A stretch of DNA of 64,000 nt from Reclinomonas americana ATCC 50394. Lineage: Eukaryota. A model generated the notes under the pieces. That model was not told the origin of the DNA, searched no databases, and saw nothing but the letters and a program-made list of their open reading frames with translations. The stretch's first letter is position 1. Each line of letters begins with the position of its first letter. This document shows positions 1 to 64,000 of the stretch, one piece after another. A program made the translations under genes and the position numbers. The stretch is taken from positions 23,090-87,089 of the forward strand of contig PS015054.1 of assembly GCA_048213135.1 (NCBI GenBank). The letters are read 5' to 3'.

Positions 1-236
1 AATAGAGGAGGAGAGAGAGAGAGAGAGGAAGAAAGGAAGGCAGACAAACAACAAGAAATAGTGAAAGAGAGAGAGAGAGAGCAAGAGAGCGACGAGACAG
101 ATATTTGTCTTTGCCTCTCTCGACGCTCTCGCTCTCTCCGCTGTTCTCTCGCGTCTTTCGCTTTTTTGCTTCAGTTTCTCTCTGCTACCCTCCATTTTCC
201 CCTTTCATTCTCTCGTCCTCTGTCGTACACCCCCTC

Positions 237-270
<34 letters not shown>

Positions 271-319
271 GTCCTCCCCCTGCCGTGTCCCTCACCCTTC
301 CCCATCCACCTTCTCGCAG

Positions 320-1083
320 ACATGCACAACTCTGCCGTCACTGGCATGCGTGGCTTTTGGATGAAATTCACGGCAGCCGGCACGAGGCTAGCACTCGGCG
401 CCTGCTTCCACCTGGCGTCCGGGGACGGGTCGCAGGTGTGCCTTTCTCCCTTATGCGTCGCTCAGCGTCCGTTCGTGCCGCTCACCCGCTGTATTTCACA
501 GGCGTTCATGTACTACTCGTTCCTGCTGCTGACTTTTGTCTTGTTGACAGTTGCGCGCGCCCGTCGATAAGCCAATGCCTGTGTATGTCTGTGCTCACAT
601 CTCCTTGTGTGCAGATCATGTTTGGCTTCATCCTCAAGTGCGTGCCCAACAAGCCGCGCCCGGGCTCCGAGGCCGACATTTCGCCGGAGCGCGAACATGT
701 TGCCGAGTACTCGGAGACGAATCTGTCGGACAAGGCAGATGCGATGATGACGGATGATGAGGTGCGTGATGGGAGAAGGGAAGGGGGAAGGGGGAAAGAG
801 AGAGAGAGTGGGAAAGAGAGAAGGAGTGGGAGAAATAAGAATCATCGAGTCACAGAGTTCATTACCTGTTTCTTTCTCTCATTCAATGCCTCAACGTTCT
901 TTTCGTTGGGTTCTTTCTCTCTTTGGTTTGTCTCTTTGTTTTGCCTTTCTTTTTCTCTTCTCCGAAGTCTCTTCTCTCCAGTTTGGGAGAGGGAGTGAGA
1001 AAGAGAGAGAGGAGAGAGCGAATTCTCCTGTGTTTTTCTGTGTTCCCTCCAGGGTCTCCTGTGGTTTCTCCTTTGCAACTGAT
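320..1083 (+). CDS. 3' part of a multi-exon membrane protein (possibly a transporter); 5' end lies upstream of the window
   Basis: In-frame exons joined by GT-AG introns: ...MHNSAVTGMRGFWMKFTAAGTRLALGACFHLASGDGSQ|AFMYYSFLLLTFVLLT|IMFGFILKCVPNKPRPG...DDE, with hydrophobic TM-like segments. The last exon (GLLWFLLCN*, ~1053-1083) is tentative. Confidence 0.5.
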
Positions 1084-1742
1084 CTCATGCTCTTCTGTTG
1101 TCTCTTGTTCTCTAATCTCCTCTTTCCGCCTCTCTTTTAGTCAACCCGTTCAGCTTCTTCACATCTCCTGTTCGCCTTCAGCATTTCCCCTTTCGCAATT
1201 GTTTGCTGCTCTCCATTGTGCTCGGTTCCCCTCTTGCCTCTCACTTGCTTTTTGCTCATGTTCGTTGTGCCCGACTCATCTTTTCCCCCTCTCTTTCCCC
1301 TCCTTCCCTCTCTTCTCTCTCCGTTCCCCCTCTCTTCCCTCCTTTCCCCCTCTTTCCCCCTCCTTCCCCCTCCTTCCCCCTCCTNNNNNNNNNNNNNNNN
1401 NNNNNNNNNNNNNNNNNNNNNNNNNNNNNNNNNNNNNNNNNNNNNNNNNNNNNNNNNNNNNNNNNNNNNNNNNNNNNNNNNNNNNNNNNNNNNNNNNNNN
1501 NNNNNNNNNNNNNNNNNNNNNNNNNNNNNNNNNNNNNNNNNNNNNNNNNNNNNNNNNNNNNNNNNNNNNNNNNNNNNNNNNNNNNNNNNNNNNNNNNNNN
1601 NNNNNNNNNNNNNNNNNNNNNNNNNNNNNNNNNNNNNNNNNNNNNNNNNNNNNNNNNNNNNNNNNNNNNNNNNNNNNNNNNNNNNNNNNNNNNNNNNNNN
1701 NNNNNNNNNNNNNNNNNNNNNNNNNNNNNNNNNNNNNNNNNC

Positions 1743-2974
1743 GACCTTGCTTGGAGAACCTGGAGAGAGAGAGAGAGGAGGGAAGGAGAGAAGAGAGAGA
1801 AAGGGAGAGTGTGTGAGAGAGAGTGAGAGTGCGAGAGGGGCGAGAGAGAGAGAGAGAGGTAATGCGCTGATGACTACGAAGGCTGACAACACACTATTCT
1901 CTCTGAGTGCTCAGAATGCGAGAGAGGAGAAAGCGAGTGCGCGAGACAACAACAGCAACAACAACGACAAAGAGAGAGAGAGAGAAAGAGGGAATCAGGG
2001 CTGACGAAACACACTATTCTCGCTGTGTCCTCAGTGTGCAAGAGAGAGAGAGAGAGAGCGAGAGTGCGAGACAATGACGACGACGACGACAACAACAACA
2101 ACAACAACGGTGCGTAACTGGTAGAGATCCAGCGCCGGTGTGGTGTAATTCCGTTGCAAGTAATCCTGCACAAGCGCGCACAGTATGAGCATCGATCCCT
2201 TTTCTCAAGGCAGGCAGCGCGGCACACTCACAAAACAAGTGTGACACAACACGTGAGGCTGGAAGTCGCCGCGCTGGGCGACTGCAGAGGGCACACAGAC
2301 TGGCGACACAAGAGTGAGCGACAGCGCGCTGCGAACGGATTGTACGCAGGCGACGAAACATTTCTCAAAACAACAGTTCTGGCACAGAATTCGCATGCAG
2401 TAGGAACAATTGACGGCCTTGCGCGTGCCGCGTGAGAACAAGCCACCCTGACTCAGGCGGTGTTGACATTGCTCGCAGCTGTCGCCTCGGTGGAAGGTCA
2501 TCTGATGATGATTGAAGAATCCTGCACGCGCATGCAATATTAGGCCACTGTTCCTTTGTACACTTGCACACTCACACGTACCTGGCGACTCGTTGTACTC
2601 AAACGGCGGCAGCATGCCGTGCAGAGCTGGGTAACGCGCTGCGTCGCTCGGCGTCTCCTGGATAATTGTGCCCGGGAAGGCTCCGAGGGTCTTGCTGTTT
2701 CGCAACCTGGCGCACAGGAGTGGAGAACCATGTTACTTTCCTTCAGCACCACGAGCGAGACAGGCGTCATTTCACAAACCGACTGGGATCTGTAATGTGA
2801 ATCTGACTGGACTCGAGTTCACGTGCAACCCCGCTCGGCGACGACATGGAACGTGTTGGTCGGCCTCCACTGGCCGGTGAGGATTGCTGATAGCACGCAA
2901 AAGTGAGTGAGAGCGAGAGACAGAGGGAAGGGAGAGGAAAGAAGAGATGTTTGGGAAGCAGAAAGACATTGAGA

Positions 2975-3013
<39 letters not shown>

Positions 3014-3014
3014 A

Positions 3015-3048
<34 letters not shown>

Positions 3049-6000
3049 AGAGAGAGAGAGGTGTCACACATCGACAATCTATCGCACACTTGCCCACCTC
3101 CGAACGAACAACGCGCGGTGTTGACCCGCTGCTGGAGGCCGGTGTGTGCGGTGAATGTGGGGTGCGCGGAGTGCGAATCAACGGGGAACCACTGCCACTG
3201 CCACCACCAGCGGCAGCGGCGGCAGCAGCAGCGGTCGCAGACGCCGACTTGGAATTAGGTGAGCGCGAGGCCTTTGGGCTGGACACGTGAGCTTCCGTCT
3301 TGCTTCCTGTGCGTGCACGTCAGGAGAGTGAAAGACAGCGAAAAAGGGCTGTGCCCAACCGCAACTCCGCCTGGTGGGCGATCGGCCGGCACTCCGAATG
3401 TGAAGCAGACTCTCGGCCCACTTTCGCTCTTCGTCGGCGTCACTGGCACGCTGCAGTTCGATCTGATGCGTCACCAGCGGCAGCAGATCTTGGCCGGGAG
3501 GTACCTGTTGGACGCCAAACGCACGTGAGTGGTGTGGCATCCCCGATCACGACAGGCGAAGCATTGCATACCAGAGGTTGCTTCGTGGCAGGAGATGGCC
3601 TGATTGCTGGCGGTCGAGCGCGCGACCGCGTCATGCTGCGATTGAACACTGCGGACAAAGCAGGTCAGACTTGCTCACGCTTCTTCGGCGGTTTTTCTTC
3701 CTCCCTTCTTCGCTCTCTTTCTCCCGCACACACAACAGTCCCTTTCTTTCTCTCTCCTCTAATTAATGTTTGCCTTTCTCTCTCTCACTCTCACTCGCTC
3801 ACGCTTTCTCTCTTCCTCCCTCCATCGCCCTCTCCCTCTCACAAACATTCATCCGTCCCTGTCACTGTCTCTCTCTCCCTTCCTCCCTCTCCCCATGCTC
3901 TGTCAGCACGCAATTGCCTACCTTCAAAGAGTGTTTCTGCTCCACGGAATGTGCACAAGTTTTGCGTCTCGAGCCATGCCGAAAAATGCGTGGCCTTGTC
4001 CAGGAAGTCGTTTTGGAACTGCACGCACGCGGTGAGATGCGTGCAACACCGCAAACAAGGGGCAGCTCACGACACCAACCTCTCCCCACATAATGAGCGA
4101 GGTCGGTTGGCGCGCCACATTTGCGTGAGAGTGATCGACCGACGGTGTTGCTGGCGAGGTGGGATGGATGGCGGCGCCCGGCATGTGTGACGGTGACATG
4201 ACGGAGCCCTCGGGTGGCGGCGTCTGTCGTGCGAGTGAGACGAGAGGAAGGACAAGGAAATATATATCAATGAGAAGAACGGCTCACCAGCGACGGGTCG
4301 CTCAGCTCACCCGTTTCCTCGCTGCGTGATGGTCAGCTCAAACACACATAGTAAGAGAAAAACAAGGTGCACAAGCGCAACTTGTTTGGAATCGACAGTC
4401 CTCGCGGTGCCACACTCGCCTGTCACACGCCAGTGAGATGCAGCGAGATAAACTGCATGAGAATGACAACTTACCGGAACGCGCTCCGGAATTCCGTTGA
4501 CCATGGTGTATGAGACTGCAGCATCGCGGTTGATCTCCTGTTTGCACCGAGATGGAGAGTGAGTTCAGTTTGACGACAAGGAATAGCAGCAGCAGCAGCG
4601 CTGATGGGATACCATCTCTCCGACATGCTGACGGCTCTCGCGGATGCGAATGTTGGCCATGGCCCAGACGTTGCGACGAGAGAGTGGCACACCATCGTCG
4701 TCGGCCAGCGCGTCTCCGGTCATGAAGCCACCAGCGGCACCGGCAACAATAGTTGCGTCAAGTTCGCCCTCTGGCGGAGAGCCGGATGCTGTGACACACA
4801 CGGGTGAGAATGAACGAAAGAAACGGCGGAATGAGCGACCCGCCTCCATCCCCGACGCACCCAATTGCGTGATCTCCGTGGACTCTGCAAGCGACGACGA
4901 ACACACGAACCAGGGTGAGCAACAACGACAGACGAGAATGCTGAAAAATTCCCGTACCGAGCTGCTGCGCCGAGTGCACACCAGTGGTGGTAGAGCTGCT
5001 TGCCGACTCGCGTTCACCATCGGCACTGTCTTTTTCTTCGCTGCTCTCGCCGTCCTCCTCTTCCTCCTCCTCCTCCTCATCGTCATCATCGTCGGCATCG
5101 TCTGCCGTGTCGCCGGCGGCCACACGCTCCGCCTCACGCACATCGTTTGCTGCGGCAGCAGTCACTGCGCGCTCCTCTTCGTCGAATTCGTCGTCGGACA
5201 CAAAGAGCGCGCGCGGAATTGGCGACTTGGCCGCCTCACTGAGCGTGCGCATCCCGCTCGTGAGAATGCATGGAATGGAAACACAGAAAGGGCAAAGGGA
5301 AGAACTGAAAGGACATAAAGAGAGAGATAGTGAGGGAGGGAAGGGACAGAGTGAAAGAGAGAGTGGTTCCTGGTCTATTCACACGCAGGGTGGTACCCCA
5401 GTACGCAACTCGACTCCCATGCTTTCATCGCCGTGCGAGGCCACTCTGCCTTCACCGAATGTGCGACGCAGTGGACTCTTCTTTGGCGAACGCAGTGGTG
5501 ACCGCATGGGTTCGGTGCTGTTGGCCGTGGCGGTGGCGGAGGCACTGAACTCGAACATGTCATCGGTGGTTGTGTCGGCACCCTGTGGGGAAACAGTGAG
5601 TGAGTCTCTACAAGGAACAAGGATTCCTTCTCTAAACAACGCACCGCGTCACCAGGGGAGGGCGGAGCTACTGCAGCGTTGACGGTCGCTGTTCTGACCA
5701 CCTGCACCGATCGCCGGCTTTGCACTTCTGTAAGCGGATCGTCACGGACAACGGACGACGCCGGTGACGGTGGTCGAGCAAAGAGAGTTTGCACGGGCGC
5801 CTGCGGAGGCTGCTGTTGCACTTGCTGAGATGGCAGTGGTGCGATTGTCGGTTGCTGTTGTTGCTGCTGCTGCTGCTGTTGTTGTTGCGCTGGCGGCTGC
5901 GACGGGGGCGGTGCAGCGGTTCCTCCAGTCTGCACGCCCGGTAACCGACTCCTCTCGGCGGCACCGCGCACTTGCATCAGACTGCTGCTCGGCAAATCCC

Positions 6001-6133
6001 CCGCCGCCTCCTGTCCAGGCTGCGCCGGTGCATGCCCGCCACCGTTGCCGGCTTGCACTGTCGGTGACATTCCAGGAGACAAGCGTCGTTGGTGTGAACT
6101 CTGACGAGTGCTGGCCGGCGACGCCACACTCAT
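1743..6133 (-). CDS. PH-like + Rubicon-homology (RH) domain protein, PLEKHM1/DEF8/Rubicon-like; 3' end lost in the N-gap
   Basis: The spliced model gives GDSCEQCQHRL...NCSYCMRILCQNCCFEKFCVPSAVAQRGDFQPHVLCHTCF|DYLQRNYTTPALDL. This matches the RH pattern (C-x2-C...C-x-Y-C...C-x2-C...IPAR..WDF...VC..C...L...P..DL). Upstream RASDADEERKWAESL resembles a PH C-terminal helix. The N-terminus is Q/acidic low-complexity. Confidence 0.65.
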
Positions 6134-6572
6134 GCTGCGCGTGATAAGAAAAGGGACCACGTGAAGCGCCGCAGTCAGGGTGACGCACCTCAAATCCAAC
6201 AGTGGCCGCCGCGGGATGTGGTCGGGCAACGCACCGAGACATATCTGCGAGGATAAATGGATTAAGAAACACAGAGAAGAGAGTGGAAGCAAGAAATGTG
6301 GAGTGTGCACGAAACTCTCTGCTCGCTCCGCGCGACTGCACTTGACGAATCGTAGTTGCCACGAGGCGAGGCTGCTGCGTGCAAAACACACGTACGTCAA
6401 TATTCACGCATGTGCACAGAGAATACTCATGCAGATCCACATACTCACGTTCTGTAAAGCCACTGAGGAAGGAACTGGTTGGTGCGCGCCGTCTGTTGCC
6501 GCCCGGCACACCGCGTTGCAGACCTGGCGAGTTACATGTAAGCGACGCGCGTGTTAGAGAAATTGCGCCACA

Positions 6573-8502
6573 CTATCCGCCGCAACTCGGAACATAGCGC
6601 TTAAACAGCGCGAAAATCACGTCGTCCTCTGACGACTCCACGTGCGATTTCTCCTCCAGCGACAAGATCATATTCTTGCGCTTGATGAACAGCAGGAAGA
6701 TGTGGAAAAAGTTGCGTGCACGGTGCAGCTCCTTTCTCCTCTCCTCCTTGTCCAGTGACCATGAGGGTGGACGCACAATCACTGCCGTGTGTGAAAGGCA
6801 GTGAGTGTGGCGGAAGGGAAGAGGGAAGCGGAGGAGAAGGGGAGGAGAGGAGGAGAGGAGGAGGAGGATGACAGACAACCAAGGCCACGCAACGTGATGC
6901 AAAGCGCGTACTCAGTTCTCCAATTGTGCATCCATTGACCTGGTTGTGAAGCGACAAGCGCGCAAGGAATACACCTACGGCAACCACACCACGAGTCAAT
7001 ATGAAGACAACCGCCAGCGCATGCAGAGCAAACATGCTGCGTACCCAGATGCTTGAGACAGGCGCTGTGCATGCGCGGCAGACACATGAAGAAAAAGTCG
7101 TCCATTTGTTGCGAGATGCACCGAATGCTGAATGCGTACTGATTCACAAGCGTGGAGATTTGAATCGAGTCTGCGCCACCCAGCACGGAAGTGAGTATAG
7201 GCTCACAGCTTGCAGGCTCGAGTGTACGCAACCTGGTTTCAACGACATGGTCGGATGTCGCGTGCCGTACAGAATGGTGTCCACGATGCGTTCCAGCGAC
7301 GCGTCCTCCACCAAGTGTTGCACCTCTCGGTAGTGCTCGCTTCGCACGATTTGATTGGTGGCTGCGATGAGGTGAGATGAGGAGAAGAGGCTGACATGTG
7401 CGCTTGTGTATGCGACGGTGCCAGGAGAGAGCGAGCGCACAAGAACACGCAGTGCGATGGTGAGACGATACTGTATGTGCCTGTGGTTGCGTTGCACATC
7501 TCTCCTACTCTCTCCCTTGCTCCTATCATACTCGCACAATACGTTCTCTCACCTCTCTCACTCTCTTCCGTTCTCCTCTTCATACTCGCACACTACGCCC
7601 TCTCATCTCTCCCACTCCCTTCCGTTCTCCTCATCATATTCACACATTGCGCCCCCTCATCTCTTATATTCTCCTCATATACTCACACGTATTTGCTTCT
7701 TCTCATCTCTCCCACTCTCCTTTCCGGTCTCCTCATCTCTCCCACTCCCCCCATTTCTCGTCTTGACACTCACCACTCTCAATGTGCCGCTCCACCAAGT
7801 CAAGCGCGTCAAAGTACATGACGCTCGGAATCAGTGGCTCCGGCAGCTCACGCAGAAACATGGTCAACAGCGACCAGGCGCAGTCCACATCCATGACCGG
7901 CGCCTGGTACTGCCCCGAGTCAATGTACGACCGGCAGACGCGCAGCTGGTTAGAGTCCGGGCGCCGCCGGGGAAGATTGGGTGTGCGCACTCCGAACTCC
8001 AAAATGTACTCGCACAGCATCGACAGAATGTGCGGCACCTGGTTCTCGTCCGTGACCAAGCGCGGCAGTGGAACACCGAAGGTGCGGCGGAGGGTCGGTC
8101 GCACAGTCTGTGTGCGGAGAGTGAGACTCGTGGCGATCGAACCACGCACGGGAGGGAGGGAGGAGACGCAACTGTGAGGAACGAGGGAGGTGTGTCGGGG
8201 TCCGATTGTCCTGAGCCACCCAGCCGCCGTGGCGTTCCACCACGTTGCACGGGCGCTGCATTTTGGTCACCGCGCTCACTCAGTTTCCTCGAAAGGCAAA
8301 CAAACAAGCAGCAACGATGACCGAGAAAAGTGACGCAACAGGTGGCATTGTTTAGCGATACAGCAGGATCGTCCTCGCCGTGACCCTCGCAAATGGCCTG
8401 CACGGATGAATGTAAGAATGAGTGAGAGGCGAGAGGCAAGGCCTGAAACAGGATGGCGCACGATGTATGTGAACTGAGAGACNNNNNNNNNNNNNNNNNN
8501 NN

Positions 8503-8577
<75 letters not shown>

Positions 8578-9639
8578 TGAGAGGGGCGAGAGGAGAAAGG
8601 CCTGAACAGGGCGGCGAATGTGTGCATGACGGTTGTGACCAACAGGAAAGTAGAGTGAGTGTGAGAATAAGCGAGAGCGAATGAGAGCGTGCAGTGAGTG
8701 CGTGTGAGGCGAGAGGCAACAACACTTCACGAACGAGAAAAACACGGCAGCACTTCACGAACGAAGAAGAAAGATCACAAACCCCAACAACACTTGACGA
8801 ACGAGATAAACACGGCAGCACCTTGCCAACGAGGCAAAACACGGCAACACTTCACGCACGAAGAAAGAACACAAACCCCAACAACACTTCCCGCTCGACA
8901 CACAAACCTCCAAGCTCTGCTTCCACAGACGCTGTCCGCTGGGCGCCGAGCGCGGTGACGACCGTCGACCACGCGCCTGGCCCTTGACCACCGACGGCAG
9001 CACCGAGGCCAGCAGGTCATCCACCTCGTCCCCATCTCCCTCATCATCATCATCATCATCCTCATCTTCCTCATCATCATCGTCATCATCATCAAGGTTA
9101 TCCCGTCGGTACCGACGCATCGAATCCCCGTTTCCGTTCATCTCTCCCTCACCGTCGTCATCATCATCGTCGTCACCATCATCATCATCGTCGTCGTCAA
9201 ACTCATCCTCATTGTCGACATTGTCACGCCGTGACTCAGCGACAGCTGCTGCTGCTTGTGGTGACTTTTGCAGTGGCGACACGGGTGACGGTAATGCGGG
9301 TGGTGGCGAGGTGCCGGTGAGACGCGCGGCAAGGTTCTTGTTGTGCAGGCGGTGGCGACGCTGGGCGGCCAGATCCACGCGCACCACCACTTCTTCCACT
9401 TCCAGTGGCTGCAGGCGACGGTGACCAGTGACACCACTGCCAACAGAAGCAGTGGTGGTGCTGGAGGAGGAGGTGGTGGTGGTGGTGGTGGTCGTGGCGG
9501 GGGTTCGTGATGCCATGACTGCTGCAGCACCGCGCATCACGGCATGCACTGCGGCGGCCGCGGCGGTGGCCGCAGTGGTGGCGCTGGAGGAGGCGCCGGT
9601 GGATGGTGGCGCCGGTGGCTGCGGCCCTCTGTCGCCCAT
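6573..9639 (-). CDS. RhoGAP domain protein, multi-exon
   Basis: RhoGAP helices in the expected order: TFGVPLPRLV..VPHILSMLCEYILEFG, LLTMFLRELPEPLIP, LPRMHSACLKHL, LHNQVNGCTIGELSTRFA. The N-terminus has poly-T/poly-D low complexity. Confidence 0.85.
7500..7760. repeat. Degenerate tandem repeat (~55-60 nt unit) inside a RhoGAP intron
   Basis: Recurring catactcgcaca..acg..ctctcatctctcccactc.cttccgttctcctc blocks, 3-4 copies. Confidence 0.6.
8715..8905. repeat. Imperfect tandem repeat (~30-40 nt units) in a RhoGAP intron
   Basis: Repeated cores ggca[g/a]cacttcacgaacga and cacaaaccccaacaacactt. Confidence 0.7.
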
Positions 9640-10613
9640 CGCTTGTGATTGTGATCCTTGTTGTCAACTCCGCAACTCCGGCGGGACGCATTGACAACGT
9701 CGGGTGGGGTAAGTCACAACTCACACGAAGAAAAGAAGAAGGAATGTTTCAATCATTTGGATGCTATGGATCGCCACCAGTGGTGAAGTTGCGCGCGCAT
9801 GGCGGTGTCACGACGTCGACGTCGAGTACAAAACGGGCCGGTTTCTGCTGAATTCGAATGCAGATCGGCTTGTGTGCACGTCGAGTTGCATGCACAGTTG
9901 ATGGTGTAGTGGTGGTGGATGTGTGCTTTTGACGGTTCATCTGGTGCTCATTCCAACGGTCGCGGATACAGAAACAAATTTGGAATATTCGAAAACTCGT
10001 ATTCGTTTGCTTTCCCTTACCCCCTCCTTCAAACTCGACCCCGAAAGCGACAAGGGAAAACGACCGTCTCTGCGGCGTTCCTGTCTGCCACTCTATCTAG
10101 ATCTCCCGCTCCTGTCTCGATCTCAGTTTCTTGAACGACAAACTGGTGACTGAGAAGTCTTCTTTCGCTTGGCTTCGTATCGAACCCCTGACAAAGGGAG
10201 ACAACACCTGTCTCTGCATCCTCGCACACTTTTCTCTCTCGCCTCCCACTCTCTCCCCCTGTCTTCGTTCAAAGAATGAATGCTGCACGTGGTTGGCAGG
10301 AGAAACCGTTTTGCTTGCCTTCGAATACAAGAGAAGACAACTGCCTCAGAAAGACCAGCAAGACGATCAGACAAGAGTGCTCTTTCTCCGCTCAGCGCAG
10401 CATAAACCCTCCTCCTCCCTCGCCTCTCTCTCCCTCTCTCAAAAGAACGAAACGAATACTGCATGACAACGATCGCACTCAAAGTCAAAGAAGCCCAGAG
10501 ACGAACAGGGATGGCTCTTCTCTCCGCTCAGTCTCTCCCTCTCCCTCTCCCTCTCCCCCTCCCTCTCCCTCCCTCTGCCTTCCACGGGCTTGCAGGCATT
10601 CATTCCTGCATCG

Positions 10614-11423
10614 TCACTTCTTCACCTGCTGCATCAGCTGCTCCCACCTCGCGCACAGCAGGTCGACAAAATCCTTCCCGCTCACTCCGTCGTAGTGACC
10701 GAGTGAGTAGCCGTCGTTGACCTCGACCAGGCACGTTACGAGCTCACCGTCGCCGCTCGTGCGCATCACGGCGAAATCCATGCCGCACCCGGCCAGCTCC
10801 TTGCCCTCGTCGCACGCAAACAGAGTCTCCACGGCGCCGCGCACCACCTCCATGTCGAGACCCGTGCCGTCGCCCTTGTAGCAGCACACGCCGCGTATCT
10901 CCCCGTGCACCACATACACTCGGAACTCCGACAACATCTCCACCACGTCGGCGCACAGCACCGCCAGCGACGCCGGCAGCGCCTCCATGCAATCGGGAAT
11001 GCCATACACGAGCGCGTCCAGCATCTGATCCCGCGGCTCCACAATCGCCGAGAACGCCTTGGCGTCCTCCGCCGGCTTGATAAACACCTGCGTGGGCGAG
11101 TCGGCCGCCACGCCCTCCATTTGCTCACGCATCTCGCCGAGCGTGGAGCGCCACACTCTGCGATGCAGCAAGTGCTGCAGGCACTGCGGGTAGTCCGGCG
11201 CCTGCGGCATTGGTATGCCCAACTGCGCCAGCGCCGCGCGTGTCCACTCAAAGTTGCCCACGACCAGCGTGTTGGCGTCGAGCGGGAACGATGGCACGTC
11301 TTCAGTGTTCTTGATCAGCACCTCCACTCCGCGAGCTCGCAGCTCGGCGGCCACCAGTGCGTTCTGTGGACCCGGCTCGCCGTCGTAGCCTTGCACGAAG
11401 GCGCGGGTGGGGAACGAGGTCAT
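10614..11423 (-). CDS. Intronless ATP-grasp domain protein, R2K clade (DUF4343-like), 269 aa
   Basis: Single uninterrupted ORF with motifs PDYPQCLQHLLHRRVW, VFIKPAEDAKAF, SEFRVYVVHGEI, DFAV and LVEVNDGYSLG, typical of R2K ATP-grasp proteins. Confidence 0.85.
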   Translation of the reverse strand: MTSFPTRAFVQGYDGEPGPQNALVAAELRARGVEVLIKNTEDVPSFPLDANTLVVGNFEWTRAALAQLGIPMPQAPDYPQCLQHLLHRRVWRSTLGEMREQMEGVAADSPTQVFIKPAEDAKAFSAIVEPRDQMLDALVYGIPDCMEALPASLAVLCADVVEMLSEFRVYVVHGEIRGVCCYKGDGTGLDMEVVRGAVETLFACDEGKELAGCGMDFAVMRTSGDGELVTCLVEVNDGYSLGHYDGVSGKDFVDLLCARWEQLMQQVKK

Positions 11424-12092
11424 GCGTGAGGGAGAGTGAGTGAGTGAGTGAGTGAGAGTGGGTGTGAGGGAAGGGGTGTGTGTGCGTGTGAGTGACAGAG
11501 AGCGGAGTGAGTGAGTGTGGCCGTGGGACAGCTGCCGCTGCGAGTGCTGTATCGGAAAAATAATAGAAGCTTCATGCAGCAGCACCACCACCACCACCAT
11601 CACCACGACCACCACCAACAACGACAACACAACTGCATGTCTTGAGTGAGCACCAAATCTGAGACATGACGGAAACGGTGAATGAGACCAAAACAATTGC
11701 AAGACTTCTCATTCGAATTCCAAGCTTTTTTTCACGGATCCGGACCCGGCTTCGCTTTGTTTGCGTGGCTTTAGCCTTTCCCCGAATTGGATGTGCCGTG
11801 TACGATCGCTGAAAAAGGCTTTGCGTCTACGAAAGTGCGTCGACGTCAAATCCACTGTTCAACCACACTTTCGCGGTGAACACACAAGAAAACCCACTGC
11901 TGATCTCAAGTCTGGTGCTTGTGTAGACGTTTTGAATATGGCTGTTGCTTGTTTGTTGGTGAATGAATTGCTGACATACAGACAGTGCTGCAGCTGGCGT
12001 TTCGATCACCACTGGCAGCCAAATCCATCAGCAGTGCATCACCCGACACCACCAAATACTGCACGTACACATGGACGGCCTCGTCAAATATA

Positions 12093-13579
12093 TTACTGCA
12101 GCTGATGGACTGTGGCTGAAGTCTCTGCCGTGCGACATCGTCTTTGACTGGGCACCACAACGGACGCCGTGGTTGCTGCATGCTTGCCCACCAGATACGC
12201 GGTCCAAGCTGCGTCGCACAAGGTCAGCAGAAAATCAACAAAGGAGGCATAAGTCACACATACGAACACGCACCATTGATGACGGCATTGACATCGAGCT
12301 GGAGGAAATGCGAGCGTGACTGCAAGGGTGTTGCATCCTCGCCACTGCTCGTGGGCAGGACGCACTCGGTGCACGAGGAGGACGAGGCAGCGGTGGCGGC
12401 CTTGGACGGCGTGAGCGCCAACAGCGGCAAGTGGTGGTACGCTGTGGCGGTGGTCGTGGTGGTGGTGGTGGTTGTTGTTGTCGTTGTCGTTGTCGTTTTG
12501 TCTGATGAACAGCGGAGTGAGTGACTGATTCGAGAAATACAGAAACAATAATGATTTCCGATAGAAGAAAAAAAGTCACACACGAGGAAGAAGAAGAAGA
12601 AGAGAAGAGAGAGAGAGAGAGGAGGACAAGGAGAAGGAGGAAGTGGAGTGAGAAGGAAAAAGGGAAAGATGAAGAAGAAGAATAGGAAAGGGGAAAAGAG
12701 GACACACGAAGAATACCACCGCATAACCCCGCCGGGAGCACGTTGCACAAGAGATGCGAATGGCACACACACACACACAAACAGAAGACTCACCACCGCT
12801 GCAGGGTATCCACTGTAGTGGCACTTGCGGCTGCGTCGCCCGCAGCGTCTGTGTCGTTGTCGGCAGAGAGGCCACAGTCAACAAACCGGTCGACTGTTGC
12901 TGTTGTTGCTGTTGCTGTTGCATGGCCTGCGCAAACCGACGCTGCTCTCTTGTCGGATAGAACTCGGCAGCCACCAGCCGCTCACAGTACGAGTCAGTGT
13001 CCGATGACGACGGCGACGCAGAAGGCGACAACTGTTGCTGTTGTTGTTGTTGCGGTTGCTGTTGTTGTTGTTGTTGAGGAGCGATGCGGCACAGCATGGA
13101 TCCAGTCTTGGTCTCCACGGCGATCACACCGGCGAGCCGGAGCCTGGTCGACAACAAACACACACACAAGTCAATTCTTACGTTTTGTGTTTGTGTGGAC
13201 CACAATATGCGGGTACGATGAGACAGCGAAATCGGAAAACAAGCACGTCAGCAACACACACACACATGCCTCACACACACTCTCTCGCTCACTCCCAACC
13301 AGTCTCCGTCACGCGGGGAAGCGAAAAGACACATGTACACACACACACTCACAGAGAGAGGAAAAAGGGAGAAAACCGATGTTCCAGTCCTCACTCTCTC
13401 TCTCTCCCCGTCCCCCCGCCCGCCCCCTCTCTCTCTCTTGCACGCGCTCTCACCTCCGTCGCATGGCACGCAGACGTCGTTTCTGCAGAGTGTGCGAGGC
13501 GGCACGCTTGGCCTGGGTTTGCACTTGAAGCAGTGGAGCAGGTGCAGTCGGTGTTGATGATGATGCGGGGTTCGCGCAA
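12093..13579 (-). CDS. Hypothetical low-complexity (poly-Q/poly-T) protein, multi-exon
   Basis: Open segments (13205-12735, 12510-12275) are bounded by GT/AG and carry CAG/CAA and ACC/ACG codon runs. No domain recognised; ends are uncertain. Confidence 0.4.
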
Positions 13580-14120
13580 GTGACAAGAGACGCCATCTCT
13601 CTCTCTCTCTTCTTCTTTTCAAAAGGCAGCAAAGGCAGACAGCAAATAGAATAAAGAGACGGAATCCGCTCTTCTCTCCGCCGCTTGACGAAAACAATTT
13701 GTCTGTAACCAACCGATTAGGGAATTAATTGCTTGTGGAGAGTGTCGGGTTTTCATTCCCTGCACAGCGCGGGGCGGGCGATACCCCCCACGTGCGGGTA
13801 CGCTTATAACAGCAGTTCCGAGAGTGCCTGCGCTGACCTGACCGGTACACAAAAAAGGGAAACGGCGGCACGTCGTATGGGCGTGCGCGGATCCGGAAAG
13901 AGCGGAAGAGAGATCGACCTGAGAGCACGGCGGGCACGTCACATCGTTTGTTGTGAAATGAATGGGCACCACAATGGAATGATATTCTTTTGCCGAATGC
14001 CGAGATGCGGTACTTGTTCGAGATGCCTCGCTTTTCGTTGCGGATGCGGCGTACGCTCCAAGAGGAAGCATACGCGCGAGGTGGTGTGTGCGTGTGCATG
14101 TGTATGTGTGCATGCCGCAG

Positions 14121-14657
14121 ATCGCTCTGCCTCTCATTCTCGAGCGTGTCCACAGTGCGCTGCACGCGAATGCGATATTGCGAAATAAATCGATTTTTTG
14201 TGCGAGTGGTAACGTCCCACCACCGGCTGGTCGCCAAGAGCACTTGTACTGGTCGGCCATCATCACCAACATCCAACATCGCCCCTCCACACGTGCGCGA
14301 TGGGAGAAGTGCGTGTGCACAGTTTCTTGCATGTTCGTGTGCGCTCTGTTGCTTTCGCGCCAAAAGCAACCCTCTTGCGTCGACAGCAGACGCCGATCAC
14401 GACCGCTGCAGCGCACGACATCACTCACACACTGTGTGTGTGTGCACATGTGTGAGCCCCTTGCGCAAGAGGAGCCCATGATCAAACGATGAGAATCATC
14501 AGAGAGAGAGAGAGCACGAGACACACACACAGAGAGAGAGAGAGAGAGAGGAGGGAGGAGGAGGAGGAGGAGAGACGAGAGANNNNNNNNNNNNNNNNNN
14601 NNNNNNNNCTCTCTCTCTCTCTCCTCCTCCTCCTCCTCCTCCTCCTCTCTCCTCCTC

Positions 14658-14695
<38 letters not shown>

Positions 14696-17659
14696 TCCCT
14701 CCCTCCCTCTCTCCCCTTCTCTCTCTCTCCCCCTCTCTCATGCATTTCACTCACCATTGTTGATTTTGATGACAGGCTCCTTCTCGGTCAAGTTCGCGGG
14801 CTACTTTACGGAGCGTGTCGCCGCGCGTCGCGTGGTGGGCGAGATCTTTGAGTTGTTGCGCGCTCACTTCTCTTCTCTTCTCTCTCTCTCTCTCATTGTC
14901 TCGTGCATTGCACTCACGCGCGCGTTGTTGTTGTTGGTTGCGCAGTGTCATTCCCCACGCGAATCGCAAGGGAGTGCGCTTCGCCAAGGACGTGAGCACC
15001 TTTGCTGTCAACTACTATGGACCGCAGTCTGTGGACGAGCCGACTCGTTGCGCGCACATGCACTCGCTCACTCCTTCTGTGCCACCTCTCCCCCACTCTC
15101 TTCTCTCCTTTGCTTCTTCGCTCTCTCTCTCTGCCTTGCTCACACATCGATCACGAGCCGACTCGTTGCGCGCATGCCTATGTGTCTCTCGTCACGGAAG
15201 TAGAGAGAACGCTCACTCCTTCTGTGCCACCTCTCTCCCACTCTCTTCGTTGCTCAGAGAGAGAGAGAGAGCTCACTGCCTCCTCTCCTTCGCTTCTTCG
15301 TTCTTTCTTCCTTGCTCACACATCGATCACATGCACATCCTTCCTTTCTCTCTCTCTCTCTCTCTCTCTCGCCCCTCCCCCTGTCCCCCTTCCCCCTCCC
15401 CCCTCTCTCTCCCCTCATCCTTCTCCCTTTGCCCCTTTCCAGTCATCGGCCTCGTCCACATCTCCGACGTCCTCCCCCCCGAGGGTGGCACCACCACCGA
15501 ATGGGTGCGCCTACTCCCGACCGAGGACGGCAAGGGAGGCATGCGAAAGCTCTCCCGCAGCACAATTCTCAGCCCGACCAATGGCGGCGACGAGGACCTC
15601 ACCGGCTTGGACACCCTCGCCGCTCGTGTTGAGCTGACCATTCAGCTGTTGCACACGGTGATGCACGACACGTCGGACGGAGAGGGCATTAGCGACGATG
15701 TGCCGACTGACGATGCAGGTGTGTGTTGTTGTGCTGGTGGTGATGGTGGTGGTGAGTCGTCCTCGGCGACTGCTCACCTGGCGCCCTGCAGAGTCGCACG
15801 AGTCCAACGAGCCGCAGAAATCGGGTGCAGGTGCATGCAGCAACGAAAAGGGCGAGGGAGGAAGGGAGGGAGAGCGAGAGAAAGAGGCAGAGAGCGAGAG
15901 AGACTAAATAGAGAGAAAGAATGATAGAGAGAGAGAGAGAGAGAGAGTACGGAAACATGGGTACCCTCTCTCTCTTTCTATATCTCTGTCTTTCTCTGTG
16001 TGTGTGTGTGTGTGTGTCTCTCTCTCTCTCTCTGTCTCTCTGTCTCTCTCTAATTGTCTTCTTGTTGTCTCTCTCTCAAGCAGCTCTGTCCCTCTCCGTT
16101 CCCCTTCTCTCTGAGCGCCCTCTTCCTTTCTCTGTCTCCCTTTGTCTTCTTCTTCTTCTTCTCTCTGTGTTCTCGCTCTCTCTCATTCCCTTGCTGTTTC
16201 TCACTCCCTCTCCCTCCCTCCCACTCCCCTTTCCCTCTCCCTTTGCCTCACCCACAACAACTCAGACAACACACCGGGAAAGAAAACTCGCCGTGGGCGC
16301 ACCTCTGCCAACTCCAGCACCGACAGCTCAGAAGCCGCCGGGTAAGTCGCCATCTCCCCCCTTCCCCTTGATTATGCCTCCCCTCATCCTCGCCACAGCA
16401 CCAAGGCCGTATCCGCAACACCACCCTCACACACACCGCCACCGTCATCGGAGAAGCCACTGCGCTCGTGCCTGCGCAACTCGCTGTCGCCAGTGCAGGC
16501 TTCGGAGCGTGTCGGCTCCGGCCTCTCTCTCAACGCCGTGCGCTTGGAGATTAGCGCGGCCGACGCAAGCCACGAGGAGTTGCCGGTGAGCAACGTCTGC
16601 ACATGTATGCGTGTATGCGTGTGTGAGTGAGAGTGAGAGTGATTGTGTGTGACTGTGTGTGCGTCTGTGTTTGTCTCTATCTCTCTCTCTCACTCTGCTT
16701 CTCTCTCTCGTGTGTATTTGTGTGTGTGCGTGTGTGTTTGTCTCTCTCTCACACACTCTGTGTGTGTATCTCTCGCTATCGCACTCTGTCTCTCCCTCGC
16801 CTTCTCTCTTGTGTGCACGACATTCTCTTCTTTCTGCCAAGGTCCCATCCCTCACCCCCTCCCCCCTTCTCCTTTAAAGCACGCTCGCTCCACACCTGTC
16901 GACGACGACGATGTGGCGTCGCAGGGTTCGGTTGGCTCCACACGTCGACCGGCGCGCAAGCAGTCGATGCGGAGTGTTGAGCCGGAGCGCTTTGTTGCGT
17001 GCCCTTTTTGCGATTCTCCTTCTTTGTCGACGTGCACTGAGTAGAGTGGCGCAGAGGAAACTGGATTTGTTGCTGCACAGCACGTTTGAGTTGCATCGAC
17101 GGGAACCGTGGACCGACTCTGACGGCACAGTGTATCCGCGATTGCGTGCTGTCGTCGCCCCGTTTACCGAGGCAAGCACCAGTGCCAAGTCGAGCCCCAC
17201 TGCCGGATCCGCACCTGCCGATAGACCCAGTGCTGCCGCTGCCGCCGATGACGAAGAGAACGGTGGTGAAGCACTCGATGTGCTGCCGGTCAGCGGACCG
17301 CTGTGCATGGTCGATGTGGAAGCGCCTACACCAGTGCCTGGCCAGTCGGGTCCCGACTGGAGTCTCGATCACACATCGCCTCCACAGCGACGAAGCCGTG
17401 CACACAGCCTCATTCACCGACCACACATTCCACTTCCAGGTGCGTCGCGCGAGAGTGGTGACGCAATGCGCATCTCCCACTGCTTCTCACATGCAGTTTC
17501 ACCCAGATATGGCGCCTGCGTCCGACGAACCCGCAGATTCAGCAGCGGCCGATGCGCGAGCTCGCGTGGCTGCGGATCTTGCAGAAGTCGCGGTGAGTGT
17601 ATGTGCTTGGCGCATGGTGTGCGTGCGGTTCACTCATGTCTCGCGCTCCCTCTGTCTCA

Positions 17660-17742
<83 letters not shown>

Positions 17743-17882
17743 NNNNNNNNNNNNNNNNNNNNNNNGGTCGGTCGGTACGTTCGTTCGTCGTAACGTACGG
17801 TACGGTCGGTCGGTAGTGTGTGTGTCGTCGGTCGCGTACGTGGTGTGTCGTCGGTCGTCGTCTACTACTCGTCGTCGTCGTC

Positions 17883-17949
<67 letters not shown>

Positions 17950-19521
17950 CCCCCCTTCCTCCAATGTGTTTCCCTCTTCTCTTCCCTCCCCTTCCCTCTT
18001 CCCTCCCTTCCCTTTTCCCCTTCTCCCCCTTCCCGCTCCCCGCAGTGCCCCGTTGCTGAAGCCGCCGCGGCAGCCGCCGCGGCCGCAACCCCCGCCTGTA
18101 CGGCATTGGTGAAGAGTGTTGCGGTGGAATTCGCCTTCAGCGCCGGTGTGTTGCGCACGGAAGTGACCATCCCGCCATCGGCCGTCGGAAGGTGGCGCAT
18201 GTGGTACCTGGTGGCGCGCTACCAGGGTCCCCGTGATCCGAAACATCGAGTGCGCGGCAGTCTGCGAGTGGTGAGCCACATGCAGTTGCTGAGTGCGCCA
18301 TGTTCGTGCGTGTGACCTGTTGTGTGCGTATGTGTGCAGGAGACTGATAGGACTCGCATTCTCGAACATGTGGGCGAGATCGACACGTTTACGATACCCG
18401 ACGCGGGCTACAGCGAAATTCGCATGCCTATTCCCAGCTGTTGCGTGTGTGATGCTTGACCTTCTCCATGCAAAGAGACTGAGAGACAAGGAATGAAGAG
18501 AAAGGGAGAGAAGAGACAAAAGGAGAAGGGAAAGAAGGAGAGAGAAGAGTGATAGGAGAAGAAGGGATGAGAGGAAACGAGAAGAAGAGAGATGAGAACA
18601 GAAGCGATGAGGGGGGGGGAGGAGACAAGAGAAGAGACAGGAAGAGACGAGTTATAACAGGAGAATAGAGGAGAACAGATGATAATAGAAGAGAGAAGAG
18701 ACGAGAAGTGAAAATGGGAAGAGAAAGAAACAGAAGAATCAAGGAGAAGGGAAGAGAAGAAGAGAATTGCCGGGAGAAGAAATGAGAAGAAAAGAGAAGA
18801 GCACAGAGAGAAGAGAAGCGAAAGAAAAAGGAGAGAAAGAGAAGAGAAGAGATGGCAGAGAAAAAAGAGGACAGGAGAAAAGAAATGGGAAGATAAGAGA
18901 AGAGAGGAAATGAGAACAAAAAGAGAAGAGAGGTGATAAGAGAGGTGGAAAGATTACAGAGAAACGAGCGGACGAGAACTCCTTTGCCTCGTTTTGCTCA
19001 CATTCAGCCGTACCAGCCGCCCGAGCATTATCCATCTTGGTCGACTGCCGGTACGACGGTACAGTCGGGTGGCGTACCAGTGGCTGGCAGAATAAGGAGT
19101 ACTTGGGCAGCTTCTTGCAGATTGACGAGTTCTACTTGCTCGGCGCCGATGAAGGTTAGTCGTGTCTCTCGTTTCTTGCCTTTCTCCTTCTCTCCACTCT
19201 CGTTTATTGCTTTCCTCTTCCCTCTCCGCGCGTCTCTTGCCTTCCTTCTCCCCACTCTCTTTTTGTCCTCCTTTTCTCTCCTTCTCTCCCCTCTCATCTC
19301 TTGCCTCCCTCCTCCCTCTGCCCTCTCGTCTCTTGTCTTACTCGTCCCTCCACTCCTCTGTTGCCTTCCTCCTTCCCTCCCCTTCCCTTCTCTTCCCTTC
19401 CCCCTCCTTCTCCCTGTTCCCACTCCTTGTACCCCGAGCAGATTATCGCCGCGCAGTCGAACGCTTCCAGACGGTGACGCCCGCTGCCGGATCGCAGGGT
19501 TGCAGTTGCAGCGTGCTATAG
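14121..19521 (+). CDS. Hypothetical multi-exon protein with C2-like segment, C-terminal beta-rich domain and CaaX end (…QGCSCSVL*); start uncertain
   Basis: Frame-consistent joins at the 3' end: RDPKHR|ETDRTRILEHVGEIDTFTIPDAGYSEIRMPIPSSVPAARALSILVDCRYDG...IDEFYLLGADEDYRRAVERFQTVTPAAGSQGCSCSVL*. The segment IGLVHISDVLPPEGGTTTEWVRL is C2-like. Confidence 0.55.
15037..15335 (+). repeat. Local duplication (~118 nt offset) copying an exon end and 5' splice site into the intron
   Basis: gagccgactc|gttgcgcgca occurs with donor G at 15047 and again at 15165. gctcactccttctgtgccacctctc and cttgctcacacatcgatcac are also duplicated. Confidence 0.75.
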
Positions 19522-19554
19522 AATGTACACAAACATTGTCTTGTCGTTCATTAT

Positions 19555-22500
19555 CTACAACGCATTTTGAAGGACTGCCATTTCGACATTCTGATCGCAC
19601 AGCGAATAGACGAGGACAGCCGTGGCCTTCTTGTCCAACGCGCTGCGCATCTTCTCCAACAGGGTGGTGATCCCTCGGCGCTCGCGCTCCACACGATTCG
19701 AGGCCCCGGCGGCTGCCGTATCCGGCATACTACTCAGTGCCACCACCACTTCACCCGCCGCACTGCACGAAAAAAGGAGGGAGGGAGGGAGCGTCAGCCA
19801 CCATCGCATGCAGAATTGACCTTCAACGACCCCACCTCTTCACATCGCCTGGTGGCTGCTTGCGGCGCATGCGATGGAAAGCGTCCACAGTCAGACGGAC
19901 TGTCCGCTGTGGCAGCTCGGTCTGCGCGATCAGTCAGCAACGTGTTGATCACTCTCTCTCCCTCCCTTCCCCTCTTCCTCTCTCTCTCTCTCTCAAGATA
20001 CTGTTCCCGCTTACCGCAGGCAATCCGCTCTGAAGCTCTGCATCTCTCTCGTTCACTCTCTTCTCTTCTCACTTCTTCCGATCTTCCTGCGTGTTCATCC
20101 CTTCTCCCTTGTCAGAGCGATCGCTATCGCACGTGCACGTGTGTGTTGTGAGAGTACCACCTTCACGGTTTCCACACGTTTATCGTGTTGATTTGCCCTC
20201 CTGTCTTGATCATCTTGACTCTCTCTCTCTCTCTCTGATTCTCNNNNNNNNNNNNNNNNNNNNNNNNNNNNNNNNNNNNNNNNNNNNNNNNNNNNNNNNN
20301 NNNNNNNNNNNNNNNNNNNNNNNNNNNNNNNNNNNNNNNNNNNNNNNNNNNNNNNNNNNNNNNNNNNNNNNNNNNNNNNNNNNNNNNNNNNNNNNNNNNN
20401 NNNNNNNNNNNNNNNNNNNNNNNNNNNNNNNNNNNNNNNNNNNNNNNNNNNNNNNNNNNNNNNNNNNNNNNNNNNNNNNNNNNNNNNNNNNNNNNNNNNN
20501 NNNNNNNNNNNNNNNNNNNNNNNNNNNNNNNNNNNNNNNNNNNNNNNNNNNNNNNNNNNNNNNNNNNNNNNNNNNNNNNNNNNNNNNNNNNNNNNNNNNN
20601 NNNNNNNNNNNNNNNNNNNNNNNNNNNNNNNNNNNNNNNNNNNNNNNNNNNNNNNNNNNNNNNNNNNNNNNNNNNNNNNNNNNNNNNNNNNNNNNNNNNN
20701 NNNNNNNNNNNNNNNNNNNNNNNNNNNNNNNNNNNNNNNNNNNNNNNNNNNNNNNNNNNNNNNNNNNNNNNNNNNNNNNNNNNNNNNNNNNNNNNNNNNN
20801 NNNNNNNNNNNNNNNNNNNNNNNNNNNNNNNNNNNNNNNNNNNNNNNNNNNNNNNNNNNNNNNNNNNNNNNNNNNNNNNNNNNNNNNNNNNNNNNNNNNN
20901 NNNNNNNNNNNNNNNNNNNNNNNNNNNNNNNNNNNNNNNNNNNNNNNNNNNNNNNNNNNNNNNNNNNNNNNNNNNNNNNNNNNNNNNNNNNNNNNNNNNN
21001 NNNNNNNNNNNNNNNNNNNNNNNNNNNNNNNNNNNNNNNNNNNNNNNNNNNNNNNNNNNNNNNNNNTCTCTCTCTCTTTCTGTCTGCTCTCTGCTCCCCC
21101 TCCTCCCTCCTCCCCCTCTCTCCCCCTTCTCTCCCCCTTCCCTTCCCCCTTTTCCCTCCCCTTCACTCACCACGACGATTTCCCGCAGCTTATCGAGCAC
21201 ACCCTCCACCGTGCGCTGCACACGCTCGCGAACCTTGCGGCGGCTCTTGGCCGCATGACCCGCCGTCTCCTTTTCTTCCTTCTCGCGCCGCGCACCCGAA
21301 CTGCCCGACGACGAGCCGACAACCTCCGTCACCGCCACACCGTCCAAGAACTGCACATCCAGACCACGCACGCGGAGTATGGCAGACAGGTCACCGCTGC
21401 CGGTGGGCAGGCCGGCCGAACTGCCGGAGGCGCCAACGCTGCCACTGGCACCCACATTGCCGCCACCACCCGTAGCACCACCCGCGGTGGGTCCCGAGGA
21501 GCCAATCTCCGCGTTGAAAAACGCCAGTACCTCCGATCGTGGCACCTTTTCGTCGCGCTTCTTCTGCGAGGCGGCGCTGCGAATGGTCACATGACCAACG
21601 GCGTGCTCGCGCAACAGCACCACCCACGGAATGCCAAGTCGCTTCGCCTCCTCCATTACGGTGTTTGGCTGCGAGAACGGCGTGTACTCGACAAACGCCT
21701 GTGATGCGACAGTGAGCCAACTTCTCTTCTTCCCTTCTCATCTCTGCTAATCTCTTCTCTTCCCTCTCCTCTCTCTTCCCTTCACTTCTCTTCCCATCTC
21801 TTTTGTCGCCTTCCCGTCTCTTCTATTCTTTTTCTCTTCCAGTCTCTCTTCGCTTCTCTTTTCCTCTCCTCTCCTCTCCTCTCCTCTCCCATCCCTTCTA
21901 GTGTTCTCTTCTCTTCTCTTTTCCCGTCCCTTCCTCTCCCTTCCCAAACCTTGTAGTTGGCCTTCCACAACTCGGCCGCCAGTTCCAGCATCTCCGGTAC
22001 CAACTGAGCGCCAATGCTGACAATCATGATATCGGAGCAGGTCGGTAGCCTCAACGGGCCCTTTGACTGCTGCACTCGTAAAGCACATGCACAAGTGAGA
22101 GACCTCGCGTACAATGAATGTGTTCTCCTCTCCTCTTCACTTCAATTCACTAAACTCTTCTCTTGTCTTCTCTTCCCCTTTTCTTCTTCTCAGCTTTTCT
22201 CCTCTCCTCATCTCTTCTCTTCTTCCCTCCCCTCCTCTTTCTTCTCTTTTATCTCCTCTTCCTCCTCTCCTCTCCTCTCTCTTCCCGTCTTCCTCCCCTC
22301 CCCCTCCCTTTCCCGATTCTAACCCTTCCCCTTTCTACCCCTTCTCCTTTCCTCACCGAGGTAACCGTGCTGTGCATAAACTGACAGATGTCGTCAATGT
22401 TGAACACCACCCCACAGGCCCCCAGTTCACGACCCGTCGCCGAGCCCGTTCCCTGTTGCGCCTGCTGCCGGTGCTTGTGATGCTGCGAGGACTGTTGTTG

Positions 22501-25500
22501 CTGCTGCTGTTGCTGCTGCTGATGCTGGAACTGCTGGTGCGCCTCTTGCATCAGCGCGTCGTAGCAACCACCGTGGGCCACACTCACAAAGCGCCGCGCC
22601 CTCTGGCGGTGATCGTCGGGAAGCACAATGAAGAACTGGAAGACCAGGCGGTCATAGTGCTGCGTTGGCGGCGCTACGCCCAAGTCGAATGTGACCTGTG
22701 CATGCGTGTCGTGAGTAGGTGCGCGAATAATTGCGATTCTACTGGCGAAAGACGCAACAAAGTCGAGCACATCGAGAGCCTGCAGATTCTGCAACAGGCC
22801 ATACAGCTCCACAAATGTCTCCGACATGCACGCCTCACTGGCCAACTCCTTTTCGAGTTTCAGGAGCGTGCTGATGGGATTGCCTTTGAACTTGAGGAGC
22901 TCTTTGACGTGCACCAGTCGCGCCGGCAGGATACCGCAGTCGGCGAGTGCGCGAGCCACAGTTGGCCAAGGAGCCTAGTGTCTGCGCGATCAGACACACA
23001 CAAGCATGACCAGAGGAGAAAAACAACAACGCACTCGAGGGTGGCTGCCGAGAACGCGGATAATGTCCGAGTACTCTGCCAGCGAGAAGCCGCATTTGCG
23101 CAGCGCGGCCTTGAGCAGAGCCAGGTGATTGATCTGCGCCACCACCACCACCACCACATTAGCATACAACAGCACGATAGGAGCTAGACAAAAAAGGAGG
23201 CACGCAACTCGCAGAGAGTAGCCAACGCCCATGGCCGGGAACATGTGCACCAGATCGTCCACCACCTCACACACCACCGACAGCAGCTCCGCTTCGGCAA
23301 CAGTGTGTCTGCACCGACGAAGCATACACACAGAGGTCATGTGACCGACGAGGGAAGACACACAGGGTGCGTCAGACAAACGCAACTGGCGCGACTGTGC
23401 CAGCGCACCCTGCTGCATGAGCGGAGAGTCAAAGTCGTCCGGACTGGCGCTGTACTGCACCGTGCTGGTGGAGGGTGAACGGTGACGGCCCTGCAGCCCG
23501 CAACTACCGCATGAGAGAGAAAGAAACCAGCAGGCGATAGAACACTAGGGACTTGCCGTGAGTGTGCGCGCCGGCGTCGACACGCGCTCCAATGACGCCG
23601 TGTGATGCACAATGTCGAAACGAGACATGCGAGTGCCAGAGAGCATGGGTCCAGCCAACGCCGGCAGACTACCAGGTAACACAACGTGAGAACGCGGACA
23701 CGAGGTGAAACTCGCGAGTTACAGGCACGACATTAAAAAACACGCACTCTGACATGGACGAGAACCACGAGTACGTCTTGGCGGCTTGTGAAGTGTCCTG
23801 CAGCTCGGCAACAATCGCCAAGTGCGGGTTACACGTGAGCTCCACAAAGGCGCCAGTCGAGTCCATGAAAGTGGCAAAGTCACGCTCGGCGCCAGAGCCA
23901 CTTGCCACAGAAGGGTCACCGCTGATGCCGAGCTGACGGGCGGCCGCTGTTGGCTTGGATCGCAGGACCGACGGGATGATGCAAATGGCGCCGTGCTTCT
24001 GGTACACCGACTCCATGGTGCGCTGCACGGCCTCGACCAGAATCTGCAACTCGCTGCGCACAACGTGCGACGGCGGCTGCGGCACCAACGCACAGTGTGA
24101 GAGAGACGCTCTTTTCGGTGTTGGCTCAGCAGTCAACTTTCTCTACTCACCCGCGGCGGCTGCGGTAGTGACGACACGAACTCCGAGGTGGGCGCCGGTG
24201 AAAACAGTCGATCGATCAAGCGATGATAGTACGCAGTGCCCGGGTTCGCCACCGTTCGCAGAATCTCCTCGATGTAGTCGTCCTCCTAGCGGCGCGTGTG
24301 AGGGATCGCAAGAACTGGAAACAACACCACGTGCGTCAAATCGCGTGCCAAACCATATTCGGCGGCAACTTGCCACTCTTCAGCAGCTCCACAGCGGTGG
24401 GTCGCATGCGCGGGTCACGGTTGATCAACCAGTCGACAATGTCGGCTTGCGCCTGATACGTCTGACAAAAGTTGGTGTCGAAGCGCGACGAGCACTGCTT
24501 GCGCAGCGTCGTCAGTTGCACCACGCGTTCCGTCGCCGTGTTAAACTGGTGGAACATTTCGTAGAAGATGATACCCTACGGACGAGGAACACGTGAGCGG
24601 CGGTGGCACCCCCGCAAACACGCACGCACGCGACGCGTACCATGCTGTACATGTCGGCACGAGAGTCGTAACGACGCCCTTGCGCTTGCTCAGGCCTACG
24701 AGAGGAACGAGCAAGTGAGAAAGGAATCGTTCGTGCAAGACACACGGCACCAGTGACGCACGCTGCGTAAAAGTACGTTCCCACACCACCGCTGCGGTCC
24801 GTGGCCGCCTCGTCGCCGACAGAGGGCGAGTCTAGTGACGCCAGGTCGCGTGACGACTGGCTGCTGGTGAGCGGACGGTAGCGCGATGTGGCGAGACCAA
24901 AGTCGCCGACCTGACAGCACCAGTGAGTCTTCTCCCCCTACCACGGCGTACATCCGCTCACGTGTGCGTGCGCACGCAACTTTGACGTTGCCGTCCGAGT
25001 CGAGAAAGATGTTGCATGGCTTGAGATCGCGGTGGATGATGCCCTGCGCGTGAATGTGCACGAGAGCCTCCAGAGTCTGCCGGAAGAACTTCCACGCCAT
25101 GTCAGGCTCCAGCTGCCGGCTGTCCATGAGCTGGAAAAACATGACAAAGTGTGAGCGACAATCGCCGACTGGTCCATGGATTAGACGCAAGCACTCACAT
25201 TACGCAGGGTTTTCCGCGGACAGTACTCCATCTGGATGTACAGAATGGCCCTTCGAGCGCTCTCGGTAGCCTACGGTGTGTGACCTCATCGTTAGTTCAC
25301 ACAACAAACACAAACCCCATCGCGCTCACTGCCTCATCTCGGAAACATCGAGCACACCACGATCGATCACACTTTCTCTCACACACATTCGCGCGCTCAT
25401 CTTCGACTCGAAATCATCGAGCACATCTCGATCTCCCTCCTCTCTCTCTCTCTCATACATACACATTCGATGCGCTCACTGCCTCCTTCGATCATCGAGC

Positions 25501-28180
25501 ACACGTCGATCTCTGTCTCTCTCCCTCTCCCTTTCTCTCTCTTCCTTTCGCTCTCTTCTCCCTCTCCCCGCTCCCTTTCGCTCTCTTCTCCCTCTCCCCT
25601 CTCCCTTTCCGTCTCCTTCTCTGTCTTCTTTTCCCCTCTCCTCTCCCCTCTCCCTTTCCCTGTCCCTTTCCATCCCTCTCTCCCACTCGCCTCCACAACG
25701 CTGGCCGACGTGGTCTCCGTCACATCCGAGGGCGGTGTTGGCAAAAGCAGTGGGGCCGCAACTCGGTCGCGGCCTTGCACACGAATGTCTTCACTGGCAC
25801 TGCGTCCCACGGCAGCCTGTGACCCAGCGCGCTGACTCGCCTCCTCGTCGTCCGACGGCGGCTCCAGATACGAAAACACGTCTCCGACACCTGCCACACA
25901 CTCCACATTGAAGCCACGCAAGGCAATTGCACCAGTACGACACACAAGACTCACCTCGATCTCGATGGCTGGGCTCAAACACTTCCGTGTCGCTCTTCTC
26001 CTCCTCCTCCTCTTCATCATCATCATCATCATCGTCATCCGATTCCTCCTCACTGTCCTCTTCGTCTTCATCCGACTCCTCATCATCGTCCTCCTCCTCG
26101 TCGTCGTCGTCCTCATCATCATCATCGTACTCGTCATCGCCTTCTTCGTCAGCCCCGTCGCCAGCAGCCCACCAATCTGTCGTCGATTACACAGTTAAAT
26201 TCTTCGTTTCCAAAAGATCTCCTCAGCAACACACTCCCTCGACTCACCGTCGTCATCGCCAGCAGCAGCAGCAGCAGTAGCAGCCGCACTGACTGCTGCC
26301 GTCTTCCCCTTGCCGGAAGCCTTTTTCGGTGAATTGGCTTGTGAGGGACGAGGCGACGATACCGAGCGTTCACGCCAGCTGAGCGCGCGCATGGAGCCTG
26401 TCTTTTCGTACGAAATGAACCCGGTGTCTGCGCCCCGGTCGCCCTCCTCCTCCTCCTCCTCCTCCTCCTCCTCTCCCTCGTCGTCATCGCTTCTGTGCCG
26501 AAATGGCGCATCGCTACTCTTCGAGCTGATTTCTCGACCTCCCTTGGCCTCAAACTCGTCCTCCGACTCGCCATCGCTCCACTCTGTCACCACGCACCAT
26601 CGTGAGAAAGGCAGCACGCGCGTACTCGGAAAAGCGCAGCGCCAATTGCAAACGCAACCATCGTCATTGTACACTTCCTCGATCCACGCGTTGAAATACC
26701 GCACCACATACTGATGATTGAGCCGCGAGAGTGTGGTGACCTCGCGCAGGATCTTCTCCTGCTCCTCTGCACTCTGCAGCTTGATCTTTTTCACGGCATA
26801 AAAGTTGCCGTCCAACTTGTTACGAACCTGCCAAAAAGAGTCAAAGACACCCCGGTGAGTGGGTGGCAACAGTGGGCAACATTTTTTCTTCTCTCTCACA
26901 CACACCCGCACGACAGAGCCGAAGCCGCCTCGACCAATGAACTCGATCTCATCAAAGTCGTTGCGGTAGCGCGAGTGCGACGAGGGCACGTGCGTTTGCG
27001 ACGCGTTGCCGACTGCCACACACCAAGCACATTTGAGAATCAAACACACACAGACGGGAGGGCGCAATGCTCGAGAGCCACGCAACGACTCTGCATCGAC
27101 GGCACTGTGCGAATGGGTGCCATCTCCTCCGCCGCACGCAGCGCGTGCTGCATCTTGCTGGCCGTCATCACGCCCGACTTTTGCAACGTGCGCATGAGGT
27201 TGTCAAACGCCGCAAATGGCATGGTTTGAGCGCCCGCCGGAGGCGAGCGAGCCGTCTCCAGATACTGACGATAGTGGTGCAGGAAGTGGCCGAGCAGCAT
27301 CTCGTCGTCACCCAGTCCATCGTCGTCGTCGCTGCTCCCACTGCCACCACCACCACCCCCACCACCACCGTGAGTGGCAGCTGCGTTGCTCGCACTTGCA
27401 CCGCCGGCGGACGACGGCTCTGGCATTGCACTGCGCCGTTCACCCACTTGGTCCGCCACATTGAGCGTCTTCTCAAAGTCACTGGCGCCTGCATGCTTGT
27501 GCAGCCGCGACCGAGCTCGCGCAACCATCTCCGACGAAGGCTCCTGCACGCCGGCAGAGTGAGCAACTTTACACAGTGAAAAATGAGCTGGCCCTCGCAC
27601 TCACCTCCACCACGGGCTTCTTGACCGCCTGCGGCGTGAGCTGCTTGAAGCGCTGCGAGCCGAGCTCGTTTTGCAGGAACAGAATGAGCTCGTACATCAT
27701 GGGGTCGCCGATGCGCGCACTGGCCTGCAAGCTGGTGAGCGATTGTCGCACAAACAACAAGTGGCATGCAGCTGCGACGGCACCTCCTTCTTCATCAGAT
27801 CATCCAGTCGATCAGCAAGCGCCTGCGACACATTCCGGCCGGGCAGCACTTGCACACTCGGCATGCCGTTCGGATAGTTGGGAGGGTAACTACGGTAGAA
27901 AAGACAACATCGCACCCGCAGTGAGCAGCAGCAGCAGCAAGGAGGCGACAAGGAGAACGCACCTGAATCGCAGTCTCGCGGAACATTGATCGGCATCATC
28001 ACTCACTGCGAGCCCCCATTCATTCATCATCATTCATCATCATCATCAATGCATCACATTCTCCTCACCAACAATCTCGAAACGACGCCGCGTTTTTCCC
28101 TTGTGCTGCTCATTGAACTCACGAAAGTTCTCCACGCCTTGCCGCAGAAAACTCAGCTCGTCCTCTGCAGCCTTGTTCAT
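19555..28180 (-). CDS. GCN2: eIF2-alpha kinase GCN2 (RWD, kinase with long acidic insert, HisRS-like, C-terminal domain); spans an N-gap
   Basis: RWD: YPPNYP, GDPMMYELI. Kinase: SRYRNDFDEIEFIGRGGFGSVV, VRNKLDGNFYAVKKI, LREVTTLSRLNHQYVVRYFNAWIE, HRDLKPCNIFLD, GDFGLA. HisRS-like: INHLALL, VAHGGCYDAL. The C-terminal exons near 19555-19900 are less certain. Confidence 0.93.
25310..25515. repeat. Degenerate ~80 nt tandem triplication in a GCN2 intron
   Basis: Three copies of gcgctca..(g)cct/tct...atcatcgagcaca...cgatc. Confidence 0.6.
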
Positions 28181-28397
28181 ACTCTCTCTTTTCCTCAGTA
28201 TGCCACTCTTTTTCACAAGAACAGAAGTCTCCTCTAAGCACAAAGACACGCACACACAAGCACTCTCTTGAACAAACACAGGAGAGGTGCTTAGCACGCC
28301 ATCATCTTGAAGAGCGACACTGCGCTTTTAAAACACACACTTACAAACAAACAACACACTAAAGTCAGTCGATCCGCGCGCATTCACTCACACACAA

Positions 28398-28657
28398 ATG
28401 GCGTCGCGTGTGGCACAGCTGCTCCGCTCTGGTTCCGGTGCGGGAAGTGGGGGTGACGTGCTCTCCACTGCACTGCGCGCGCAACGTGTGCTTGTGCGCG
28501 GTGCAGGCGGTGTCACGCGCGTGCCCAGTGTGGTCGACGGTGATGATGTGGCCGACTCCTCGACCAGTGTCAGTGTCGCTGGGGCAAAGGTGGTGTGGAA
28601 GAAGCCGGTGCTGTCAAGGCGTCAGCTGGCGGTGTTGCGAAAGGTATGCACATGTGA

Positions 28658-28719
<62 letters not shown>

Positions 28720-29364
28720 ATTGATTGCATCGTGCATTGGAGATTGATTGTGTGTGTGTGTCTGTGTGTGTGAAGGATGCGGTGGCGAGTGGTGTTGAGT
28801 GGCCGCTGGAGGTCAAGCCGCGGTCGACACGGTCGTTTACGCGAGAGTTTCGTGTGTCTTTTCTTGCTTGTTGTTGTTGTTGGTGTTTGTTGTTGCGGTT
28901 GCTGACGCGCGTGGCAAACAAAAGGTGCAAGGGGCCGCGCTATCTGCGAGATAAGCCCAAGCGGTGAGTGTCTCTCTCTCTCTCCCTCGCCCCCCTCTCT
29001 CTCATGGTGTGTGTGTGTGTCACTGTATCTCTCCCTCTTTCTCTGCTTCTCGCTGTCTCTCCTCGTCCCTCTGTCTCTGTCTCTTTCCTCCCTTCTCTGT
29101 GTATGTGTCTCTCTCTTTCCCTCGCTCTCTCTCTCTTCCCTTCTCTCTCACCCTCTCACTTCTCTCTCTCTCTCGCAGGGAGGCACGCATTGTGGCGGCG
29201 ATGAAGGACATGCCGCGGCTCATCAAGGAGAAGAAGGATGTGCGTCTCACTTTTCTTCTTGCATTGCGTCGTGTGTCACGCACACAATGAGTTAACTGTG
29301 CGTGGTGCAGGCGGCTGCCAAGGAGAAGCAAAAGGAGTTGGATCGGGAGCGCTTGTACAAGTGA
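28398..29364 (+). CDS. Mitochondrial ribosomal protein mL59 (MRPL25-like), 5 exons
   Basis: WKKPVLSRRQLAVLRK|DAVASGVEWP, KGPRYLRDKPKREARIVAAMKDMPRLI matches the mL59 pattern. The R/S/L-rich N-terminus resembles a mitochondrial presequence. Confidence 0.75.
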
Positions 29365-29892
29365 GCGCAGCGTGGCGGCGTTGGTGAATTACGAAGTAGA
29401 ATTCTTTCTCGTTGGCGTCAACAATGTGGGGTTTTGGAAGTGACTTCACAGCGACATTATATTGCCAGCAACACAGCCTGCGTGTGGATGCGTACCACAC
29501 GCAGGTTGCACAGGAGCAAAGCGGGAGGGAGGTAAAGGAGGAAAAAAACACACAGCAGCAACGACCAGTGAACGCAGGGAGACACGGGAGGAAGCAAGCA
29601 CCGCGACATGATGAGAACCGTCCGCGCACTCACTCATGTGCACACACACGCACACGCACACACACACATACATACGAAGTAGAGAAGCAGCGCCCTGCAC
29701 AAATCGGCAAGACACAATCGGTTTTATAAAGCACACACACCCATCCAAAAACGAGCACAACAACAACCGAAGGCAGGGAGACAAAAGGGGGGAGGAGAGA
29801 TAGGAGAGGGAAAGGAAGTAGAAACGCCCACCCGCAGAGAGGACGGCAAGCCATACGAGACGAGTCAGCGTGTGCACGCAAAACGGGTCATC

Positions 29893-31980
29893 TCACTTCT
29901 TGTTTGTGTCGGCGCGAGTCGAGTACAGCGACATGAGCACGTTGACGTACGCCTGCAGCGTGTTGGCAATCTCCTTGCCCTGCGCGACGAGAGACAGAGA
30001 GAGAGAGAGAGTGAGCAAGATGGAGGCGAGGCAGTGGCTGGTGACCATGTGAACGCAACAAAGCGAGTCTCGAACTGGAACTTCTGCTTGGACACGGTGC
30101 CGGACACGAACGCGAATGCCGAGTGCTTGTAGGCCCACGAGTAAATATCCGAGAACGAATGTTGCATGAGTTGCTCCTGCCGTGGCAAAGATGAGAAGCC
30201 AGATACCAAAAACAGCACAGCCGGAAGACTGTCACGCACCCTTGTGTCCTCGGTGAGCAGCATGATACCGTCGCAGTTGACGGCCAGCAGCAGATCGTCG
30301 GGCAGCTTCATTTCCACTGCGTTTGTCAACTGCGCGTACGAGAGTGAGTGCCGGCGGTCGAATAAGCTGGAGAATCCTGGCCCGAACACACACACAAACC
30401 TTCACTTTCCACATTGTTGCGCCGTACAGGTACCACTTGGACACGTGCTCCAGGTATCGCACCTCAGCCTCGCGCTTGCTGTGGCCAGTGAGCTGAATGT
30501 GCTCCTGGTAGATCAACCTGCACCGGAAACGAGTGAGAACCACTGCGTCGACTCCGCATGTCCCGAAGAGCAAGCAACAGTACCTCTCCCACTGGTCAGG
30601 TGGGTTCGATCGTACCAAGTAGCCCGGAATGTACTGGTGAATCTTGGATCTGTGGTGTGGGGCGTGGCGCGTCTTGAGCACACATGGGAGGACGACAAGC
30701 GGTGATCTGCAGCACGCAACTGCAAGAAACCAGGTACGTGTGTCGCATCTTTGTGGTCACCAAAGTTGACTTGCATTTGAATGCCTGAGAACACACACAA
30801 ACACGCGTGCGCGTGCGCGGTGGTCAGTCGCCCGATCACAATCACAGCTACTTTCTTGTCAAACACTGTCGCTCACCAGCCAGCGCGACAGCGTCCTCTT
30901 GCACGCATCGGTAGTTGCCATTGATGACATCGGAGACGGCCTGTGCGCACACAACCCCTTCCCCGTCAGTCACAGATCCTGCATATAGCCAGAGTGAGTG
31001 CGACTTGCCTGAATGTACAGCATGTGGATGAGGGCCTCGTCGTCCACGGGCAACGACTCGCGCAGGAAAATGCGATACTTGAACACGAAGCGGGCCTCTG
31101 CACAAGCACAGAAGAACTATCTGTCAGCAGCCCGCATAGCGTAGCGGTGCACGGTGACATTCGCGCGCAACGTTGCTCCCACTTGGTCTTGACTTGCTCC
31201 TGCAGACAGACATGATAATGATCAGCACACTCTCAGCATGCAAATACATACATGCCCATGGAAAACAAGTGCACGCACCCACTCCTCTCGTCCCTGGAAA
31301 TCGACAACGTTCTTGTCGGCGCCGTTTGTCTCCCACACCATGATGCTCAGTGGCTCCTCGGCATCGTCCAGGCACCGTTCTGCTCATCAATCGTCAGCAA
31401 CAATCAACAATTTGAGTCTCTTGCCCGGTATTTCTTCACACACCCTCGCTGTTGCGCTGCAGGAAGATCTTGAACCTGTAGTAACAGCATCGTTGCGTGC
31501 GTGAGGAGAGAGAGAGAGGAGTGCGCACGCGTGTCTCACACGCACCGGTCACTGTCGGGCAACGTGAGCTTCTCTGCCAACAATGAGCACAGCTGCTTGG
31601 CAGTCGTGCTGCTGTCAATGGCCACCGTCTTGAACGAGTCGTCCACTGAGAGAGAGAGAGAGAGAAGGAAGAGAGCACACGTAAGCAACAGCCTCACGCA
31701 TTGTGAGTTTGAATCTGAGAACACACACACACGCACAGACACACACAAGAAAGAAGACTGCCACTCACACGCGCATTTGCAGACACAGAGAAACGCACAG
31801 CATGTGTGTGTGTGACACACGCACGAGGAGGAAGAAGAAGAGGGGCGCAAGAAGCGGGACCCATTTCTCCGCCATGTTCACGTCTACACACACACACTCA
31901 ACACACACACTCATTCTCTCTCTCTCTTCCGCACCCAAGTAGACTCGGAACACCAACTTCGGCTTCTTCGTCTCCGCCAT
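29893..31980 (-). CDS. Stand-alone FERM (band 4.1) domain protein
   Basis: F1: LVFRVYL..DDSFKTVAIDSSTTAKQLC. F2: HMLYIQAVSDVINGNYRC..DAVALAGIQMQVNFGDH, AEVRYLEHVSKWYLYGAT. F3: LLLAVNCDGIMLL, IYSWAY, QFETRFGKEIANTLQAYV. Confidence 0.9.
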
Positions 31981-32208
31981 GGATGCTTATCAACACACTC
32001 AAAAAAACAAAAAAGTCGTCCCAAGCAACACACGGGCTGCCTTCTGTGTCGCGTAACACACACACACACGTGCGCACACAGTGATGAGCAAGTGAGCGTG
32101 AGTGACAAAACACACACACGACAAACACGCACCAGGCGAAAAAAAAACGATGTGAGTGCGTGCCACGCCAACGAAATCTGTCCTCAGCGCTCGCTCACTG
32201 GTCGATAC

Positions 32209-33111
32209 ATGAGCAGGCGACCGCCTTGGCGCTCAGTGATCCCTCCTTCCGCCGCCGCTCCCGCTCCTCCTCCTCCTCCTCCTCGATCATCATCGCGAGC
32301 GCCATCGCCGCTGCCGCCAGTCCGCGTCCAACCGCGAACGAGTGACGCGCAGGAGCAGCAGGTGCTGCGCGAGCTGAGCTCGGCGTGGGGCGGCGCCGCG
32401 ACGTTGTCGACGCAGTACCAGGTGCACCGGTTACGTCGCCGCCAGCAGCAACAGGACGAGGAGGAGGAGGATGAGGCGGAGACCATGTGGCGTTCGAGTC
32501 GGTTTCGACCGGCGGTCCTCAATCGCGATCGTGCTGGTGGTGGATCGTCAGCTGCTGCGTCTGCTGCAAATTCGGTGCTGGTGCGCGGTGTGGTGGATAT
32601 GATGAACGCGGAGCCGGAGCATGCGCTGGGCGTGTTCGATCTGTTGACTTATGAGGAGCGATTGGCGCTCGACGATCGCCTGCTGCCCAAGCCGGGGCTG
32701 TCGGCGGCCGAGTTTCGGCGTATTGCCTCGGTGACTGTGGGCGGTGATGAGCCGGTGAGTGGCGTGTCCCCCCCGCTTGTCTCGCCTCGCGCGGTCGCTT
32801 GCTCAACTTTGTGTGTGTGGAGCAGGTGACGTGCGCCGTGTGTCTCGACGATATGCCGCCGGGCGTCAGTGTCAAGCAGCTGCCCTGCTCGCACTCGTTT
32901 GTTGCGTGTGGGGCCTGCAATATGCTCTGTGTGGTTCCACTCCTCACTCCTGCGTTGTGCAGCACCTCCGCTGTATCCAGCCGTGGTTCAAGACCAACAA
33001 GGTTATTCGGATAAAAAAAGTTTTGCTGTGCTGTGGCTCGTCTGACGCCTTCTGCAGCTGTGTCCCATGTGCCGCGACGACGTGAGCAGCAGCTTGCAGA
33101 AGGAAAAGCAG

Positions 33112-33146
<35 letters not shown>

Positions 33147-33375
33147 GGGTGGCTCATCGCCAGCGTGTTCGACCACCGCTGCGGCCTCCACCGCGTCTCC
33201 GTCGTCGGCCTCTTCTTCCGGAACACCGCGGCGCCCTCTGCTGGCGCGACCAGTGCCGCAGCAGGCACGACAGCAGACACAGCAGCAGCAGGAGCAGGAA
33301 CAGCAGCAGGCACGTCGGCGGCGACCCGTGTTGCAACGTTCGACGTTGTGGGCGGGCGTCCGCGGCCAGTCATGA
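32209..33375 (+). CDS. RING-H2 E3 ubiquitin ligase
   Basis: Spliced CAVCLDDMPPGVSVKQLPCSHSF|HLRCIQPWFKTNK|LCPMCR, followed by a poly-Q tail. Confidence 0.9.
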
Positions 33376-33497
33376 CACCGACCGTCGCAACAACAAAGAC
33401 AGACCGTGTGAGCGCAGGAGGTGCCTAACTGTGTGCGTGTGTGTGTCACGTGTGTGTGCTCGCTCACTGCGCGAATCACAGAGTACTCTCGTCTATC

Positions 33498-34685
33498 ATG
33501 AACGAAGCGGATCCGGCCGAGGTCATGGCCGACTGTGACCTCTCGCTCTTCCAGGAACCGGAGGGCTACTTCCGCGAGCGGGATCCGCCGCACGAGGAGT
33601 GCTACGATCGACCAAGTTACGCATGCATTTTGCCCTCTCAGATCGCCATCATCATCTCATCTCCCTCCCACCCTTCTCTCCTCCATCACACAGGCGGTCA
33701 CGGTCCCCCACTGCATCTGCACTTTATCGGCAAGCATTCGTTGTGGGGCCACCTGCTGTGGAATGCCTCGCGTGTCACATGCGAGGTGTTGGATGGAGTT
33801 GATGTCGACTTGCCGCACTACTCGTGCGCTGGGCGTAGCTTTGTCGAGTTTGGCGCCGGTGCCGGCGCACCGGCACTGATTGCCGCTCTCAATGGCGCCT
33901 CTCGAGTCCTCATCACCGACTACCCAGCCGACGATGTCGTGCAGGTGTTGGAGGTGAGTGCGTGACCACCAGGCCTTTCCATCCAGCCGATTCTGATGAT
34001 GTACCTCATGCTGCAGCGCAATGTCGCCGAGAACATTGCCGATGAGACGATACGATCGCGTGTGTTTGTGGAGGTGCGCGTCGAGTGCGACGAGCCATCC
34101 CCGCGGCTGCCTCACAAGTGGGTGCGCAGGGTCATTTGTGGGGCAAGGATCTGGAGGAGCTCGTGGAGCGGCATGGACAGTTCGACGTGTGCATCCTCGC
34201 CGACGTGATTTTCAACCATGCGTTCCAGCGAGAGCTTCTGCAATCCACCAAGCGACTCATGGCGCCCAAGGGCGAGGTCTGTCTCTTGTCACGAGTCGTG
34301 TGATGGCCGTCGTTGTAACTCACAACAGAGGTGGGGTGGACAGGCGCTGGTGTTCTTCTCCCATCACAAGCCACACTGCGCGCACCTCGACATGCAGTTC
34401 TTCGAGATGGCGCAGTCCGACGAGTTCCGCATGCGCGTGGAGAATATCGGCTATCGCCTGCGCAAGCCCATGTGGTTCGTTGCATGCGCCCCATACAAGC
34501 ACATTGCCTGTGTGTGTGTGTGTGTGCAACAGACTCGCTGACTCCCATCCACGCGGCGCAGGGAGAAAGACTTCGGTCCCGAGATCATGCGTGCCACCGT
34601 GCAAATGTTCCGGCTGACACACCGTGAAGATGACGACGACACACCACCGCCGCCACCACCACTACCGCTGCTGCCACCGCAATGA
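33498..34685 (+). CDS. EFM7: Protein N-terminal/lysine methyltransferase EFM7 (NNT1-like, family 16)
   Basis: LFQEPEGY, GKHSLWGHLLWNAS, VEFGAGAGAP, LITDYP, GHLWG, ILADVIFNH, VFFSHHKP. Confidence 0.88.
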
Positions 34686-34747
34686 CTCCTGCTGTGGTGG
34701 TGAAATATTTTTGAGATTGTTTACACGAGAAGTATTGTAGAGGCGCG

Positions 34748-35990
34748 TTATTCGTCGAGGTACTTGATTTTGGGCTCGATCGGCCACACCAAGTCTGCCC
34801 CGCAAAAGAAAAAAGCGGCGATGGATTGAGATCGATACGCGTGGTTTCACGCACGAAACAGACACACACTCACCTCCATCGAGAACAACCTCGACATCCG
34901 AGTCGTACACGCCGAGAAAGTCGTCGAGCTCAAACATGTCCTTGTTGGTCACCAACTCCTCCACTTTTTCGTTGTACGGCAGGCGGGCGCCGAACTTTTG
35001 CAGAATCGTCTCCATGAATGCTTGAAGTTTTTGCTGCGAGAAAGAGCGATGAGCTGGACGTGCAACGGGCGAGCGCGGGGGGGCGAGGAGACGCAACTGC
35101 CTTCAAGTCGGTCATCTCAAAGCCCATCTCCAGCAGCACAGCATACGCTTTGTGTGCATCCTCCTGCACCTCGTCTTGCTCCTGTCGACCGAGCGAAGCA
35201 CTCGGCGCCGCAATCGCCACATCCTTGCACGCCCACAGATTGAAGCCACGACGTGAAATATCCTCGGTGAACGCCAACACGCGCGTCTTCAGGAACTGCC
35301 TGCTGGTGCCTCGCTGATGCGCCTGCACCGCTCGCATCAACTGGAACACAGACTTCGAAGGCCCTACAACAACAACAACAAGAGAAGGGCTTGACGACTT
35401 GCTCTCCTTGTGCCAGCAGCTTCAGCGATCTCACTCACCCTCGACCATGTGGATCAACGCACGCGGATAGATCAACAGGAAACCTGTGACATAGTCGGCG
35501 CTCTTGACGTGCGACTCGTAGAACGCTGCCGACAGACAGGGGGTGAGCGAGAGAGCATCGGGCCACAGCGCATTGTGAACACACTAACGCACCCTTGACC
35601 GCATCAATGTCACGTCCCTCCGCCGGCAGCGATGAAGCGTACAGCACTCGGATCAACAGCTCAGAGTGCGCCTCCCACTGTGTCCCAGCATGTTAGTCAA
35701 CAGGCCGTGTGTGTGTGTTCGTACGTGTTTCTGTCTCCCTTCCCTCTCTCCTCCCCTCTCTCCCCTCTTCTCCTCCACCTCCCCCCACTCACCCTGACAT
35801 GCCGGTTGACGCGCTCCAGCACCACATGATGCAAACTCTCCTGATCCACCTCCTCAATACCCGCCCCAGGCAGTGGCGACACTGCACCCGCACCCGCTGC
35901 ATCCACTGCTGGTGGCGCAGCTGATGCTCCAGCTGCTCCAGCTACTGCTGCTGCTGTTGCAGGCGCTGCTGCCTTGCCCTTCTTTTCCAT
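34748..35990 (-). CDS. TEX47/DYBLUP(MOT7)-like BLUF-related axonemal protein
   Basis: RVLYAS, VTGFLLIYPRALIHMVE, RVLAFTEDISRRGF..W, C-terminal DDFLGVYDSDVEVVLDGDLVWP; matches my recollection of the TEX47 family pattern. Confidence 0.72.
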
Positions 35991-36070
35991 GCGATCAAAA
36001 CTGCACGGTGACAGATGGCAGCAACACGTCATCGCGATTGTCCGCAACGGCTACTTTCGTGCAACTAAAC

Positions 36071-37576
36071 ATGCAGTCGTGGCCCCGCGAGGAGCCGCAG
36101 TTCAGCTCGCAGCTTCTGCACAGTCAGCTGGCTGTGCGCAACCAGTCGCGTGCGACTACAAATGCGACTGCGACTGCCGCTGCTGCCTCTGTGTCCATGG
36201 TCGCCGATGAGAATGTCGATCGAGAGGGCGCGCCAATGCCGGTGAGCTCGGTGTCGGAGATGGTGCAGGCGATGCGCAAGTCGCTGCGTCGGCAGAGCTA
36301 TGGAGTGCCTCCGCCTCCGCCTCCCCCATCACAACACGCATCAGCAGCACAAGCAGCAACACAAAACAGCATCGGTCAGTATGCGTCTTTCTCTGTGTGC
36401 ATGTGTGTGCGGCTGTCCGTGCTGACTCGTTGCGTGCAGATCAACAGCAGCTGTCGCCTCCACCGCAGGCGCTCTCGTCGTGGGACACACTGATGAATCG
36501 GCAAGCAAGTGGTGCGTCTGCATTTGGTGCTGGTTTGTTGGTCCTCGTCTCTCCTCATGTGCGTGTGTTTCGCTCGTCGAGCAGACGGCACGGTGGCGGA
36601 TCACAGGTGTGTTGCGAGTGGTGTGCATGCGGGTCTCGCTGAAAGCTGCTCACACGTGTTGTGGCCAATGCAGTCGACCATCGCGACCATTTTCGCCGTC
36701 CAAGTACCCTGCGCTGCTGGCTGCGCTGCCGCCGTCGCTTGTCGCCACTGATCCCACTCTGCAGGCCAGTTTGGGGCATCCACACAAGCCGCCAGTACCT
36801 CCACCCACGTCGAGCACACAGTCGTCGTCGTCGTTGACAACAACACCGCGACTGGCGCGCTCGCAGACACCAGTTGGTGGCGCGGAGACTCCGTCCGCCG
36901 CCTTCTCGCGCTCCCTCCCGCCACCCGCCGCCGCCACCGCCGCCCCTTCATATGCAGCCACGGCCTCCACACCACGTTCCATGAGCTCTGCAGGCCGATC
37001 ATTGACCGACGGTGTGTCGCACGCTGCCGCCCGTACTTTGTGTTGTTGCGATGCTCATCTCTTGTCGAACGCAGAGTTCTTCGGTTCCAGTGGTCCTCTG
37101 TCTGCTCGGCGACGCAACGCAGCATCGCAGCCGCCGCTCTCCATTCCCGCATACACTGCCTCGTCTTCTGCACCCTCGGCTCGTCTCATCACCGAGTGGT
37201 TCCCGGTGGAGTCGCTGCAGCGCTTCCGTGATGCTCTGGCCACGGCCACGACCACTGAAATGTTGCGTCGGGCGATGGGCATGCCGTTCTTGCCGTGCAC
37301 ACTGACACTGACACTCCACTCTCGTTCCTCGTGCGTCACCCAACAGTGCTGCGCTGCCGCGTGAGTTTCGTCTTGCATTCGCCTTGCATCCTCCGTCCTC
37401 CACTCCTCTCACGCTCTTTGCCTCTCAGATACACGCTGGCGCTGTCGGCCATCGCCGAGGTCATTCGGCGGCGAGTACCCGGTGCCGGAGGCGGCAACAG
37501 CAGCCACCACGGCCCATCTCTTTCGTCGTCGGCCATTTTCTCCTCACAATCTCTTTCGGCTTCTCTGCTGGAGTGA
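36071..37576 (+). CDS. Hypothetical Pro/Ser-rich protein, multi-exon
   Basis: ATG at 36071 with open exonic segments and a helical C-terminal region (EWFPVESLQRFRDALATA). The 3' splicing is unresolved. Confidence 0.5.
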
Positions 37577-38255
37577 AGCAGGTTGTTGTTTTTTTTTCCT
37601 CTTCCAGTCCTTCGCTGCGATCATTTTTATTTTCTTGCGGGGGGTGGTAGAGCGACACCGCTCTTTTGGATATTTCCCAGTTATCGGTCAGCGTCAAAGG
37701 GAAAAGAAAAAAAGGGAGAAGGAAAGAGACAGAGGAGGCTCCGCAATAGAGACCGGGAGAGTGCGAAGCAGAGGAGGCAGCAACACAAGTGGAAGACGCA
37801 GACAAAACTTCAGCAGCAAAAGCCACTGCAGAGCAGGAGGGTAAAAATGTACACAAGGACGCGGCGCTTACAGTCCGCGAGGCCGCTCGCGGACAGGCGG
37901 CAGCACTGCTGAACACGATTCCTGGCTTGCCAACCATACACACAAACACACAGACCAGCTCTGAGAGAGTGAGAGAGAGAGAGATAGACAGAGGGGAGAG
38001 GAGGAGGTAGAGCGAAAACAAAACGAACACAACAAATGGAGAGCAAGAAGGAATAGACACCACAGAGGCGAGGCGACGCGGCGCATCAATGCGGACGACG
38101 ATCGACCACGCAACCGGGCGGGCCAACAAAAGAGCGACACGACATGAGGAAGCGGGGGGGAGGAGGAAAAACTACAAGTCATATGAAGCACACACACACA
38201 CACATATGGAACTGAAAAAACCAGAGACTGCAACAGAGGGTGGCAACCAGGCTCC

Positions 38256-40049
<1,794 letters not shown>

Positions 40050-41180
40050 GGTGCCTTAGTCTTCGTGTGGTGGTGGATCCCACTCACTCACTGCACACAA
40101 GAGAGCGACAGAAAATCAGTTGCAGTTCTTTGCACTTTTTTGTGTGTGTGGTTGTTGGAGGCGACAGAGAGAACGAGAGGCACGTAGGCAGTGAGTGCGA
40201 GAGAGAGAGGGTGAGAGAGAGGGAGAGTGGGCTCACACGCGCGCGTGGAGGGGTAAATGCCCGCTCACCATCAACACAACAGCCAACCAAAAAACAAAAA
40301 GGAACAGCACGATGAGGAAGAGTGCGAGAGAGAGGCGTGTGCGTGCGTGTGTGTGCGCGTGTGTGCGTGATGAGAGAACGCGCAATGAACGCACACAAAA
40401 GAGAGAATGCATTTCACACTGGCAATTGAGCAGGCAAGGGGAAAGCGATAACACACGCGCGCTCTTACATACACAAACTAGCTCGCATTACACCACTGTG
40501 ATACACAACCACATGTGCAGCACAGCATGCGCGAGAATGATTCAAGTGAGAGAACACACACACACACACATACAGAAGAATCCGGTAGGCGTGCCCCACT
40601 CTCTCTCTCTCACACATTCACCAGCCACACACAAGCTGTTATGCTGAACAACACAAAGACGATGACAGAAATGCACACACGCACTGACAGACAAGGAGAC
40701 AGTGAGAAGAAGTGAGAGAGGTGCCTGGGACACTGGAAAAACCTTTTTGTTCAACGACAAAGAGAGTTTTTTCAGTGAAAGACAACGCACAAAGTGACCA
40801 GTCACAGGCGATGAACGGAGAAGGGCAATGCACAGCGTGTGTGTGCGTGAGTGTGTGACTGTTCTGCGCGCACCAGCAACAAGAGACCGCTTTTTTTTGC
40901 GTGTGAATATTGATATCCGTCGTTCGCGCCAATCGACGGATTCACTTATAAACTCGGTGAGTGTAAGAGCGCGTGTTTTGTGGTGGCGTGAGTGCGTGTG
41001 TGTGTGGTGTGCGTGTGTGTACGTGTGTGTTGGTGTGCTGCTGCTGTGTGTGTGCGTTGTGTGCGTGTTTGTGTGCGTGTGAGTGTGTGTTGAGTTGCAT
41101 GGCGCATTTGCGCGTTGACACACTCACACTCACTCGTGTGTAGGAGGCACTGCAGTACGTACCTTTGACGGAGCGCAAAC

Positions 41181-42440
41181 ATGGCGGATCGTGTGAGCAA
41201 GAAGAAGAAGGTGAGAGGGAGAGGATGCCCAGAAAAGGGAGCGACTGCTCGAGAGAGGAGCACATGGCAGACGCACACAAGGACGCCCACGCGCTGCCTG
41301 CCTCTGCGTGTGTGTGTATATACCAGCAAGCAGTGCCTCAGCTAGCATGTGTGTGTCGGCGAGAACAGAGACGAAAAGGGAGAGGGGAGAGGCAGAGCAA
41401 GAGTTGATGTGCATGCCTTTGCCAGGCGCGCCCCCACACACCCACACTGACGCTGTGTTTGTCCCCTCTCTCTCTCTCTCTTTCGTTGGGTATAGTTCGT
41501 GGCGAACGGCGTGTTCTACGCTGAGCTGAATGAGTTCCTGAAGCGTGAGCTGGCCGAGGACGGTTTCTCGGGCTGCGAGGTCCGCGTCACCCCTCAGCGC
41601 ACTGAGATCATTATCCGCGCCACCCGTACCGACAAGGTCAGTCTCCTCACCTCTGCTCCCTCCCTCCTTCTGTCTCTTGCTGCGTGTGCGTGGCGGTCGC
41701 CATGTCCTTCGCCTTTTGTGTGTGTGTGTGTGTGACTCAGCCATGATCATGCCTCTCACTCGGCTTGTTGCAGGTGCTGGGCGACAAGAGCCGCCGCATT
41801 CGCGAGTTGACCTCGGTGGTGCAGAAGCGCTTTGGCTTCCCCGAGAATGGTGTGGAGCTGTTTGCCGAGCGCGTGTTCCACCGCGGACTGTCAGCCATGG
41901 CACAGTGCGAGAGCCTGAAGTTCAAGCTGATGAACGGTCTGGCCGTGCGCCGTGCGTGCTACTCCATCCTCCGCTTCGTCATGGAGTCGGGTGCCAAGGG
42001 TTGCGAGGTTCGCCGATGGCTGTGCATAGGAAGCAGCAGCGCAGCGACGACAATCTTGCTCACTTTTTTTTGTTTTGATTCTCCGTTTTTCTTAGGTCAC
42101 CGTGGCCGGCAAGCTGCGCGCGCAGCGTGCCAAGCGGATGAAGTTCCGCGACGGGTACATGCTCAAGACTGGTGAGCAGGTGTTGACATTCGTCGACAAG
42201 GCTGTGCGCCACGTCAAGATGCGCCAGGGTGTGCTCGGCATCCGCGTCGCCATTATGCTTCCGTTGGAGGCTGTGCAGCAGAAGGCACCCAAGCACGCCG
42301 GCCGCATCATCGAGCCCGACGTGTTGGAGGTGTACGAGCCCAAGGAGGAGGAGGAGGTGCCGCAGATCCCGATTGTGGCTGCCGCCGCGCCCGCACCGAC
42401 GGCCGGGGCTCCCGCTGCGGCGCCGGTGTTCGCCAAGTAA
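41181..42440 (+). CDS. RPS3: 40S ribosomal protein S3 (uS3), 4 exons
   Basis: [73 protein letters not shown]. Confidence 0.98.
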
Positions 42441-42623
42441 TCCCGCCACTTGTTACTGATCCTACAAACCGCCGTTTGCGCTTGCCGTTGAAGGGATTCC
42501 GCCGATACCTTTCAATGAATAAGTGCCTTCCGTAGCCACGGGGTGGGAAAGGGGGGAAGTGGAAGTGTCCTGCAGAGATTGCGTCGTCCTCTTCCCGTTG
42601 ACAAACCCGCCAAGCGAAGCTCG

Positions 42624-44883
42624 ATGAGTGAAGGCATGGATTTGCCGCCAGCGGAAGAGGCCATGGACGTGCCGCCGGCAGAAGACGGCCTGGATGTGCC
42701 GCAGGCGGAAGAGGCCATGGACGTGCCGCCGGCAGAGGAGGTCATGGATGTGCCGCTCGCGGAAGAGTTACCGTCGGTGGAAGAGGTCGTGGATGCGCCG
42801 CCGGCGAATGGGGTGATGGATGTGCCGCCGCCGTCGCCCACCAGATTACCGCGGGACGACAAGCCGAGGAAACGAGAGAATGCCGAAGACGAAGAAGATG
42901 AAGACAGAGTGCCCAACTCGCCCCCTCGTCGGCATCATCGCCCTCCACCTCCACCACCACCACCACCACCAGCAGCAGCGCGGATGAGAGACGCGGTAGA
43001 GTCCAGCAGCATGGGGACGCGCAAAAAGTCGTCGAAACAACCGTCCACTCCCAAGTCGACTGCACTCACCGTCGCCAGCTCCACGCCGTCACCCGCGTCA
43101 GTGAAGAAGGTGCGTGCGTGCGTGCGTGCGTGCGTGTAATCGATGACGGTGATCGCCGGAGACTGATTCCTCGTCGTTACCAATGCAGGACGAGGTGTTG
43201 GAGGAGGATGCGTGGGTGGCTGGCGTGCGGCACATTGTGCAGCGCGACTACTTCCCCGACCTGCCTCGCATGCGGGCACAGATCGAGTTCATGGAGGCCG
43301 AGGAGCGCGGCGACGTGCTGGGCATGGAGCACGCTCGTGAACGCATGCTGAGCACGGTGCGTCGCACCGAGATCAAGGAGGCTTCTGGTGCCGCTGCCAC
43401 ACCGCGATCGATGCTGGGTGGCGGTGGATGGGAGGAAGGCGAGTTTACGCCGATGCACCGCGGCCACGGCAACGAGACACCTCGATCGATGCACTCGCGG
43501 GTGTCGTCGATGAGCACCAGATCGAAGCGGTCGACGGCGGTGCCGGAAGACGTGCCGCAGGTGGCCGGTCGCATGTCGCTCGACGAGTTTGTGAACACGC
43601 ACACGAGTGAGGATAACGCGGCGTTCGAGAAGCTGCTGCGGCAACAGAACAAGATCCACCGACACCACTACGCGTGGGTGAACGAGGCGACGGAGAAGGC
43701 TCGCGTGCGACAGGAGCAGCGGCTAGCGGTACGCACCCTGGTGGTGTTTCTTTCTGCTTTGTGTGCACAACACTCAACGCTGTGTTTGCGCAGATCGAAG
43801 GTGTGAAGAACCGCGCGCTGGAGGGCGAACGACTGTCGACCGGTGAGAAAGAAATGTTGGCGATTGCCGCTCGGCCGGCTGGCGTGGAATCGTCGAGCGT
43901 GACCTCCATGTCGACGCTCATGTTTCCCGTGGGGTTTGTTGTTGTTGATTGTCGGTGTGTGAGTGTGTGGCGGCGGGATTCTGACCGTGGCCATGTGCAT
44001 GCGTGCGCAGTGAGACGGTGGCGCTTCGGCCCGACGAGGTCAAGATGGGCCCGCCAAAGATGATCAATCGGCAGAACTCGCGCTTCCGAACGCAGGAACG
44101 GCAGGCGATTGATGAGGCCGACAAGGTGCGTATCAGTGGCGGCGTTGGGGCGCAGCGAGTGTGAGCTGACTGGTGGAGATTGTTCTCGATTGTAGCCCAT
44201 GCCACCACCGAGCTCGCTCGATCAGGTGTGGGGTGTGACGGGCGAGCATCCGATTCTCGGCAAGCGCTACCGCACCGACAATGCGAAAGTGGATCTCGAT
44301 GGTGCGTCCTGTTGTTCTCTTATGTCAGTGTGTGTGTCGTTCATCGTGCCAACATGCTTCGTATTACATAGACTTGCGAAAGGATGCCGGTCAAGTCGCC
44401 GGCCACTCGTTCGTGCCGACACCGTCGCCGCGACCGGGTGCTGGTGGCGAGTCACCGTTCATGACATGGGGTGAGGTGGCCGGTACGCCACTGGTTCTGG
44501 ACCCGAGCATGACACCGGGGCCGGCGTTTCGCGTGCCGGCCACTCCTCACCGCACGCAAGTCGCTCTGAACCTGGTGGAGGAGTTCTCCGCACGCAAGCG
44601 ACGCGAATCAAAAGCCCGCGCCGAGCAGTCGGACGCCACCGACGTCAACCGTCGCATCGCCACACCCTCTCGCAAAGCCAGCATGACCGACCTGTCGCCG
44701 GCCGCGCGCAAGTTGGCCGCCAAGGCCCTCGGTCGCAACGCGGACGCCGACCCGCAACTGCGATCGAGCTACAGCACAAGCGGCGCCTCTCCACAGCACA
44801 AGAGACCACGCACCTCCGGCGGCCTGTTGACGCCCTCGCCATCGCTGACACCCACCGGCACCCCGCGACGACCCGCACAATGA
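42624..44883 (+). CDS. ESS2: Splicing factor ESS2/DGCR14 homolog with repetitive acidic N-terminal extension
   Basis: VLEEDAWV..IVQRDYFPDL, SLDEFVNTHTSEDNAAF, SFVPTPSPRPG..ESPFMTWGEVAGTP, LSPAARKL, QLRSSY. Confidence 0.92.
42636..42830 (+). repeat. Coding 27-nt tandem repeat (MDVPPAEEA-like, ~6-7 units)
   Basis: Units such as atggacgtgccgccggcagaagaggcc repeated with substitutions. Confidence 0.85.
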
Positions 44884-44988
44884 ACAAGTCGATGTCGACT
44901 AGCCATTTCGCGAAATCTTCCCGCATTTGCTCGAGTTGAACTTTGGTGTGAGAGAGAAGAAGACCGCACTTCGACGACAAACACAAAC

Positions 44989-46533
44989 ATGGAGGTGTTG
45001 ACTGCAGGCGCCGAGCTGGTGCTCATGCGAGACATGAGTGGCATGGTGGCGTACCCCTGCTCCTTCTACGCAAACGAGGAAGAAGTGGAAGAGGAGGAAG
45101 AGGAGGAGAGTGAGTCATTCTCCTTCTACGAGGGCTGCAGTGGTGGCCTGTTGCGCGAGGCGGCTGATGGCGACGTGGAGGTGGAAGAAGACGAGGAGGC
45201 AGAGGAAGAAGGAGGACGAGTGTCGTGGTCATCATCATCATCATCATCATCGTCGACTTGCACCAGCAGTGTGTGTCGCGTTCTGTCGCACGCACCGCCA
45301 CCAGCACCCTCACTGCTGGCACCACTCAGCAAGCACGGCGACGTGGAGTGGGTGTGTGAGTGGGCCGAGGCGAACGACGAGGAGGAAGACTGTGCATGCG
45401 CAGCAATGGACGACGACGACGAGGAGGAGGAAGACGTCACAGTGGACATGGTGTTTGGTGCGATGGACGGGTGCGGAGGCGTGCAGGAGGAGTGCATGCT
45501 GGTGACCACACTGTCGATGTCAGTGACCGCGGAGGCAACCTCACTTACCACCACTGCATCATCAAAGTCAACTTCAACTGCGCCTCCGCGCAGGCGAAAT
45601 GCACCGCCAGTGTTGCCGGAAATCAACCAGGTGAGTGGTGGTGGTGGTGGTGGTGGTGATGGTGGGAATGAGGGTGGTGTGTGTATGTCAGTGAGTGTCA
45701 AGTGGAGTTGTGCATGCAAGTGGCGTTGAGTCGCACACTTTGATCGGAGAAACTGTTTGTGTCAGGGATTTCCTTTTTAGGCAGAAATTTGCCATCACGC
45801 GACAGCTGGTGATTGACGTTCTGTGTGTTTGTTTGTTGTCTGTGTGTGTGTGAGCGCAGAGCTTCTGCATGGTGGGTGTGGTGCCGGTGGAGCGAGCGCA
45901 TCGGCTGCTGCGAGTGGCCTCCAACTACATTGATCAACATTTGTTTGTGGCGGGCCGACCACGCCTGCAGCGGTGGCATCCGGGGTGGAGCGATTTTGCG
46001 TACGATCCGTGGGACTGCCCACTGGAGAGCTTCATGACCCGCATCTGTCGCGTGGCGGAGACCACGCCCACGGCACTCTTCCTCTCCGTCTACTACCTGC
46101 GCCTGCTGCTCAACAAACATCCCGCGTGCATCATCGACTGGTGAGTCTCTCTGTGTGCGTCTGTGTCTGCGTCTATGATGATGCTGATGACGAGTCTCAC
46201 GGTGGTGCGGCAGCAACAACGTGCATCGCCTGTGGTACGTGGCGCTGCTGGTGGCCACCAAGTTCTCCGAAGATCGTCCCCTCGACAACGTCACCTGGGC
46301 CATGATTGGCATACACTGGCCACTGGCCAAGGTACGCAGAGCTAGTGTGTAGAACTAGCGCCTTGCCGACACGGTGGAAGCTGACACGCTGCGCACAGAC
46401 CAACGAGCTGGAGCGTGAGTTCCTCAGTTTGCTGGATTACGAGTTGCACACGAAGGATCTCGTCTTGTTCTTGGTCGACAACGTTGCGGGCTTCGAGCAA
46501 GACATGTTGCGCTGGCAGCCAGTGTGGTCGTAG
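44989..46533 (+). CDS. PHO80/PCL-like (cyclin P/U family) cyclin
   Basis: PLESFMTRICRVAETTPTALFLSVYYL, NNVHRLWYVALLVATKFSED, NVTWAMIG, NELEREFLSLLDYEL; acidic N-terminus. Confidence 0.88.
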
Positions 46534-46647
46534 TGGCAACACATCCCGCCACTTCTGCCCTCTCTCTCTGCCGTTCTTGACAAGTGAAAAAGAAAACGAA
46601 ACTTCGATCGAGTTGTCCTTCGTCTTCCACACACGCACGAGACTGGA

Positions 46648-46712
46648 ATGAGTGAGCCCCACGCCGAGGCCAGTGAGGTCGCGTCCGCAGCACCCGCAGC
46701 AGCACCAGCAGT

Positions 46713-46744
<32 letters not shown>

Positions 46745-48707
46745 AAGAGCAGCCTTCTCCTCCGCCTGCAGTGGTGGTCGGGTGCCCGGCCGATGCCGAC
46801 GAGCTGTACAAGTGCCTGGCGGTCACTGGTGTGTGTGTATGTGTGTATGTGTGTTGCTAAGAGTGTGTGTGTACATTCATCGTACCTGACTGCGCTGTGC
46901 AGAGGAGGCCTTCAAGTTCAAAGAATGGCTTCCGGCCGATTTTTTCCGCGTCACATGGAACGCCGAGGAGTCGCCGTCGTTGGCCTATCATCGATGTGTG
47001 ACGGTTGGTTGACGCATGTGTGCACACACACGCACACACGCGTGCATTCGTGATACAGACTGATTTCCTCGTGTGTGTGCGCAGGTCGGCGACACTGTGG
47101 TCAGCTGTCTGCGGTGTTTGCCTCGGCATGTGCAGTGTGGCGCCAGCATTCTTCGTGTGTTGCGTGGCGCACATTCCTGTGCTCTGCTGTGAGTGGTGTG
47201 GCGAGCTCGAGAGATCTGAGTGAGTGCGTGCAGTGGTTGCATCGCCGATGTGTCGACGCATCCGGCGCACCAGCGCAAGGGCTATGCCACGAAGCTGCTG
47301 TCGGGCACCATTGAGTACATGCAGCGTTGCGTCCTCCTCCTCTTCCCTCTTCTTCTTCTTCCCTGCTCAAGCTTGTGTGTTCGCACAGAGGAAGGCTACC
47401 ACTTGTCGATGCTGCTGACAAACACGGCGACGGCGCCCGTGTACGAAAAGTTCGGCTACTGCTCGTTCCCCACGCCACAGCTGATGGTGCACTTGTTGGG
47501 TGAGTACGAGATCCATCTGACTGTGCGTTTGTGCGATCCGGTTCCTGATTCTCCCGAGAAAGGCTTGTCGACGCTGCGTGACGCGCCGGCGGGAGACGGT
47601 CGCTCCATCATTCGACCGTACAAGCACGAGAAGGATGCGGTGGCGGTGAATCTGGTGTACGCCGAGCATCACGCCCGTGTGCTGTCGCGCGGTGCCGTCA
47701 CGCGCTCCGAGGCGTATCATGAGCGCTCACTGCGCTGGTTCTACGATCCCGAGCTCTTCCTCGTGGCAGCGTGTGAGGACGGCTCTGTCGACGGATTCGT
47801 GCGAGCCACTCTCGAAGGTGCGCCACGTCTCGCTCTCTGCTCCCACTGTTGCTTTATCGGTTCACACAGATAGCGCATGCACAGTTGAGCACGTCAAGTT
47901 GGAGATCCACGACCTGTGCTTGGCCACCGACACCAGTTCCGACGTGGCTTTCCGGTTGCTGCGCGAGCTGATTTCGACGGTGCTCGCACGGCTGCCACTG
48001 CGACAGGAGACTCCCCGTCTAACCGTGTCGTTCTTTGGGTCGCCGGAGCCGGAGCTTCTCACGCACTTGAACTATGTGCTGGACGAGGCCGACGTGCAGC
48101 GCACTCTCGAGTGGCATCCCACACCTGGTTCGACAAACTCACTTTCCCCACTTCGTGCTTAGCTCTGACTGCTGTCCTTGCCAGGTGTATTCCAGGTGCG
48201 CATGCTCACTCCGCCGGTGATGTTGCTGCAGGCGCTGGAAAAGGACATTGAGGAGCGCCTGGCGGCTGTGCCCCTGCAGCTGCCGTTTGAACTGTGCATG
48301 CTCGTGGGGGAGAGCCGCCAGGTGGCCTCGATTCGTCGCGACGACAGGGGCGAGGTCACTGTGCACGACTCGTTTGCCGCCATTTGTGCGTTGCTTCCTC
48401 CCCCCGTAGCCGCTTGTGCGATGTGCAGCGAGTTGCTCACCTCTGTGGACAGGTGATGTGTGCATGCAGCTGCACTTGACGGAGCGCGATTTCCTGGCCT
48501 TCTTCCTTGGCTTCTCAGGTGCGTCTCCCAATGCCATTTCCCCTGTCCGCGCCGTGGTACGTGCTCACGCCGTGTGCGTTGCACAACACAGGATCCTCAG
48601 CGGCCTTTACACCCAAGAGTTTCGGGCAGCCGTGGTCCATAATATTGGCGGCTGCTTTTGTGCCACCACATCGCCCCTTCTTCTGGAACAAGGTCGACAA
48701 ATTCTGA
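46648..48707 (+). CDS. GNAT acetyltransferase, Eis-like architecture
   Basis: Acetyl-CoA motif IADVSTHPAHQRKGYATKLL and VYEKFGY; second GNAT-like region; SCP2-like LTERDFLAFFLG; spliced C-terminus PFFWNKVDKF*. Confidence 0.8.
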
Positions 48708-48763
48708 CACATCGTTCCACCCGCGCAAAAGGTAGTAGCAGTATAACAAAGGACACGTTTGAT

Positions 48764-50592
48764 TCATGATTTCTCCGTGGCTGTCGATGACGGTGGTGGT
48801 GGTGGTGTGAGTTCGGAGAGCGGCCACCGCGGTCTAGGTTGCAATAAATGCGAGTCGTGCGGTGTTGGCGGTTCGCCAGCGCGCAGTCTGCATGCGGCAC
48901 GGCACATGAGCGTACAAAAGAACAGCGAGTGGGTGGGTGGGTGGGTACAGCGTACCGTTCCATGGTGGCCCACGCCACCATGACTCCATTGTCAGTGGCG
49001 TATCGCATCGGTGCGCACTCGAGTGGCACGCCACGCGAGTCACACAATTGTTGCAAGCTGCTACGAATGTGCTGGTTCGCCGAGACGCCACCGCACAGTA
49101 CCTGCCGCCGTGCACAGTGAGATACGTGAAAGCAACAGAAACGCACGTGTGCTACAAGACACACCATGGCGCGCACGGACGTTGGTCCGAGGCGATCCAG
49201 TGCGACGCGAGTCTTGAACACCAGCTGCGCAGTGGCCGCATGCTGGAAACTGGCACACAAGTCACGCTTCGTGGCATCGTCAACCGACGCACTGGCACGA
49301 TGCTGGCCACTCGTCAGCAGCAATCGCGCTCACGTCGCGCCACGGAACATCAATGAACCACGAACTCACTTTGGAGAAGCGTTCGCGTACTTGGTGGATG
49401 GTGGGCTCGTTGGAACTCGTCGCCTGGCTCTCAATCATTCGCACCGTGCGCAACACGGCTGACTTGAGACCAGAGAACGAAAAGTCGAGGGTGGACGACG
49501 TGTGAAGACCAATCTGCGCACGGAGCGCACCGTCAGAGAGACGTGCAGCTCTTCTCGCAGCAGGAGTCACGCACCGGCAACGTGAATCGTGAGGCGTCGC
49601 CCTCACGAGCCCACTCCTCCACCGCTCGCCCGCCAAGCAGTGTGTCGGTCTGTGGATCACCACCCTTCGCAGTCGGCAACGAGCATCAACACCGCATGAC
49701 GAGAGAGATGCACGCATACACACACACACACCTCCACACCCAGCAGCCGTGCGATCTTGTCGTATACTTCGCCGAGACTGTCGTCTCGTGTTTGACCGAG
49801 CACCTCGTACTCGCCCAGAGCCCGTGCGTGCGCCAGCAAGCAGTGCCCGCCACTGACCAGCAATGTCAGAAACGGGAACTGTGAGCAGCAGTTGAGTCGG
49901 AGCGACGAGTTCGTGGGCAAAAGGTGAAGTGGTAGACCTCCAGCTGTCGGCTGGTGAGTCGGGCCGTCAGCACGTGTGCTTCAAGATGGTTGCTGTGGCG
50001 ATGGGCTCCGTCAGCGACAGAAAGAAAAGAGAGGCAGGGGAGTGGCGGACGCTGCCGCAACATGGCATACAGCGGCACGCGATGTTTGAGCGACAGCGCC
50101 TTGGCAAAGTTCACACCCTCGGCCAAGCATATTTGCAATCCAGGACCCGCCGTGACGCCGATGGCGTGCACCACCGATCCATCGAGACTTACTCCACTCT
50201 CCTGCAGAGCCTCTCGCATGCACCGATCCAGATGCTCCCGATGCAGACTGGCGACAATCGTTGAGCAGGCAGACAACACACGACATGTGCCTGGCAAAAA
50301 CACACACAGCCACCTGCTCGAGACCGTCGGATGCACGCCTCCGTACTCGCGGTACATCTGTGTGTGAGTGAAGCGCGACTCGCCTTGCATCCACACGCGC
50401 ACTCAGTCGCTGCTGTGAGCAAAAACACGCGACACATGCACTCGCAAACGCACCAAGCACTTGTCCACGCTCGTCCACCACTCCAATGCCCGTGTCATCA
50501 CAGCTCGTCTCAATGCCCACCACTACCTTTGCCGTCCTTCTCACCCCGCTCGTGTGCATCCATCGTAATGATCCGAGCCGCGTCAGCCACAT
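48764..50592 (-). CDS. OSGEPL1: Mitochondrial tRNA N6-threonylcarbamoyltransferase (TsaD/Qri7/OSGEPL1)
   Basis: [85 protein letters not shown]; presequence-like N-terminus. Confidence 0.94.
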
Positions 50593-50657
50593 GTGATTCG
50601 CGCTGCGCGGTGTCCTGTCAGTGTCCGAGCTCGCGCGTTTCGTGTCTTTGTGTTTGC

Positions 50658-53364
<2,707 letters not shown>

Positions 53365-53385
53365 TGTACACTTTGTGTCTGTCTC

Positions 53386-54537
53386 TCATGTTGCAACAAA
53401 CTCATTCATGTGCCGCGCCAGTGTCAGAACCTCTTGCGCCGTGTCGTGATCGAAATTGTGCCCGGAGCCTTCGATGACGTGCAGGGTGCAGTCGGGTATG
53501 ACGCGCGAGAAGTGCTCGGCGTCGGACAGCGGGATGACGCGATCGTGATCGCCGTGCAGCAACAGCACTCGCGACGACTGAATGTGCGCACCAATGTCGC
53601 CCATGTCGAGTGCCGCGCGCTGCTGCGCGAGTTCGCGAGTGACCAGACAGTCGCGGCCACGAGTGTGCCACACGAAGGAGCCTGTGGTCTCCAGTTGTTC
53701 CAGTTGCTCCGACGAGAAGCGCGACTTGAGGCCGCCACCTGCACACACACGATTGTTGAGGGGTGGGGCCCGGCCGGGAGACTCTATGTCTTCTGCTGGC
53801 GCAACTCATGTCGAAGCGAGCGCTGATGGAGATGACGCAAGGAGGAGGCGGCTCCTCTGCGTTGCCGGAAACGGCTGCCGCATACATGAGCACCACGTTG
53901 CCGCCCTGCGAGTGTCCGGCCACAGCCGCCACATGATGACCAGCGGCGCGCAAATGACGAATCTGCAAGCCCATCCATCACAGGTCGGCAAAGAGATGCA
54001 CACAGGCAGAAGAAGAGAGCATCGTGCGTGACGCACCACCGCCCGCAGATCGTCGACCTCGGCCACCAAGTTGCCCCACAACAGCGGTCCGTCCGACTCG
54101 CCATTGCCGGCAAAGTCAAAGGCGAATACAGGCGGTGACAAGTGCGGATACAGCTGCAGCGGATGGAGATGTCATGTGTCCATGTACGCAGACAGACGAA
54201 ATGCGCGAGAGATGAACACCTGTGGGTAACTGCACGCGGCGCAAGAGAGATGGTTGGTTGATCATGTGTGATCGGATGAATCATGCATGCATGCATGGAT
54301 CTCACGCAACAAATCGGACTCTTTCGTGCACATCATGCCATGGCAAAACACAATGACATCGTTTGTCTGCAGGCAAAGCACGCAGAGGGGCACTCCAATT
54401 CCGTGAGGTGTCGCATCTCATGCCGCACTTATGGCAAGTGGGAGGCAATCACCAACCTCCGCGTGCGGATTCGAATTCCACCAGGCACCACACAGGCGCC
54501 GCCGCTCATCAGTGATCCACTCGCGTTTCTCGCCCAT
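53386..54537 (-). CDS. Alpha/beta hydrolase (serine, GxSxG)
   Basis: VIVFCHGMM, FDFAGNGESDG, AEVDDLRAV, GHSQGG, LLLHGDHDRVIP, IEGSGHNF. Confidence 0.9.
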
Positions 54538-55059
54538 CGAATGTGCGCAGATTGCACAAGACTCGGAGGACGTCGCAATCATTTTCTGACCGTTAGAATT
54601 CGACCGGACGTTTCGATTGGGGATTTGTGGAATTTTGCGAGAGAAAGCGTGCGGTGAGAGGAAGTGCGAGAGAGAGAAGGATACGGCCGAACGCAGGGAC
54701 TGAGGAAACAAGAAACAAGAAAACAAGTCACGCCATAGCCTAGTGTGACACTCGACGACCATGGGGTGAGTGCAATCCAACCACGACGACGATGGCGATT
54801 GCCGACTTTGTGCTGACTGTGGTGCAGATGCGGAACGTCTTTGCATTCTGGCCTCCTGCCGCGTGGTGAGTGACTCTTCACCGACGCACACACACACACA
54901 CACACACACGTGCGACATGCACATGAAAGAAGAAGAAGAGTCGAGATACATGTTTGAAAAAGCCGTTTGATTGATTTCCACCAAGTTTGGCCGTTGACAC
55001 AATCACTTTCGCTCACTGTTCTGGGGGGTTTGATTCATGTCGCAGTGCCGACGGCCATC

Positions 55060-58000
55060 ATGAGTGAGGGCACGGATGTGTACTTTACGCAGCTGTCGTC
55101 GCAGTCGGGCTCGCCACTCGGCTTTTGCCACTTCAAAGTGTTGCGTTTTCTCCCCTGTATCGTCGTTTTCTCATTATGTGTGTGCGCCTTTTGAACTCAC
55201 CTTGCCTTGTGTGGCGGTTCCGAACAGGACTCGCCGTGGTGATGTGCATGTGGGTGCCACTCGTGTCGGTGTCGACCCTGCGTACTGGGAGAGCTTCCGT
55301 CATCGCGTCGAGCTGAAACCAGAGGTATGCAATGTGTTTATTTGTTCACTCACCGCATGTGTTGTTCACCATGTATGTTGCGTGCGTGTGCGTGTGTGTG
55401 CTCGTCTTGCAGTGGCAGAACATGCGCATGTCGGCCACCGTCTTCTTTTCCTCGATCAAAAAGGCATTTGAGGACAACAGTGCACGTGCCCAGGTGTGTT
55501 CGGGATCTCTCTCTCTCTCTCTGTTCTGCACCCTGCTCATCATGTGTACGCGGCAGGTGTCGCGCGACGAGAACATGCTCAACGTGATGGTGCCGATCGG
55601 CACCGGCAGCTTTGTGATGAGTCTGCGTCGCATCACCGACACTCCGCTGGCATACCGCGCCGCTGAGATCTTCTTCCAGGAGATGCTGAACTCGGTGCAA
55701 TCGATGCGCAAGCAAGTCGAGTCGAAGAAGCGTGAGTCGCTGCCTCTGTCTCTACTGCACGCATTCCTCCCTTCCCACCAGTCATCTCACGCTGACCACA
55801 GCTCGTGAGTCGGCTGCTGCCGATCGCGAGGTCAGCGCGGCGTTCTCGGAGAACCCGCTGACGCCGAACCAAAAGTCGACCCGGCCTCGTGTCGCCCCGA
55901 TTGACGACGACCCCGACGCACCAGTGCCGGTCAAGGTCAGCTCTCGGCCGCCAAACACACCGCTGTCGCCGTCAAGCAAGGCAAACCGCCGTGGATCTCG
56001 CGTTCTCTCGCCCACTCCCATTAGCAAGCTGTCGCCGACGGCATCGGTCAAGTCGGTGGACACGCAGCGCAGTCGCCGTGCGGCCGAGGACAAGGAGAAC
56101 AAGAGCTCGTCCAAGTCGTCGCGCAAGTATGCGCCGACGTTGCCGGCCGACGAAACGGAGCCGGCCAGCGGGGGCATGTCGCCGACCAAGGCGAGCTCGG
56201 AGAAGGGTCACGATGCGGGCGACGATGCGGCCTCGGATGACTCGGCCGACTCGGAGGAGCTGAGAATTCGTGCGTCGCGCGCCCGTTTCTCACCGCGGCG
56301 CATGTCGATGGCTCCGCCAAGGAGGCCCATTTCGGCGGCCGGTCCCGGCCCTGTGCAGTACAGAGCTCCTGGAGCGCTCATGCAGCGTTGCGTAGCCACC
56401 GCCCCGTTATCCACTTAACTATCCATGACAAGCGCCCTCTAACCGTCTTGCCCTGTTCCTCTCCCAACAGGTCGTGAAAGCAACGCTGTCACGCTGCCGG
56501 TGGACAAGGCCATTGGCATCCTCAACTATCTCAAGGCAGCTCTGATCTCGAGCGGTGAGTGAGGCGAGGTCAGGCACTATATCTTGCTTATTTCCTCACC
56601 ACCCCCATTGTCTGCGCGCACAGGCTTCCCCAAGGAGGACCAAGACAATGTGGAGTACGTCATTGGACTGTTCATCAGCAACGACTTTTACACCCCCGAG
56701 GCTCTGGACCCGGACTCTGCCTCACGTGCGTTTGCGCAACCAGAGATGGGGGGAAACCACGCAAAGAGAGTTCTCATCATGCCATTTGTTTACTGCAGAG
56801 GCGGAGACGGTGGAGGACAAGTGCGACACGCCGGCGGCGGTGCTGCGTGGTCACACGGACGACGAGATCACACAATTTGTGATGACCGAGCTCGTGCGCA
56901 AGGAGAGGAAGAAGACTGTGCGACAGGCCATGCGTGGCATGTTTGGTGCCTTCCGCTTCGCGTTGCGTCACCAACAGTCATCTTTTTTTGCAGTCGACTG
57001 GAGAGCTCACCCTTCCTCACACACACACACACACAACAGGCAAGCACTGAAGAAGAAGATGCAGACTATGCTGCTCGCAACCATTAATCCGGGCTCTCCC
57101 GAGGCCATGCTGCCGATCCTGAGCGGCATTAGTCACTGGGACTTTGACGTCTTCCAACTCTCCAACATGACCGGTCGACCACTGTACTACACCGGCATCT
57201 CGATATTCTACAAGTACAACTTGATCAAGAAGCTGCAGCTGGACGAGGAGCGCGTGAAGGCGTTCCTGACCGAGGTCGAGAAATCGTACCGCCCCAATCC
57301 CTACCACAACAACATCCACGCCGCAGATGTCACCCAAACGCTCTTCTACTTTATCCAGGCGGGAGGCTTTGATCTGTTGCGTCCTTGCGTCGTTGTCACT
57401 TGAAGCAAAGATAGTAGTATCTGACCGCAACAAACAAATCGCAGCTACTTGGACGACATTGACTTGTTCGCGGCGGTGTTTGCGGCTCTGATTCACGACG
57501 TGGACCACCCGGGTCTCAACAACATCTTCATGGTCAAGACCGAGTCTTTCGAGGCCATGACCTACAACGATCAGGCCGTGCTGGAGAATCACCACCTGAA
57601 GTTCGCCTTCCAGTTGCTCTACAACAGCGACTTCAACTTTGTCGGACACTTGCCACCTGAGAAGTTGAGCTGCGGCTGGTTGATCACCACCGCCATTGTC
57701 GCTGTCCATACTCACCCGTCACCGCACACAGGCGTCGCCAATTCCGCGACACTGTCATTCAAATGGTGCTCGCCACCGACATGGGCAAGCATCTGGAGTT
57801 TGTCGGCAAGTTCCAGAGCCGTTTGATGAAGAAGGGTGCGTGTGCATGTGTGCGCTGGTTGTTCTCTGCAGCAATGGATCTGATGACGTGCGCGCCACAC
57901 AGAGTTCGATCACAACGATCGCCAAGATATAATATTGCTGCTTCAGGTACTGCTCAAGTGCGCCGATGTCAGTAACCCGGCCAAGCCCATCGACATTTAC

Positions 58001-58255
58001 AAGTTGTGGGCCGACCGCGTGACGGAAGAGTTTTACCAGCAGGGCGATCGGGAGCGACAGCTCGCGCTCCCCGTGTCGCCGTTCATGGATCGCATGAAGC
58101 CATCGAAGGCCAAGTGCCAGATTGGCTTCATCGACTTCTTGACGCAGCCGCTGTACGACAATCTGGCCAGCTTTGTGCCAGCTCTGACACACACGGTCAA
58201 CATGATGAAGGACAATCGCCGCTACTGGGCGGGCCTCATGCCGCCCCCAGCGTGA
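55060..58255 (+). CDS. Class I 3',5'-cyclic nucleotide phosphodiesterase with unusual N-terminal domain
   Basis: WDFDVF, NPYHNNIHAADV, ALIHDVDHPGLNN, YNDQAVLENHH, VLATDM, LKCADVSNP, EEFYQQGDRE, QIGFIDF. Exon phases are consistent from ATG 55060 to the stop. Confidence 0.93.
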
Positions 58256-58576
58256 GCCCGAACGTCGCCGCCCCAGAGGCAGACGTAGAAAAAAATAAGC
58301 GCCAGTTATCCTTTCCTCTCTCTCTCCCCTGCCACCCCCCTCATTCTCCCCTCCCTAGTGTGTGTGTGTGTGTGTCTGTATGCAAGTAGTGTGTTTTACC
58401 GCAAGCTTGCGTGTTTCGGAAAAAGTACCACCTCCCCGAGCAGCTGTTAAACCCCCTGTATATTTGCACTATCGCTGTCCCTCATCCTGGAGCGTTCTTG
58501 CGTGTCTCGGAGATTGAAGACGACGGTGACGGAGGAAAGAAAACGCTGAGCTTCGCAGGACATTCACAATCGATCA

Positions 58577-59139
58577 ATGGCCGCGCGACGCCCACAGCTG
58601 CTGCCACCCAACGAGGCAGAGACCCTCAACAAGGCACTGCAGAGTGCACTCTACAGGTGGCTCCCACGACTGCGCATACACACACACCAATGCATGTGTG
58701 ACTGACTGCATCGCAGATCATGTCCGCAGTTCACCGAGGCACTGCGGTGCGCTCGCTCCGTCTCCAGCGATAAGCTCGAAAGCAAGTGCAGCAAGTACCT
58801 CGACGCCTCCGACGCCTGCTTCAAGAAGCAAGTGAGTATGTTTCATGAGATCGATGGATGTGAGTTCCGATCACTCATCATCGTCGCCGCGCACACAGAC
58901 CAAGGCCATCAAGCAGCACTGCAAGCAGGTGTGCACGATACTCTCTCTCTCTCACTCTCTCTCTCTCTCTCCCTCGCCCCCTCTCTTTGGGTGCTGATGC
59001 AGTTTTATGGCAGACTTCGGAAGTGGCTGTGGCGTGCGCGCACGAGAAACCCGGACGATGTGCACGCCAGGTGGCAGCCGCCGTCGACTGCATGGTGGAG
59101 TACATCTCCACGCATCCACCTCCCGCTGTTGATGAATGA
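58577..59139 (+). CDS. Small CX8C/CX9C x4 (CHCH-type) mitochondrial IMS protein, 4 exons
   Basis: Spliced: RSCPQFTEALRC..ESKCSKYLDASDAC..IKQHCKQTSEVAVAC..RCARQVAAAVDC. Confidence 0.7.
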
Positions 59140-59242
59140 ACAAGCATGAAAGACAGAAGTTGTCTGGGCGGCGGAATCATGACAGACAAGGTCGTTGGCG
59201 AGGGGCGAGAATCATTGATCCTCGTACGCAACACAGGGGAGA

Positions 59243-59848
59243 ATGAGCACACTGCCCACCATCGGCGGCGGCGATCAGGGCTACCACAGCACGGGAGCGA
59301 ACGTTAATGCAAGTCCCGGTGCGGCGCGCCAGGCGCCGCCCTCTGCAAAGTTGGCGAATCAACCGAAAGCGCAGATGAGCTTGCTGCCGGAGGAGCTGAC
59401 CACTGCCATGGAGACTCGGGCGCACCGGTGAGCAGCGGGAGAAGGCAGTGGTGTGTTTTTTTCGTTGCACAGCGGCCCTCACACACACATGCACATCGAT
59501 AGGCGTTGCTCGGCGCACGTGAGCGCCTACCGTACGTGCTCCAGTCGTGTGCGCGAGGCGCACACTGGCAGCACGCCGCTGTCGCCGACAGAGGTGGAGA
59601 GCAAGTGCGGCATGGAGGCCGTGTCGCTGGCGCGTTGTCTCGACGAGCAGGCGCGAGTGATTGAGCAGCATTGCGTGGATCGCGTACAACACGTGCTCGA
59701 CTGCTTGCACGAGACGCCGTCCGAGTGGCGTGCCAAGCGGTGCGAGCCGCACATACGGACAGCCATGGAGTGCGTCCTCGGCATTCACGATCCGCCTGGA
59801 CCACAGCGCGACTCGGACAAGCAGCACGGACAGCATCGCGAAGACTAG
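59243..59848 (+). CDS. Small four-CX9C (CHCH-type) mitochondrial IMS protein, 2 exons
   Basis: CSAHVSAYRTC, CGMEAVSLARC, CVDRVQHVLDC and CEPHIRTAMEC are four exact C-x9-C motifs. Confidence 0.78.
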
Positions 59849-59979
59849 TGAACATGCATCCATCCATCGCTACTTTTTCTTCACTTGCCACACACACACA
59901 CACGCACACTACATCGCCGCCATCACACTGATCACTGTACAAGCGGCTTTCTCCTCGTCGATCTCGAGCTCGATTGCGC

Positions 59980-62094
59980 TCACGGATCGGCGTCGTCGTC
60001 GGTCAGGTGATGCAACGAGTACTCGCTCTCCAGCTGGCACTCGCCGCCATTGAAGGTGTCCAGTCGATAAGTGTACAAAAAGCCATCCATACTGGCCACA
60101 AACACACGCGAGTTGTCCTCGGAGAAGGCACACGACGTCCGCACGCCCTGGTTCCGCACGTTAAAGTACGCAAAATGCCGGTCGTTTTCGGCCATTCGAC
60201 CCAGGGCGGCCGTGATGGTGCCCAGGAATCCCGTCGATTTCCTGGTCCACCCACTGTGTGAGCCAACAACAGTGCCCCCTAAACTCTCGCACTGTTGCAC
60301 TCACCGCTCACTCTCTTGTACAATGCGGAAAATGTGGCACGTTCCCGTCTCCGATGTCACGCACAGGAATGTGGCGTCGGGCGAGAACTGATGGCACATT
60401 CGAGCGAGCGGCGTGTGTGTGAGACAGAGTGTGTGTGTGTGGACAAGGTAATAGAAGTCACATTTCCGACGGCGACACACCTGCAGCGAGTGAATGACAG
60501 CCGACCGCCGACCACGGCGGAACGAGTGCAACTGCGTGCCGTCTGGCACGGAGAACACGCGCACTATTGTGCCCTTGCGTGAGGCCGTGGCAATGACGGT
60601 GCCGGCGTTGTTGATGGCGATGCCAGAGAGTGGATTGTTGTGCGCCTTGATCACTCCACCCCGTGGTGTGGCGGAGGCCACATTGAGCGCATCGTAGAGT
60701 ACCACAGATCCCTCCATGGGCAGCACAAAGTACGGCCCAGCGCCGGCACCGGCCTGGGACATGGCGCACAAGCCGAGTGGATTGGGGTCGGTAGTGAACG
60801 TCCCAATCAACTTGAGTGACGGCAGGTCAAACATGTGGATGCGGCTCTCCAGCACAACCACCATCCTGCGTGAGGCCAAGGAGAGGTCGAGTGAGTGTGT
60901 GAGAGAGACGACGACGACGGGGGCGACGGGGGTGGCCGCGTACCGACACTCGTTCATGCACACGTTGAGGATGGAGCTCACAAAGTTGAGGGTGCAGATG
61001 ATCTGCCCCTCGGCCACATTGGTCACCACCAGCCGCCGCCGCGAATTCAACTCGTCGCGCTCGCCACCAACGTACGCCAACAGGCTGGTCTGCTGCAGCA
61101 TGCGGACCAATGACACCGCACCGTCCGCTACATCCACACGCACACACACACACATTAGTCAACATCGATCGCCACACAGAAACAAGAGCGTGAATGGCCA
61201 TCGACGCACCTCCATAGGCACACGGCTTGAACGGGTACACCGAGGCCACTCGGAAACCATTCTCGGTTCCAATCGCCAAGTGTCTGCCATCACCGGACGA
61301 TTGAGTGCACGTGCGACGACGGCCAGGATGAAACTGACAACAAAGAACAACACGAAACGTAGACAGCTGGTTGAACGAGGTGTCGAGCAGGGCAGCCGAG
61401 TGTCGCGACGACGACGGCGGGAGCTGGGGGGGAGTGAAGCGAGCGAGTCAACAAAAATATCTCGCTTTCACGCGCACAACACACTCACACACGCCGACAT
61501 CAACGAGGAATCGTCGCTCTTTCGTGCACACCCACAAAAGTATGCGGAGATCAACAGACGCACACTGGCGCAGCTCACTTCGTGACAAGAACAATGTGCG
61601 AGCTTTCTTTGCTGCTGTTGATCACCACCCAAAGCAGCCCCTCTCTCTCCCACTCACATCCTCCATCACGTACACACACACACAGGAACGCTACGTGGCA
61701 CACACACGCGAGAGAGAGGAGAGAGAAGAGAGAAGAGAGACAGTGTGTGTGAGGGGGAGGGAGAGAGAGAGAGAGACGCAACCACTGTTGCCGCCAGAAC
61801 CGCGGGCGGTTGTGACCCAGCCGCAGCCGATGGTGCAGCAGCTGACGCAGTCGCGGTAGTGGCGGCAGCTGTCGCACTGCCACCGCCACCACCACCACCC
61901 ACACCTCCTGGTCTTCTTCGGTCGCCCCCGTTGCCATTGCCGTTGCCCGAAGTGGCTGCCGGAGCCCGCGCCGCCGCGCTCGGTGCCGCCGCCGTCGCCG
62001 CCGCCGCCGAGCCGGGCGTCACTCGGCGAGGCGGAGGCGCAAAGTCTTCCGCCGCCAAGTCGTCACCGGTGAGCAGTGGAACGTCGCCGTACAT
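59980..62094 (-). CDS. ATG18: PROPPIN WD40 protein ATG18/WIPI; start at 62094 (with Ala/Gly-rich extension) or alternatively 61500
   Basis: SFNQ..HLAIGTENGFRV, TSLLAYVG, ICTLNF, NPLGLCA, IKAHNNPL, IATASRKGTIVRVFS, FRRG, TSETGTCHIF, RHFAY. Confidence 0.9.
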
Positions 62095-62126
62095 TGCGAG
62101 AGAGAAATGAGACTCAGAATTTCATT

Positions 62127-63113
62127 TCAATTTCCCGCGCATTCCTCGCGTAGCTGATTGTCAGTGGCGCGTCGACGTCGTGCCGTTTCCAAGTCAGTGC
62201 GCAGCTGTCGAATGCGGGGCATGACTGCGTCGATGGCCTCTGCGGCCGAGTGGAAGTAGTCGTGCAGCGCGGTCGCCAGGTACACCGTGCCCTCCATCGA
62301 CTCAAAGTCACTGCACGTCACGATCAGTCAGCACACACACACGGGCAGAGGTACGCACGAGCAGTGAGCGCACCATCGCTCCACGGCGTACTGCATCATG
62401 CGTACAGCGTACTGGCCGAGATCGTCGACCAAACCGGCGGCCGCTTGCACACGAGCCTGTCGCACGTGGTCGGTGGGCCGGTGAGCAAGTTTGCGCCGCA
62501 GACCGGTCAGCGTCTGCCGAGCGTCGCGGTAGGCGCGCCTGGAGGTGACCACCTTGTCTTTCAGGAGATCGGCCACAAGGTCCTCGGCGGGGATGACCAG
62601 GCGGTCGGCCACAGTGTTGTAGATGGCCGACTTGTTCAGCGCCTGCGTGCGCGCCTTGTGAGCACTCACTGGCGATGATAGATTTGCAGTAACACTCACC
62701 ACTGTGCGCAGGGCGTCGGAGAAGCGTGCCACGGTGTCGTTGCGACACCGAATGGCCACGTTGGAGATGATCTCGGCCACTTGCGTCTCCAATGTCGCCG
62801 ACTCTGCGCAAGTTGGTTTTTTGAGCGACGATGGAACTTCTGCGCAAGCACAGAGACGTACGCAACTCAAGCTCTGCTGGGCCATCTCGCGGCCGACGGA
62901 GATCATCTGGTGCATGTCATGGCTTGTGTGCACGCAGGCGGCTTTCAGCGAGTCGTATCCGACGGCCTTTCGCACGGGCTCTGTCGACGAGAACAGCGGA
63001 CCGGCAGCAGGAGGCGACTGCGGCGAGCCAGGCGAAGATGCCAGGGGTGGTGGTGTTGTTGTCGTTGTCACTGCCGACAATTTGGGCGTGCGAGGAAAGT
63101 GTGTTGCTGTTTG

Positions 63114-63156
<43 letters not shown>

Positions 63157-63291
63157 GAAAACCAACGACCGCATGCAGTGAATGCACACAACCGGTGAGT
63201 CCGAGTTGCTCTCTGTCTCTCTCGACCAGTTGTCTTCACAGACAGGGTGCGCGAAACTCACCTGCGGCAGACTTGCTGTCGCCGTCGCCAT
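62127..63291 (-). CDS. Helical BAR-domain-like protein; start uncertain
   Basis: All-helical region with BAR-like features (RLVIPAEDLV, RRAYRDARQTL, ALHDYFHSAAEAI); GT-AG joins stay in frame. Confidence 0.55.
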
Positions 63292-63734
63292 CGACGCCGA
63301 GATGCACAGTGTGCAATGCAGGCTGCTGGCGCAGTGCATGCCATACACTCTCGGCACCGATCTCCGATCGTGTCGGTACTGCACACGACTGCCGACAGCC
63401 CATGAGGTGCGAGGTGAGTGACGGAGTGCTGGGAGAGGAGAGGAGAGGTGTGCGCCGGAGAGTGATGCAAAAAAGAAAGATGAAACATGCACTTCGAAAC
63501 TCCTGCAAGTGACAGTTGACTTGCCTCTCCGTGATAAATTGTGCGCAAATGCATGATGCATGAATGCCACTTCATCATTTGTGGATCGCCATGTTGCCGT
63601 GTTTTGTCGTGTTTTCAAGTCGAACAAACACGGCAAATATCCGAACACTCCGACATCCTTTTTTTTTTCACTTCACACCTCACACACACGCTGACGAGCA
63701 AAGACGAGTCCAGGCGCTCTCTTCGCTGGACATC

Positions 63735-63960
63735 ATGCCGACAACCGACAACTGCGTCTGCGTGGTAATCTACAATGCAAGCGTCCGCATTTTCGACGAT
63801 GTTGCGTTAACGTTCTCAGCCCACCTCCTCTCCGCCTCCGACCCTGCCACTCACTGTGCTGCTGCAAGTACACAGGATATATCGTCCACTGTGTTCGCGA
63901 TGGACTTTGTGTACAGCGGCATCATCTTGGTGCAGCTGCTTGTCATCATGTTTTTCTTGG
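63735..63960 (+). CDS. 5' start of a membrane protein (runs off the window)
   Basis: MPTTDNCVCVVIYNASVRIFDD|DISSTVFAMDFVYSGIILVQLLVIMFFL| with an in-frame GT-AG intron and a TM helix. Confidence 0.5.
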
Positions 63961-64000
63961 TGTGTTCAGTTCTCCCTCTCTCACTCCCTCTCTCCTTCAC

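Follow-up and report, generated by a model that had tools for sequence, protein, structure and literature searches.

On the forward strand of a 64,000-nucleotide stretch of DNA from Reclinomonas americana ATCC 50394, the whole of which is here called the window, twelve exons between positions 55060 and 58255 join into a coding sequence of 792 codons with a single terminal stop at 58253-58255. Judged by their sequence these exons are one phosphodiesterase (PDE) gene, in which a front domain (exons 1-4), a low-complexity linker and a helical segment precede a class I catalytic domain. The gene is read below alongside an 866-residue relative, P0002, that is encoded by a single uninterrupted open reading frame. 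The features of the locus, with two candidate exons upstream of it, are as follows:

54761..54765, + strand: candidate 5' micro-exon A, putative; ATGGG followed by the donor GTGAGT, start codon context gaccATGG
54828..54865, + strand: candidate 5' mini-exon B, putative; 38 nt, with a CAG acceptor upstream and a GTGAGT donor downstream
55060..55139, + strand: exon 1; carries the start codon given in the earlier note and opens the strand region of the probable head; P0002 residues 1-20 align here
55228..55324, + strand: exon 2; a beta hairpin (G-D-[VI]-x-[VL]-G-A) and an aromatic-Trp-Glu motif, both conserved, and the first helix of a helix-turn-helix; mapped onto the P0002 model as strands 17-24 and 27-34 and helix 47-56
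55413..55493, + strand: exon 3; second helix of the helix-turn-helix, equivalent to P0002 helix 62-75
55557..55731, + strand: exon 4; the final three strands of the head and a stalk helix of ~28 residues (model residues ~117-144), matching P0002 strands 79-82, 88-94 and 97-105 and helix 109-126
55802..56386, + strand: exon 5; 195-residue low-complexity linker, no Pfam family; donor GTTGCG
56471..56725, + strand: exons 6 (56471-56554) and 7 (56624-56725), separated by intron 6; together they encode the pre-catalytic helical pair quoted in the earlier note
56799..56961, + strand: exon 8; precedes the catalytic domain, its end F-R-F-A aligning ungapped with P0002
57040-57375, 57445-57663, 57732-57835 and 57903-58255 (including the stop), + strand: exons 9-12; class I PDE catalytic domain

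All 11 introns are of the GT..AG type, measure 63-88 nt and end in CAG. The donor of exon 1 is GTTGCG, preceded by an exon end in T, and intron 3, at 63 nt, is in frame and free of stops. A 144-residue peptide had been proposed in the earlier note for the front of this protein, and it is letter for letter what results from joining 55060-55139, 55228-55324, 55413-55493 and 55557-55731; of the extent given for it (55060..55735) the four exons stand but the end does not, as exon 4 stops at 55731 and 55735 lies four bases into intron 4. The further proposal that these exons splice in frame, through a Ser/Pro linker and the quoted helical segment, into the catalytic domain is borne out by a frame that stays open through exons 5-12. 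Support for the model comes from P0002, which was assembled twice: P0041 is a 99%-identical copy, and both occur as single open reading frames, one on a 3123-nt and the other on a 3203-nt contig, in two assemblies. The 792-residue model is collinear with P0002 from end to end (E 4e-176), and at least 9 of its 11 exon junctions sit in ungapped stretches of the alignment, including those within the front domain and the junction left by removal of intron 3. (In a separate alignment of exon pieces, made with MAFFT, which misplaced short pieces, 13 residues are misaligned.) Because the model is collinear with an uninterrupted frame and its junctions are mostly ungapped, the splicing proposed here is more than chance; and because that collinearity extends from the head to the catalytic domain, a one-gene model is preferred.

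Upstream, joining the two candidate exons to an acceptor at 55045/55046 would bring them into frame with the ATG at 55060 and add 19 residues, of which Met-Gly-Cys would come first; the introns flanking mini-exon B would then measure 62 and 180 nt. P0002 begins at the first strand of the head and has no such 5' extension, which argues either against the micro-exons or for a difference between lineages.

Within the spliced product, exons 9, 10, 11 and 12 match the Pfam PDEase_I profile in profile order, at positions 1-22, 26-96, 100-131 and 141-236 of 238. Exons 10, 11 and 12 score 86.7, 30.9 and 112.5 bits against a cut-off of 24.8, and exon 9, which covers profile positions 1-22 only, scores 21.8 bits. 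Six of six catalytic motifs (YHNNIHAADV, HDVDHPG, LENHH, TDM, ADVSN and KCQIGF) are present once each, and these are presumably the metal and substrate contacts of the enzyme, including the metal-binding His/Asp residues and the invariant glutamine. Like class I PDEs (Pfam PF00233), the window enzyme thus has the complete PDEase_I profile with intact metal-binding and glutamine-switch motifs, and going by these motifs the gene encodes a catalytically intact class I cyclic-nucleotide PDE. The enzyme is probably cAMP-directed. Its catalytic domain is 60% identical to that of P0002 over 321 aligned residues, and the P0002 domain (residues 507-817), compared with solved structures, lies nearest to PDE4C/4D (PDE4C, E 1.2e-70), followed by PDE8A (2e-64).

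Between linker and catalytic domain, exon 8 gave sub-threshold noise only in Pfam, and neither exon 6 nor exon 7 contains an in-frame ATG. The helical pair encoded by the latter two had been labelled PDE8-like. A two-sequence profile of the pair matched 14 further proteins among 41 PDE relatives at E <= 1, with 8 matches lying at E < 0.05; some of the 14 are PDEs that carry ion-transport domains. From these matches the segment is a pre-catalytic module that PDEs of this clade share. Protist PDEs have it, channel-fused ones among them, and it lies outside all solved PDE constructs. The linker that precedes it is rich in Ser (16%), Pro (13%), Ala (13%) and Arg (11%), and holds eight Ser/Thr-Pro sites. 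Its 195 disordered residues give no clue to the effect of the head on catalysis, which counts against the reading favoured below.

The front domain is where the protein departs from known class I PDEs: this N-terminal module matches none of their regulatory domains, nor any Pfam family. It aligns with P0002 residues 1-125 at 27% identity over 127 residues (E 5e-11), exon 4 being its best-conserved block, and P0002 was the sole significant match among 40 PDE relatives, the other 39 lying at E >= 0.48. None of 2000 shuffles reached the local score against P0002 (z 22), and by these alignments the front domains of the two proteins are homologous. Wider searches added nothing to this. Exon 4, searched against the longer proteins of a set of 5.8 billion, gave five word candidates and none at E <= 0.01; a read-through of exon 3, intron 3 and exon 4, run with phmmer against 1.84 billion representatives, gave none at E <= 0.001; P0002 residues 1-135, searched against proteins of 476-1516 residues, returned P0002 alone at E <= 10 among 429 candidates; and tblastn confirmed none of the 495 (P0002 residues 1-145) or 282 (window exon 4) pattern matches in metagenome contigs. 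After these searches the front domain is known from two lineages only, those of the window genome and of the P0002 organism.

The earlier note had likened the front domain to the head of the XRCC4 superfamily, with a coiled coil behind it. According to the passages drawn on from Ochi et al. (2020, PMC7267773), that superfamily comprises XRCC4, XLF, PAXX, SAS-6 and CCDC61/VFL3, its members run from a head through a coiled coil or helix to a low-complexity region, the known heads share <20% identity and a PISA motif, and the five named members are described only as scaffolds, either in DNA end joining or in the assembly of centrioles and basal bodies. The window protein has its probable head, a helix and a low-complexity region (the 195-residue exon 5) in this order, but differs from the five scaffolds in having an enzyme, the PDE, downstream of that region.

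The fold itself was computed on residues 1-145 of P0002, that is, on the homologous domain rather than on the spliced sequence of the window. AlphaFold2 placed its elements in the order E2-4, E17-24, E27-34, H47-56, H62-75, E79-82, E88-94, E97-105, H109-126: strands, a helix-turn-helix, further strands and a long helix. DSSP found six strands in this model, not seven, and its confidence was low (mean pLDDT 49.7, with no residue above 70, and 38-40 for the other four models). When VIA-align compared the model with 48,161 PDB chains, the best 18 were PAXX, CCDC61, XRCC4, SAS-6, XLF or complexes containing them, with matches spanning 87-121 residues of the ~130-residue domain. Foldseek drew its top 10 from families of the XRCC4 superfamily at TM-scores of 0.23-0.42, and none of its matches reached E <= 0.001. 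Among structure neighbours in the ESM Atlas, PAXX scored TM 0.73 and CCDC61_N 0.68; the feature neighbours were clusters of XRCC4, XLF, SAS-6_N and CCDC61_N at 0.77-0.85, scores which, being all <0.9, are leads only, and one third of shuffled proteins also receive ten hits from one clan. Among modelled comparisons PAXX (PDB 3wtd, 4wja, 8p26) was the top structural match in Foldseek, VIA-align and the Atlas structure search alike, with 109 of 127 residues of 3wtd_A aligned to the P0002 model. PAXX is a member of the superfamily with a comparatively short stalk.

Sequence profiles gave no such signal. The Pfam families XRCC4, XLF, PAXX, SAS-6_N and CCDC61_N returned no match at E <= 10 to P0002 residues 1-145 or to two pieces of the window, PDEase_I was the only Pfam match to the whole of P0002 at E <= 1, and a profile search of PDB sequences yielded noise (a stretch of Dicer at E 0.087 and an antibody chain at E 0.38). 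Lacking a Pfam-profile match, the domain is assigned to none of the five. As a control, an equally poor model of P0003, a tandem PDE of 1291 residues that begins Met-Gly-Cys, gave no XRCC4-family row in 50, so poor models do not match this family by default. P0003 has features of its own: by eye it contains a pair of strand/helix modules, both with a coiled-coil-like stretch after them; the Atlas features of residues 85-250 fall near XRCC4/XLF clusters (0.78-0.79, a lead only); and AlphaFold2 gave residues 81-260 four strands, two helices, three strands and a long helix, which is the canonical order, at pLDDT 41.6. No sequence link between P0003 and the head of the window protein or P0002 was found by hhalign, hmmsearch or blastp. 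Taken as a whole the evidence on the fold is moderate: the order of elements and the structure neighbours favour the proposed head, whereas the low pLDDT and the want of a significant Foldseek or Pfam match count against it, and the front domain is, on its models, a probable XRCC4-superfamily head.

Of the coiled coil, what stands is one helix after the head; a long stalk does not. In the window this helix, as read from the model, is amphipathic and ~28 residues long, has a hydrophobic residue at every third or fourth position and ends at Pro145, and in the P0002 model it measures ~18 residues (109-126). A single helix of ~18-28 residues sets the two proteins apart from the long coiled coil of the superfamily; the ligase-binding stalk of XRCC4, for one, is far longer than that of the window protein. 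Known members associate in several ways: SAS-6 and CCDC61 pair their heads by way of a conserved Phe that enters a hydrophobic pocket, which builds protofilaments or rings, and the NHEJ factors PAXX, XRCC4 and XLF have partner motifs such as a Ku-binding tail and a ligase IV site on the stalk. Such a short helix makes a coiled-coil dimer less likely. A two-copy prediction of P0002 residues 1-145, made without alignment or controls, scored 0.01 against a mark of 0.32 and speaks neither for nor against dimerisation, which the earlier note had raised as a possibility along with polymerisation and anchoring at basal bodies.

Low-confidence models and a common strand-helix-helix-strand-helix pattern could together produce XRCC4-like matches as an artefact, in which case the front domain would be a real conserved domain of some other alpha/beta fold. 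The missing sequence signal does little for this explanation, since none is expected where known heads share <20% identity (PMC7267773, in the passages cited). Two predictors, AlphaFold2 and the Atlas's own ESM model, converge on one superfamily, the top 18 of 48,161 chains belong to it or to its complexes with 87-121 residues covered, and the poor P0003 model gave no such matches, all of which leaves another fold rather unlikely. If the fold is granted, the module might instead act within its own chain, gating the catalytic site in the manner of the UCR, GAF or PAS domains of animal PDEs, and not as a scaffold or tether. In animal class I PDEs the N-terminal regulatory domains serve for dimerisation too, the conserved pre-catalytic pair could relay a signal, and the linker offers its eight Ser/Thr-Pro sites. 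Such gating nevertheless seems improbable, with ~195 low-complexity residues between the head and the remainder and with the pre-catalytic pair also found in head-less relatives (channel-fused PDEs, and short PDEs starting ~20 residues before the pair); moreover, no head of the XRCC4 superfamily is known to control an enzyme in cis.

A division of the locus into two genes would make exons 1-5, with intron 5 left unspliced, a free-standing protein of ~350 residues, and the PDE a separate gene downstream. Retention of intron 5 does bring exon 5 to an in-frame stop at 56416-56418, 30 bases beyond the proposed donor, and a head, a helix and a low-complexity tail on their own form the canonical build of the superfamily as laid out in those passages of PMC7267773. 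Yet head, linker and PDE share one uninterrupted frame in both P0002 and P0041, the junction of exons 5 and 6 is crossed gap-free in the P0002 alignment, the conserved exons 6 and 7 offer no in-frame ATG while the frame is closed upstream of exon 6, and the intron 5 donor GTTGCGT is identical to three other donors of this gene. Two genes are, on this evidence, highly improbable.

The reading favoured here, held at a probability of roughly 0.6, is accordingly of one gene for an intact PDE that carries an XRCC4-like head-stalk module for self-association and/or docking. Residues 1 to ~145 would form a beta-barrel head, into which a helix-turn-helix is inserted, and the short stalk helix behind it; the linker of ~195 residues, disordered, rich in Ser and Pro and probably phosphorylated, would lead to the pre-catalytic pair and from there to the catalytic domain. 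If analogy is a guide, this module most likely self-associates, as a dimer through the stalk and possibly further through the heads, and/or docks the PDE on a fixed partner, with the flexible linker allowing the catalytic domain to remove cyclic nucleotide locally. Self-association and docking are proposed because every characterised member of the superfamily is a scaffold; these, and the substrate, we only infer. A literature search on PDEs with an XRCC4-like fold, on SAS-6 and on protist domain architectures, conducted mostly by title, turned up no paper on such a PDE among those listed, whose subjects included end joining, malaria, SAS6L and conoids; this fits the remark in the earlier note that its author knew of no such class I PDE. 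The combination is a build for which no published precedent was found, and it is best taken as a good lead, not as a result.

A bolder and speculative extension, which we consider unlikely, is that XRCC4-like heads make up a third functional branch of the superfamily, next to those of DNA repair and centriole building, in which they self-assemble to anchor signalling enzymes. PDE dimers or protofilaments would then sit at a fixed site, for example a basal body, the base of a flagellum or a patch of membrane, the candidate acylation start (Met-Gly-Cys) that the upstream micro-exons would supply might aid attachment to membrane, and the assembly would act as a constant sink and so shape cAMP microdomains; the solution may recur across protist lineages, in the window genome, in the P0002 organism and perhaps in P0003. 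If the favoured reading is true, a member of the superfamily joined to an active enzyme would widen the known uses of the XRCC4 fold, and the cyclic-nucleotide signalling of protists would gain a new module for PDE targeting or oligomerisation, unlike GAF, PAS, UCR or REC.

The DNA of the window is of eukaryotic type, with short GT..AG introns, and twelve of its exons can be joined into a class I phosphodiesterase (PDE) gene.

Exons of the PDE gene model (exons 1-4, those of the earlier note; exons 5-12, in-frame continuations)
55060-55139, + strand, exon 1
55228-55324, + strand, exon 2
55413-55493, + strand, exon 3
55557-55731, + strand, exon 4
55802-56386, + strand, exon 5
56471-56554, + strand, exon 6
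56624-56725, + strand, exon 7
56799-56961, + strand, exon 8
57040-57375, + strand, exon 9
57445-57663, + strand, exon 10
57732-57835, + strand, exon 11
57903-58255, + strand, exon 12, with the terminal stop

Joining by coordinates and translation of the first four exons returned exactly the 144-residue peptide of the earlier note, and its proposal that they splice in frame into a PDE catalytic domain was borne out: eight further exons continue the frame, with Pfam PDEase_I matching exons 9-12 in profile order. The spliced coding sequence has 792 codons, its only stop being the terminal one, and all 11 introns (63-88 nt) start with GT and end with CAG. Four of the 11 donors read GTTGCGT and one GTTGAGC (introns starting at 55140, 56387, 56962, 57376 and 57664, + strand), the preceding exon ending in T, C or A in all five; the six ordinary donors are preceded by G in four cases and C in two. 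Each of the six catalytic motifs sought (YHNNIHAADV, HDVDHPG, LENHH, TDM, ADVSN, KCQIGF) is present once, and judged from these intact motifs the enzyme looks catalytically active.

Whether the front exons belong to the PDE was assessed against relatives collected by a search with the last exon, which gave 40 PDEs among 112 candidates, none identical to the window PDE. The nearest, P0002 (866 residues, from one contig of 3123 nt), is 63% identical over the last exon; P0041, from another assembly (contig of 3203 nt), is a further copy with 99% identity to it. Residues 7-785 of the 12-exon model align with the uninterrupted P0002 reading frame (E 4e-176), at least nine of the 11 exon junctions falling in ungapped alignment, including all three of the front domain and that of exons 5 and 6. 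The 63-nt intron 3 is in frame and stop-free, and is taken as a real intron because P0002 has nothing at that position. Alternatively, the front reading could end after exon 5 at the stop 56416-56418, giving a free-standing protein of head, helix and low-complexity tail. This is very improbable: a single P0002 frame spans head to PDE without a gap at the exon 5/6 junction, and neither of the conserved exons 6 and 7 has an in-frame ATG, the frame 5' of exon 6 being closed, so that a separate PDE gene would have no start. Comparison with P0002 therefore argues for exons 1-12 as one PDE gene.

Sequence comparison shows the front domain to be genuine and conserved between the window PDE and P0002: model residues 7-131 match P0002 residues 1-125 at 27% identity (E 5e-11), and none of 2000 shuffled queries attained the observed local score (122 vs 26 +/- 4). 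Conserved positions fall in every predicted element, and include two hairpins (G-D-[VI]-x-[VL]-G-A and P-[IV]-G), an aromatic-Trp-Glu motif, the second helix and the beginning of the stalk helix. Against the other 39 PDE relatives nothing scored better than E 0.48, and no further carriers were found among 5.8 billion proteins searched, among 1.84 billion representative proteins or in JGI metagenome contigs. Pfam returned zero family matches for the domain even at E <= 10, the families XRCC4, XLF, PAXX, SAS-6_N and CCDC61_N included, and the protein is accordingly assigned to none of these five.

Fold tests used P0002 residues 1-145, the only other alignment rows being two window pieces. The best AlphaFold2 model was of low confidence (mean pLDDT 49.7; the other four, 38-40) and placed three strands, two helices, three strands and a long helix in that order. 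Searched against the PDB, it gave no Foldseek match at E <= 0.001; the ten best rows (all E 0.03-0.16) were PAXX, CCDC61 or XRCC4 entries or end-joining-complex chains. VIA-align, which is independent of Foldseek, was run with the model against 48,161 chains.

Top VIA-align matches of the P0002 head model, with score
3wtd_A, PAXX, top match, 8.1 (rmsd 3.6 A, 109 aligned)
6hxt_A, CCDC61 head, 7.9 (rmsd 2.8 A, 87 aligned)
9cq3_G, end-joining complex chain, 7.8
8p26_A, plant PAXX, 7.3
5wlz_C, XRCC4 fusion, 6.3
2qm4_A, XLF, 5.8

In the ESM Atlas, the nearest clusters to P0002 by language-model features were XRCC4, XLF, SAS-6_N and CCDC61_N (0.77-0.85), and by the Atlas's own model PAXX (TM 0.73), CCDC61_N (0.68) and two plant hypothetical clusters (0.80-0.82). 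As a control, the 1291-residue tandem PDE P0003, whose model was just as poor, gave no XRCC4-like rows. Judged by the criteria of the tools themselves, every line is weak, yet the lines are concordant and come from two predictors; the XRCC4-like head inferred in the earlier note has agreement among structure methods on its side and pLDDT, Foldseek significance and Pfam against it, and we put the probability of an XRCC4-superfamily head fold, as modelled on P0002, at about 0.7.

The superfamily build described in the available text of Ochi et al. (PMC7267773) is a head, then a helix, then a low-complexity region, and the window protein has the same order, its stalk helix being followed by 195 residues rich in Ser, Pro, Ala and Arg. 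Of the coiled coil that had been claimed, what stands is a helix after the head: a single amphipathic one of ~28 residues closed by Pro145 (~18 in the low-confidence P0002 model), far shorter than XRCC4 or SAS-6 stalks.

P0003, a EukProt Trinity record, has two catalytic domains, each preceded by a strand/helix module and coiled-coil-like stretch (~residues 85-330 and 680-900). With Atlas features of 0.78-0.79 for its head-like region, and element order read from its poor model, it may be a third case, of doubled head-stalk-PDE build, although the structure search with that model returned no XRCC4-like row.

Between linker and catalytic domain, the segment previously called PDE8-like is a pre-catalytic helix pair (exons 6-7, 56471-56725; P-V-[DE]-[KR]-x-[LI] ... 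[DN]-x-[LF]-Y). P0002 residues 507-817 match PDE4C/4D best among PDB sequences (E ~1e-70), then PDE8A, PDE9A, PDE1B and PDE7A; its front part matches none. A two-sequence profile of the pair found 14 further proteins at E <= 1 among 41 PDE relatives (eight at E < 0.05), several of them fused to ion-transport (PF00520) domains. The pair also occurs in short PDEs starting ~20 residues ahead of it (channel-fused or short: P0009, P0014, P0024, P0025, P0028, P0029, P0034). On these alignments the pair is typical of this PDE clade, where it may act as a clade-specific element in regulation or dimerisation.

The gene may also begin further upstream.

Candidate 5' additions
54761-54765, + strand, micro-exon A (5 nt, GTGAGT donor, start codon in gaccATGG context)
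54828-54865, + strand, micro-exon B (38 nt, CAG acceptor, GTGAGT donor)
55046-55059, + strand, extension of exon 1 (CAG acceptor at 55045/55046, in frame with the ATG at 55060)

Micro-exon B would lie between introns of 62 and 180 nt, and the three pieces together would add 19 in-frame residues with a Met-Gly-Cys start and Ser at position 6, a dual acylation (myristoylation/palmitoylation-type) pattern. P0002 has no such extension, and we regard it as tentative, somewhat likelier wrong than right. P0003 likewise begins Met-Gly-Cys. An upstream reading frame on the opposite strand (~53386-54330, -), by eye resembling the C-terminal part of an alpha/beta hydrolase, lies such that the two genes seem to share a divergent promoter region at ~54330-54760. 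Downstream, from 58577 (+), a small gene split by introns encodes paired cysteines and by eye looks CHCH/Cx9C-like. Runs of (CA)n/(TG)n and (CT)n are common in introns and intergenic DNA near the locus, and a long (TG)n repeat leads into the gap at 52390.

Assembly gaps (runs of N) in the window
52390-52729; 1385-1741; 8483-8502; 14583-14608; 17743-17765; 20244-21066

Characterised superfamily members are all scaffolds in the available text of PMC7267773, self-associating through the stalk and, except in PAXX, the heads. By analogy, the simplest reading is that the head-stalk module would pair or cluster the PDE, or tether it to a fixed partner. The catalytic domain could then act locally, at the end of a long flexible linker whose eight Ser/Thr-Pro sites are probably phosphorylated. 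The dimerisation, polymerisation or basal-body anchoring raised in the earlier note are hypothetical. That the head gates catalysis directly in cis seems less likely, given the length of the linker between it and the catalytic part and the presence of the pre-catalytic helices in headless relatives. A title-level search found, among the matches listed, no paper in which a cyclic-nucleotide PDE was connected with an XRCC4-like fold, in keeping with the earlier remark that no class I PDE with this domain was known, and enzyme fusion of such a head is not described for any member in the available text of PMC7267773. The window protein belongs to the class I PDEs and carries a new N-terminal module; on the modelling, it probably also represents the fusion of an XRCC4-superfamily head to an enzyme.
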